From the IMG/VR virus record IMGVR_UViG_3300049170_000121, positions 1 through 49,046 of that record: a stretch of 49,046 nt of DNA; one strand, given 5' to 3'. Each line of letters opens with the position of its first letter. Position 1 is the stretch's first letter. A model generated the notes under the pieces. The model was not told the DNA's origin and ran no database searches. It was given only the letters and a program-made list of their open reading frames with translations. Below are positions 1 to 49,046 of the stretch, one piece after another. The stretch comes from a virus. Its lineage: Duplodnaviria > Caudoviricetes. The translations under genes were made by a program, and so were the position numbers.

Positions 1-594
1 ATGCCCCGCTTACCTTTGCTGTCGCTCACGCTGCCTGTCGCCCTTCTTGCGGGGGCTTGCGATAGGGAAACCGCCGGGGAGGCGCAACAGCAGGAAAACT
101 CCGCCGCGGCAAAGGCCGACGCGAGCGCGGAAGAACTCACCGGCACGCTCGACCGCAGCCATGCCGGAGAGCCGATCCCGGCCGTCACCGTCACCGACCC
201 ATCCGGCGCCAGCCTTGTGCTTGCCGAAACGCGGGGCAAGCCGGTCCTGCTCAACTTGTGGGCGACCTGGTGCGCACCGTGCGTGACCGAGATGCCGCTA
301 CTCGACCGGCTCGCCGCCGATCTCGGCGACGAGGTCCGCGTGCTGACCGTGAGCGAGGACATGAAGGGCGCGGAACTCGTCGCGCCGTTCTTCGCCGAGC
401 GCGATCTCCCCAACCTGCCGCAATGGATGGACCCGAAGAACGATCTCGCCTTCGCGTTCGATGGCGGTGCGAGCCTGCCGCTGACTGTGCTATATGATGC
501 GGAGGGCAAGGAAGTGTGGCGGGTGCTCGGCGGCTACGACTGGTCGAGCGCGGAAGCGCGCACGCTGATCGAGGAGGCTTTGCCGGCCACATGA
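1..594 (+). CDS. TlpA-family thiol:disulfide oxidoreductase lipoprotein (host)
   Basis: Lipobox LAGAC; LLNLWATWCAPC thioredoxin motif; LPLTVLYD cis-Pro region. Confidence 0.9.
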   Translation: MPRLPLLSLTLPVALLAGACDRETAGEAQQQENSAAAKADASAEELTGTLDRSHAGEPIPAVTVTDPSGASLVLAETRGKPVLLNLWATWCAPCVTEMPLLDRLAADLGDEVRVLTVSEDMKGAELVAPFFAERDLPNLPQWMDPKNDLAFAFDGGASLPLTVLYDAEGKEVWRVLGGYDWSSAEARTLIEEALPAT

Positions 595-1382
595 CCGAAG
601 CCGCGTCCCAGTTCGCCCGCGATCTTGCCGCCTCGCGCGGACGGCGCCAGGCGCTGGGTCTGCTGGGCACGGCGATCGGCGGCACGTTCCTGGCGGCGTG
701 CGGCAGCCGGGCCAACGGCCAGGGAGCGGCGCGATGCCTCGCCACGCCGGCTGAGACTGCCGGCCCCTTCCCCGGGGACGGAACGCAAAGGCGCGGCGGC
801 ATCAACGTGCTCGACAAGGACGGCGTCCTCCGCAGCGACATCCGCAGCAGCTTCGCCGGGCTGGAGGGCACGGCCGAGGGCGTGCCGCTCGACCTGGAGA
901 TCGCGCTTGTCGGCACCGCCGGGGGCTGTGCACCGCTGGCCGGCTGGGCGGTCTACTTGTGGCAGAACGACGCGCGCGGCGAGTACTCGCTCTACACCCT
1001 GCCCGAAGCGAACTACTTGCGCGGCCTGCAGCAAAGCGGCGACGACGGCACGCTCCGCTTCCGCACGATCGTGCCGGGCTGCTACGGCGGGCGCTATCCG
1101 CACATCCATTTCGAAGTGTTCTCCAGCGCCGAGGCGGCGATCAGCGGCGAACCCGGCCTGCTGGTCTCGCAATTCGCGCTGCCGGCGGCGGAGTGCCGCG
1201 CGGTCTATGCCGCGGACGAGCGATACGGCGACAGCCTGGCCAATCTCGGGCGCTTGCCGGTCACCCGCGACTTCGTGTTCCGCGATGCGAGCGAGGAAGT
1301 CCTGGCCCTGCAGACGATCGCGCTCGCGGGAGACGGGAACGCCGGCTTCCGCGGCAATGCGACGGTGGGCCTGGCTCACTAA
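591..1382 (+). CDS. Intradiol ring-cleavage dioxygenase-like protein (host)
   Basis: ETAGPFP, VYLWQNDARGEYS, LRGLQ, TIVPGCYGGRYPHIHFEV; RR-type leader; ATG 591 overlaps the tlpA stop (ATGA). Confidence 0.85.
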   Translation: MTEAASQFARDLAASRGRRQALGLLGTAIGGTFLAACGSRANGQGAARCLATPAETAGPFPGDGTQRRGGINVLDKDGVLRSDIRSSFAGLEGTAEGVPLDLEIALVGTAGGCAPLAGWAVYLWQNDARGEYSLYTLPEANYLRGLQQSGDDGTLRFRTIVPGCYGGRYPHIHFEVFSSAEAAISGEPGLLVSQFALPAAECRAVYAADERYGDSLANLGRLPVTRDFVFRDASEEVLALQTIALAGDGNAGFRGNATVGLAH

Positions 1383-1494
1383 GGGTGATCGGCCGCCTTG
1401 GACGGACTGCGTGCGTTACGGCAACTCGGCCTCGCCATGACAAAGCGCTCCAAGGTCACAATCACCCTGCAAGCGACCCAAAGCTCTTCTTTTC

Positions 1495-1651
1495 GGCGCC
1501 CCCGCGCAGGCGGCGGCCCAGATACGCTCTCCGCTGGTACCTCCGCCTGCCAGTCGCGCGTGTCCGCTCCGGCTCCGGCTCCGGCTCCGGGTCCGGCGCC
1601 ACCGCTCAAGGGCGGAGATGACGGATGCGCGCCTGCCTTCGCAGGGGCGAC
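1495..1651. repeat. REP-like imperfect inverted repeat enclosing (GCTCCG)x4
   Basis: GGCGCCCCCGCGCAGGCGG at ~1495 versus CCTGCCTTCGCAGGGGCGAC ending 1651; inner CTCCGCC(1541)/GGCGGAG(1611). Confidence 0.5.
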
Positions 1652-1759
1652 GAGCTTTTGCGTTCTGTTTGGATCGCCCGGCGTGATCGAACTTCAGCCC
1701 GACACTGCAGCCGACGAAGCGCTACCCAGCGGGTTGATCACGATGGGCGGCCGGGCGTG

Positions 1760-1802
1760 GTGGGCGGTGACGGGCTCGAACCGCCGACCCTCTCGGTGTA
1801 AA
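1760..1802. repeat. att core, left copy (displaced 3' half of tRNA-Val; CCA at 1758-1760 on minus strand)
   Basis: GTGGGCGGTGACGGGCTCGAACCGCCGACCCTCTCGGTGTAAA identical to 48410-48452. Confidence 0.97.
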
Positions 1803-1865
1803 GGGAAGGCAGGCGTTCTAAACGGCGGAAACCCGTCACCTTGCAGAAGAATGGAAGGCGAACTT

Positions 1866-2210
1866 ATGGCGAACGTAACGGAATTTGCTGACCAGATGCT
1901 GTCCACCTCTGCGGAACTGGAGCAGCTTTTGCGCTCGCTTCTGCGAGGCAAACACTCGTCGTTGTCGCTGAGCTTCAACGAAGGCAACGGGCCTAACTAC
2001 CAGACCGTCGCCGAAGAGGATGAAGACGGCAGCGGCCACGGCGATTGGATCAGCGAGGCAGAGCGCGAAAAGGGAATACGCGAGAACTCCAAGTGGGTTC
2101 TGCAATGGTATCCCGAAACGCCTGTCGGCTTCTGCGCACTGGCGGCATCATCGCTTCCAGCATTGATCGAGGCTGTTCGCGATCACCTAAAGGAGAACCC
2201 CGATGGATGA
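1866..2210 (+). CDS. Hypothetical phage protein
   Basis: 3' part of ORF 1398-2210 lying inside the att boundary; ATG at 1866 (alternative 1851); overlaps next gene. Confidence 0.65.
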   Translation: MANVTEFADQMLSTSAELEQLLRSLLRGKHSSLSLSFNEGNGPNYQTVAEEDEDGSGHGDWISEAEREKGIRENSKWVLQWYPETPVGFCALAASSLPALIEAVRDHLKENPDG

Positions 2211-2418
2211 GGTAGAGAACGAGCGAGCGGCGGTGGTCGCTTGGCTGCGGAAGGACGTAAGCATGGAAGCCGTGCGCATGATGTTGGCGGCGGGACTTCC
2301 CGGCGGCACCCGAACGCAGCGAACCAAGGCTGCTGCCTTCGCGGAAGGTTTGGCACACGGCGCGAAGTCGATTGCTGATGCTATCGAGCGCGGCGATCAC
2401 AGGGAGAAGCAGCGATGA
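2203..2418 (+). CDS. Hypothetical phage protein
   Basis: AAGGAG SD; ERAAVVAWLR...ADAIERGDH pattern typical of small phage proteins. Confidence 0.7.
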   Translation: MDEVENERAAVVAWLRKDVSMEAVRMMLAAGLPGGTRTQRTKAAAFAEGLAHGAKSIADAIERGDHREKQR

Positions 2419-2482
2419 CCGCAGTTATAGCAACATCCTGCTATAACTGGTTAAACTCCGTTTAGGCTGGGGAGAAGCAACG

Positions 2483-2734
2483 ATGACCGAGTGGCGGGAT
2501 ATTGAGACAGCGCCGAAGGATGAACTGATCCTGCTGTATGACAACGGGGCGATGCGCTTGGCGTTCTGGGAGGGCGGCAAATGGACCCAGCCAGCAGTGC
2601 CCGTCCTGCAAAACCAATTTGGCGACTACCTCGGCGCTGGCGACATCGGCAGGCCTGAATTGAAGCTGGTGCTTTCAGATTGTCTCTATGCGCCCAGCCA
2701 CTGGATGCCCTTACCGGAGGCCCCTACTCAGTAA
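2483..2734 (+). CDS. DUF551-like phage protein
   Basis: WRDIETAPKD...PSHWMPLPEAP signature. Confidence 0.8.
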   Translation: MTEWRDIETAPKDELILLYDNGAMRLAFWEGGKWTQPAVPVLQNQFGDYLGAGDIGRPELKLVLSDCLYAPSHWMPLPEAPTQ

Positions 2735-2966
2735 CCCCCTCGGCCCAATCCCCGAGCCACGCCAGCTTCCCGTTCGCAGCCCGCAGCGCCGTCACAAGGT
2801 CGATCAAGTAGCCGGCGACATCCGCATCCGTGCTGCCCTCGGGCACCTTCGGTTCTAACACAGGTTGGAACCGTTCAGCCGGGGGAACACTGATCTCCAC
2901 GCTCTTGGGCGCGCAGGCAGTCGAGGACGCGGCTAACGCTAGGGCCAGCAGGCAGGTTCGTTTCAT
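2724..2966 (-). CDS. o-spanin (Rz1-like lipoprotein)
   Basis: MKRTCLLALALAASSTAC lipoprotein signal, Pro-rich, overlaps the 3' end of the i-spanin at the end of the lysis cassette. Confidence 0.7.
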   Translation of the reverse strand: MKRTCLLALALAASSTACAPKSVEISVPPAERFQPVLEPKVPEGSTDADVAGYLIDLVTALRAANGKLAWLGDWAEGVTE

Positions 2967-3246
2967 CGGGGGTGTCCTTGATTGCATCCTCGCGGGCTTG
3001 CACCAGCTCCTCGGTCTGACGGTCGCGCACCACGCGGCGCTGTTCGTCGTTGCGGTTGGCGGTGCGTTCGCTCTCTAGGACGCGCTCCGTCACCTTGGCG
3101 CGGGTGTCCGCCCGATCCTGGCGCACGGCTTCCTCGCGGGTGTGGTCGAGATATATCAAAAATGAGATAATCGCGGCGGCACAGGCGAGGCTGTACCACA
3201 CCCACGCGGGGGCTGAACGGATGGCGGCCCACAGTGGAATAAGCAT
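2875..3246 (-). CDS. i-spanin (Rz-like)
   Basis: N-terminal TM helix followed by a charged coiled coil; position in lysis cassette. Confidence 0.7.
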   Translation of the reverse strand: MLIPLWAAIRSAPAWVWYSLACAAAIISFLIYLDHTREEAVRQDRADTRAKVTERVLESERTANRNDEQRRVVRDRQTEELVQAREDAIKDTPDETNLPAGPSVSRVLDCLRAQERGDQCSPG

Positions 3247-3298
3247 TGCGGGAATCTCCGAAATATGTTAGCGCGGGCATGTCGCTAGGGAGGGCCGA

Positions 3299-3562
3299 AT
3301 GAGCAGAACCCCGTACATTATCTTAGCCGCACTCGCACTGGCGGGTTGCGCAGATGAGCCGCAGGAGCCGCGCAAGGTGACGGTCTACTACACCAACGCC
3401 GAGGGCAATCCGCGTACAGCGGTAATGGAGCGCATCCCGCGCGGCATGTTCTACGTCTGCAAGGGCGGCACCCGCAGCAAGGAGCCGTGCGCGGAGCCGG
3501 CGGGCGGCATCGTGAACACATCCGAGATGGTACCGTTTCCGCCTTGGCGTGAAACGAACTAA
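3299..3562 (+). CDS. Small lipoprotein (moron-like)
   Basis: MSRTPYIILAALALAGC lipobox, GGAGG SD, opposite strand to lysis genes. Confidence 0.7.
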   Translation: MSRTPYIILAALALAGCADEPQEPRKVTVYYTNAEGNPRTAVMERIPRGMFYVCKGGTRSKEPCAEPAGGIVNTSEMVPFPPWRETN

Positions 3563-3741
3563 ACGAACTCCTCACCGCAATCGGGGCATGACCAGCGGGT
3601 TTCTGACTTACCGCCCCCGAGCCGGTGAATATGCGGTGACAGATATTGCCGGGTGCCGGATGCGTCGGAACATATACCGCACCAGGGTTGATCGAGTTGC
3701 GCCTTGGCAGCCTTGAACGCGGCGAACGAGACGACGGTCAT
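3559..3741 (-). CDS. Small zinc-ribbon protein
   Basis: CGIC...CPDC; ATGA coupling with upstream gene. Confidence 0.6.
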   Translation of the reverse strand: MTVVSFAAFKAAKAQLDQPWCGICSDASGTRQYLSPHIHRLGGGKSETRWSCPDCGEEFV

Positions 3742-4055
3742 TCCTTCACCTCATTCGCCCGGCTTTGCGCGGCGTCGGCCACGGTTTGTGCGGCATCGCT
3801 TTGGTCGGTGATCTCCAGCCCGTCCCTGCCTACCTTGTAGGATCGTTTGACCAATAGCGCGCCAAGTCCGCTAATCACAGCAAACACCTGCACATGGGCG
3901 CAAAGGGCTAAATAGAAGGCGTGGTCGGGCTGGTTGCGGGTGAGATAAACACCGACCCCCGCAAAGCCGGTAAAGACGAGCGCTGCGCCCCAGAGGGCCA
4001 CTAGCGACCACGCGCGCCGACCGTCAGGGGTCGTTATCGTTGGGATGATTGGCAC
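3738..4055 (-). CDS. Putative holin (2 TM)
   Basis: Two hydrophobic helices, charged C-terminus, between endolysin and spanins. Confidence 0.55.
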   Translation of the reverse strand: MPIIPTITTPDGRRAWSLVALWGAALVFTGFAGVGVYLTRNQPDHAFYLALCAHVQVFAVISGLGALLVKRSYKVGRDGLEITDQSDAAQTVADAAQSRANEVKE

Positions 4056-4719
4056 AGCGCATCTCCTGCATGAAGTCTAAGGGGTCCTTCGCCCCCTTGC
4101 GGAGATTGCATCCGGGGCACGCAACAGTCAGGTTGCTGAGTGCGTGCCAGCCCCCGAGGGCGAGCGGGACGAAGTGATCAATGTGGTATTCGCTGGCGCA
4201 GTCGCCGTCACAATAGAAACAGGTGCGGGGCTGCGCATCGAGCCATGCTAGATACTCATCGAGTGGAATGTAGCCCTGCGCACGGCGCGCCCGCTGACGC
4301 TCTGCATGTCTGACACGATATTCTAGACGCGACTTGTGCAGCCTCGCCGTTTCTTTCTGGCGCTCGGGGTTGTTGGCGCGCCATCGCTTAGTCGCCTCGT
4401 CGTGACGATCCTTATTCCGCTCCCGCCAGAGGCGACTGGTTTCTGCCCGCTGTTCCGCGTTGTTCTCCCGCCACCGCCGCGTTGCCGCATCCTGAACATG
4501 TTGGTTGCTCGCCCGCCAGCGATGCTTACGCGAAGATTCTTTTTCAGGGTTTTCAGTACGCCAGCGCAAATTCTCGCTAGAGGCGCATTCGCGACAGCGG
4601 CTCTGCAGGCCATCTTTTGCCGCAGTCGCCTTATTGAAGGCCGTCAGGGGGCGCTGCTCACAGCAAAGGGAGCACCGCTTGCGGTGGGATGATGTTGCGG
4701 GTAAATCTGTGGTAGCCAT
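4024..4719 (-). CDS. HNH homing endonuclease
   Basis: CSLC/CREC N-terminus, WR..N repeats, CFYC...HIDHFVPLALGGWHALSNLTVACPGCN. Confidence 0.9.
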   Translation of the reverse strand: MATTDLPATSSHRKRCSLCCEQRPLTAFNKATAAKDGLQSRCRECASSENLRWRTENPEKESSRKHRWRASNQHVQDAATRRWRENNAEQRAETSRLWRERNKDRHDEATKRWRANNPERQKETARLHKSRLEYRVRHAERQRARRAQGYIPLDEYLAWLDAQPRTCFYCDGDCASEYHIDHFVPLALGGWHALSNLTVACPGCNLRKGAKDPLDFMQEMRCANHPNDNDP

Positions 4720-4819
4720 GCGATGCTAATCCCATCGTTGCGGTCAGGGTCGGAACGGGTCTAGACCACCCGTTTCGGCCCGCTTGTTCTACCACTGTTC
4801 TCCCTGGTCAGCAAGTTGG

Positions 4820-5143
4820 CTAGAGAGGATGATCCCCCGGCCATCCGTGGGCTGCATGGGAAATTTCGTGGCAGAGGATGCGGGCCGTCTCGTCGATCTC
4901 GCCGCGCAGGCATGGGTCCGGCAGCACAACAAGCGTTCGGCCCAGCCAGTCGGTTTTCGCGCAGCCCTTCAGCTCCAGCCTTTTCGGCACATCGGTCCCG
5001 CAGGTGCCGACGAGCTGGTCAGGGCGGACCACTTGAACCGTCACCGTCGCCGGCCCGCGCAATCGTTCTGGCGGCATCCCCGCATAGTAGGGGGTGCCGG
5101 GACCGGTCAGCAGAGCGGCGACGGCGAAGAAGCAGGATTTCAC
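4820..5143 (-). CDS. Hypothetical exported protein with HExxH motif
   Basis: GTG start after GAGG; hydrophobic N-terminus; LCHEISHAAHGW. Confidence 0.55.
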   Translation of the reverse strand: MKSCFFAVAALLTGPGTPYYAGMPPERLRGPATVTVQVVRPDQLVGTCGTDVPKRLELKGCAKTDWLGRTLVVLPDPCLRGEIDETARILCHEISHAAHGWPGDHPL

Positions 5144-5150
5144 ATCCGCC

Positions 5151-5675
5151 TCACCGCCTTGGGATGCCAAGGAACAGTGCCCGCTCCGCTTCGCGTCTCC
5201 TTGCTAGGCCGCGCATGTGCTTGCCGTTGGCATAGGTCCACCTCAAGAATTCGTCAGCAGCCCCAGCTACGTTCCCATCCCTGAATTTTCTTAGAAGGGT
5301 GGATTCCTCAAGACGGCCTTCTCCAAGATTATACGCAAAGCTCACTAGGGCGCTTTTCTCGCGGGGCTTGATCGGCACGCCGTCAACCAGCTTGTCCACG
5401 GCAGGCCCGAACCGCTCGGTTAGATCAGACAGGAGCCGCGCGTTGCATTGCGCTTGCGTCCAGACGATGCCCTTCGACACATCGGGGCCGGTCGAGCCGT
5501 AGCCGATGGTCCACGGTTTCGCGCCGGTTGCTGGATCGGGGTATGCCTGCACCAGCCCATCGGGCAGCACCTTGTGGCATCCTTCAAATTCTCGGATGAT
5601 CTTGTCGGCCTTGACCAACCAGCCATCGACAGGCGAGTCTTTCCCAAGGCCGCAAAACGCTTCCCTAATGCCCAT
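5151..5675 (-). CDS. Endolysin, GH24 lysozyme
   Basis: FEGC...AYPD...WTIGYGST catalytic region; ALVSFAYNLG; GLARRREAERALFL. Confidence 0.93.
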   Translation of the reverse strand: MGIREAFCGLGKDSPVDGWLVKADKIIREFEGCHKVLPDGLVQAYPDPATGAKPWTIGYGSTGPDVSKGIVWTQAQCNARLLSDLTERFGPAVDKLVDGVPIKPREKSALVSFAYNLGEGRLEESTLLRKFRDGNVAGAADEFLRWTYANGKHMRGLARRREAERALFLGIPRR

Positions 5676-5700
5676 AGGACTTCTCCGATGATGTGGGGGG

Positions 5701-5934
5701 TTAGTCTTCTTGTGGAAGCAGCACGCTCCGCAGGTGGCAGAGCGTAAGGAACTGGCTGCGGATCATCGCCTCGGCTGCCCGCACGATCACCCGGTCTTCC
5801 CCGCCTAGCCGCAGGTGCAGTTCATAGAGCTGCTTTTGCAGGGCTATGGGGTCGGGTTTGCGGTCGGCGTCCAGTTGCCGCACCGATGCCAACAGGCGGT
5901 CCTTGGTCTTGCCTTCCGGCGGCCAGTCACTCAT
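5701..5934 (-). CDS. Hypothetical protein
   Basis: Coupled ORF in late operon. Confidence 0.55.
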   Translation of the reverse strand: MSDWPPEGKTKDRLLASVRQLDADRKPDPIALQKQLYELHLRLGGEDRVIVRAAEAMIRSQFLTLCHLRSVLLPQED

Positions 5935-6070
5935 CGCCGGTCGCGTCGAGCACCGGACACGTTGCCGCCACCCGGATTGCTTCGTCGCGCTCCTCTTGCT
6001 GCTTATCCTGCCATGCGACGTAATCGGGGATGGCGTCTGCGCCTCTCCAGAAGAAGGGTGGGTTGTTCAT
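5927..6070 (-). CDS. Small hypothetical protein (47 aa, MNNPPFFWRG...)
   Basis: Read by hand; GGAGG SD and ATGA overlap with upstream stop. Confidence 0.5.
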   Translation of the reverse strand: MNNPPFFWRGADAIPDYVAWQDKQQEERDEAIRVAATCPVLDATGDE

Positions 6071-7224
6071 GCGGCCTCCAGCATCTCAAGCGTGACGTTG
6101 TTCGCGCCCGCCCATCCGTTGCGCTTGTGGTAGTGGGTTGCTGTGATCTCGCGTTCCGACCACCAGCCCCCGCGCGCTGCGTAGGCGTCCCGTGCGGCAA
6201 GGGTCGGGTGCTGCGTAACCCGCGCGCCCGTGTGGTCCTTCTCTTCCCGGTGGTGGCGGTGCCCGGTGTGGATGTAGACCTTCGGGCAGCGGCCCCACTG
6301 TTCGCGGAACTGTGCGGCGAACAGGGCTGGAAGCTGGGCGTTCTTCTGGAGGTGGCCGTGATGGAATCCCAGCAGGTTCACTCCCCACTCGATTGCGTAA
6401 TAAGGCAGTTCGCTTTCGTGGACCGCAATACGTGGCTCGTTCTCGTACAGCGCGGCGAACAGCTTGCGCAGCCACAGGGACGAGGCGAGATCGTGATTGC
6501 CTTCGCAGATGAGCAGCGTGACCTTCGGGTGCTTCGTGAGCGCCTGTGCCACTAGCTGGCGGATCAAGCGGATCGCCACGTCCACCACCTTGCCGAAGCG
6601 TCCGTCTGCGTCTAGGATATGCCCGTGCTGCGGAGTGATGGCCGACAAGCCGTCGAAGTGGAGGAAATCACCTTGTATATTTACAATGGCGCGTTCGGAG
6701 CATGGGGCGCCAGCGGTCAGCGCGGCCATTGCCTTGACCCCCATCTCCTCGGCTATCTGCAAGTCCCAATCGGCCCCACCTTCCTTGTGCCAGGCGAGCA
6801 TCCCGACGTGGTAGTCGGTGAACGTGTAGAGGGTCAGTAGATTGGCCTGTGCGGCCTCTGGGGCGACGATTGCAGCGCACGGGGTCACTTCCCCCGCCAT
6901 CGCCTCCACAGCCGTTCTGAGGGCTTCCAGCGCAGCTTCCTGATCACGGCTCGTCTTGACCCACTGCTGCTTGATGTTCCCATCCGCGTCGTAGAGCGTG
7001 GAGACGCCCTTGGCGATGTGGCCTTCCGGCGTGCGGTCGTCCACTTGCTTGCGGAGTTCTTCGGGGAAGCGTTCCTTCGCCTTCTTGATGCGGCTCTGTA
7101 GCGTCGTCCTGTTTAGGTTCAGCCTGCGCGTTGCTTCCGCAAGGCCGTATTCGCTGGCAACCCGTAGGGCCTCCAGCAGCTCATCATCAGGTGTGGGTGG
7201 CGTCGGGATAGTGGCCTCCTGCAA
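6067..7224 (-). CDS. N-terminal HTH + calcineurin-like metallophosphoesterase
   Basis: LAEATRRLNLNRTTLQSRI HTH; motifs TDYH, QGDFLH, GNHD, HHGH, TGHRHH. Confidence 0.8.
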   Translation of the reverse strand: MQEATIPTPPTPDDELLEALRVASEYGLAEATRRLNLNRTTLQSRIKKAKERFPEELRKQVDDRTPEGHIAKGVSTLYDADGNIKQQWVKTSRDQEAALEALRTAVEAMAGEVTPCAAIVAPEAAQANLLTLYTFTDYHVGMLAWHKEGGADWDLQIAEEMGVKAMAALTAGAPCSERAIVNIQGDFLHFDGLSAITPQHGHILDADGRFGKVVDVAIRLIRQLVAQALTKHPKVTLLICEGNHDLASSLWLRKLFAALYENEPRIAVHESELPYYAIEWGVNLLGFHHGHLQKNAQLPALFAAQFREQWGRCPKVYIHTGHRHHREEKDHTGARVTQHPTLAARDAYAARGGWWSEREITATHYHKRNGWAGANNVTLEMLEAA

Positions 7225-7250
7225 TGGCGACCCGAAGGCCGGGTGTTATT

Positions 7251-7457
7251 TCAGAGTATTTTCTCGGCCCACTTGGCGAGCGTTGCGCCCAAGGCACCGC
7301 CAGCCAGGCCAACACCGACAAGCAGCCCGACGCCCCGGTTCTTGAGGGCGGCGAGATCTGCCACGTCGGCGCGCATGTCGCCCTCCAGCACGTCCATCTT
7401 GCGGTCCACGCGCTCCAGGATCGCCTCGATCCGGGCCAGGCGTTCGGCGTTGGTCAT
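7251..7457 (-). CDS. Small coiled-coil + C-terminal TM protein (XhlA/holin-like)
   Basis: ERLARIE coiled coil followed by a Gly-rich TM; directly after the tailspike. Confidence 0.65.
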   Translation of the reverse strand: MTNAERLARIEAILERVDRKMDVLEGDMRADVADLAALKNRGVGLLVGVGLAGGALGATLAKWAEKIL

Positions 7458-9601
7458 TACGCCATCAACTTTGCGGTCTTGAGCGAGTTCACCAGTGCGT
7501 CGAACTCGGCCTTGGTGGGGGTTGCGCCGGCCGCGAGGGCAACAGACGCGGCCCGTGCCGCACCGATGATGCCGAACGGCTCCCAGGTGCCGGGGCTACC
7601 CGATACCGTGCAGATCCACCCGGTCGCTTCAGCCGCAGCCGGGCCAGCGTTCCACACCACATCGCCAACCAGCCACGCACCGGCACTTGGCACGGCGTTG
7701 CGGTACTCGGGGAACTTGTAGCTGCCGGGGATCGGCGGAAAGCCGTTGGTGTAGGCCCGGATCGCGGCACACTTGAGCGTCACCGCCGTGTCCGTCGAGC
7801 CGGCGAGCTGGCGCATGTAGAAGGTCATCAGCTCGTTGTTCGAGCGGGGGATGTAGGTGCCGTAGAGCCGCCACCCGTTGCTGTAGGTAATCAGCAACTT
7901 GGGCGTGCAGGTTCCGCTGCCCGTGGTGATCAGCCGCAGATCGAAGTTCGTCTCACCAACCGGCTTGATGAGGAACGTCAGATAGAGGTTGGTGTGAACC
8001 GTCTCCGTGTTGCGGATCTTGAAGTTGTACGACATCTGGTTCTCGGTCGCCGCCGTACCAGCGCCGCGCGTCAGCGTCTCACAGGTGTTGCCGATGAACC
8101 CGTCGGTGGTGACGGAGATGGTCCCGCCGGCCGGAGAATGGCCGCGACCGGGCAGGCCGTAACGGTTGGAGGGCGACTCCCTGGTGGTGTATTGCTCCAG
8201 CTCGATCTCGTCGCAGGTGCCGTAGGCTGTGGTAATGCCGAACGACATCGACGAACTGCTGCCGGCGCGGTCGGTGTTCTCATCGAGGGTGATGTGCGGC
8301 GTATAGCCGTAGGTGCTGGAGCCGATGCGGGTCCCGCCGCCGTTGGCGTTGAGGCTGGCCATTTCCATGAAGGCGGGGGTGGACCCAAACGCCTCGACGT
8401 AGGGCTTCTCGACCACATGCCCGGCCGAGGAGTGCTTGTAGATCGCATTCGTGACCGACACTTCAACAGACCCGCCGATGTCCGAGCAGCCCGATACCGT
8501 CGCGCCGTCGAAGATCACCGCGTACTGGACGGTCGATTGCAGCGAGGTCGGCGGGAACTGGCTGCTGTGGGACCAGTTGCAGTTGACCGCCGAGCCGGCA
8601 GAGGTCGGACGCCAACTTAGCTGGCAGTCGCGGGTGAAGCAGTTGGTCAGGTTGTTGTAGAAGGCGTAGCCCGTGGCGAGCGTGAAGCGGAAGGCTTCGC
8701 CGTACCAGAAATTGACCACACCCACGTTCTCGAACCGCGAGTGGGTGGAGTTCTCGAAGTTGAAGCAATGCCGCGCGTTGGTGTTGACGCCGGCGATGGT
8801 GCTGCCGCCGCGACCGTCCGCCCAGCTTGTGCCGTCGAAGGCCACCGTGACCAGGAAGTTGCGCCCGACAACCGAGAAGACCGCCTTGGACAGCGAGCCG
8901 CCGGTCGCGTTGTGCTTGCCGACCATGTAGTCGCTGTTCGCCACCGCCGGGTCGAACACGAACCGGGTGCCCCAGCCGGTGCCTTCCTCGACAATGTTGG
9001 AGGGCCGGTAGAGCGTGGCCGTGGTGCGGAACACGCCCGCTGGATAGCGCAGGACGCAGCCCGCCGCGCTCGCCGTGGCAAAGTTGTTGCTGCTGCCGGC
9101 GGTGATCGCGCCGATGTGGTCGAACGCCCGCTGGCGGATGGTCGTCACATCGTAGTTGTCTGGATCGGCAAGCCAGGAAACCTTCTCTGCCGCAGTGAAG
9201 AAGTCGAAGATAGACACCACGTCCATGTTGATGTCGTGCTGCGTCCGTGGACCGGCCCCGGTGAAGTCCTTGGTGTCACCGATCAGGGCGGCTCCGGTGC
9301 TCGATGCGAGACCCGATGCGCGAACAACGCCGCCATCGTAAGGGTCGGAATCGTCCACCGTGCCATCTGGGTAAACAATCCGGCGGCGGTAGGTGACCGT
9401 GGAATCAAGATAGATGTCAGGCACTGCCGCCCCGGCTGCCACGACAATGGGGCTGGAATGTTCGGTGTCGAGCGCAGAGCTGGTGTAAACCGCCGCAGGG
9501 GTCAGCGTGCCCGTGGTGTAGAAATAAATGCTCGCACCATCGGCAATGCCGTTGCTGTCGATGAGGCGGCGCTGATCGAGCGTGTGGAAGATTGCGGCCA
9601 T
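7457..9601 (-). CDS. Tailspike / receptor-binding protein, probable beta-helix depolymerase
   Basis: N-terminal virion-binding-type domain (GASIYFYTTGT), VVSIFDF, LRYPAGVF..GTG beta-helix entry, C-terminal GDVVWN...GWIC..GTW motif. Confidence 0.85.
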   Translation of the reverse strand: MAAIFHTLDQRRLIDSNGIADGASIYFYTTGTLTPAAVYTSSALDTEHSSPIVVAAGAAVPDIYLDSTVTYRRRIVYPDGTVDDSDPYDGGVVRASGLASSTGAALIGDTKDFTGAGPRTQHDINMDVVSIFDFFTAAEKVSWLADPDNYDVTTIRQRAFDHIGAITAGSSNNFATASAAGCVLRYPAGVFRTTATLYRPSNIVEEGTGWGTRFVFDPAVANSDYMVGKHNATGGSLSKAVFSVVGRNFLVTVAFDGTSWADGRGGSTIAGVNTNARHCFNFENSTHSRFENVGVVNFWYGEAFRFTLATGYAFYNNLTNCFTRDCQLSWRPTSAGSAVNCNWSHSSQFPPTSLQSTVQYAVIFDGATVSGCSDIGGSVEVSVTNAIYKHSSAGHVVEKPYVEAFGSTPAFMEMASLNANGGGTRIGSSTYGYTPHITLDENTDRAGSSSSMSFGITTAYGTCDEIELEQYTTRESPSNRYGLPGRGHSPAGGTISVTTDGFIGNTCETLTRGAGTAATENQMSYNFKIRNTETVHTNLYLTFLIKPVGETNFDLRLITTGSGTCTPKLLITYSNGWRLYGTYIPRSNNELMTFYMRQLAGSTDTAVTLKCAAIRAYTNGFPPIPGSYKFPEYRNAVPSAGAWLVGDVVWNAGPAAAEATGWICTVSGSPGTWEPFGIIGAARAASVALAAGATPTKAEFDALVNSLKTAKLMA

Positions 9602-9620
9602 TTACGGGTGCCCCATATGG

Positions 9621-9646
9621 AAACGGCGGCCCTTGGGGACCGCCGC
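9621..9646 (-). terminator. Possible intrinsic terminator upstream of tailspike
   Basis: Minus strand CGGCGG-TCCCCAAGGG-CCGCCG followed by only TTT. Confidence 0.4.
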
Positions 9647-9667
9647 GTGGTGTGTTATGTCTGTGGT

Positions 9668-9811
9668 GTGAGAGAGCTTATTCAGAGTTGGCCACTGGCC
9701 GACCAAGCCGTCGCAGTGGCGCTCGTTGCCGCCGTCCTTGTGGTGCCGTTCTTACTTGTCGCTGTCAGCAAGCAACTGGACCGCATCATCGAACTTCTTA
9801 CGCGAAGATGA
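9668..9811 (+). CDS. Small single-TM protein (47 aa)
   Basis: MRELIQSWPLADQAVAVALVAAVLVVPFLLVAVSKQLDRIIELLTRR; GTG start shortly after TGTTATGT. Confidence 0.55.
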   Translation: MRELIQSWPLADQAVAVALVAAVLVVPFLLVAVSKQLDRIIELLTRR

Positions 9812-9927
9812 AGATATGGCACGCCCTGCTAGTGGTTGGGCTGGTCTTCTGGCTGATCCCAACGCGGGCGCAGCGCCTTGCCCTATTTGCTTTATTGATC
9901 GGGGTCGTCTGGCCCCTCGCCTGGTGA
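9808..9927 (+). CDS. Small hydrophobic membrane protein (39 aa)
   Basis: MKIWHALLVVGLVFWLIPTRAQRLALFALLIGVVWPLAW; ATGA-coupled to previous ORF. Confidence 0.55.
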   Translation: MKIWHALLVVGLVFWLIPTRAQRLALFALLIGVVWPLAW

Positions 9928-12708
9928 AGCCGCCACGTTGCCGACTTTGGGCAGGTTGTCATTCGCCGCCCGCGTAAACAGGCCGATCTCATTGGCGATG
10001 GCCGGTTCCGCGCGGGCGATGCCCGCTAGCTTGCCGACATAAGCCCTCTGTGCTGCTGGATTAGCGGTCTTCGGAGCACCAGCCAGCCACCGCGCGAAGC
10101 GAGGCGAGGCCATCAGCTTGCCAACCGAGTACTGCGCCGCGCCGCCACCGATTGCTGCGAGTGGGTTAACCCACCACAGAAGCGGTGAGATAGCCACCTG
10201 AACGCCGATAGCCCTCGCCGTGTTTGATGTGTTTGCCGCCGCGCCCGCCTGCTTCACGCCGCGCGAGACGACCGCCAACTTGTTCAACGCATCAACCGTC
10301 TCTGGCGGAAAGGCCGCGCGGCGGGCTTGCGGGCTAAGGTTGTTCCAGTTGGTCAGGAATGTGTTGAACGAAAACCCCGTGCCATCCACAATCTCCGCCG
10401 CACCCTTTGTCGGCTGCCCCATGCGATTGATGAGTGTGGCGGCAACCGAACGTGTCTCACCCTTGGGCATGGCCTGGAACAGTTGGCGCAGCCGCGCGCC
10501 GTTGCCCGTCTTGGGGTTGGCCATATTTTCAAGCGCGGTGACAATCTGCTCGCCGCTGCGAGGGGCGTTCTTGCCAAGGATAGGTTCTAGTACATCGTCA
10601 ATGGTTTCAACGCGCTTCTTCCAGAAGGCATTGGCGGTTTTGAGCGCCCCGGCTGCGTTCTGTTTGCCTGCCGCTGCAAGGCCGTCGTACATGTCGCCAG
10701 TGGCCGCCTCCAGAATGTCTCCGAACACCTTGTCTGTGGCAGAGCCGCGCAGGCCCCGTTCGGTCAGGCTTTCACGAAGGGCGGTGCGGGTCTGGCGGAT
10801 GCCTTCAATCTCGAACTTACCCGCAGCCATCTTGTCGCGCAGGCTCTTAACGTCCTTGTAGAGTTGCCCCTCCGTGCCATCGACACTCTTGCCTAGCTTC
10901 GCCAGCCATTCGTCGGCCTTCGCCACAGCTTGCGGGAGCGGCAGAGCCTCGCCGTCAGCCATACGGTCAGCGCGGGTGTAGAGTTTGCCCCCGATCTCCG
11001 ATGTGCGCCGCGAGTAGACGTTGGCGGCCTTCCGCACGACTTCGCCGGCCTGGTCGTCGGGAAGCGCCTGTCCTGTGGCAGAGGAAATGCGGCTGCGAGC
11101 TTTGCCGCCAGCGTCCTCCATTGCGCCGACAGCCTTGGCAATCGGGGCGTCCGAAATGAAGCCCTGCCGCGCTCCTGCCGTCACTGCCCGCGACACCGGC
11201 CCGCCGGTTACAGCGGGGATCGTCGGGATGCGGAGATCGTCCGCCGACTGCTGCACCTCGGCCCCGGCCACACGAGCGGGCGAGCGGCGGTTTGCCAGCG
11301 TGTTGCCGATAGCCTGCCCTCCAACGGCGAGCGTACCGCCTGCGACTGCGCCCAGCGCGGCATTGGTCACGCTACCTTCCAGACCCTCGCCGTAGCCAAA
11401 GCCGCCAACGCCGCCGACCGTTGCGCCTTCGATGCCTGCGGAGCGGGTCATCTGTGACTGGACTGCGCCGCGCGTTACCGGAGCACCGCGAGCGGCCACG
11501 GAACGCCCGGCGGACAGTGCGTTGCCGATGCCGGAAGTGATCCGGCCAAGCCCGCCGCCGCCTGCCACCTCTGCGACGGTTCCGCCCCAGCCAAGCTTGT
11601 TGCGTGCCTGATCGATGCGGTGCTGTTCAGTGTCCCTGCCGAGTTGGTAATTGCGCTGGATACTGCCGAGACTCAGATCGCCCTTGAGCGCCCCGCTAAT
11701 AATCTGCCCAATGCCGCTGGCTTCATCAGTTAGGCCAAGCGACATGCCATGCCGGGCAAGGTCTGCAACGCCATATTCACCGGTGATGTCATTCAGGCGG
11801 TCAGCCTCATTGAGAACTGCTGGATCTTCGCCGGGCGCTGCCGCGAAGTGGCCCAACTGATTGCCTTGAGCATCGAACCCGGTCCCGCCCTGCGGCCCGA
11901 GCGGGTTCCCCTGCTCGTCGTAAACCTCTTGGCCCCACAGGCCGCGCGACTGCTCGGCGGACGTGGCGTCGCCTTCCTCGCCAGCTTGCGGCAGCTGGAT
12001 GCCCGAAACGGCGGCCATCCGAGACTTCACCTGCTCCCACGCGGCAAGCCTTTGTGCGGCGGGAACGGTCGGATCGGCAATGTTGCCAACACGCTCAACG
12101 ATAAACTCGCGGTCGCTGTTCGAGATTTGCGAACCGAGGCTGCCCCCCGTCATCTGCAACGTGAGGTCGCTGGCAATCGTCTTGAGCTTGCCGATGTCCT
12201 CCATGCCATCGGTGGCGTCGCCGGTAACGAAGCCATAAGCACTTGCCGCCGCGCTTTGAAGCCCACCGCTGGTGGAGCCGCGAATGAGATCGGCAACGGG
12301 ATCGTCCCCCGTCTCGATGTTCACCCCCGCAGCCGTCAGTAGCGAAAGAGCGTTCCTCGCGTTCTCGGAGGACTTATCGGCCTTACTTCCGGGGATCACA
12401 GAAGCGCTGCCGTCCGGGTTGAGGCGATACCCTTCCCCTGGGTTCGGCTTGCCGGGCTTGGGCTGGTTCTGCGGCGCGGTCGGATCAGCGGGACCGCCGG
12501 GGATGGGCAACAGCCCGCCGGGGCCGCCCTGATATCCACTCGGCGGATCATACCGAGGCTCGGGCTTCGGCGTCCCCGGAATGAATGCAGGGGGGCTGCT
12601 TGTGGTGGGCGCTGCGGGCGCGGCTCCGCCAGCGGGGGTCCACTGGCCGTTGCGGAGGACGAGCTTTTCGCCTGTCTGCGGATTGGTCGCGGTAGGTTCA
12701 AGCGCCAT
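9892..12708 (-). CDS. Large DNA ejection / internal virion protein
   Basis: 938 aa, Ala/Gly-rich and helical; ATNPQTGEKLVLRNGQW N-terminus; last of three genes at the P22 7/20/16 position. Confidence 0.8.
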   Translation of the reverse strand: MALEPTATNPQTGEKLVLRNGQWTPAGGAAPAAPTTSSPPAFIPGTPKPEPRYDPPSGYQGGPGGLLPIPGGPADPTAPQNQPKPGKPNPGEGYRLNPDGSASVIPGSKADKSSENARNALSLLTAAGVNIETGDDPVADLIRGSTSGGLQSAAASAYGFVTGDATDGMEDIGKLKTIASDLTLQMTGGSLGSQISNSDREFIVERVGNIADPTVPAAQRLAAWEQVKSRMAAVSGIQLPQAGEEGDATSAEQSRGLWGQEVYDEQGNPLGPQGGTGFDAQGNQLGHFAAAPGEDPAVLNEADRLNDITGEYGVADLARHGMSLGLTDEASGIGQIISGALKGDLSLGSIQRNYQLGRDTEQHRIDQARNKLGWGGTVAEVAGGGGLGRITSGIGNALSAGRSVAARGAPVTRGAVQSQMTRSAGIEGATVGGVGGFGYGEGLEGSVTNAALGAVAGGTLAVGGQAIGNTLANRRSPARVAGAEVQQSADDLRIPTIPAVTGGPVSRAVTAGARQGFISDAPIAKAVGAMEDAGGKARSRISSATGQALPDDQAGEVVRKAANVYSRRTSEIGGKLYTRADRMADGEALPLPQAVAKADEWLAKLGKSVDGTEGQLYKDVKSLRDKMAAGKFEIEGIRQTRTALRESLTERGLRGSATDKVFGDILEAATGDMYDGLAAAGKQNAAGALKTANAFWKKRVETIDDVLEPILGKNAPRSGEQIVTALENMANPKTGNGARLRQLFQAMPKGETRSVAATLINRMGQPTKGAAEIVDGTGFSFNTFLTNWNNLSPQARRAAFPPETVDALNKLAVVSRGVKQAGAAANTSNTARAIGVQVAISPLLWWVNPLAAIGGGAAQYSVGKLMASPRFARWLAGAPKTANPAAQRAYVGKLAGIARAEPAIANEIGLFTRAANDNLPKVGNVAASPGEGPDDPDQ

Positions 12709-12948
12709 TTAGCGGCCCCCTGGCTCGATATGGACGTGGTCGCCCTCGTTGATGACTTGCAGGCCGGGGTTCAGGCGGCGCAGTTCGGCTGCGTAGGCGT
12801 TCATGCTCATCCCGCGCGGCGGGACACTATCGACCGCCAGCGGCTTGCCATCGACACCCTTGCGAGTGTGGTAGCTGTTAGGAACGCCGCCGACGCGCTT
12901 GTTGTGTTCCGGCGTCCGGTAGGTTGATGTCACGCCACTTTGGTTCAC
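12709..12948 (-). CDS. Peptidase M15A-like Zn peptidoglycan hydrolase domain (possibly a frameshift extension of the upstream gene)
   Basis: TSTYRTPEHNKRVGGVPNSYH...AVD...DHVHIE; no well-spaced SD. Confidence 0.8.
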   Translation of the reverse strand: MNQSGVTSTYRTPEHNKRVGGVPNSYHTRKGVDGKPLAVDSVPPRGMSMNAYAAELRRLNPGLQVINEGDHVHIEPGGR

Positions 12949-12952
12949 GCCT

Positions 12953-13693
12953 CTAGGGGCGAAAGGTGCCCGGCGCGGACGCCGGACCTCCTTCATCCAG
13001 AACGAACCCCGGAGGTGGGGCCGGGATGTTGCCAAAGTTCTGCGGCTGACCGCCCTCTTGGATTGGCTGCCCGAACTGGAACCCAGCAAGGCCAGCCTCG
13101 CCAATCGGCGTGTATTTCGGCTGCTGGAACTGCTGATATTCCTTCATCTGCCCAGCCTTGGCGACCACCGAGTTGAGTGTTTGCGGATCGTACTGACCGA
13201 GGAATTGCCCCAGCCCGTCGAAGCCCATCTGCATTCCCTGCTGGATGTAGGCGTCCCATGCGGCGGGCTGTTGCTCGGGCGGAAGCTGCACAATCTGAAA
13301 GGCCGCGTTGGAGATGAACTCGTAACCCTCCAGCGCCTTGTCTGCCTGCCGGTCGTCCAGTTTGATGGCTGTGTCGAGATCCACGCCCCACAGCCCTAGG
13401 AGCGCCCCCTTGTCGCCCTGTGCGGCCCTTGCGGCGAGCTGGCGGGTCTGTTCCTCAAGCTGCGTCTTGCGCACCGTTTCGGCCCGCTCGTTTTCGTACT
13501 GGCCGAGCTTGATCCCCATTTCAGGATCGTGCTGCGCAACCATCGCCGCGCCTTGTGCACTCGGGTTCTGTGCATACTGCGCCAGCGCGTTACGGGTTTC
13601 CAGCTTGCGGCGCTGGTCCATGCCTTCCTGGAACGATTGCTGGATGCCCTGCCCGATGGCGTTGGGGTTCATCAGCCCCGCGAGCACGTTCAT
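12953..13693 (-). CDS. DNA ejection / internal virion protein
   Basis: Gln/Ala-rich helical protein, PPPGFVLDE motif, synteny. Confidence 0.75.
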   Translation of the reverse strand: MNVLAGLMNPNAIGQGIQQSFQEGMDQRRKLETRNALAQYAQNPSAQGAAMVAQHDPEMGIKLGQYENERAETVRKTQLEEQTRQLAARAAQGDKGALLGLWGVDLDTAIKLDDRQADKALEGYEFISNAAFQIVQLPPEQQPAAWDAYIQQGMQMGFDGLGQFLGQYDPQTLNSVVAKAGQMKEYQQFQQPKYTPIGEAGLAGFQFGQPIQEGGQPQNFGNIPAPPPGFVLDEGGPASAPGTFRP

Positions 13694-14607
13694 AGTCCGG
13701 TCCCCCGCAGGTTCATTCCGAAGCCGGCAGCGCCGCCGCCCATTCCGCCCATTCCGCCCCCGTAAGCGAGGCCGCCCATGACCCCGCCCAGCGCGTTGCC
13801 GATGCCCCCGATCATGGCGTTGGAATTGTTGGCCCGTGCCACCGCTGAATTGGCGAGGTTGTTGCCCTGCGCGATGGCGAGATTGCCGGTGTTGTTGGCA
13901 TAATTGGTGTTGACGCCGGACATCGCATTGGCCGCCCCGGCGGTGAGCATCTGCTGGTCGCCAAGATAGCCCATGTAATTGCCGAACTCGGCGCTCGCCA
14001 TGCCCTGCCGGTAGTCATCGAGGCCTTTCAGGGCAGCGCCCGATTGCAGCACGCCCGCCCCGGCGAACCCGGAGTTAAGCGCGTCCATGCCTTCGTTCAC
14101 CCGGAACTGGTAGCCGGTGGAATTGCGGAACATGTCGAACGCATCGCTGGCGGCGGCCTGCGGGCTTTGCCCCGGCTGTGCCGCTTGCGCCTGCTGTTGC
14201 TGCTGTGTGGGCTGCTGCTGCATCGGCACACCGCGCGGAACCGTGTTCCAGCCCATCCTGTTGAAGCCCGGTTCGCCGCCCAGCGCGTTGAACGGGGATT
14301 GTTGCATCGGCTGCTGCGTCGGGAATGAATGCTGCGCCGCCTGTTGCGGAGCCTGCACCCCGCCAAGCCCAAGCAGGGCGTTGCGCGCGTTGATCGCGGG
14401 CATCCCGGCGTTGTAGATCGGCTGTTGCAACGCAAGGTTCTGCTGCCGCGCCTCGCGCTGTGCGGCGACCGCCTCGGTGTTGGATTGCGTCTGTGCCGCC
14501 GTGGCCTTGTTGATCGCCTTGCTGTTCTTGGAGCCGGCGATAGCACTGCCAACCCCGCCAATCACGGCAGAGCCGATCAGGGCGGTGCCCATGCTAATTC
14601 CTACCAT
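13690..14607 (-). CDS. DNA transfer (pilot) protein, P22 gp7-like
   Basis: Gly-rich hydrophobic N-terminus; STGYQFR..EG...SGAALK motif; synteny. Confidence 0.8.
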   Translation of the reverse strand: MVGISMGTALIGSAVIGGVGSAIAGSKNSKAINKATAAQTQSNTEAVAAQREARQQNLALQQPIYNAGMPAINARNALLGLGGVQAPQQAAQHSFPTQQPMQQSPFNALGGEPGFNRMGWNTVPRGVPMQQQPTQQQQQAQAAQPGQSPQAAASDAFDMFRNSTGYQFRVNEGMDALNSGFAGAGVLQSGAALKGLDDYRQGMASAEFGNYMGYLGDQQMLTAGAANAMSGVNTNYANNTGNLAIAQGNNLANSAVARANNSNAMIGGIGNALGGVMGGLAYGGGMGGMGGGAAGFGMNLRGTGL

Positions 14608-15029
14608 CAGAGTTTCCTTATGAAAGTCCGGTCGAACGGTTCGTAACCGAGCCGGCGGTAGATCTTCGCCGTGCGCTCTGGCTCCATGCCTTCGATTGCC
14701 ATCATGGCGCTGTGGGTCGCTCCAAGCGCCTCAGCTTGCTTGTGGGCAGCATCGAGCAGCCTGCGCCCCTCCAGCCCCTCGGAACGCCAGAAAAGCTCCT
14801 GAAACACGACACAGGAGGAATTGAACGGGTGCGGATAAACCAGCCCGCCAATCATGCTTTTCTCACCCAGCAGCAGGATGCCGTTGTCGTTCTCGATCAT
14901 GCTGGTGAGCAGAGCCTCGACGCTGGCGTCGTCCCAGCCCACCTTTTCGGTGACCCCGGCTTCGTCGGCAAACCTTCGCCCCATCTCCATGACCGCCGGA
15001 ATGTCCGAAAGCGTGGCCGGGCGGATCAT
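14607..15029 (-). CDS. GNAT-fold protein at the P22 gp14 position
   Basis: MIRPATLSDIP...ELFW...GRRLL...IYRRLGY; ATGA overlap at 15026-15029. Confidence 0.75.
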   Translation of the reverse strand: MIRPATLSDIPAVMEMGRRFADEAGVTEKVGWDDASVEALLTSMIENDNGILLLGEKSMIGGLVYPHPFNSSCVVFQELFWRSEGLEGRRLLDAAHKQAEALGATHSAMMAIEGMEPERTAKIYRRLGYEPFDRTFIRKL

Positions 15030-15973
15030 TCGGTTGTCGCGCTCGCTGTGCCGGAATAACTCAGCGTGTGGGTCCCGCTGGCGTTGCGCAGCAGCAGTTG
15101 CAGCTCGTAATTGCTGGAGGCGGTCAGGCCCGTTATCGTCTGGTTGATGCTGATTGCGCCGCTGGTTGACGTGCCCGACGAATCCACTTCCGCCGCCAGC
15201 CCGCTTTGTACTTCGGCCCCGGCGTCGATCCATGTGACATCGCCCGAAAGCCGGTATTGCCACTTCCCGTATGCGTGGTAGCTGCCCGCGCTGCCGTCGC
15301 TCAGGAACTCCAACGGAGCGGCAAGGTCGATCTCGCCGCTGGCTCCGCACGCCAGGGTCAGAACCCCCGCGTTGGCGCTGCCGTAGCTGGCCGAATTGGT
15401 CGCCGTGATGGACGAGTCATAAACCGATTCCGAACCACCCCCACTCGACGGCGGCGGGTCAGCCAAAACCCTGTTCACCACCAGGATACGGCTGCGGCTG
15501 ATGTCCTCATAAACCGAGGTGATCTGGACCACCGACGAGCTTTCCAGCGCGGTGATGTTGACGATGCCAGTGGCCGCGCCAATGGTGTAAGTGATGCCGC
15601 CGGAAAGGGTCGTCGCGGACCATGTGGCGCTGGTCGTGACATCCGTGACCCCGTCATACCGCGTCGCCGCCACGTTGCGGGGAAGCTGCCCGGAAAGCAC
15701 AACCCCGGTGTGATCGGCGTTGACCGTCAGCGGGGCGATGTCGGGCGTGACTGTGTTGCCAAGGTTGAGCGCTGCCGCGATGTCCTCCAGCATTGCCGCC
15801 TGTTCCGCTTGCACGGCAGCCAGGTCAGCAAGGATCGTGTCTTGCGTGGCTTCCTGCGTTTCGATCTTGCTCATCACAGACTGCCACCAGCGTTGCAGCG
15901 CCAACAGCGGCTTGCCTGCGCCGTCCACAATCGCTTCGCTGCGAGGAAGGCGGGGAAGGCGGAACTCAGCCAT
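15026..15973 (-). CDS. Tail needle-like protein (gp26 position) with C-terminal beta domains
   Basis: N-terminal IVD..GKP...QRWW plus coiled coil, then Ser/Thr-rich beta region; follows the gp10-like gene. Confidence 0.6.
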   Translation of the reverse strand: MAEFRLPRLPRSEAIVDGAGKPLLALQRWWQSVMSKIETQEATQDTILADLAAVQAEQAAMLEDIAAALNLGNTVTPDIAPLTVNADHTGVVLSGQLPRNVAATRYDGVTDVTTSATWSATTLSGGITYTIGAATGIVNITALESSSVVQITSVYEDISRSRILVVNRVLADPPPSSGGGSESVYDSSITATNSASYGSANAGVLTLACGASGEIDLAAPLEFLSDGSAGSYHAYGKWQYRLSGDVTWIDAGAEVQSGLAAEVDSSGTSTSGAISINQTITGLTASSNYELQLLLRNASGTHTLSYSGTASATTE

Positions 15974-17325
15974 CAGCGCCCCCCATAGCTTTCGTTAATC
16001 AAAACGTCAGATACCCTGAATGGGACAGGAGCGGTGACCCTGAACTCAGCCAGGAAGCCGGGGCGCGAGGCCATCCCGCAGGCGCGCCATTGCACCTTCG
16101 TGCGGTAATTGCCCTGCTCTCCCAGCGCCGTGGCGCGCCAGTTGCCCCAGGTCTGCCCGGCGTCTCGCGAGACCCGCATTTCCACTTGTGGGTCGGTGTA
16201 ATCACCCGTCAGGAACGGGGTCTGTCCGACATTGCTGCGAAGCTGGACGTTGGCGATGTTCAACCCGCCCGAATTGATCGGTGCGCCGGCCCGAAACCTG
16301 CGCTCCAGCACCCCACCAAGATCCTCGTGGCCCGTGCCCCACGCCAGCGTCTTGCCGTCCAGCGACGACCCGAACACCCCATCAGCGTAGCATTGCGGTA
16401 TCCAGTTGGTTTCGCCGTGCGAGGCAAGTTCGCCCCACATCTGCGAGCGCAGCCCCCACGCATGGGTTTCGTCGTCCAGGCGCAGGCACAGGAACTCCAG
16501 CCCGCCAAGCGTATAAGTGAACAGCGCAACGCTGGTGGCGGCCTCGATCTGCTCCTCAAGCCCCGGATTGGAGATGATGTTGTTTTCGTTGGTGAAGCAC
16601 ACCTGATTGTCGTTGGTCACCCAGGCGAAGGTCGGGCCGATAGCGGCCATACACCCGGTCGCCTTGACGCCCTTTTCAATGACCATGCCCTCAAGCGGGC
16701 GGAACGGAAGGTCGCTGTCCCCGGTGTTGGGCCAGAACTCGATGGTTTCCTTGCCGCCCAAGATCAGCATGTCGTCAAGGAACAGCCCGTCCACCAGCGC
16801 ATCGGGCGAGCTTTCCGCCGTGGCGAAGTCGAGCGCGTCCACCGTCGCGCCGAGCGATGGCGTCCAGTAAAACTTGCCGGTGCCATCGCGCAGGAAGATA
16901 AACCGCGAGGCCCCGGTGATGACTTTGGTGACGTTGGCGCTGTCGGGAAACGACACGTTCGCCAGCGTCGTGCCGTCATAGTAGCGCGGCGTCCCGCCCG
17001 CTGTCGCCATGATGCCGATTTCGTTTCCGGTGATGGACACCGGGCCGCTGCCCGTGATCGTGCCGAGCGAAGTGGTGCCGCTGTAGATATTGCCGGCAGA
17101 CACGCCGATCAGTGCACCCGACAGCACGCCGTCTTTCTGGAACAGCGCCTTGACCGGCCCTGCACCCATGTCCGCCGAGCGATCCGACAGGCCGGGCCGT
17201 GATTGCAACACAACCTGGCGGTCTTCGGTCGGCGCTTCCTCGGCAAACATATTGATGACGGGAAGGCTCGGGAGGTCACCCCGTGCCCGTGCGTAGGATG
17301 ACAGGCCCCATTGAAGCTGTGCCAT
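15973..17325 (-). CDS. Tail hub / packaged-DNA stabilization protein, P22 gp10-like
   Basis: DALDFATAESSPD, TIEFW..TG, SRDAGQTW, GEQGNYRTKVQWRACG. Confidence 0.88.
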   Translation of the reverse strand: MAQLQWGLSSYARARGDLPSLPVINMFAEEAPTEDRQVVLQSRPGLSDRSADMGAGPVKALFQKDGVLSGALIGVSAGNIYSGTTSLGTITGSGPVSITGNEIGIMATAGGTPRYYDGTTLANVSFPDSANVTKVITGASRFIFLRDGTGKFYWTPSLGATVDALDFATAESSPDALVDGLFLDDMLILGGKETIEFWPNTGDSDLPFRPLEGMVIEKGVKATGCMAAIGPTFAWVTNDNQVCFTNENNIISNPGLEEQIEAATSVALFTYTLGGLEFLCLRLDDETHAWGLRSQMWGELASHGETNWIPQCYADGVFGSSLDGKTLAWGTGHEDLGGVLERRFRAGAPINSGGLNIANVQLRSNVGQTPFLTGDYTDPQVEMRVSRDAGQTWGNWRATALGEQGNYRTKVQWRACGMASRPGFLAEFRVTAPVPFRVSDVLINESYGGR

Positions 17326-17393
17326 ATCTACGCGTCCCGATCCGGGAAGTGTTTCAGCATGACTTCTCCCGGTGTTCGTGGCAGATTGAGCGG

Positions 17394-18023
17394 ATGTTCA
17401 ACAACCGGCTCAGTCCCCAGCGCGGCGACTATCACTTCCGGCTTCCCATCGGCGGCAAGCGGATTGTCTATGCTTACATTCGCAAGAATGGATGCTCGGC
17501 CTTTAAGGTGGCTGCCGGTCTTCCCGGTGCCCACATCGGTCAGCTCGTAGATGCGTACAAATGGCGACCGTGGCAGCGCAGCGACGCCGCGATCTTCGTC
17601 TATCGCGACCCCGTGGAACGCCTGGTCAGCCTGTACCGGAACAAGGTCATCGACAACGTGGAGAACGGCGATATTCTTCGCGCTTACCGCAACACGATGG
17701 GCGAGGAGCCGACCACCTTCGAGCGGTTTGTCGAGTTCGCTATCCAGGGCCGCGACCCGCATTGCATTCCGCAGCGCAAGCACTTGAAGCCGATCCGCTA
17801 TACCCATGCGATCCGGCTTGACCGGCTTTACGAAAGCATGGCCGAGATCGTTGGTGAGGAAGCGGCAGAGCCGTTCCGCCACCGCGTCAACCCCTCGGTG
17901 CCCACCCCTGTCCATGTGACCGACCGGGCCAGAGAACTTGTCGTCCGGCGCTACGCTTGTGACTACCGCATGATCCGGAGGATAGAACGTGAGCACGGAA
18001 GAACTGCAACTCGCGCTGCTTGA
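17394..18023 (+). CDS. Sulfotransferase (Sulfotransfer_2-like); start uncertain (alternative GTG 17349)
   Basis: YAYIRKNGCSAFK (5'-PSB-like), FVYRDPVERLVSLY (3'-PB), DPHCIPQ, HRVNPS, RYACDY. Confidence 0.8.
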   Translation: MFNNRLSPQRGDYHFRLPIGGKRIVYAYIRKNGCSAFKVAAGLPGAHIGQLVDAYKWRPWQRSDAAIFVYRDPVERLVSLYRNKVIDNVENGDILRAYRNTMGEEPTTFERFVEFAIQGRDPHCIPQRKHLKPIRYTHAIRLDRLYESMAEIVGEEAAEPFRHRVNPSVPTPVHVTDRARELVVRRYACDYRMIRRIEREHGRTATRAA

Positions 18024-18198
18024 ACTCGGCCTCACGCCGAACAAGCTGGCCGACGAATTTCAATACAATCACGCCGAACGCGAACTGCTGCGGCGATGCG
18101 TTGCCGGGCTTGCCGTCCCCCCACCCAGCCTCGTGCGCGGCATAGATAACCTGCTTTGGCAACAGGGTTGGCTTGCTTGCCCAGCGAACCCTGGATGA
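17989..18198 (+). CDS. Small putative HTH protein
   Basis: EELQLALLELGLTPNKLA...LRRCVAG..VPP XRE-like pattern; GGAGG SD. Confidence 0.55.
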   Translation: MSTEELQLALLELGLTPNKLADEFQYNHAERELLRRCVAGLAVPPPSLVRGIDNLLWQQGWLACPANPG

Positions 18199-19650
18199 TT
18201 AATGCCCTGAGTGCTCGACGGTAATAGTGACCTGCGAGCCTTCGGTGATCGGCCCAAAGGCGTCCTTGCTCGCCCCGGTCGAAAAGTCGTAAAACGAGAC
18301 GGGCGGATCAGCCGACATATTAGGGTCGGGCGAGGCCGCGCTTGTGCTGAGCCGTTGAGTGCTGCTGATCGTGCTGTTATCGCAGTCCGCCGTGGTTCCC
18401 GCCGTCCCGTTGATCTCCACGCCGATGCACTTGTTGAGCCAGGTTTCCATGACAACGCTGTCCCACCCATTCATCCAGTCGAAGTGAAAGGTCGAGCCGC
18501 GCGGGTGCCAGTCGGCTTCGGCCCTGCCGTGGCGGTCGGACGAGAGGTAGAGTTTGGAGCGCCAGGCGTGGCCGCTTATGCCGGGCCGCCCGTTGGCGAA
18601 CTCGGTCTTGACCTCGAACTGCGGCACGCGCCACCAGCCATCGGGGCACTTGTTGGCGGTGACGGCCTGGTCAGACGAATGGATAATGGGATAGCGAAAA
18701 TGATCGCGCCCGCCGGTGCTGGTCAGGTTGTGCCCATCCCAACAGGCCGGTGCGTTCATGTTGGCGATGAGGACTTTGTCGGTGCCCTCGCAGGCCCCAC
18801 CCCACGGATCGGTGCCATCTTCATTGACCAGTTGCCGGAGGTAGCCGAGAGCATTAGGGCTCTCATCGGCGGTGTTCCCAACAGCTGGGGAGACAAGGAC
18901 GTTTGCGTCGTTGAAGCAGGCCCAGCCCGTCCAACCGTTGTACCGGCGACCGTCGGCCTCCTTGAGCCAGCCCTCGTTGTCAGGGATCTCGGTTTGCCGC
19001 GCGGTGTTCAGCCGGTCGGACGGATCAACGCCGCCGATGAAGGCCAGCCCGCGCAGCAGGCGATACAGCGGTGGCGACATCGACGTGTGCGACATTTGGT
19101 AATAGAACGTGACGTTGTTCGGCTTGAGCGGGACGGACACCGTCGCCGTTAGCTCGTACATTAGCGCCGGTTCCCAATAGCCGGTGGCGTTGACCGGGCC
19201 GCCGGCACAGGCCGACTTGGGATTGTTGCGCAGCGTCGCGTAAGTCGAGTTGTGATTGGTCGAAAAGTTACCGATGAAGTCGTGGTGGTGCGCCGAACCC
19301 GCTTGGCTGAAATAAAGGATCGGGTCGTCGTTAGCGAAATGGGTGTGGTTGCAGGTGAAGCGCGCCTTGGGAGAGACAGAGCTGGTGTTGTAGGAGACCC
19401 CGCCCTCAAGCCACTGGCTGCGGGTGTAGTTGGTGCTCTCGTCGATGATTGCAGGCTCGTAATCGAGCGCCACCGGATCGCCGCCTTGGGTCGAGTTCGA
19501 TACTTCCGGGTGGCGGTCCACGCCGTCACCGACAACCGGGGTGGTGGTCCAGGTCGGCGTGCGTTCAGCGGTGGTCCACGATTGCGCGGCGGCGACTTGC
19601 CCGCCTAACAGTGCGAGGAGCGCCAGCGTTGATGCGATTAAGCGAGCCAT
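18199..19650 (-). CDS. Secreted DUF1996-domain protein
   Basis: Signal peptide ending AAA|QS; RFTC.....DDPI....SAHHHDFIGN, TGYWEPAL, PACWDG.NL, FHFDWMNGWD. Confidence 0.85.
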   Translation of the reverse strand: MARLIASTLALLALLGGQVAAAQSWTTAERTPTWTTTPVVGDGVDRHPEVSNSTQGGDPVALDYEPAIIDESTNYTRSQWLEGGVSYNTSSVSPKARFTCNHTHFANDDPILYFSQAGSAHHHDFIGNFSTNHNSTYATLRNNPKSACAGGPVNATGYWEPALMYELTATVSVPLKPNNVTFYYQMSHTSMSPPLYRLLRGLAFIGGVDPSDRLNTARQTEIPDNEGWLKEADGRRYNGWTGWACFNDANVLVSPAVGNTADESPNALGYLRQLVNEDGTDPWGGACEGTDKVLIANMNAPACWDGHNLTSTGGRDHFRYPIIHSSDQAVTANKCPDGWWRVPQFEVKTEFANGRPGISGHAWRSKLYLSSDRHGRAEADWHPRGSTFHFDWMNGWDSVVMETWLNKCIGVEINGTAGTTADCDNSTISSTQRLSTSAASPDPNMSADPPVSFYDFSTGASKDAFGPITEGSQVTITVEHSGH

Positions 19651-20786
19651 GCTTCGATCTCCGTATCCTCAGCGGTGGTCGTGGCGCGGCCAATGACGCA
19701 GACGCCCTTGTAAAGCCGACCCTCGGTCGTCGTTGAGCGATGGAACAGGTAAAGCAGCGAATTGTTGGAGCGCAGCGTACCGGACACCGCCGTCGTGCCG
19801 TTGCTGGTGTTGTTGAGCCACACTTCAAGGGCCGTCGTGGTGTGCTTGCTGCGCATGGTAAAGCGCGTGTTGGCGGTCACGGTGTTGGCCGTCACGTCGA
19901 CGATCTGCGTGCCGGCGGTGTTGTAATGGCTGGTCTGGCCGGTTCCTGTAGCGGGTATCCGCAGCAGGATTGCGAGCCGCGATACGCCGCTATCGTCGGC
20001 GTTGATCAGTTCGCGGATCTCGGTGTTGCTGGTGACCTGCCACGCGCCGAACGCGGTCATCTCGCCGCTGGCGTTGGTTAGCGGAGCGGCTGCCGAGACG
20101 AGCTTGGAGGTGCCAGCCGCACCATAAACATAATCGTTGGTGCCATCGTTCTGGAGCGTTAGGCCAGTGGCGTCGGTGAACACGATATTGCCGCGCTTGC
20201 CGACCCACCGCTTGATGGTCTGACCCACAGCGGTGACCGGGCTGGTTCCGGCTTCGTCCTGGAACATGGTGTTGCGGTCGGTGACGCTGAACCAGTCGCC
20301 GTTCTCGGTCGTCAGCCACAGGCTATCAGGGTTCCACGAGGCTGCCGCAATGGTATCGGACAGGATGGTGGACCATGTGGTCGTGCCGCCGCGCAGAATG
20401 CCCTCTTGCACTTCGACCAATGCCGAGCTGGCCAGGGCGTTGATGGCATCGCTGAACAGCGGCCACGGATAAGCCGCAGCATCGGTGCCGTAAGTGAACA
20501 CGAAATCACTGTCGATCAGGACATTGGTTTCGTCGGTCCACGCCCCGCCGTCGATACGGAAGCGACAGGTCAGGTAATCGTCGTTCGAGCCGTCCGCTAT
20601 GCCGTCTTCGTCCACATAGACATCGGTGTAGGTGCTTTCCCACGCCATCGGGTTGGCCCCGGCCACGCTGGTCTGCGTGAGTGTGGGGGCGGTTGCGCTG
20701 GGCGGTGTGGGCACCACGGCAGTGATGGCGCCCGCTCTGCGCTTCCCGCGCCCGCGTGAGTCCCAATAGCGGAGCCGCGACAACAT
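19638..20786 (-). CDS. Virion-type protein with C-terminal ConA/LamG-like lectin domain
   Basis: TMFQDEAGTSPVTAVGQTI..W motif, Thr-rich beta strands, C-terminal EIEAWLA. Confidence 0.6.
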   Translation of the reverse strand: MLSRLRYWDSRGRGKRRAGAITAVVPTPPSATAPTLTQTSVAGANPMAWESTYTDVYVDEDGIADGSNDDYLTCRFRIDGGAWTDETNVLIDSDFVFTYGTDAAAYPWPLFSDAINALASSALVEVQEGILRGGTTTWSTILSDTIAAASWNPDSLWLTTENGDWFSVTDRNTMFQDEAGTSPVTAVGQTIKRWVGKRGNIVFTDATGLTLQNDGTNDYVYGAAGTSKLVSAAAPLTNASGEMTAFGAWQVTSNTEIRELINADDSGVSRLAILLRIPATGTGQTSHYNTAGTQIVDVTANTVTANTRFTMRSKHTTTALEVWLNNTSNGTTAVSGTLRSNNSLLYLFHRSTTTEGRLYKGVCVIGRATTTAEDTEIEAWLA

Positions 20787-21442
20787 CAGTAGGCTTCCAT
20801 GAAGTAGGAGGCGGGCCGGTAGTTATCGAGCATCTGGCGCTCTAGGATCTGCGCCCGGATCATCAACTCGGCGCTCGGCTCCTTTTGGAAAATCGCGCAG
20901 CAGCGCACAGCCAGGTTGGCGTAAACCGTCTCAGTCAGCTCTTCGGGAAAATCGACCGTCTCGCCAGCGTTCGTCACCGTGTCCATCGCCCGATCGATGT
21001 CGAGCTTGATGGCGTTGTTTGACGTGGGCACCGGCCAGACGTGCAGCACAAGGGCATCCTCGGCCCGCTGCACATAGAATATCGTGGAAGACCCTGCCGC
21101 CGCCTTGTTGGGCAGCACATTGTACTCGTCCCGCTCGAAGCGCACCATTTGCCGTTCGTTCGTCGCGCTTTCCACATAGCGCGCCCCATTGACGCCCCGG
21201 ACATAAGTCGGAAGCGCGATGGTGGCGGTTGCAGCGGTGATGGTCTGTTCGATGGTTTCCTGCTTCCACAGCGCGCCCTGCATCTGCCAGCTCTTAAGCA
21301 TGGCGTTCAGGCGGCGCAGGCACTTGTCCAGTTCGGCCGCTGTCGGATCTTCGCCCAGGGGCAGGATACCGTTCTCATCGAGCGCATCGGTCACGAGGTC
21401 ACGCGCTGTCGAGCTGAAGGCGGTTGTTCCGCTGGTCGCCAC
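20786..21442 (-). CDS. Head-tail adaptor (P22 gp4 / tail tubular A-like)
   Basis: MATSGT, LVTDAL..GI...GE, LNAMLKSW, VWPVP, FPEE..E.VYANLA. Confidence 0.8.
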   Translation of the reverse strand: MATSGTTAFSSTARDLVTDALDENGILPLGEDPTAAELDKCLRRLNAMLKSWQMQGALWKQETIEQTITAATATIALPTYVRGVNGARYVESATNERQMVRFERDEYNVLPNKAAAGSSTIFYVQRAEDALVLHVWPVPTSNNAIKLDIDRAMDTVTNAGETVDFPEELTETVYANLAVRCCAIFQKEPSAELMIRAQILERQMLDNYRPASYFMEAY

Positions 21443-21678
21443 TACAAGTCCTCCTTCGTGGTCTCGTTGGGCGTGTTGTCCGTCTGGTTGTCGGGCCGCG
21501 CATTGGGCCGGGGGACGCCCTCGGCCTTGACCTTGGGGGCGGACATTTCAGGCGGACGTGGATCGAAGTCGGCGGAACAAACCATCAGGCCGGTCCACTC
21601 TTTCTTCAATTCGGATAGGCGGTACTCAAAACCGCACCTGTCGCAAACCGCCTTGGTTCCGCCGGGCGTATAGCTCAT
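21442..21678 (-). CDS. Small Zn-ribbon-like protein
   Basis: AVCDRCGFEY..SELKKEWTGLMVC..DFDPRPP. Confidence 0.75.
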   Translation of the reverse strand: MSYTPGGTKAVCDRCGFEYRLSELKKEWTGLMVCSADFDPRPPEMSAPKVKAEGVPRPNARPDNQTDNTPNETTKEDL

Positions 21679-21742
21679 CGGGGCCTCCTGCTATTTGCGT
21701 GAGGAAATTGCCTCCCATTTAGGGTGGGAGGCGTCCCTGATC

Positions 21743-22090
21743 TTAGCTACGGATAGCAACGATCGCCCACGTCCCCGCGCCCGGCACCAGCGCGCCGGCG
21801 GTGGGGTTGACGAACGAAACCGCCAGTGTATTCGCCGCTGATACGCGGACGCCCGCGATGCCCGTTGCATTGCCGGTAGCGGCGTGATTGACGAACACCT
21901 TGTCCGCCGTGGTCAGCCCGGTGACGGTGAACGTCTGCTCCGCAACGGTCGCTGCGGCAACCGAGGCCGGGGTGACGGTCTGCGAATAGACCACCGCCTG
22001 GGTCAGCGCCGTGCCGGACGAGCCGACCTTCACGCTGGTGCTGCCGGTGACGCTCGCGGCTGCTACCGCGTCGAAATTGGTGGTTCCCAT
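21743..22090 (-). CDS. Probable capsid decoration protein
   Basis: Ala/Thr/Val beta-rich, SVAAATVAEQTFTVTGL; directly after major capsid gene; hairpin at 21710-21732 downstream. Confidence 0.65.
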   Translation of the reverse strand: MGTTNFDAVAAASVTGSTSVKVGSSGTALTQAVVYSQTVTPASVAAATVAEQTFTVTGLTTADKVFVNHAATGNATGIAGVRVSAANTLAVSFVNPTAGALVPGAGTWAIVAIRS

Positions 22091-22104
22091 TAGGGTTCTC
22101 CTGG

Positions 22105-22140
22105 AAAAGAAAATGCCCCGCCTTTAATTGGGCGCGGGGC
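22105..22140 (-). terminator. Intrinsic terminator after the major capsid gene
   Basis: Minus strand GCCCCGC...GCGGGGC followed by ATTTTCTTTT. Confidence 0.7.
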
Positions 22141-22156
22141 CTTCCCGTGCGGCGTG

Positions 22157-23056
22157 TTAAGCGCCAGCCGACCCGTAGATGCCGCGCCAGTCGCCGGCCA
22201 CGGGAACATAGCGTTCCGTCGCCTTCGCCTTTGCGTTCTCGGTGTCGAAGTCATTGTCCTGCTTGAACTCCAGCGCGCGGCGCTGGAAGCTGAGCAGGCC
22301 GTACGGAATGTCGGTGGTCAGGAACCACGCGTCAGTGTCCGTAAGGTAGGGGTCCATGACCACCTGATCGACAACGCCCTTTACCTTGAGAGCGTTTACA
22401 TCGTTGTTTGCAGTGCCGGAACGCTCAGAGCTTTCCAGAATGCGGGTCGCGTTGGCCCATTCGGAGGGGTGAATAATCAGCGTCCGGGGCTTGGCACCAA
22501 TCTTGATGCCTCGCGCGTTTTCCATCAGCATGATATTCGTCGCCGCGCTTTCCAGCCCGGTTTCCGAAAGGTCGGCCGCCGTCAGAAGATTCGACTGGTT
22601 GCCCGAAATGGTCGGGTGGGCAGCCGAAAACAGTGCCGCACCATCCCCAATCGGGAAGCTGGTCGAAAAGCCGTTGTTGAGGATGTTCGCGTGAACGATG
22701 CACTTGGTAGCGTTCATCGAACGGGCCAGTTCGGCAGAGCGGCGTTCGCTGATCTGCTTATACTGGTTGTCCTCGATGGCTTCCCGCGTGACGATATAGC
22801 CGAGGCCATAGGTCTTGTTCGTCGCACGGGTCTTGTAGCCCTCGCCGTCGTTGTCGTACTGAATCGAGGCGCCTTCGGCCTTTTCAGCCGCAAGGCCAAA
22901 GCCGTAGGCTTCCGCGAACTCTTCGTAAGCCTTGTTCGATGTTTCCATCTGGAAATAGGCTTCGTAGGGCTTGCCCAGTTCGTCGTACTTGTTGCCGAAC
23001 CAGAGCTTGATGCCCGGCCAGAGGGCAGACGGGTGAGCAGAACGAGTAACAGTCAT
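22157..23056 (-). CDS. Major capsid protein (Mu gpT-like)
   Basis: LWPGI, KAEGASIQYD, GDGAALFSAAHP, DPYLTDTDAWFL, DFDTENAKAKATERY..DWRGIYGS. Confidence 0.9.
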   Translation of the reverse strand: MTVTRSAHPSALWPGIKLWFGNKYDELGKPYEAYFQMETSNKAYEEFAEAYGFGLAAEKAEGASIQYDNDGEGYKTRATNKTYGLGYIVTREAIEDNQYKQISERRSAELARSMNATKCIVHANILNNGFSTSFPIGDGAALFSAAHPTISGNQSNLLTAADLSETGLESAATNIMLMENARGIKIGAKPRTLIIHPSEWANATRILESSERSGTANNDVNALKVKGVVDQVVMDPYLTDTDAWFLTTDIPYGLLSFQRRALEFKQDNDFDTENAKAKATERYVPVAGDWRGIYGSAGA

Positions 23057-23070
23057 TGTCCGTCCTCCTG

Positions 23071-23649
23071 TTAGACGCCGGTGGTGCCGGCGGCCGGGGT
23101 TTCAGTTGCCTCAACGATGGACACGAGCCACCTCGTTGAAGTGCTGCCGAGCGCGTTGTTCACACGGGGCGACTTGCCCACAACGCGAACCTGGGCGGTC
23201 GTGGTGGCAGCGGTGGAGCTGTCGAGCGCGTAGCCCGAGAGCTTGGTCGTGGTGCTTCCAGCAGCGGCCACGAGATCGACGTTAAGGCCGATGCTGGTAG
23301 TGGCCAGGAAGCCGGCGTCGCCATCCTCGTTTGCCTCGAAAACAAGGCTCGGATCGTCCGCCACGAGCACATAGTCTGCCGTGGAAGCGGTGCGATAGCC
23401 GCGATTAAGCGCCATAGCGCCAGTAGCATCGGGGTTCGGCGCAAAGCCGACCACAACGCCGGTAATCCGGTCGCCCGCCGCAGCGCGTGCCACGCCGGGA
23501 ACGCCGTTCGTGTCGCCGGTACCGGAGATAATTACCGGGTCGCCAACGAAGATGTTATTCGCTTCACCGGCAGCGACGGAATAAACATTCGCCGCTCCGT
23601 TGTAGGGTGCCCCGCTCTTGTAGCGAACGGGTCGAAGTCCAAAAGCCAT
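23071..23649 (-). CDS. Capsid cement / minor head protein
   Basis: AFGLRPV, IFVGDPV, VLVADDP..VFE; immediately upstream of MCP. Confidence 0.75.
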   Translation of the reverse strand: MAFGLRPVRYKSGAPYNGAANVYSVAAGEANNIFVGDPVIISGTGDTNGVPGVARAAAGDRITGVVVGFAPNPDATGAMALNRGYRTASTADYVLVADDPSLVFEANEDGDAGFLATTSIGLNVDLVAAAGSTTTKLSGYALDSSTAATTTAQVRVVGKSPRVNNALGSTSTRWLVSIVEATETPAAGTTGV

Positions 23650-23658
23650 GCTGGCCTC

Positions 23659-24093
23659 CTAGAGCTTGTTGCCGGGAACCGAATACATATCGGCCCCCTG
23701 TTCGACGGCAGTCTTGGCCTCGGGATGCAACAGACGTTCCTCCACGATAGCCCTGTTCCGCGCGTCTTTCTCGCGACGGTCATCGGCCATGAAGGCCTTG
23801 GGCTTCATAAGAAGGTGCATCTTCATTGCAGTGCCGGCCTCACCTCTGCCGCCATGAATCGGATCGACGTCGGGAACTTTGTCCCAGTCATCGTTCTTGG
23901 TGAGCTGTTCCATTCGGTTGCCGTCATCGCGTGCCCAACGAAACTCCATGTCGGGGTGCTTTTCTGTAACGGCTGCGGGAATGGCCAGTTTGTCGGTTGT
24001 GCCGCCTTTTCTGCGGCGGCGCTCGGTTTGCGTCACTTCCGCCCGCTTCGGACGCCCCGGACGCGGGGTTGCTTCAGTCTGATCGGCGTTCAT
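23659..24093 (-). CDS. Head-module hypothetical protein
   Basis: Coupled ORF between scaffold and cement genes. Confidence 0.7.
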   Translation of the reverse strand: MNADQTEATPRPGRPKRAEVTQTERRRRKGGTTDKLAIPAAVTEKHPDMEFRWARDDGNRMEQLTKNDDWDKVPDVDPIHGGRGEAGTAMKMHLLMKPKAFMADDRREKDARNRAIVEERLLHPEAKTAVEQGADMYSVPGNKL

Positions 24094-24882
24094 TTACGCC
24101 TCCTCGAAATAGATGCGTGCGTATTCGTCCCGCTTGCCGTAGCCGCGCTTCTCGTAATCGAGGGCGGCGGCCTGCGCATCGGCGGGCATGGCACTGAATC
24201 CCTTGGCGGCGGGTCTTGCCCCGCGATTGCCCGGTTCGTTCAGCGGTGCGGCTTTCGCCTTAGCCTTCGGCTCGGGGAACAGTTCAGGGAACAGCCCCTT
24301 CGCTTCGCGCTCGACAATCGAAAGCTGCCGCGCAGGGCCGATGCCCTGTTCGTAAAGCTGTTGAGCGCGGTTTTGCGCCCACACGGTCGCCTCCTGGTCT
24401 TTGCCGAACCATTCGTTGCGAGCCACGAAGTCCCGTGTCTCTGGCGGTGTGGTGACGGCCTCCGGTTTCGGCAGGCTCCGCAGCCCCTCGTCGGCCGCCT
24501 CAACCCCGGCATGGTCGCCCATGTCTATAGCCTCACGGCGCGCGTCCAAGATGCGCTGCCGCTCCTGCGCAACCGCGCGTTCGGTCAACTGGGCGCTGGT
24601 CCGCGCCATCGCGGCAAGCTGGTCCTCGAAACTCTTGAGCTTGTTGCCGAGCTTGTGGTTCACATCGACAGTGGCCCGCATGAACTCGTGGGCCGGCTTC
24701 CACTTGTCGGGATCGCCGCGCCACTGGTCCTTGGGCGTCCAGCCCATTTCGCTGGCAAGGTCATCGACTGTCGGCTCGGGGGGTGTGTCGTCGCCACCCT
24801 CGATGACAACAGCGTCGTCTTCCACGGGCGCGTCAATAGCGTCCGCAACCCCCTCTTCGGGGGGCAGATCATCTTCCGCCAT
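24094..24882 (-). CDS. Capsid scaffolding protein
   Basis: Acidic N-terminus, MGWTPKDQWRGDPDKW, coiled coil, RNEWF. Confidence 0.75.
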   Translation of the reverse strand: MAEDDLPPEEGVADAIDAPVEDDAVVIEGGDDTPPEPTVDDLASEMGWTPKDQWRGDPDKWKPAHEFMRATVDVNHKLGNKLKSFEDQLAAMARTSAQLTERAVAQERQRILDARREAIDMGDHAGVEAADEGLRSLPKPEAVTTPPETRDFVARNEWFGKDQEATVWAQNRAQQLYEQGIGPARQLSIVEREAKGLFPELFPEPKAKAKAAPLNEPGNRGARPAAKGFSAMPADAQAAALDYEKRGYGKRDEYARIYFEEA

Positions 24883-24943
24883 CTGGCGATACTCCTATGG
24901 ACTGAGTTGCCCTACGCGGGCCGCGTTGCTCCCGTCTCGGGAA

Positions 24944-25342
24944 TTACTCGAACTCTGTCACCAGCGCGGAGCCGGTGCCGTCGGCTGCCCAGATACCTGT
25001 GACCAGGCCGGTGTAGCCGTAGGGCATCTCGTAATACTCACCGCTCGCCACAGCCACGCTGTAGGAGGTGCTAGAGGCGGTGCCGCCACTCAGGTCCAAA
25101 TAAAGCGCGTTGGCGTCGGTGTTGGTCACGATAGCGCCCTTACGGGCCGTATTGGCGGCCAGGATGGTCACGCTGGCGATGCCGCTGGCAACGCTGCTCT
25201 TGGTGGCCGATGACGCTGGGGTCGAAGTGTCGCCGCCGGTTGCCGAGACAGCCTGCACCTGCTGGATGTAGCCGACCCTGCCGTCATCAGCGGCAACGCG
25301 GGCACCGAGCAGCGTGTCGTTCTTGCTGAAGCGTTCAGCCAT
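24944..25342 (-). CDS. Hypothetical beta-rich structural protein
   Basis: ILAANTARKGAIVTN....LYL; YTGLVTGIW. Confidence 0.65.
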   Translation of the reverse strand: MAERFSKNDTLLGARVAADDGRVGYIQQVQAVSATGGDTSTPASSATKSSVASGIASVTILAANTARKGAIVTNTDANALYLDLSGGTASSTSYSVAVASGEYYEMPYGYTGLVTGIWAADGTGSALVTEFE

Positions 25343-25667
25343 TGAAAATCCCCTTCAGGTCGGTGTCCGCGACAAGGCGGTACTGCTTGCCGTCATCGCC
25401 CTCAACTTCGGTGCCGGCGTAGCGCTGGAACAGCACCACAGTGCCGCTGCTGGGGGCTTCAACAGCCTCCCAGTCGCCGCCCTTGAAGGCCATTGGCGAC
25501 ACGTCCACGATCCGGCCCCGCTCAGAGGCGCTGTTCTCGCGCTCGGTGTGCTTGGTCGGCAGGATAATGCCGCCAGCGGTCACCTCCTCCAGTACGTCAA
25601 GCGCCACCAGCACGTTGTAGCCGACGGGCTTCAGCCCCGGCTTGCAGTCTTCAAGTTTCGGTATCAT
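25335..25667 (-). CDS. groES: Phage-encoded co-chaperonin GroES (Cpn10)
   Basis: LKPVGYNVLV, EEVTAGGIILP mobile loop, VLFQRYAGTEV..DGKQYRLV.D.DL. Confidence 0.88.
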   Translation of the reverse strand: MIPKLEDCKPGLKPVGYNVLVALDVLEEVTAGGIILPTKHTERENSASERGRIVDVSPMAFKGGDWEAVEAPSSGTVVLFQRYAGTEVEGDDGKQYRLVADTDLKGIFNG

Positions 25668-25887
25668 TGATCGCCTTCCAATCTGCGAAGGAACTCTCAG
25701 GCAAGGCAAGGTAGCAGTCGGCCCGCACCCGCGCTTCATTCAGAAGCAACGGATCAAGGTCACCCTCCCACGCCATTTCCGCCCATTTGGCTTTCTGGGC
25801 CGCCGCCTGCTTGTTCATGCAGGCAACCACCCACTCGGTTACGGGGTGGCCCAGCCAATCCCGATAGTCTTCCTCGTCAGGTTGCAC
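25651..25887 (-). CDS. Hypothetical protein after portal
   Basis: DWLGHPVT motif; overlaps both neighbours. Confidence 0.7.
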   Translation of the reverse strand: MQPDEEDYRDWLGHPVTEWVVACMNKQAAAQKAKWAEMAWEGDLDPLLLNEARVRADCYLALPESSFADWKAINDTET

Positions 25888-27919
25888 CGGCGTTCACCCC
25901 CGCTTCAAAGGCGGTAATCTCGGCCTTCGCCTGATCGACCGCCAGTTTGCCGGCATCAACCGCACCGTCCTGCTGAAGCTTGGCGAAGTCGAACTGCACC
26001 TTTGCGCTGGCGGCCTGGCCCTGCATTTGGTCCTTGAAGGCCTTGGCCTCCTTGCCCTTGATCGTGGCGGCGGCATCGGCCTGCTGGATCTGCGCGGCCA
26101 TCGGGTCAGGCGGGGGCAGCAGCTTGTCGATGTCCTCCACGTCCGCTGCCTCGTAAACCCGGCGCAGAGCCTCCTTGGGGTCTCCTCCGACCGCCGCCAG
26201 TTGCTCCACCGTCCCCATCAGGAACTGAGCGCGGGCCATCTTCTGCATCTTGGTGACGCTGGACGGGTCGGAGATTGGGCGGATGTCCATATCCGAACCG
26301 TTGAAGTCGGTCTCAAAGTTGGCCGCTGGATCGTCCAGCAGTTCGATGTAATCGCGCGCAGCTTGCTCATCGGTGTACTTGGCGATGTTGTCGAACAGCA
26401 GCGCAAACTCGCCCTTCAGGCCACGGTAAATCCGCTTGTAGATGGCCGTGAACACTTGCAGGCCCTGCTCGATCATCGCCAGGGTCGTGCCCACCTGCCC
26501 CATGTTGGAGGCGTCACCAGACAGAACGTCCTTGATCGAGGCGATGTCCTTCGCCGCGCCAAGAATGAGGTCGAGCAACTGAAACATGACCGGGGACAAC
26601 TGCGGTGTGGTGCGCTCGTAGATGCCCTCGCGCAGCGCAGAGCCTTGCACCGGCACCGTCTTATACTCGCCGGGGCGGAAGCGTAGCGACGAGCTTTGCC
26701 CCTGCCCTTGAATGCGCAGGCCCGAACCGATGAACCCGCCGCCGGCCGTGGCCGCATGGTTGGCGTCAATCATCTGGTTTATGATCGTGTTCACCACCGC
26801 GCCGTACTGGTCAAGGAGATGGGCCAGCCCGATATTGTAGAACTTGCCCTCGGGGTGCGGCAGGAACTCGTATTTCACATAGAACTTGCGGCGTTCGATA
26901 TAGGCCACACGGCCATCCACCATCTTGACCTGTTCGGGGCCGAAGTCCGGCACCACCCGCAGAATCTTGCGCTCCTTGTGATCGACCGTCACGATGTACG
27001 GCTCGGCCATACCGTCCCCGTCGAGGTCGAAGTGGCATTGCTGCTCGATCAGCAACCGCGCGTCCTTCTCCTCCGGGTCAAGGTCGATCTCGCGATACTT
27101 GCCGGTGGCGATGTCGCGCTTGATGTGGAACGGGTAGACGCCGTCGATCTCTTCGGTGATCTGCGGCGCGTCTTCCAGCGTCTTGGCGTCGTTGTTGACC
27201 ACCAGCTTAAGCGCCGGCACGAAGCGCGAATTGTGCCTCCCGCCATACCACACTTTGCGGAACGCACAGCCAATGGCGGCGATCTGCGCCAGCATGGCGT
27301 CGGTCTCACCCTCCCAATCGCCCATGCGATAGAAAAGCTGGTAATTCATATAGTCGCGGACGCGGGCCGCACGCTTGGCCTTGGCCCCAGGCTCGCGCCG
27401 CCACATCGGCTCGGGCTGGGCCCCTTCGGGTAGTGGTACGAGGCCTTGCGGGGTCATCACCGCCGGGCCTTGCGGCGTCGGCACCACGGGCATCCCCTGC
27501 ACCTGCATGACGGGCTGGCCGTCCGGCCCCATGACCGGCATCCCGTTATCCGCACCGACCACCTTGCAGCTTACCGCCTCGTCACCCTTGACGATTGCGG
27601 GGTACGAGCGGGCGTTGAACTGCATCACAGCATAAGGGAGCAGCGGATAGTGGACGTTGCTCGCCCCCTTCCACGGGTAGTCCTTTTCCTCCCAGTCGCA
27701 ACGCGCCATGTCCTTGAGCGCTCTTTCAGCGACCTTGGACCAATCCTCCCGGCTGCGCTTGTCGCGTTCGTAATTCTCACACACCTCGTCAGCCAGGCTG
27801 GCCAGAGCGGTGTCCTCAACCAGCGAGGAGATGTCCCCATCGGCTTCGGCGAACTGCATCAGCAATTCAATAGCCTCAAGCGTGGGCGTCGGCCCCTCTG
27901 TGGCGGTCTCTTCGTCCAT
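25877..27919 (-). CDS. Portal protein
   Basis: 680 aa after TerL; YPWKGASNVHYPLL, GCAFRKVWY, INQMIDA, TTLAMIEQGLQVFTAIYKRIYR. Confidence 0.9.
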   Translation of the reverse strand: MDEETATEGPTPTLEAIELLMQFAEADGDISSLVEDTALASLADEVCENYERDKRSREDWSKVAERALKDMARCDWEEKDYPWKGASNVHYPLLPYAVMQFNARSYPAIVKGDEAVSCKVVGADNGMPVMGPDGQPVMQVQGMPVVPTPQGPAVMTPQGLVPLPEGAQPEPMWRREPGAKAKRAARVRDYMNYQLFYRMGDWEGETDAMLAQIAAIGCAFRKVWYGGRHNSRFVPALKLVVNNDAKTLEDAPQITEEIDGVYPFHIKRDIATGKYREIDLDPEEKDARLLIEQQCHFDLDGDGMAEPYIVTVDHKERKILRVVPDFGPEQVKMVDGRVAYIERRKFYVKYEFLPHPEGKFYNIGLAHLLDQYGAVVNTIINQMIDANHAATAGGGFIGSGLRIQGQGQSSSLRFRPGEYKTVPVQGSALREGIYERTTPQLSPVMFQLLDLILGAAKDIASIKDVLSGDASNMGQVGTTLAMIEQGLQVFTAIYKRIYRGLKGEFALLFDNIAKYTDEQAARDYIELLDDPAANFETDFNGSDMDIRPISDPSSVTKMQKMARAQFLMGTVEQLAAVGGDPKEALRRVYEAADVEDIDKLLPPPDPMAAQIQQADAAATIKGKEAKAFKDQMQGQAASAKVQFDFAKLQQDGAVDAGKLAVDQAKAEITAFEAGVNAGAT

Positions 27920-27927
27920 GCCGCCTC

Positions 27928-29493
27928 CTAGTACCCGGTTACGCTGCTGCGGCCGTAGTCGTCAGCCTCTTCAAAGTCGGCACTCGCCGCGATGGGTATC
28001 GCAAACGTCAGCGCCGCAGCGTCCCCGAGGTCGGGCGAAAAGCCCAGGCGCTCGCGGATGCTGTCCTTCGGTTCGAGGACCAGTTCGTTGTTCGATTTGT
28101 AGCGGGTCTTGCCCTTCTCCCAGATGGGGGAGGTCAGGTCCGCATGTAGCTCGTCAAGGTCGGGGATCTGCACCTCCCCACCCATCCAGTCGCGCATGAC
28201 ATCCCACATCTCAGCGCGCCGGTTGTCGTATAGCTCGTCACCGGTCGGCCCCACTCCGATGGGGGATGAGCCAAAGTTCACCGCGTTGACGCAGTAGCCG
28301 TAGCCCAGCTCAAGCAGCCTATCGACCACACCGGCACCAAGGCCGCCGACATCGACATTTACCGCAGCGGGCCTGTACTTCTTGATGATGCCGACCACAT
28401 GGCCGACCGTCACCATCGTGTCGTCAAAGTCCCACGTGGCGCAGATGTTGTGCCCCAGCTTGCGCCCGATCCGATCAATAACGCCCGTCTTGTCGCCGCC
28501 GCCACGCGCCGGGTCCACGCCGATAATCAGTGCGCCCTGCGGGATGACCTTACGAACCCTCGCCATCGCCACATTCGCTGACGGGATGAAGCTGTTGCCG
28601 GCCGTCTGGAACGCCTCGTCAGCGTTGGCCGGATACTCCTGCTTGAACTTCCAACACGGCTCGTCTTCGGATTGCCCCGTGGCCGTCGCCATGTCGCGGT
28701 TCTTCAAGTACGCCCAATAAAGCTGATCGCGCTCCAGCTTGTTGGCGATCTCATATTCCGCCCACTTCTTGCCGGGCTCCCAATCCTCGGGAACATCCTT
28801 GCGATAGCCGTCATCCCAGAACCACGGCATGAACACCGCAATGTCCTCACTCGCCCCCCGCTCAGCAGCCTTGTAGCGCCGCTGATAGACGTTGCCGATG
28901 CCGTTGGCCGTGGACTCGAATATGCGCTCCGTGCCCGGTGTGTCGGACTGCGCCTGCTCCAACCCGGCAACATGGTCCTCTGCATTAGGCCAGAAGCCCA
29001 CCTCAGAGCCGTGGAACAGTTGGATGGTGCTTGACCGCCCAACCTCCTTCGTCCCCGCCGTAGCGACAGCATACGAGCACTCCCGGCCCGCAAACACCAG
29101 TTCCTTGGCGTTAGCCGCTGCGGTTTCATGCCTGGCCCAGTCTGGAGCTAACTCGTGATACCGCTTGGTCATCTTGAACAGGTTATCAGTGGCCGCCTGC
29201 TCGTGTGTCAGGATGAAGGCGTTCAAACCCTTCGATCCCCACATGCGCCAGTAGAACCGTCCCTGCAAATACGTCGAGCAGCCCATCTGCCGACCCTTGC
29301 AGATGATCGCCCGGACCTTGCCGGTCTTGCGCCTCTGCGCCTCCAGCTTGTCGTGGAGATGCCGCTGCGCCTTGTTCAACTCGAACGGCACCACCTTGCC
29401 CGACTTGGTGCGGATCTTGAGGCAGTGCTTGGCAAAATATGTGAAGTCGTCGCGCAGCCGCTTGAGCTTGTCGCGGTCGAACTCAATCGTCAT
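27928..29493 (-). CDS. terL: Terminase large subunit
   Basis: KGRQMGCST Walker A, LFHGSEV Walker B, ESTANG, FKQEYP, GVDPARGGGD, SPDLGDA. Confidence 0.93.
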   Translation of the reverse strand: MTIEFDRDKLKRLRDDFTYFAKHCLKIRTKSGKVVPFELNKAQRHLHDKLEAQRRKTGKVRAIICKGRQMGCSTYLQGRFYWRMWGSKGLNAFILTHEQAATDNLFKMTKRYHELAPDWARHETAAANAKELVFAGRECSYAVATAGTKEVGRSSTIQLFHGSEVGFWPNAEDHVAGLEQAQSDTPGTERIFESTANGIGNVYQRRYKAAERGASEDIAVFMPWFWDDGYRKDVPEDWEPGKKWAEYEIANKLERDQLYWAYLKNRDMATATGQSEDEPCWKFKQEYPANADEAFQTAGNSFIPSANVAMARVRKVIPQGALIIGVDPARGGGDKTGVIDRIGRKLGHNICATWDFDDTMVTVGHVVGIIKKYRPAAVNVDVGGLGAGVVDRLLELGYGYCVNAVNFGSSPIGVGPTGDELYDNRRAEMWDVMRDWMGGEVQIPDLDELHADLTSPIWEKGKTRYKSNNELVLEPKDSIRERLGFSPDLGDAAALTFAIPIAASADFEEADDYGRSSVTGY

Positions 29494-29866
29494 CGTCTAG
29501 CGCATCCAGCGCCGAGCCGAGATCCACCCTCCCGCTATGCTCAACCTTATCTGTGAACATCTTCAGGTGGCGGCCAAGAAGCTCGTAGCCCTTGAGGGCG
29601 GCCTGCGGGTTGCCCTCCTCGCCCGCCGAAGCACACCGCTCCGTTACCGTGCGGATACCGTCGAGCACATAATCCGAGGTGATCGCGGTCCTTTCGGAGC
29701 GGGCGTCCATCGCAGCTTGTACGGCCATAGAGACCTTAACATTGCTCAACAGTCGTGAACCCTGCTGCTCCGCCGTCTTCGCGCTGTAGCCTGCGCGTAC
29801 GGCGGCCTGTGTGGCGTTCAGGTCTATCAGGTACTCACGAACGAACTGTTCCTGTTTAGGTGTCAT
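29483..29866 (-). CDS. terS: Terminase small subunit
   Basis: MTPKQEQFVREYLIDLNATQAAVRAGYSAKTA. Confidence 0.93.
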   Translation of the reverse strand: MTPKQEQFVREYLIDLNATQAAVRAGYSAKTAEQQGSRLLSNVKVSMAVQAAMDARSERTAITSDYVLDGIRTVTERCASAGEEGNPQAALKGYELLGRHLKMFTDKVEHSGRVDLGSALDALDDDD

Positions 29867-30016
29867 TTGTAAGCCTCCATTCTGAGGCACTGGTTTCATT
29901 CGCCGTCGCTGCGGATCTCTTGTGGGTTGCAGATCGGGCAATCATCAATCGGACACGGCACCAAGCCTATGTCGCGGAACACGCAGCCGCAGCTTGTCGT
30001 CACCTTCGCGCGCCTG

Positions 30017-30256
30017 TTACTCATCGCGATCCTCGATTATCTCTTGCAGCAGCATCGTGGCGTCGCGGAAGTCGCCAGCTTGAAACCCCACGATGTCGGG
30101 CAGCGTTAGCGGCTCGTCGTCGGGCCCCTGCAGATCCACAGGGACGTCATCCTCACCGTAGCAATGTGGCTCGGTCAGGCGCTTGATGGCGTAAGCTGCG
30201 GTTAGTCCGGTAATGGCGGCGATCAGGACAGAGGCGAGAGGCCAGTCCATCCGCAT
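30017..30256 (-). CDS. Small membrane protein
   Basis: GAGGAGG SD, N-terminal TM, acidic tail. Confidence 0.55.
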   Translation of the reverse strand: MRMDWPLASVLIAAITGLTAAYAIKRLTEPHCYGEDDVPVDLQGPDDEPLTLPDIVGFQAGDFRDATMLLQEIIEDRDE

Positions 30257-30525
30257 CACCCCTCCTCGTCAAACATGCTGTGCGTCTGTGCGTCGATCCT
30301 TGCTTGTACCGCTGCCCATGCTGCGTCCGTGTGCGCTCTGGCCTCTGCCAAGCCTTGCAGCGCAACCTTGAGCTTGCTCATCGGGTTGGGCCTTGGCCGT
30401 GCCTTGCTGGGCTTGCGTAGGTGGTGCCGGCAGTCCTTCACGTCCTCACGCGCGGCAGCCTCGACGTTACGGCATAGCCCAAGGTGTTCGATCAGCTCGT
30501 CTAGCTGGTCGCGCGTGGCGTACAT
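30256..30525 (-). CDS. Hypothetical protein
   Basis: GAGGT SD before ATG 30525. Confidence 0.55.
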   Translation of the reverse strand: MYATRDQLDELIEHLGLCRNVEAAAREDVKDCRHHLRKPSKARPRPNPMSKLKVALQGLAEARAHTDAAWAAVQARIDAQTHSMFDEEG

Positions 30526-30600
30526 GAGGCAGCACCTCAATAAACCCCGCGCCGGATTGCTCTAGCGCGGGAGGCTGGCAAGGGAGGAACCAGCCTGTAA

Positions 30601-30705
30601 CTAGGTGAGCAGCCAAACTATGCCGCCGCCGAGGCTGGCACACACTAGGCCGAAGCATCCAAGCATCCGAAGCATCTCACCGGGGCCGGGGAACTGTGGA
30701 AGCAT
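30601..30705 (-). CDS. 34-aa hydrophobic peptide
   Basis: MLPQFPGPGEMLRMLGCFGLVCASLGGGIVWLLT; GGAGGT SD 5 nt upstream; below ORF-track cutoff. Confidence 0.55.
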   Translation of the reverse strand: MLPQFPGPGEMLRMLGCFGLVCASLGGGIVWLLT

Positions 30706-30855
30706 GGCTCACCTCCAATTAATCCCGACCGACTCTTGCCGATATCACCTGTGGCAGATGCCTGGATTTCGTGAGGTCAGGTCGGGTCCGCCGGAGCGGA
30801 TTCAAGTAGCCCGCCATGGTGCGCATCGTGGAGAGGCGTGGCGGGCTTTCTAACG

Positions 30856-30881
30856 AAAAAACCCCGCCGGTTAGGGCGAGG
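30856..30881 (-). terminator. Intrinsic terminator in late leader (tR'-like)
   Basis: Minus strand CCTCGCC-CTAACC-GGCGGGG-TTTTTT. Confidence 0.7.
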
Positions 30882-30961
30882 CTCCGCCGAACTGAGAGCA
30901 GCCCGGCATCCGATGGTAACCCGCAAGCCTTAGCCCAGGGCGCATCTCTAAACAATAATTC

Positions 30962-30990
30962 CCCTTATCAGTTATCCCGTAATCTGTCAA
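30962..30990 (-). promoter_or_regulatory. Candidate late promoter (pR'-like)
   Basis: Perfect TTGACA, 17-nt spacer, weak TAAGGG -10; upstream of the packaging operon. Confidence 0.5.
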
Positions 30991-31004
30991 GCGGGCCTGC
31001 GAAC

Positions 31005-31241
31005 TTATTTTCGCAGGTGCTCGCCGACTTCGATCAGCTCGGCCATCTCGCGGCAGGCGTTGTGTTTTGCGAAATGGACCGTGCTTATCATTGAGCAGTC
31101 ATTCAGGCGCTTGACGTTCTCCTCTGTCCACGGATTGCGGCGCAAAAGCTGGTCCATAAGGTAACCGTCCTGGCAGATCTCAAAGTTCACCTCCTCATAG
31201 CGCCGGATAAACTCCACGATGCGTTTCGTATCCTCGTTCAT
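31005..31241 (-). CDS. Hypothetical protein
   Basis: ATGA-coupled to upstream gene. Confidence 0.6.
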   Translation of the reverse strand: MNEDTKRIVEFIRRYEEVNFEICQDGYLMDQLLRRNPWTEENVKRLNDCSMISTVHFAKHNACREMAELIEVGEHLRK

Positions 31242-31834
31242 ATCCCGATCTCCTTTGCCAGCCTGTCCGCAGCCTCCTGAAGCTCATACAGCGCGATCCG
31301 GTGCGCCATCTTGCGTGGCTCATACCAGCGGACGATCTTGCCGCCCTGCGCCAGCCTCTCGCGCATCACAGACCCGCTCCGTTCCATTGCCCACTGACTG
31401 ACGCTTATCTCGCGGACGCAGATCGCATGGGCGATGTCCTTGAGGTTCTGGTGCTCCAGCGCCTTCATCAGCAAGCCAAGTTCGATCCGCATACGGACCC
31501 CGAAGTGCGGCAACCCCTCCCCCGTGCCATAGACCGAGAAGTCGATGTTCGACTTGATCTCGGATCGCTCGGCAGCGTTGGCGATGTCGGCATAGCGAGC
31601 GAGGCCCTGGAACTGCCGCTCGTTGATCTTCCCGGTCGAGTACAGTGTCTCGATGGGCGGGATGACCTTGACCGCCGGGCCTGCGCTGCGGAAGTCGTTG
31701 AAGGTCTCGCGCTCGATTGTCGCCTTCAACTTGCCCTCAACATCGTTGGCCGGTGGCGGAAGCACCGCCGCCTTGATCTTCGTGCTGATGCGCTGTGTCC
31801 GGCGCTTCGCTGCTTTGGTTCTCGCCTTGCCCAT
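31238..31834 (-). CDS. Putative late-gene regulator (Q position)
   Basis: GGGAG SD before ATG 31834; IETLYSTGKINERQF; sits between replication genes and the late promoter. Confidence 0.5.
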   Translation of the reverse strand: MGKARTKAAKRRTQRISTKIKAAVLPPPANDVEGKLKATIERETFNDFRSAGPAVKVIPPIETLYSTGKINERQFQGLARYADIANAAERSEIKSNIDFSVYGTGEGLPHFGVRMRIELGLLMKALEHQNLKDIAHAICVREISVSQWAMERSGSVMRERLAQGGKIVRWYEPRKMAHRIALYELQEAADRLAKEIGI

Positions 31835-31851
31835 GACCCCACTCCCGTCCG

Positions 31852-31998
31852 TTAGAATATACCAGACAATTCGGTCCACGCCTTCGCCCAATCGGGCCTT
31901 AACCCCAAGTATTCCCCAGATTTCCACCGTTCTCGCATCTCTGCTCTTGTGAACCGGCCCCCGTGCAGATCGCACAGGAACTTGGTGGATACGCTCAC
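31852..31998 (-). CDS. Small hypothetical protein (48 aa, MSVSTKFLCD...)
   Basis: Read by hand; GTGA overlap with primase stop. Confidence 0.45.
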   Translation of the reverse strand: MSVSTKFLCDLHGGRFTRAEMRERWKSGEYLGLRPDWAKAWTELSGIF

Positions 31999-32900
31999 GC
32001 GACATCACTATCGGCCCAGTCGCGCCCGACCTGTTCGGGAATGTGGACCTGAACACTTAGGCCGAGCCGTCCCGCTAGTTTGTGCGCCAGTTGGAACGCT
32101 GCCGCCTGCCCGCCGAACTTGGCGTCTGCATCCCCGAAGATCAGCACCTCGCTAACCCCTGCCGGCGGCTCCCACTTGCCCAGCATCGTGGAGTTGATCG
32201 CGCTCCACACCGGCACCCCGAACTTGGCCGCCGCAGCAAAGGCCGTCTCGATACCCTCGGCAATACCGAGCCGTTCACCGTGAACCGGGAACAGTCGCAC
32301 CGCCGATCCGGTGGGCAGCTCGCCCGGCATCATCGCGCGGGGGTTGTCCATCTCGGCTTTGCCATCGGGGCCGAGGAACGTGCGGTGGATATTGGCCGCG
32401 CTGCCGTCCGGCTTCTGCACCAGCGCCAGCAACGCGGGGCGCTTCACCCCGTCCGGTGCCGGGCACTCGGCGGCGAACCGCAGGCACCCCGGCAGCGACT
32501 TGGGCAGCCGCACCCGGCCCGTGAGGTAGGCGAACGCCGGGTCGCCAGATTCCAGCTTGGCAGAGGCGGTCCACAGCCGGTTGAGCATCGCCCGGCGGGC
32601 GTTGTCGTCCATCCTCGCCTTGGCCGGCTCGCGGTCCACGTTGCCGACAATCTCGTCCACGTTGCGCGCCGTGGTGGCGAAGTCCCACCCGTTGATCGCC
32701 ATCAGGAAATCGAACCCGTTGCCGGCCCCGCACTGGTTGCAGATGAACGAACCGGACCCGTCGCGATTGTCGAAGCGAAAGCGGTCCCTCCCCTCGCACA
32801 TTGGGCAGGGTCCGTGCTTGCCGCCGAGGAACTTCTGATCGACCCCGAGGGCGAGGAGGATTCCCCTCCACTTGCCCCGTGCTGCGTCTGCGGTTTTCAT
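31995..32900 (-). CDS. Primase (Zn-binding + TOPRIM)
   Basis: HGPCPMCEGRDRFRFD, CNQCGAGNG, IAEGIETA, IFGDAD, DWAD. Confidence 0.9.
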   Translation of the reverse strand: MKTADAARGKWRGILLALGVDQKFLGGKHGPCPMCEGRDRFRFDNRDGSGSFICNQCGAGNGFDFLMAINGWDFATTARNVDEIVGNVDREPAKARMDDNARRAMLNRLWTASAKLESGDPAFAYLTGRVRLPKSLPGCLRFAAECPAPDGVKRPALLALVQKPDGSAANIHRTFLGPDGKAEMDNPRAMMPGELPTGSAVRLFPVHGERLGIAEGIETAFAAAAKFGVPVWSAINSTMLGKWEPPAGVSEVLIFGDADAKFGGQAAAFQLAHKLAGRLGLSVQVHIPEQVGRDWADSDVA

Positions 32901-34372
32901 TTCGCGGCCCTCCGTTTGGCAAATCGGATGTCCTTGGCCTTCACCCACGAAAGCGTTTCCGGCGTTGGTTCCTTGACCGTGTCATCCAGCCCCCGAGGCC
33001 ACACCTTGAAACGATCCCGGTAGGCATGGGCCACCCAGCCCGTTGACCGCCCCCGGCTGAATGCGATGGCGCGAAGCTGCGAATAGAACTCCTGCTTGTC
33101 CGGCTTGGCCGCTTTGGGCTTCACCTCGACAAGCTCGCCCTCCTCGAACTCGATCTCCGATTGGCGCTCCGGTGCAAACCCGCAGGACGGGCACTCGCGG
33201 CCCGTCTTGAGCGTCCCGCATGAGGCGCACTCGGTCGGCATCCGCTCGCCCTTTTCCTTGAGGGTGGCAGGTGCCTTGTCCTTGCCAGTGAGCAGCGCCG
33301 GGTGGTGGATGTCGGTCACGAACCCGAGCCGCGCGTGGTTATCGCTATGGTCCAAAATCAGGCAGTCTAATTTTCCCGGTGCCGTGCGCAGGCCGCGCCC
33401 GATGCACTGGACGAACAGCATCTCCGACTTGGTGGGCCGGGCCATCACGATGCACCGGATGTCCGCGTCAACGCCCGTGGTCAGCGTGCCCACGTTGACG
33501 ATCCCTGCCAGCTCACCCCGAGCCAAGCGGGCGAACAGCAGTTGCCGCTCGATCAGGTCGGTGTGCGCTTCACAGTACCCCATCGCCACACCGGCAGCAG
33601 CGAACGCCGCTTGCAGCTTGCGGGCGTGGGCCAGGTCCACCGCGAACACCAGTGTCGGGCGGCGCTCGGCCCGTTGCAGCCATGTCTCGACCACATCGGC
33701 CACCAGCGTGCCCTCGCCCATGACTTCGGAAAGCTGGCCCTCGTTGTAGTCCCCTGCCAGCGTGCGAACGCCGCTCAGGTCGGGGTGCGAAGGGGCGAAC
33801 ACCCGGAAGGGCGAGAGGAACCCCGCGTCGATTAGCTCCTGCATCCGCACGGGGATGACCAGATCCTGCCAGTCGTCCGCCATGCCGCGTGCCCAAGGCG
33901 TTGCGGATAGGCCCACGAACACCTTGCCAGGGTCGCGCTTCATCCACTCGCCAATGACATCGAACCGCTTGTGGCACTCGTCCACCACGATGATGTCGGT
34001 ATCGAGCGAGAGCTTGCGCTGCGAGAGGGTTTGCACCGAGGCGACCTGTACGGGTGCCCCGTAGTCGGTGCGCGGGTGGTTGGCCTGGATAACCCCTATC
34101 CAGTCGATACCTTCCATCTCGAACGCTTCGACGGTCTGGTCGATTAGGCTGATTGCCGGAACGGTGAAGCAGACACGCTTGCCCTTGGCGAGCGCCCCCG
34201 TGACGATCTCGGCGGCGGTGCGGGTCTTGCCGGCACCCGTGGGCATCTGGAGCACGATCCGGCGATTGCCCCGCAGCAGGCTTTCGCGAAGCTGCGTCAT
34301 GGCCTTGGACTGGTGCGGGCGAAGCGGGCGCGGTTGGAACGGCGCATCCACGAACAGCGGGAGGGCGCTCAC
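32897..34372 (-). CDS. SF2 helicase (RadD/UvsW-like) with Zn ribbon
   Basis: PTGAGKT, DECH, LSATP, QCIGRGLR, CASC..CPSC. Confidence 0.92.
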   Translation of the reverse strand: MSALPLFVDAPFQPRPLRPHQSKAMTQLRESLLRGNRRIVLQMPTGAGKTRTAAEIVTGALAKGKRVCFTVPAISLIDQTVEAFEMEGIDWIGVIQANHPRTDYGAPVQVASVQTLSQRKLSLDTDIIVVDECHKRFDVIGEWMKRDPGKVFVGLSATPWARGMADDWQDLVIPVRMQELIDAGFLSPFRVFAPSHPDLSGVRTLAGDYNEGQLSEVMGEGTLVADVVETWLQRAERRPTLVFAVDLAHARKLQAAFAAAGVAMGYCEAHTDLIERQLLFARLARGELAGIVNVGTLTTGVDADIRCIVMARPTKSEMLFVQCIGRGLRTAPGKLDCLILDHSDNHARLGFVTDIHHPALLTGKDKAPATLKEKGERMPTECASCGTLKTGRECPSCGFAPERQSEIEFEEGELVEVKPKAAKPDKQEFYSQLRAIAFSRGRSTGWVAHAYRDRFKVWPRGLDDTVKEPTPETLSWVKAKDIRFAKRRAAK

Positions 34373-34845
34373 TTGCCACCGCCGATCACGCGAAAAGGCT
34401 TCTCGCCTATGTCAGCACTAGAACTGCTAGCTTGGAAAGGACCTCCACCTTCACCTTCACCTTCACCAAGGTGTAGATCGTTCGTACCTACGTTCGTTGT
34501 ACGTTCGTAGTTACCAACGCGGTCCTTTCGTAGAGCCACCGAAGCCCTCGCCTTGGCGCTTTTCTCGCGGACGTATTCCCACTCTTTCCGTAACCTTTTC
34601 TGGAAGATGCGGCCATTTTCTCGCGTCCATTGCGAGATGACAGGCCCGGCGATTTTGCGGAACTTGGCGGGGGTGATTTGCAGTATCCCCGCGAGCGCCT
34701 TCTCGTCGTCGGGGAGAGAACAATCTTCACTGTTCCACGCCTCGAAGATGAGCATCAAGAACAGACCGTGCTGCTCCAGCGTGAGCCGGAAGTTGTCCCG
34801 CAGATAGGCGTCGGGGAACACTGGTATGTGGCTAGGCTTGGTCAT
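34369..34845 (-). CDS. DUF1376 (YdaU-like) replication initiator-type protein
   Basis: PVFPDAYL....LTLEQHG...L....W....LPDD. Confidence 0.8.
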   Translation of the reverse strand: MTKPSHIPVFPDAYLRDNFRLTLEQHGLFLMLIFEAWNSEDCSLPDDEKALAGILQITPAKFRKIAGPVISQWTRENGRIFQKRLRKEWEYVREKSAKARASVALRKDRVGNYERTTNVGTNDLHLGEGEGEGGGPFQASSSSADIGEKPFRVIGGGK

Positions 34846-35279
34846 GCCGCCTCCTGTTCTTCGGGCGACATTCCAGTTACTAGCCCAGATTCAGAGGTCC
34901 AAGGGCGAGCATGCAAATAGTTTTCGCGTCCGATGATTACAACGAACCGCCCGTCCCGTTCTGGCGAAAAGACAACTAGCGGCGCGGCGAAGTCGCGGTC
35001 GTTCACCCCCAGCGCATCAGCGATGCCGTCAAGCATGGCTTTACATGCGGCGCTGCAATTGTCGGCATCTGGCAGGGGGCCTTTCGCCTTGGCGTGGACC
35101 TCGATAGTGATCGGGATTTTGCCGGGACCAAACCCGCCCGTGCCGTGCTCTTGTAGGGCCTCCAGTGTGGCCGTGTGTGCCCACTGGCGATGTTTCTTCG
35201 CCTCGCGGGCCTTCGCCATGTGGTGCGCCCTTCCATTGGGCCACAACGCCTTGTGCGGGAAAGGCAGGTCGATCCTCAT
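34842..35279 (-). CDS. RusA-like Holliday junction resolvase
   Basis: LPFP...LWPN, DADN...CKAMLDGIADALGVND. Confidence 0.8.
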   Translation of the reverse strand: MRIDLPFPHKALWPNGRAHHMAKAREAKKHRQWAHTATLEALQEHGTGGFGPGKIPITIEVHAKAKGPLPDADNCSAACKAMLDGIADALGVNDRDFAAPLVVFSPERDGRFVVIIGRENYLHARPWTSESGLVTGMSPEEQEAA

Positions 35280-35737
35280 GCCGCCAACCTCACTGCCGTA
35301 AGGAGGGCGCGAGACGCTGCCGTCATGTTGTTTCGGTGCTTCCTGTCCGCGTCCGGCTCGTCCACCGGCTCTTGGACCACAGAGAGTTTCACCTTGACGG
35401 TCGGCGTGTATATCTCGCCGAACCGCACAGCCTCGGCCATCCGGTCGAACAGGCGATCAAACAGTTTGTCCCTGCCCCGCCAGTCGAGGGCCTTCTGCTC
35501 CAGGTTTCTGATGGTCGAGAAGTCGCGGTTTAGGACCGTGCCGATCTGCGTGAGGGTGTAGCCTTCCGCCCGCGCGAAATGGGCCACAATCATCCGAGGG
35601 CGCACATACAGCCGGTCGCGTTTGCGTCCGACAACTTCCTCAACGGAAAGTGCCGAAAGCTCGCAGACAAAGCGAAGCACCGAATGGATCGTGAAGGTGT
35701 CCCGCGATCCCGCATAATTGAACTGGTTTTTTTCCAT
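35276..35737 (-). CDS. DnaA domain IV-like HTH protein
   Basis: VVGRKR...VRPRMI......GYTLTQIG..LNRDFSTI. Confidence 0.75.
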   Translation of the reverse strand: MEKNQFNYAGSRDTFTIHSVLRFVCELSALSVEEVVGRKRDRLYVRPRMIVAHFARAEGYTLTQIGTVLNRDFSTIRNLEQKALDWRGRDKLFDRLFDRMAEAVRFGEIYTPTVKVKLSVVQEPVDEPDADRKHRNNMTAASRALLTAVRLAA

Positions 35738-35763
35738 GACGGTTCCCTCCCGTGCTGGTTGAA

Positions 35764-36198
35764 TTAAGCGGCCTCGCGTTCGGCCTCGTCTCTGAGTGTG
35801 GCGACATCCACGCCGGTCCATGTGCTCCACAGGCTCAAGGCGCGGTCGGTGTAGTCAGCCCGCTGGGCCTCGTTCATCGCCCGGTTGCTGGTGCTGGCGG
35901 GCTTGAAGTAGCGGTCGCCGCTCGGGAGGATGATCTCCTCGCCGATGCGCAGCTTCTCGCGGGTGATGTCGTGCAAATCCTGCTCATCGAGCGTTAGCCC
36001 GTGGGCATCGTTGAGCAGCGGGACCACCAGCGCGGCGACGAGCCAGTAAAGCCCGCGCCTGCGCTGGTTGGCCGTGCCGCCCTTGATCTCGATACGGACG
36101 CGGCCCCGGATCTCGCGCAGCGCGGTTTCCGCAGCGGCGTTGGCCGGCTTGAGCATCCCGAGGCGGGTTTCAAAGTAGAGTGGGGCGCGGTCGCTCAT
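35764..36198 (-). CDS. NinB-like protein
   Basis: NQRRRGLYW, DLHD, STS..MN; position in recombination cluster. Confidence 0.55.
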   Translation of the reverse strand: MSDRAPLYFETRLGMLKPANAAAETALREIRGRVRIEIKGGTANQRRRGLYWLVAALVVPLLNDAHGLTLDEQDLHDITREKLRIGEEIILPSGDRYFKPASTSNRAMNEAQRADYTDRALSLWSTWTGVDVATLRDEAEREAA

Positions 36199-36557
36199 CG
36201 CACCGCCATCCGCAGATCGGGGCTGCCGAGTTGCATCAGCTTCGCCCGGTGCGGGGATGCCTTGGCGAAGGCCCGCGCCAGGTCTTTCATGTCGATCCCG
36301 TATTTGATCTCGAATGCCGGCTCGCCCATCCGGTGCTGTTCGGAATGATGTTCCTTGCAGCCCGAGATGGTCCAGTCGTCGGTCGGCTTGACGCTCATCG
36401 CGCCGTTGGTGCCGGTGCGAACGTGCATCACTTCAATCGGACGCCCCTGGCATCCGGGCACAGAGCAAGCGAACTCCCCCACCCACTTGGTATGGGAAGG
36501 GCAGCGGCGCTTGACCTTCGGCTCTTTTACGGCCCGGATGCGAGGTGGCAGCGACAT
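36195..36557 (-). CDS. DUF968 / HNH-like nuclease-fold protein
   Basis: H.KWV...CSVPGC, HVR...G...KPTD, C.EHH.EQH.MGE..F. Confidence 0.75.
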   Translation of the reverse strand: MSLPPRIRAVKEPKVKRRCPSHTKWVGEFACSVPGCQGRPIEVMHVRTGTNGAMSVKPTDDWTISGCKEHHSEQHRMGEPAFEIKYGIDMKDLARAFAKASPHRAKLMQLGSPDLRMAVR

Positions 36558-36958
36558 CAGAAGGGGATGTCGTCGTCTAGGTCGTTGCTGTTCGGCGCGT
36601 GGCCGGCAGCGTCTACCTTCTCCAAGCCCTCGGCAGCCTTGCCCCAGGCATCGCCGCCGGCATTGTCGCGCGGTGCCGTGCGAACGGTGTGGAAGTCGTT
36701 GGCGCGGATCTCGTACTGCGGCTTGCCGTTGTAGTCGCCAATGGTCAGCTCGCCCGTAACAGCCACGAACTCGCCCTTGGTGAACTTGGCGGCGAACTCG
36801 GCCCGCTTGCCCCACACCGAAACGCGGAACCAGTTGGTCTGTTCGCGCTCGCCCCAGCCCTGCTTGACCGGGATGTTGAGCGAGGTAACGGACCCGCCCT
36901 GCGTCTCGCGCTGCTCGGCGTCCTTGGACAAGTAGCCGGTGATGGTGATCTGTTGCAT
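36557..36958 (-). CDS. ssb: Single-stranded DNA-binding protein
   Basis: ITITGYL.KDAE, TNWFRVSVWGKRAE, C-terminal DDDIPF. Confidence 0.93.
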   Translation of the reverse strand: MQQITITGYLSKDAEQRETQGGSVTSLNIPVKQGWGEREQTNWFRVSVWGKRAEFAAKFTKGEFVAVTGELTIGDYNGKPQYEIRANDFHTVRTAPRDNAGGDAWGKAAEGLEKVDAAGHAPNSNDLDDDIPF

Positions 36959-36959
36959 A

Positions 36960-37592
36960 TCAGGCTGCTTCTTTCTGCAAGTAGCGGACGCGAAGGTCGG
37001 CCACGGTTGAGTCCACTTCGGCTAGGAATGCGGTGACTTCGGCCTCGATCTCGGCAATCAGGTCGTCGTCCCGCTCGACCCGGCGGACATGCAGTTGCAT
37101 CTCCAGGGGCAGGCGCGGGTCGAAGCTGGCGAAGTCGCACCACAGGGTTTCGGTGCAGGCCATCTGCCACTGCATTTGCAGCAGATACTTGCGGTCGATC
37201 TTGGCCCCGGTCAGCGTGGCAATGTGCGTGGCGCTGTTGGGGCACTTGATCTCGACAAGGCCGTCGCTGCCGATCAGGCCGTCCGGCGATGCGCCGGACA
37301 TTGCGATGCTCGGGTGATCGTGAAACCCCGTCTCCATCACCCCCAGCCCTTGCGTGAATTCGTAAGCCGCGCGGGCCTGGGCTTCGGTGTCGATGCCCCA
37401 CTGCATTGCAGCGTTGGTGAAGTTGTCGGGTGCCGTGCCGGTCAGCCGTTCGGTGACGAGCTGGGCGTGGTAGTTGGTCCGGTCGGCGCTCGGCTTGCCC
37501 GTCGCCAGCTTCGCCATCACCTTGTAGATGCACGAAGCTGTAACCTTGCCGAGCCGGGCGTTGAACCATTCGTCTGATCGCTGGTCCATCAC
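36960..37592 (-). CDS. YqaJ / lambda-type exonuclease
   Basis: QRSDEWFNARLGKVTAS, MQWG, GASPDGL, EIKCP, QMQWQM. Confidence 0.93.
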   Translation of the reverse strand: MMDQRSDEWFNARLGKVTASCIYKVMAKLATGKPSADRTNYHAQLVTERLTGTAPDNFTNAAMQWGIDTEAQARAAYEFTQGLGVMETGFHDHPSIAMSGASPDGLIGSDGLVEIKCPNSATHIATLTGAKIDRKYLLQMQWQMACTETLWCDFASFDPRLPLEMQLHVRRVERDDDLIAEIEAEVTAFLAEVDSTVADLRVRYLQKEAA

Positions 37593-38269
37593 GCCGGCTC
37601 CTCAACCTTGGCGTCGGTTTCGGCCTTGGCCGCCTTCGCCAGCTTATTCTCCAGGCTGTTGACCGCATGGGCGTACTGGTCCTGCGTCAGCTTGCGCAGA
37701 TCGGGCACCTTGTAGAACTTGAGCATTGCGCCCGTGTCCGACTTGGTGGCTTCGATCAGCTGCACCAGCTTGGCCCACTCGTGGTCCGGCATCTCGGCCT
37801 GCGGTGCGACTTCATGCGTCACCGAATCAGCGTCGTTGTCTCCCTCTGTGGGGATCGCGAACGCCATCAGGGCCGCGTACTTGTAGGCAGCGGACATGGC
37901 CTTGTTGGTAGCCTTGTCGGCGCTGTCCATCGCCTCGCCGAAGGTGCGGACGGTGTGGGTCGATCCGTCCTCTGCCGAGATGAAATCGAACTCGGCTTCG
38001 ACGGTGACATAGAACAGCGGACTGCCCTTGGCGGTCTTGCGTTCGATCAGTTCACGGGTGAGGATGCGGGGCAGGACGCAAAGCCCATGTTCCGCCAATA
38101 GCGGGGCGAGCGCGGCATACACCTCGTCAATTCCCCGGAAGGAATAGCCCTGCTGCTGGTTCTTGCGGGACTTAGAGATGCCCTGTTTGGCAAGCACCGA
38201 CTGAACTGCTGCGATCTTGGCATAGACCGAGGTGTTCGGAGGCGCTTCGATTTTGCTTTGTACGTTCAT
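37589..38269 (-). CDS. ERF-family single-strand annealing protein
   Basis: YSFRGIDEV, GEAMDSADKATNKAMSAAYKYA...F.IPT. Confidence 0.9.
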   Translation of the reverse strand: MNVQSKIEAPPNTSVYAKIAAVQSVLAKQGISKSRKNQQQGYSFRGIDEVYAALAPLLAEHGLCVLPRILTRELIERKTAKGSPLFYVTVEAEFDFISAEDGSTHTVRTFGEAMDSADKATNKAMSAAYKYAALMAFAIPTEGDNDADSVTHEVAPQAEMPDHEWAKLVQLIEATKSDTGAMLKFYKVPDLRKLTQDQYAHAVNSLENKLAKAAKAETDAKVEEPA

Positions 38270-38436
38270 GGTGTCAAACTCCCTTTGACTGCGGCGAAGA
38301 TCCCCACCCCCACACCGACCACCACAGCGGCAATCAGAGGGGTTGCGATGGCCCAAAAGGTATCGCTGGCGGGGTAGGTGTCGTCTCCGAGCCACTGAGG
38401 CTCATCGGCGAACAGGGGTTCATCGCGGGGGCGCAT
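38266..38436 (-). CDS. Small membrane protein (56 aa)
   Basis: Read by hand: MRPRDEPLF...TFWAIATPLIAAVVVGVGVGIFAAV; coupled at both ends. Confidence 0.55.
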   Translation of the reverse strand: MRPRDEPLFADEPQWLGDDTYPASDTFWAIATPLIAAVVVGVGVGIFAAVKGSLTP

Positions 38437-38846
38437 TAGGCGGCCCTCAGCGCGAGGTGGACGATCTTGTCGCGCAGCCGGGCGTCCTCGCAGTCGCTGA
38501 TCTCACGGCCAGCGGGACTGTCGGGATGGTGCGCGTGGTCCTTGATCGCCAGCCATTCGCGGACGTGATCAGCCAGTTCGTCGTGGTCGATATACTCAGG
38601 CACCTGGACGATGCAGCGACCTTCCGGCAGCAACAGCGACAGCAACTCGTCAGGAATAACCCCCGCCAGCTTGCGCACGGCACTGACCGGCATCTCCGCT
38701 GTCGCGCACCCGCTGCCGGCGTAGGAGCGCACGGTGTTGTAGGGGATACCAGCATCAATGCTGATCGCCTTGAGGGTTACCCCGCCGCGCATCGCCACCC
38801 GAAAGATTAACTCTTGGGTTGCCGTAATCTCGTGATCGTGCGCCAT
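38436..38846 (-). CDS. HTH regulator at the CII position
   Basis: TLKAISIDAGIPYNTVRSYA; GGAGG SD; downstream of cro. Confidence 0.65.
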   Translation of the reverse strand: MAHDHEITATQELIFRVAMRGGVTLKAISIDAGIPYNTVRSYAGSGCATAEMPVSAVRKLAGVIPDELLSLLLPEGRCIVQVPEYIDHDELADHVREWLAIKDHAHHPDSPAGREISDCEDARLRDKIVHLALRAA

Positions 38847-38850
38847 GATC

Positions 38851-39045
38851 CTATTGCCCTCCCAGGCTATTGGCGGTTGCATGGAAGTTAACCCCCACCC
38901 CCAAGTCCCCGGTCGCCCGCCCCTCCCGACCGGGGACGAAGGGGAGTGGTTCGGGTGCATCGCAGCTCGCGTGCTTGATGAACTTGCCGACCAATATTCC
39001 GGCGGGCAGGCTAACCAGGAACCAAGCGGTAAGGATGGTGAGCAT
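38851..39045 (-). CDS. Small membrane protein
   Basis: GAGAGG SD; ILTAWFLVSLPAGILVGKFI. Confidence 0.45.
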   Translation of the reverse strand: MLTILTAWFLVSLPAGILVGKFIKHASCDAPEPLPFVPGREGRATGDLGVGVNFHATANSLGGQ

Positions 39046-39290
39046 TCAGCCTCTCCCAATGTCGTTGGCGGGAGCAGCGGCGATGCGCTGCCAGTAGTCG
39101 TTGGCCGGGCGGAGAATCGCCGCCGGACGAAAAGGTATGAAGATCCCGTTGACGCAGGCGCGGGTCACCAGCCTTGTCCCCTTGCGGAACAAAGGCTTAG
39201 ATTGCCGAAGTCCGGGATAACTTTTGATAATTTTGCTTGCGAAATAGGATTGCCGCGCGCAGCTTCCGCCCCGGACAAAGGGGTCTCAGA

Positions 39291-39524
39291 ATGTCGCACG
39301 CAGTTGTTGGAATTTCCGAAGTTACCGAGCCGGTCGAACTCACCCTGGTTGACGACCGATTGCTCATCACGCTTACCAGCGGGGGGAAACAGCACGGTTT
39401 CAGCCTGTCGTTCCACAAGGCGCGCAACGCGGCGCACATGGCCGTCGCCTTGCTCGATCAGCATGACCGACAATCGCGCGTGCGGCGCCTCAAGAGCATC
39501 GAAGGCGGCAAGTCCGCGCATTAG
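39291..39524 (+). CDS. Hypothetical protein convergent with cro
   Basis: AAGGGG SD, AT-rich upstream region. Confidence 0.55.
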   Translation: MSHAVVGISEVTEPVELTLVDDRLLITLTSGGKQHGFSLSFHKARNAAHMAVALLDQHDRQSRVRRLKSIEGGKSAH

Positions 39525-39718
39525 GCTACCGCCTGTGTTGCAAGGTCTTCCAAAGTGACCTTGCCGCCGGTGGCGGTGACGATCCGCTGCGCCATTTGCA
39601 GGGTGATGTTCTGTCCGCCCTTGCGGATGCGCGTCACCGATGCTGCGCTGATCCCGAGGCGGGCGGCCATCTCGCTGCCGGTGACGGCGTGGGTGCGGAG
39701 ATATGCGTCTAATGTCAT
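39521..39718 (-). CDS. Cro-like repressor
   Basis: MTLDAYL....SEMAARLGISAASVTRIRKG....I..ATGGKVT..DL; divergent from cI. Confidence 0.85.
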   Translation of the reverse strand: MTLDAYLRTHAVTGSEMAARLGISAASVTRIRKGGQNITLQMAQRIVTATGGKVTLEDLATQAVA

Positions 39719-39728
39719 GCCCGTGAAT

Positions 39729-39800
39729 TTACACGGGGCGTAAGAAAATGCAAGCCCAATCTTTACACCACGCCACATGGAGAGTTTGCGCGCCATGTAG
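39729..39800. promoter_or_regulatory. Operator pair and cro promoter (oR-like)
   Basis: TTACACGGGGCGTAA 39729-39743 and TTGCGCGCCATGTAG 39786-39800; minus strand TTGCAT-16 nt-TAAATT. Confidence 0.65.
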
Positions 39801-39813
39801 GATCATGCCGGAC

Positions 39814-40224
39814 ATGGCAGGACCCTTCTTTAGAGAGTGGCGCAAGAAGCGCGGTTACACGCTAGAGGAGCTGGCGGGGCGGTTGGCGCTGTTTGATGAC
39901 CCTCAGATACCCAAGACAGCCGCAAGCCTCTCCAGACTAGAGAACGGCATACAGCCGTACGGACAGCCGATTATCGACGCTCTAGCTGCCGTCTATGAGA
40001 TTGAGCCCTTCGAGCTGATCGGGATCAATCCCGCAGCCCGCGATGATCTCGGTGCTGCCATGGGGATGCTCGGCAAGATGGATGAGGTCAGCCGCCGCCG
40101 CACCCTCAAGTTGATCGAACTCAAACTGATCGAGGCAATGGAGGATCAAGCTGCTTCCGAATCAGATCCAGCCCCCAAAGGCCCGCAAAGCAAGCGCCGG
40201 TCGCGCAAAAAGGCCGCCGGCTAA
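39814..40224 (+). CDS. CI-like XRE repressor without S24 peptidase domain
   Basis: FREWRKKRGYTLEELA...ASLSRLENG; about 136 aa. Confidence 0.85.
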   Translation: MAGPFFREWRKKRGYTLEELAGRLALFDDPQIPKTAASLSRLENGIQPYGQPIIDALAAVYEIEPFELIGINPAARDDLGAAMGMLGKMDEVSRRRTLKLIELKLIEAMEDQAASESDPAPKGPQSKRRSRKKAAG

Positions 40225-40225
40225 T

Positions 40226-40276
40226 TTGCGCCCCATGTAATTATGGGTTGACTTGATCTTACGCCCGACGTAAATA
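40226..40276 (+). promoter_or_regulatory. Operator pair and early promoter (oL/pL-like)
   Basis: TTGCGCCCCATGTAA 40226-40240, TTACGCCCGACGTAA 40259-40273; TTGACT-17 nt-TAAATA. Confidence 0.7.
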
Positions 40277-40311
40277 TCGCTTCAACAGCACGACGCTGTA
40301 GGAGTGATGAG

Positions 40312-40695
40312 ATGGCAACAGCAGACGACAGGCACTGGTCCATCCAAACCGCACTTGAGCAAATCCGCTCGTGCGACTTCGAGTGTGAAGCTGGGCCGCT
40401 TGCAAACAACCTCGCTTGGCGATGGCTAGAACCGGCAGCGAAGGTCGGCCCGCAGTTCTGGCCCGGCCAAGGTGTCTGGTTCAAGGTGGACGCTGAGGCC
40501 GCTGGCAAGACCATCTCGCAGTGGATGCACTTCTACATCATTGGTTGCCGCATGGGTGCCGATAGTGAGCGGCGCTACTGGAGCTACGATCTCAGCAACG
40601 ATCCGCCGCGCCCTTGGCATTATGGAACGATACAGTTCCGCGATGTGAGGGGCGGCGACCTGCGGCTTGAAAGCCCTGAACGGGTGCCCGCATGA
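40312..40695 (+). CDS. Hypothetical early protein
   Basis: AGGAG SD; first gene after pL-like promoter. Confidence 0.7.
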   Translation: MATADDRHWSIQTALEQIRSCDFECEAGPLANNLAWRWLEPAAKVGPQFWPGQGVWFKVDAEAAGKTISQWMHFYIIGCRMGADSERRYWSYDLSNDPPRPWHYGTIQFRDVRGGDLRLESPERVPA

Positions 40696-41075
40696 CCCTC
40701 CCCGAGATGGCACAGGCCGATCAGACAGCAGGGCAGCGGGTTGAGCCGGGAACGGGGCTGCCAGACAATGAAACCGCAGCTTGGGCTTGGCTCGACGGGA
40801 TGGTTTCCGGCATCTGTGACGAAGAGCCGTCTGACATCGCATACTCGGCGGACCAAATGGTCACCGCCTTCATGGCCGGTAGGCGGGCCACCCGAGAGCG
40901 GGATGGCGGGGCCGCTGACATTATCACGGAAGCGCTTGGGGCGCTTGAGTTGCTCCAGTCGTTCGGCTGCCCCGTCTGCAATGGCGATTGTGGAAGCGCC
41001 AACCCTCCGGTCACCACCTGTCCGATGCAGGTTGCCCGCGCCGTCATCACCAAAGCCCGTGGCGGTGCAGCATGA
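40692..41075 (+). CDS. Hypothetical early protein with Cys cluster
   Basis: ATGA coupling; CPVCNGDC...CP. Confidence 0.65.
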   Translation: MTLPEMAQADQTAGQRVEPGTGLPDNETAAWAWLDGMVSGICDEEPSDIAYSADQMVTAFMAGRRATRERDGGAADIITEALGALELLQSFGCPVCNGDCGSANPPVTTCPMQVARAVITKARGGAA

Positions 41076-41458
41076 CCTACGCCGAGCGTATCCCCAGCAC
41101 GGACTTTCCCGCATCTAACATGCGCGATAGTTCCATCGCCGAATGCCGCCGCATCGTGGACATCGCGCAAAGCGAGATCGAGCGCCGCCGCGAGCGGGCT
41201 GACATCTACGGTCGCCAGTGCATCATGGACCTGCACGACATCGTGTGGGCTGCCACGGCGGTTGAGGACTACATCACCGGGGCCGCCGATGAGCCGCAGG
41301 TTGTCCGTGAGTTGGACTCGCTGCTCACCGAATGGGCCGAGGACACCGACTACCGCACGTTCGGGGCAACGCCTGCGCTTGATGCGCTCGACCTCGGAGC
41401 CGTGTGGGGTGAGATGCTCCACGAAGGCCGCGCCTTTCTGGGAGGAGAGCGGCGATGA
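41072..41458 (+). CDS. Hypothetical early protein
   Basis: ATGA coupling at both ends. Confidence 0.65.
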   Translation: MTYAERIPSTDFPASNMRDSSIAECRRIVDIAQSEIERRRERADIYGRQCIMDLHDIVWAATAVEDYITGAADEPQVVRELDSLLTEWAEDTDYRTFGATPALDALDLGAVWGEMLHEGRAFLGGERR

Positions 41459-41580
41459 TCAAGTGTTCAGTCATCGGCTGCTGGAACCCGGCCCCTAATA
41501 AGACCGGCCTGTGCACCGAGCACCGCCCTGCGCCAGCCCCGGCGCGGAACACGCTGGCCGAAGTGGGGGAAGCGGCGTGA
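41455..41580 (+). CDS. Small Cys/His protein (41 aa)
   Basis: Read by hand: MIKCSVIGC...LCTEH; GGAGGAG SD. Confidence 0.5.
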   Translation: MIKCSVIGCWNPAPNKTGLCTEHRPAPAPARNTLAEVGEAA

Positions 41581-42131
41581 GGGTGCTCATCGCCTGCAAG
41601 CGGGGGCATGTCGCTACGCGGGATAAATGGGGGCACTGCCTTTGTGTGGCGTGTACCGAATTTAACCGGGCGCGGTGGTGCCGGAACAACAAGAACTCAT
41701 CCAAACTCGCCTGGAAAGCCGCAAACAAGGAGCGCCTGTCCGCCTACAGTAAGGCTTGGTCGGAACGGAACCCCGAGAAGCGGCGGCAGATCGAGCAGTC
41801 TTGGAAGGACCGCAATCCCGAGAAGGTTGCCGAGATGAGTGGCCGCGCAGGAGCCAAGTGGTCACGGAACAACCCCGGCACCCGCAATGCGATCACGAAT
41901 CGCAGGCGCGCAGCCCTACTCAAGCGGACCCCGCCTTGGGCTGACATGCTGATGATCCGGGCCTTCTACGAGACCGCCGCCGAACTGTCGGCAGCAACCG
42001 GCATCCCACACGAGGTTGACCATATCATTCCACTCCAGGCGGACATGATTTCCGGCCTCCATGTGCACGACAACCTCCGCATCATCCCGCGCTCTGAAAA
42101 CCGCGCAAAAGCAAACAGGTGGCAGGCATGA
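41577..42131 (+). CDS. HNH homing endonuclease
   Basis: CKRGH, W..RNPEK repeats, RTPPWAD, HEVDHIIPLQ....SGLHVHDNL. Confidence 0.9.
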   Translation: MRVLIACKRGHVATRDKWGHCLCVACTEFNRARWCRNNKNSSKLAWKAANKERLSAYSKAWSERNPEKRRQIEQSWKDRNPEKVAEMSGRAGAKWSRNNPGTRNAITNRRRAALLKRTPPWADMLMIRAFYETAAELSAATGIPHEVDHIIPLQADMISGLHVHDNLRIIPRSENRAKANRWQA

Positions 42132-42751
42132 GCGCTCCCCGCATCCTCATCGCTTGCGAATATTCCGCCACGGTTCGCGATGCCTTCCGGGCGCGCGGGT
42201 TCGATGCTTGGTCCTGCGATCTGCTGCCGACCGAGGGCGACCCGCGCTGGCACATTCAGGCCGATGTCACAAAAACTGGGTCTGAAACAAACGAGACCCA
42301 GCTTTTGAGACAAGGCTGGAGCCTTCTCATTGCCCATCCGCCCTGCACTCATCTGGCGGTCAGCGGTGCCCGGCACTTCGCAGCCAAGCAGGCCAGCGGT
42401 GTGCAGCAGGAGGCGCTGGAGTTCGTCCGCGCCCTGCTCGACGCGCCAATCCCGCACATCGCGCTGGAGAACCCGGTGTCGATCATATCAAGCCGCATCC
42501 GCAAGCCGGATTGCACGTTTCAGCCTTGGGAGCACGGCCACGGGGAGGTCAAGCGCACATGCCTCTGGCTCAAGAACCTGCCCAGGCTGGTGCCGTCCAA
42601 CGTGGTCGAGGGCCGCTCTGATCGCATCCACAAGATGCCGCCGGGGCCGAACCGCTGGAAGGAACGCAGCCGGACCCTGCCGGGCGTGGCCGGGGCGATG
42701 GCCCAGCAGTGGGGCGACTACATCCTCGAACAGCGGAGGCTCGCGGCATGA
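42128..42751 (+). CDS. Phage DNA cytosine methyltransferase-like protein
   Basis: RILIACEYS, AWSCDLLP, IAHPPCT, LENP, QPW..GH, K.TCLWL. Confidence 0.8.
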   Translation: MSAPRILIACEYSATVRDAFRARGFDAWSCDLLPTEGDPRWHIQADVTKTGSETNETQLLRQGWSLLIAHPPCTHLAVSGARHFAAKQASGVQQEALEFVRALLDAPIPHIALENPVSIISSRIRKPDCTFQPWEHGHGEVKRTCLWLKNLPRLVPSNVVEGRSDRIHKMPPGPNRWKERSRTLPGVAGAMAQQWGDYILEQRRLAA

Positions 42752-42933
42752 ACTACGCTAGTGAAACCACCGAACTGCGTTGGTTCGATGAACACCCCAA
42801 GTGCGGGCGGTGCGGCAAGGACGCCCACGGCAGGCTCATGGGGGCGCAGAACCAGTCCTACGGGTGGCATTGCCGCCGGTGCGCAGACAAGCGCCTGAAG
42901 GACAGCGCCAAGGCTCGGGAGCGCGGCGCATGA
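42748..42933 (+). CDS. Small zinc-finger protein
   Basis: CGRC...CRRC; ATGA coupling. Confidence 0.6.
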
Positions 42934-43394
42934 CGGGGCGGCACACCCCTGGCCAGTCGATAGGTTGGGAGAAGCGCTTTCTGGCGAAGGTTGGGCAGCC
43001 CGATGAAAACGGCTGCACGGAGTGGACTAGATCGCTGAGGGCGCACGGTTACGGTCAAGTAAACTTCTATCGGGATGGGGTGCTGCGGAATTTCAGCACG
43101 CACAGGATCGCCTATGAGCTGGCATTCGGCCCCGTCCCTGAGGGGATGATGGTCTGCCACCGCTGCGACAATCGCAAATGCGTCAATCCAGATCACCTGT
43201 TCTTAGGGACGGCGAAGGACAATGCCGTGGATATGGCCACTAAAGGCCGCGCCCAAGGAATGGGGAAGACTCATTGCTACCAAGGCCACGAACTAACCCC
43301 AGACACTACTTGGCCCCGTGGCGCTGGTCGCATCTGCAAGAAGTGCGCCCTCATGCGGACTCAAAGGTACCTAGCCAAGAAAAGGGCCGCATGA
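42930..43394 (+). CDS. HNH endonuclease (HNH_3 type)
   Basis: [37 protein letters not shown]. Confidence 0.9.
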
Positions 43395-43521
43395 TGATTT
43401 ATAGCGAAGCCGCATTCTTCGACGGCAACGCCTGTCAGCACTGCGCCGACCGCGACGAACAGCAACGCCTGTCGAGGAAGCGGCAAGCCGCTGTCAGCCA
43501 CTACCGCAGGAGCAAGGCACG

Positions 43522-43716
43522 ATGACACAGCACACATGCCATGACTGCCGCTGGAGCCACACGTTCAACGCGCGGCCAGACGAGCGGGAACGCTACGGCT
43601 TCGGCGCGACGGGATACGGCTGCAAGCACAGCGTGGATGGCGGCGTTTACGTCACCAACCCCGATCAGCCCACATGCCTGCCGAGCAGCCACGCCCATCG
43701 GGAGCAAAGCGCATGA
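43522..43716 (+). CDS. Small Cys-rich hypothetical protein
   Basis: AGGAG SD, ATGA coupling. Confidence 0.55.
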   Translation: MTQHTCHDCRWSHTFNARPDERERYGFGATGYGCKHSVDGGVYVTNPDQPTCLPSSHAHREQSA

Positions 43717-43862
43717 CCGTTTGGCAAAGCACAGGCTCGTTCGCGGGGCTGCTGTGGTTCGACGCTGCGGTGAAGCAGCTCGCGGACGATCACGAACAGC
43801 ACAAGCAAGCAATGGCAAGGACCGAGGAACGGCTTGCCAAGTGGGAGAACTACGGTGGCTGA
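43713..43862 (+). CDS. Small hypothetical protein
   Basis: ATGA coupling, GGAG SD. Confidence 0.5.
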   Translation: MTVWQSTGSFAGLLWFDAAVKQLADDHEQHKQAMARTEERLAKWENYGG

Positions 43863-44208
43863 ACAGATAACAGAGGCTGCGAAATCGAGGGTGCTGGAGT
43901 TGATGAGGTCTGAGCCGGAAGGCGTTCTCTGGTCCGCCGTTGCTGAACACGCCCTCGCGCGCTTCATCATGCAGGTGTCCGATGCGGCGAAGGAGATCGT
44001 TGCGGCAGGAGGCTACTGTCAAACGAAGGACGGCAGGTTCTTTGAGGACGTTCTCGCCCCGTTCATCCTGCCAGATCCGGTCGATCCGCACGAGCAAGCC
44101 ATAATCGAAGTTATCTCGCGCTGGTCGGAGGACGATGGCTACTTCGCCACCGATGCGATCCGTGACGCATTCAAGCGCGGCATCGAATTGGCTCATTCCA
44201 ATGGGTAG
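43855..44208 (+). CDS. Hypothetical protein
   Basis: GTG start after GGAG, coupled. Confidence 0.6.
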   Translation: MAEQITEAAKSRVLELMRSEPEGVLWSAVAEHALARFIMQVSDAAKEIVAAGGYCQTKDGRFFEDVLAPFILPDPVDPHEQAIIEVISRWSEDDGYFATDAIRDAFKRGIELAHSNG

Positions 44209-44301
44209 CCTCTATCTCAAAGCATGTGCGCTTGGCGCTATGGCTGCGGGGGGTGTGTTCCTCTTGGGTGAGGGGATTGCGTACACTTGGAATCCGTTCC
44301 T

Positions 44302-44934
44302 GTGAGCCGCGTCGAGACGATAGGCCGCGCTACGCTTTACCTTGGGGATTGTCGGGAGATCCTTGCCGCGTTGCCGAAGGTGGACGCGGTGGTCACTGAT
44401 CCGCCGTATGGCATCGGCATCACCAAGAGCAACCGCTTGGCTGTCAGCAGGGGGATGGGCGGCAAGTCATGGGATGATGAGACGCCCACCGCCGGATTCA
44501 TCGCTGAAATGGCCGCAGTTGCCCCACAGGCGATCATCTGGGGCGGCAACTACTTCCGGTTGCCGGAAACCCGCTGCGTCCTTGTGTGGGACAAGCAGAA
44601 CGACGACCGCGACTTCGCTGACCTTGAGATGGCGTGGACCAACATTGACGCTGTAGCCCGCATCTTTCGGATGCGACCGCAGAACATGGACGGCGGCAAG
44701 GTTCATCCAACGCAGAAGCCGATCCGCCTGATGCGGTGGTGCATCGACAAACTAAACGACCCGCAGACCATCCTCGACCCATTCATGGGATCAGGGAGCA
44801 CTGGCTGCGCCGCTGTCGCGATGGGCCGGGGCTTCATCGGCATCGAGCGCGAGGCTGATTACTTCGACATAGCCTGCAAGCGCATCGACGAGGCGCAGCG
44901 CCAAGGCGACCTGTTTCTGGAGAGCGCAGCATGA
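44302..44934 (+). CDS. N6A/N4C DNA methyltransferase (beta class)
   Basis: LYLGDC, VTDPPYG, HPTQKP, ILDPFMGSGSTG. Confidence 0.92.
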   Translation: MSRVETIGRATLYLGDCREILAALPKVDAVVTDPPYGIGITKSNRLAVSRGMGGKSWDDETPTAGFIAEMAAVAPQAIIWGGNYFRLPETRCVLVWDKQNDDRDFADLEMAWTNIDAVARIFRMRPQNMDGGKVHPTQKPIRLMRWCIDKLNDPQTILDPFMGSGSTGCAAVAMGRGFIGIEREADYFDIACKRIDEAQRQGDLFLESAA

Positions 44935-45091
44935 CCCCCGAGCCCACCTTCATCCTCAAGACCTCCTCTGGCGCAGCAATGATGAGCTTTGACAGCCTCC
45001 ACCGCGCACTTGAGGCGAAGCAAGCCAAGCAGCAGCATTTCCCGAAGCCGTTGCAGATCGTGCGGCGTCGGATTGTCGAGGAGATCGTCGC

Positions 45092-45544
45092 GTGATCGAA
45101 GAGCCGCTGTTTTCCTGCCAAGCCAACGAGTTCTGCCGCACCGAGGTTAGCTATCCCGCTGGACTGCTGCGCGTGTGGAGTGACCAACCCATCTGCGAGG
45201 GCTGCTATGATATGGAGGTGCCCCGCGACGAGGATGACGAGCCGTGGGAGTATTTGCCCCCGTTCGTGCCTGCCTACCGGAAAGCAGCCGCCAAGCTGGT
45301 CGAGGAGAACAAGGCGATGGCACACGACCTTACCCGGTCGATGGATACCGCAAACGACTATCTCAACGAATGCGAGAGGCTTGCGGCGGCGCTGAAACGG
45401 ATCGCAGCCGAGGCTTACGTTTCTGCTGACAGCCTCATCCCCCCATTCAAACCGAACGGTTGGCGCGACGTTGCCGTGGAACGGATCGACATCGCCCGCC
45501 AAGCCCTCGCAGCTTACGAAGGAGGCCGTCATGGATCGGAATGA
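45092..45544 (+). CDS. Hypothetical protein
   Basis: GAGGAG SD, GTGA coupling. Confidence 0.6.
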   Translation: MIEEPLFSCQANEFCRTEVSYPAGLLRVWSDQPICEGCYDMEVPRDEDDEPWEYLPPFVPAYRKAAAKLVEENKAMAHDLTRSMDTANDYLNECERLAAALKRIAAEAYVSADSLIPPFKPNGWRDVAVERIDIARQALAAYEGGRHGSE

Positions 45545-46205
45545 AATCGCGAACGAGGTCCGAACAATCCTTGTCGAGATCGGCGACGCTGACCTGACAA
45601 GCCGAGCATTCGGGACCGCGAAGGCCGACTTGGGGGCGCTAGTCATCAAACACGGATCAGAAATCCTCGCCGCCCTCCGCGAACAGCCGAGCGTCACCTA
45701 CGGCCCCAAGTTCCAACACCTTGCTCCTTTGGTCGAGGCATTGGATGAACAACCGAGCATGGACATAGCGGCAGAGTGCGACCGGCAGATTGCCGCAACA
45801 GCCGTCGTTGGCGACTTCTCGAAGGGCTATGTTCAAGCGTGGAAGGACGCCAAACGGCTGCTAACTAGACAGCCGGGCGAGGCCAGCCCTGCGAACCGGG
45901 GTGGGCCATTTTACAACCTTGACGACGCTCTCGCCCTCCTCGCCCTAGAGGACAAGACCGCCAGCCCTGACAGCGATGTGGTTATGTTGGCGCGCGAGGC
46001 ATTGTGGAAGATCGCCCGCAACGAGGACGCCGCCTACTCGCGCGAACTCGCGGCCCATGCCCTCGCAGCCCTAGAGGACAAGACCGATGGACGCTTCCCG
46101 CAGCCGAGCCGCAAAGCTGAAGCGGAGGCCTGCGGGGAGTGCAGACTGCAACCCGGCGAAACCTGCGACATTTGCGGAGCGAAAGGTGCGACCGATGGAC
46201 GCTGA
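45531..46205 (+). CDS. Mosaic hypothetical protein with internal repeats and C-terminal Zn ribbon
   Basis: AGGAGG SD; EQPS x2, ALEDKT x2, CGEC...CDIC. Confidence 0.6.
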   Translation: MDRNEIANEVRTILVEIGDADLTSRAFGTAKADLGALVIKHGSEILAALREQPSVTYGPKFQHLAPLVEALDEQPSMDIAAECDRQIAATAVVGDFSKGYVQAWKDAKRLLTRQPGEASPANRGGPFYNLDDALALLALEDKTASPDSDVVMLAREALWKIARNEDAAYSRELAAHALAALEDKTDGRFPQPSRKAEAEACGECRLQPGETCDICGAKGATDGR

Positions 46206-46578
46206 CACACCCAAGCTGGTCGAACGGGCGCAGACAATCGCCCGGCAACTCGACTTCCGCACCGTTTATAGCGAGGCGCGCAAACGGATGCTGCGGGATA
46301 TGACCGGCGAAAGCATCGACCACCATCTTGTGCGGGTTGCTGCTGAACACGCCGCCATCGAATCCGAGCAAGCCGCAGCGAGGCGGGCGCTGAAGATGGC
46401 AGCGGAAGTGGCTGGCACACTGGCAACCGAATGGAGCGAGCGTTGGATGCAGGCCACGCCTGATCGGACGGCGCCGCGAGATTACCAGAACGGACGCCTC
46501 GCCGGGTATTCCGATGGTGCGGCAGAAGTGCAGCGCGCCATCCTCGCAATCAATCCATCCGAAGGGACCGATCCATGA
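46195..46578 (+). CDS. Hypothetical protein
   Basis: AAGGT SD, coupled. Confidence 0.6.
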   Translation: MDADTPKLVERAQTIARQLDFRTVYSEARKRMLRDMTGESIDHHLVRVAAEHAAIESEQAAARRALKMAAEVAGTLATEWSERWMQATPDRTAPRDYQNGRLAGYSDGAAEVQRAILAINPSEGTDP

Positions 46579-46811
46579 CGAAGCGTGACGTTGAAATCCA
46601 AGCCCTGCTCCTGCGCCATCGGGCCAACGGCTGCGTCACTGCGCTCTCAAGCTGGCGCTACTCCACGAACACGGAAGCGGCCAAGGTAGCGATCCCCGCC
46701 CTAGAAGCGCGGTATCAGACCCTCGAAGCCGAAGCGGCGGGGCTGGATGCTCTTGTCGAGCAATGGGACGAGTTCGGCCCGCACTTCGAGAAGGGACCGA
46801 GCCATGAGTGA
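46575..46811 (+). CDS. Hypothetical protein
   Basis: ATGA coupling. Confidence 0.6.
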   Translation: MTKRDVEIQALLLRHRANGCVTALSSWRYSTNTEAAKVAIPALEARYQTLEAEAAGLDALVEQWDEFGPHFEKGPSHE

Positions 46812-47040
46812 CTTGTGCCTCATTTGCCGCCGAAGCCTGTCAGAGCACGATATGGGCTTGGGCCTCCCAACGTGCCGGGGGATGGCTGTGCCAACCTACC
46901 GCCCTACACCCGACCTATCCGCCCGCATCATCGCCCGCGCCGATCAGGTGCTTGCGTGGTACCCGGAGGGCGATGGAGATTACAGCGATGGCTTCCGCGA
47001 GGCATGGCGGGAAGCCCGGTTGATGGCGAGGGGGGAATGA
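46804..47040 (+). CDS. Hypothetical protein
   Basis: Overlapping start; CLIC...H...C. Confidence 0.55.
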   Translation: MSDLCLICRRSLSEHDMGLGLPTCRGMAVPTYRPTPDLSARIIARADQVLAWYPEGDGDYSDGFREAWREARLMARGE

Positions 47041-47315
47041 CAGCGCAAGCGATCGCCTCGAAGTTTCGCCGTGCGCTACGGAATGAAACCGGCGCGACAT
47101 TCACGCTAGAACAGTTGCGCGAGCTGGGGGAGTATGGCGTCCTGCGGCTGCTCGCAGAAAAGGAAGCCGACGAACTATGCCCCGCCATGACAGCGACTAC
47201 ATCGTCGGAGACTATTGGCTCGACAAGCGCCGGGATGGCAAAGCGCCGGACATCTGGCAGATCGCCACCGGCACTAGACGCGTCGTCTATCGCAGCACTC
47301 ACACGCGCAGCCTAG
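47037..47315 (+). CDS. Putative excisionase / recombination directionality factor
   Basis: Small ORF upstream of and overlapping int by 139 nt; assigned on position only. Confidence 0.4.
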   Translation: MTAQAIASKFRRALRNETGATFTLEQLRELGEYGVLRLLAEKEADELCPAMTATTSSETIGSTSAGMAKRRTSGRSPPALDASSIAALTRAA

Positions 47316-48451
47316 CCGAAGCCAAGGCAGCGATTGATGCCTTCCACGCCGAACAGCAGGCCAAGCAGCCCCAGGAGGCGCACGATGCGCGGATTATCCC
47401 CCTGCTGGTCACCTACTGGAACGAGCATGGCAAGAAGGCTATCAAGCCCGACCAGATTGCCAGTTCGCTCCGCCAGTTCATCGGCTTCCTGATGCAGGAC
47501 GCAGCCGGCATGAACGCGGTTGTGACCGACCTCACCCCCTCGCTGCTGGAGCGGTTCAGGGAGTGGCGCATGGGTCCGCATGAATATGCGGTGCCGTGGG
47601 GCGGGCGCACATTCAGCCATTCCTCGGCCGGTGTGAAGGGGGAGAGCGTCCAGCGCAACATTGACGACATCCGCGCGGCGATCCTCCACGCCGAGCGAAA
47701 CAAGCGCCTACCGATGGCCCCCAAGATCGGGAACCTGGACAAGCGGTGGCGCTCGCAGGCGCGCGACAATCTGCTGACCATCGAGCAGTTGGGCAAGATC
47801 TACTGGTACACCCGGCACTTCCCCGAGCAGTTCCGCTATTTTGCACTGATGCTGGGCACCGGCTCGCGGCCCGAGGCAGTCGCCAAGTTCGACGCCACGC
47901 GCCAGTACGACGCCAAGCGCGCCCTGATCGACACACAGCACCCCGACGCGCCGCTGACCAACAAGCGCAATCAGTTCATCCCCGCCATTCGCCCACTGCG
48001 CCCGATCCTGCGCGCATGGGCAGAGGAGGGGGCCACGCCGGCTAAGAGCCGCAAGACAGCCTGGCGCACCATGCGGCGGGCGCTAGGGCTGCCTGCGGAC
48101 GTGATTGCCAAGGACATCCGCCACACGGTCGCGACGGAGCTTTACAGCAACGCAGACGTGCCCGAGCGCCAGACCAGCGAGTTGCTGGGCCACGCCGGGC
48201 AGTTGGCTCGCACGACGAAGGTCTATGCCAAGTACCGGCCCGACCGAATGCAGGAGGCCGCGCGGGCGCTGACCACGTTTTGGCTGGAGGTAGCGCGGGA
48301 GGCGCGGCGTTATGGTGCTGACCACATGCTGTCCAAGGACGGGCGCAAGGGTAAGATTGAGGTCGCGAAAAGAGGTGCAAAAGGGAAGGATTTGTGCCAC
48401 TTTAGCGCCGTGGGCGGTGACGGGCTCGAACCGCCGACCCTCTCGGTGTAA
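47177..48451 (+). CDS. int: Tyrosine recombinase (integrase)
   Basis: TGSRPEA (R), KDIRHT (HxxR variant), LLGH, TTKVYAKY; abuts att. Confidence 0.92.
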   Translation: MPRHDSDYIVGDYWLDKRRDGKAPDIWQIATGTRRVVYRSTHTRSLAEAKAAIDAFHAEQQAKQPQEAHDARIIPLLVTYWNEHGKKAIKPDQIASSLRQFIGFLMQDAAGMNAVVTDLTPSLLERFREWRMGPHEYAVPWGGRTFSHSSAGVKGESVQRNIDDIRAAILHAERNKRLPMAPKIGNLDKRWRSQARDNLLTIEQLGKIYWYTRHFPEQFRYFALMLGTGSRPEAVAKFDATRQYDAKRALIDTQHPDAPLTNKRNQFIPAIRPLRPILRAWAEEGATPAKSRKTAWRTMRRALGLPADVIAKDIRHTVATELYSNADVPERQTSELLGHAGQLARTTKVYAKYRPDRMQEAARALTTFWLEVAREARRYGADHMLSKDGRKGKIEVAKRGAKGKDLCHFSAVGGDGLEPPTLSV

Positions 48452-48452
48452 A
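48410..48452. repeat. att core, right copy
   Basis: Identical to 1760-1802. Confidence 0.97.
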
Positions 48453-48483
48453 CGAGATGCTCTACCAACTGAGCTAACCGCCC
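48411..48483 (-). tRNA. tRNA-Val (TAC), no encoded CCA
   Basis: GGGCGGTTAGCTCAGTTGGTAGAGCATCTCGTTTACACCGAGAGGGTCGGCGGTTCGAGCCCGTCACCGCCCA folds as a cloverleaf; anticodon arm TCTCG-TTTACAC-CGAGA. Confidence 0.96.
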
Positions 48484-48911
48484 CACGCACGGGAAGCCGC
48501 CATTTCTGAGGGTTTGCGGCCCACGTCAAGAGGCACGAAAACGGAACGGAGCGGAAACGCATGGCGAAGGACGGAACAGAGAGTCCCGGAATAGTCCCGA
48601 ACCAGGAAGAGCGCTTCTTCTCCGCCGATTGCTTAGCCGCTGAGCCGAGGCTGGCGAGAGTGCCACTGAAGGTGCTTGATACAAGCTGGTTTGGCCACAC
48701 GCTCCCATGGGGCGAGTTGATGGCATTCCATCGAGACGGTGAGTTGCTGCACGTTTACGATGCAACCATCGGCAAGGAATATCTGCCCACCACCCGGGCC
48801 ATGCAGAGACTCGCGAGCCTGCCGCATTGGGGGTCGCGAACTACTTCGCCGAGAGGTAAGTCTGCAAACCTGCGGACGGGAGCTTCGACAAGATCACAAA
48901 GGGGGCACGGA

Positions 48912-49046
48912 ATGTGTGAAAACGAAAGTGTCACAACCTCTCTCGCTGTTGGCGAGGTCATTACTTCCGGAACCGCTCAGCTAACAGCGCATCAAATCAT
49001 TCACTTCGCCACAGCGTTCGACCCGCAGCCCATGCACATCGACTAA
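48912..49046 (+). pseudogene. MaoC-family dehydratase N-terminal fragment (host)
   Basis: IIHFATAFDPQPMHID followed at once by TAA; this motif normally lies in the N-terminal third of the protein. Confidence 0.55.

Follow-up and report, generated by a model that had tools for sequence, protein, structure and literature searches.

A conserved RNA cassette close to the 3' end of a phage gene very probably drives a programmed +1 frameshift at a UUU_C site, which would yield two forms of the product, of 246 and 327 aa, the long one carrying a predicted M15-type peptidase. The gene belongs to a short-tailed, P22/Pam1-like phage whose genes are read on the minus strand of the window (the whole stretch of viral DNA analysed here, 49,046 nt). 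The order is terminase, portal, capsid, adaptor, head closure, an acetyltransferase-like gene, three ejection-position genes (305, 246 and 938 aa) and tail spike, and the lysozyme gene stands apart at 5151-5675.

The 246-aa gene is found at the place of P22 gp20, second of three genes after the head-closure and gp7-like genes. In tblastn comparisons its product matched Pam1 gp14 (30%, E 6e-16; labelled 'DNA/protein translocase of injectosome' by the depositors) and Pan3 gp12 (27%, E 3e-4; labelled 'ejection protein'), both encoded at the same genome place. The product had no Pfam or PHROG match of its own, its family profile matched no PDB sequence, and its Atlas lead, Inj_translocase at 0.86, lay below the acceptance bar. 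Gene order and the depositors' annotations indicate that this is probably an ejection-protein gene. In the 938-aa gene, neither a Pfam or PHROG match nor a hydrolase domain was detected. A homolog of the gp7-like gene was present 1.1-1.6 kb upstream of the cassette in 25/40 cassette loci. Elsewhere in the structural module, a 483-aa gene with a DUF1996 domain (E 6.6e-22; 18199-19650, minus strand) lies between the adaptor and head-closure genes, and a coding-like frame is found between structural genes at 17328-18044 (minus strand) and 17283-18023 (plus strand); the plus-strand ORF (246 aa) appears by eye to be of the sulfotransferase type and is oriented opposite to its neighbours.

The zero frame of the 246-aa gene ends with TTT CGC CCC TAG (TAG at 12955-12953), and the +1 frame is open across the junction down to a TAA at 12711-12709 that abuts the ATG of the 938-aa gene. 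The first-pass annotation had described this CGC CCC TAG end and an open +1 frame leading into an M15-type Zn peptidase, and both statements agree with our translation and searches: 12957-12712 matched Peptidase_M15_3 (PF08291) above the Pfam cut-off (E 6.9e-7; 29.8 bits, cut-off 23.2) and also matched an endolysin PHROG. The zinc-site motif of M15 peptidases consists of His, Asp and His-x-His. The extension contains SYH, D and HVH, with H30, D43, H74 and H76 invariant in 12/12 aligned relatives; the His-to-Asp spacing is H-x12-D in the window and H-x6-D in five relatives. A structure model of the +1-frame domain (pLDDT 87.7) aligned to the Zn DD-peptidase 1lbu with Z 4.0, an rmsd of 4.4 over 74 aligned residues and 24% identity, a score tied with unrelated HAD domains at Z 4.5. 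Foldseek with this model returned no match at E<=0.001, the peptidase profile had no match among PDB sequences, and its sole matches in cultured phages were to small gokushovirus-like records. Taken from its sequence, the 83-aa extension is likely to be an M15-type peptidoglycan peptidase. The long form would measure 327 aa whether the shift took place at UUU_C or at CCC-UAG. It should be noted that the junction does not reflect an indel, for which the first-pass annotation had suggested a check: a contig of run X1 (depth 45, perhaps the window's own source) is identical to the window across 12500-13684, and the junction is also covered, gap-free, by a contig from run X2. Short variant contigs of run X1 branch at the start of the 246-aa gene (window 13655-13700), so the sample may contain a related phage differing there.

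Table 1. Features of the gene, its neighbours and the cassette (window positions, except where a locus is named)
Feature	Position	Strand	Basis or remark
Upstream neighbour, gp7-like ejection gene	13690-14607	-	phrog_598 'DNA ejection', E 1.6e-18
246-aa gene (zero-frame product)	12953-13693	-	second of three in ejection cluster, P22 gp20-like position
GGAGG, Shine-Dalgarno-like word within coding sequence	12987-12991	-	sequence
Hairpin, 6-bp core, UCCG loop, extendable to 8 bp	12970-12985	-	fold; covariation
5-nt spacer, core stem to Phe codon (4 nt if U-G pair forms)	12965-12969	-	sequence, alignment
UUU_C, inferred +1 shift site (Phe244)	12961-12964	-	TTT+pyrimidine conservation
+1-frame extension, 83 aa, M15-type Zn peptidase domain (predicted)	12709-12960	-	Pfam, PHROG, motif, model
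CCC TAG, end of short form, first-proposed site	12953-12958	-	CCC-stop in 14/93 loci
Two GTG codons in +1 frame, possible re-initiation sites, no well-spaced SD	12931-12948	-	not conserved
Downstream neighbour, 938-aa gene, gp16-like position	9892-12708	-	same order in Pam1, Pan3
Sibling C_CCU_UUY cassette, cargo in -1 frame	L053:1969-2010, L054, L059, L062, L208, L212, L215		
Sibling C_CCU_UUY cassette, cargo in frame with immediate -1 stop	L026, L210		

Three elements upstream of the junction had been overlooked in the first reading, namely GGAGG, a hairpin and TTT-C (Table 1). To describe their conservation, loci were taken from the peptidase and from DNA patterns because the alignment of the 246-aa protein was too variable for a locus search (a search of viral contigs with this protein gave no confirmed locus), and the sample is consequently biased to carriers of the cassette or of the peptidase. 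The peptidase alignment provided 80 M15-relative loci in addition to the window. A script placed 34 of these in the +1 class, and 33 of them have the same arrangement: GGAG(G), then a hairpin of 7-8 bp, a spacer of 4-5 nt and a zero-frame TTT followed by C or T. The remaining +1-class locus, L101, is without the cassette, as are L092 and L095. The script permitted TTC at the Phe position and no locus used it.

Two DNA patterns derived from the loci found earlier were then applied to viral contigs; they held only GGAGG and the hairpin, since selecting for TTT was to be avoided. They returned 93 loci, 85 of them distinct. TTT stands exactly 25 nt after GGAGG in 84/85, with C or T as the next base in all 84, and the sole exception is a glycine-rich chance match. 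The coding sequence that follows the cassette, called here the cargo, is in the +1 frame in 76 of these 84 loci (L193 being reassigned by hand), in frame in 7 and cut by the contig end in 1. When all distinct +1 loci were pooled and de-duplicated, TTT followed by C or T was found in 93/93, compared with TTT at 114/395 and TTT plus pyrimidine at 27/395 of the background Phe codons of the same genes; the loci are related and these counts overstate their independence. The pooled count left out duplicates, L040 and L064 (whose motif matches were taken to be spurious, the actual cassette of L040 being found upstream of the match), L026 (handled as -1 type), L175 and L202 (Gly-rich chance matches) and L185 (cut), while L071 and L104 were outside the scored set. 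The loci resemble a UUU_Ynn site in their zero-frame UUU followed by a pyrimidine and in the conserved protein-coding +1 frame from there on. In 77/93 loci, a zero-frame stop comes no more than five codons from the Phe codon.

The upstream elements are conserved as well. GGAG is invariant in 28/28 aligned cassettes, in loci chosen by a search that asked for RGAGR. The two stem registers were aligned separately: in one, 112/112 cells are paired with two-sided changes in 7/8 pairs, and in the register of the window 92.9% are paired with two-sided changes in 6/7 pairs, compared with at most 62.5% and 48% in slid controls, the kinship of the loci inflating the covariation counts. The gaps between GGAGG and TTT (22, 25 and 28 nt) keep codon phase, as expected of a signal read by the ribosome. 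The hairpin region folds with a z of -2.5 for a 61-nt stretch, and in free RNA the predicted fold of the window pairs GGAGG with the shift site. Rfam gave no match at the gathering score across window 12500-13800, the two weak matches being far below their cut-offs. Within the window a loose cassette pattern occurs at chance level (6 vs 5.7) and the covariance model matches only this cassette, where it matches by construction. At the protein level, 44/57 short homologs finish with GG-x6-9-F and then R, P, Q, L or no further residue, endings that TTT plus pyrimidine could encode in every case; the cassette is absent from the other 13/57 and from Pan3 and is therefore not universal. Among the upstream ORFs, 35/106 matched the window family profile at E<1e-3. 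The two isoforms of 246 and 327 aa that had been anticipated are borne out by this comparison as far as sequence goes, the +1 junction being conserved, and the junction peptide would likely read ...GTF-APRG... and not ...GTFRP-RG.... Two other candidates were considered. Gly-Gly as a peptide signal is disfavoured, as L058 keeps GGAGG out of the Gly-Gly frame, and a -2 shift was rejected as the E-site codon varies and offers no re-pairing.

The first-pass annotation had located the slip at CCC-UAG, by likeness to structural genes of SPP1 and Listeria phage PSA; the tail-shaft genes of Listeria phages are of this type. CCC does stand directly before the stop in the window, and it does so in 11/33 of the nearest M15 loci, where it is the commonest last codon; CCC_UGA is moreover a used +1 site according to the accessible text of PMC5009743. 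However, CCC-stop is missing from 79/93 loci with the same cassette, and it is not kept where the +1 junction is kept. In seven loci of the same register (L025, L055-L058, L065 and L066), the +1 Pro is kept while the zero-frame codon has become GCC, ACC or TCC, which argues that the +1 frame is under selection upstream of CCC. Here again, contigs of close relatives in runs X2 and X3 carry a change at 12958 that converts CCC TAG to TCC TAG and is silent only in the +1 frame, although, at contig depths of 3 and 4, each of them alone could be an error. Nor is CCC rare in the window, with 73/223 Pro codons in nine structural genes, unlike in Listeria. At CCC-stop loci the +1 frame reads Phe-x-Pro-Arg/Ser/Lys-Gly, the Pro codon giving two C's and the T of CCC-stop and the next codon giving AG or AA, so that CCC TAG in the window likely just follows from the +1 frame coding for Ala-Pro-Arg. 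It is thus very unlikely that CCC-UAG is the sole or principal site in this phage, where it could still provide a minor second route.

We consider it just as unlikely that the peptidase is a separate small protein, started by translational coupling at GTG 12948 or 12933 or from a start brought near GGAGG by the hairpin, as in a split ribosome-binding site. GTG 12948 stands 4 nt past the stop, an ATG in the +1 frame is present at 12996 and also in the hairpin loop of a few relatives, and split ribosome-binding sites are known in T4 genes 38 and 25 (PMC3014915, from the part available). Against this, no ATG, GTG or TTG is found within the first 12 +1 codons in 40/93 loci, and no start codon with an SD-like word in 92/93. 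In the window, the only SD-like word near the GTGs (GAGG) ends 1 nt before the first of them, in agreement with the earlier remark that the peptidase lacks a properly spaced SD. At the place where a split site would put a start, TTT stands, and the ATG at 12996, the only nearby +1 ATG, is lost in the contigs of runs X2 and X3 through a change at 12995. In-frame fusions also exist, as the first-pass annotation had proposed to look for: 10/67 protein homologs are long and five of these carry PF08291. A separate start would, furthermore, leave the invariant TTT-pyrimidine unexplained. Re-initiation at GTG 12948 may serve as a side route in this phage.

Less probable still is slippage of RNA polymerase at the T run, aided by the nascent hairpin, which would make some mRNAs one base shorter. 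A hairpin followed by U's looks alike in both cases, and hairpin-stimulated transcriptional slippage on T5C5 is described in the text available for PMC5009743. By contrast, most of our loci have just three T's, preceded by variable bases (GGC, AAC, GGG, ACC), and TTT is always in the zero frame, with gap lengths that keep codon phase. Finally, although the window is a metagenome-type assembly, we give hardly any credit to an assembly error or a decayed, unused domain, given the gap-free junction in runs X1 and X2, the recurrence of the layout in 93 distinct loci and in Pam1, a cultured phage, and catalytic-type residues invariant in 12/12 aligned relatives.

The frameshift at UUU_C would serve more than one kind of cargo. 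Among 57 scanned loci (56/88 scan loci plus Pam1), 28 cargoes are SLT transglycosylases, 15 are M15 peptidases and 14 are unassigned. The best matches of the SLT cargo in cultured phages are to Caulobacter phages, and the domain of Jess A lies inside a 758-aa ORF. A cargo of about 107 aa that starts with NNPG-x-LR recurs in L108, L109, L113, L120, L123, L128, L141 and L189; it has no Pfam match at E<=0.01 and is possibly a third hydrolase family. L040:1670-2240, on the same contig as L217, has a window-type cassette followed by a 181-aa +1 cargo composed of an unassigned domain and M15, and L146 has a similar two-domain cargo in frame.

Four layouts were distinguished. In the first (93 loci), the cargo is in the +1 frame and the zero frame stops. 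In the second (8 loci), the same cassette precedes a cargo in frame and it is the +1 frame that stops, within four codons in 7/8; compared with a background of 0.158, this gives a p of 1.7e-5 when counted naively and of about 0.003 when counted as 4/5 lineages, grouped by eye. The third and fourth layouts share a sibling cassette that has GGAGG, a weaker stem and C_CCU_UUY, the canonical shape of a -1 heptamer. In the third, 7/9 distinct sequences have the cargo in the -1 frame with a zero-frame stop three codons on, and in the fourth, the other 2/9 have it in frame, the -1 frame reaching a stop in one to three codons. The sibling -1 set is small and its members are related; part of it was found with a pattern asking for CCCTTT, so the motif was selected there and the frames were not. 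A short and a long product are encoded in each of the layouts; this points to a ratio being kept rather than to a rare extension, and the inverted layouts suggest that both forms would be made in substantial amounts.

From the sequence, its conservation, the covariation and the cargo families, we infer the slip itself and its efficiency, the roles of the SD and hairpin, packaging and enzyme activity as follows. The ribosome would melt the hairpin while translating through it. Once the tRNA for Phe244 occupies the P site, the hairpin would refold just behind the E-site codon and put GGAGG at an effective spacing of about 6 nt, where it could pair with the 16S anti-SD; the SD distance, 22-28 nt when linear, falls to about 5-6 nt with the stem looped out. 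The resulting strain would move tRNA-Phe off UUU and onto UUC, an overlapping codon to which it is fully cognate, and decoding would resume at GCC; ribosomes that keep the frame would terminate two codons on. Virions would contain both forms, and the long one would degrade peptidoglycan while the ejection channel traverses the periplasm.

Each step has a counterpart in known systems. The prfB gene, which is autoregulated, shifts at CUU_U with a stop codon in the A site and an SD 3 nt away. The cassette resembles it in its internal SD upstream of a +1 site and in a P-site tRNA that would re-pair on UUY; it differs in being a UUU_Y site with a mostly sense A-site codon (CGC in 22/93 loci including the window, a stop in just 6/93), with the SD 22-28 nt away across a hairpin and not at 3 nt, and in a structural gene. 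The text available for PMC5009743 reports that an internal SD stimulates +1 shifts at 3 nt and -1 shifts at 9-14 nt, and that bacterial ribosomes are prone to shift +1 at UUU_Ynn even when no stop codon adjoins it, in E. coli and in Yersinia YopN-TyeA. As in those cases, the site is of four bases, an A-site stop is unneeded and two otherwise separate coding units are joined. By contrast, a fixed upstream SD-like word and a covarying hairpin are found here, in dozens of phage lineages and with exchangeable cargoes.

The structural protein gp17.1 of SPP1 is extended by a CCC-stop +1 frameshift. In the Listeria phages PSA, A118 and A500, tail-shaft genes shift +1 at CCC_UGA, the PSA capsid gene has a shift of its own, and Ig-like extensions are indifferent to +1, -1 or in-frame joining (PMC5009743, accessible text). 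In these phages, as would be the case here, a virion protein gains a further C-terminal domain through a +1 shift, whereas our site is not a Pro-stop pair, the protein is probably an internal ejection protein and the cargo is an enzyme domain. Regarding the hairpin, the parts available of two papers describe stimulation of +1 shifting by an upstream hairpin in E. coli lysate, only without RF2 and on a CUU-UGA site (PMC6321510), and a best action 2-5 nt from the shift site (PMC3639245). There as here a stable hairpin would refold 2-5 nt behind the site, but those are constructs made from a coronavirus attenuator; the cassette would be an instance from nature, in a bacterial virus, and with an SD alongside the hairpin. 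In initiation of T4 gene 38, a hairpin shortens the SD spacing from 22 to 5 nt (PMC3014915, from the part available). Likewise, in genes 38 and 25 a hairpin between the SD and the P-site codon reduces 22-27 nt to a spacing that works. In those genes the codon served is an initiating AUG, while here the P-site codon is an internal UUU.

As for the ejection channel, the available text of PMC8954989 describes T7 gp16/gp15-like ejection proteins with a fused transglycosylase, a domain that can move to a gp15/gp20-type protein, and that of a preprint (bioRxiv 10.64898/2026.09.03.749273) describes P22 gp20 as a barrel crossing the peptidoglycan layer; the word 'frameshift' is absent from the text available for both. 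A C-terminal hydrolase on some copies fits with such a barrel and such mobility. In both T7-type phages and ours an ejection protein would carry a peptidoglycan hydrolase, though in the former it is fused in frame on every copy, unlike the two forms expected here.

Beyond the frameshift itself, we tentatively propose, with somewhat less than even confidence, that the cassettes form a hitherto undescribed class of recoding signal, for which we suggest the name 'split Shine-Dalgarno ruler'. In it the refolding hairpin would set the distance between SD and P site and hence which way the ribosome slips: a long stem followed by a short spacer would give +1 at UUU_Y, and a small stem followed by a longer spacer would give -1 at C_CCU_UUY. 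With the four layouts, which are interchangeable, podophages might determine how many subunits of the ejection channel are plain and how many carry an enzyme, and might exchange one hydrolase for another at a common socket. The single parts of the cassette have precedents; no paper describing their combination or its use in ejection genes was found in a search that covered little of the subscription literature.

Natural bacterial +1 signals are few, and this one is compact and comes with natural covariation and variants of direction, which makes the joint action of an SD and an upstream hairpin in the elongating ribosome directly testable. According to the available text of PMC8954989, the gp16-type protein of P22-like phages is without a recognised hydrolase. 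The cassette points to a hidden hydrolase in such phages, which gene callers would miss or mis-start, and a cultured carrier exists in Pam1, as does an example of this in Pam1_15. In the available main and supplement text of the Pam1 virion proteomics (PMC9382816), gp14 and gp15 are not named. Pam1 carries the cassette, and its +1 frame is open from the TTT onwards, a point far ahead of where gp15 is annotated to begin: the annotated 49-codon ORF (4953-5102 in L022:4790-5102) is the tail of a 103-codon +1 frame that begins at the cassette. This frame has no Pfam match, and the SYH, D and HWH residues are present in it.
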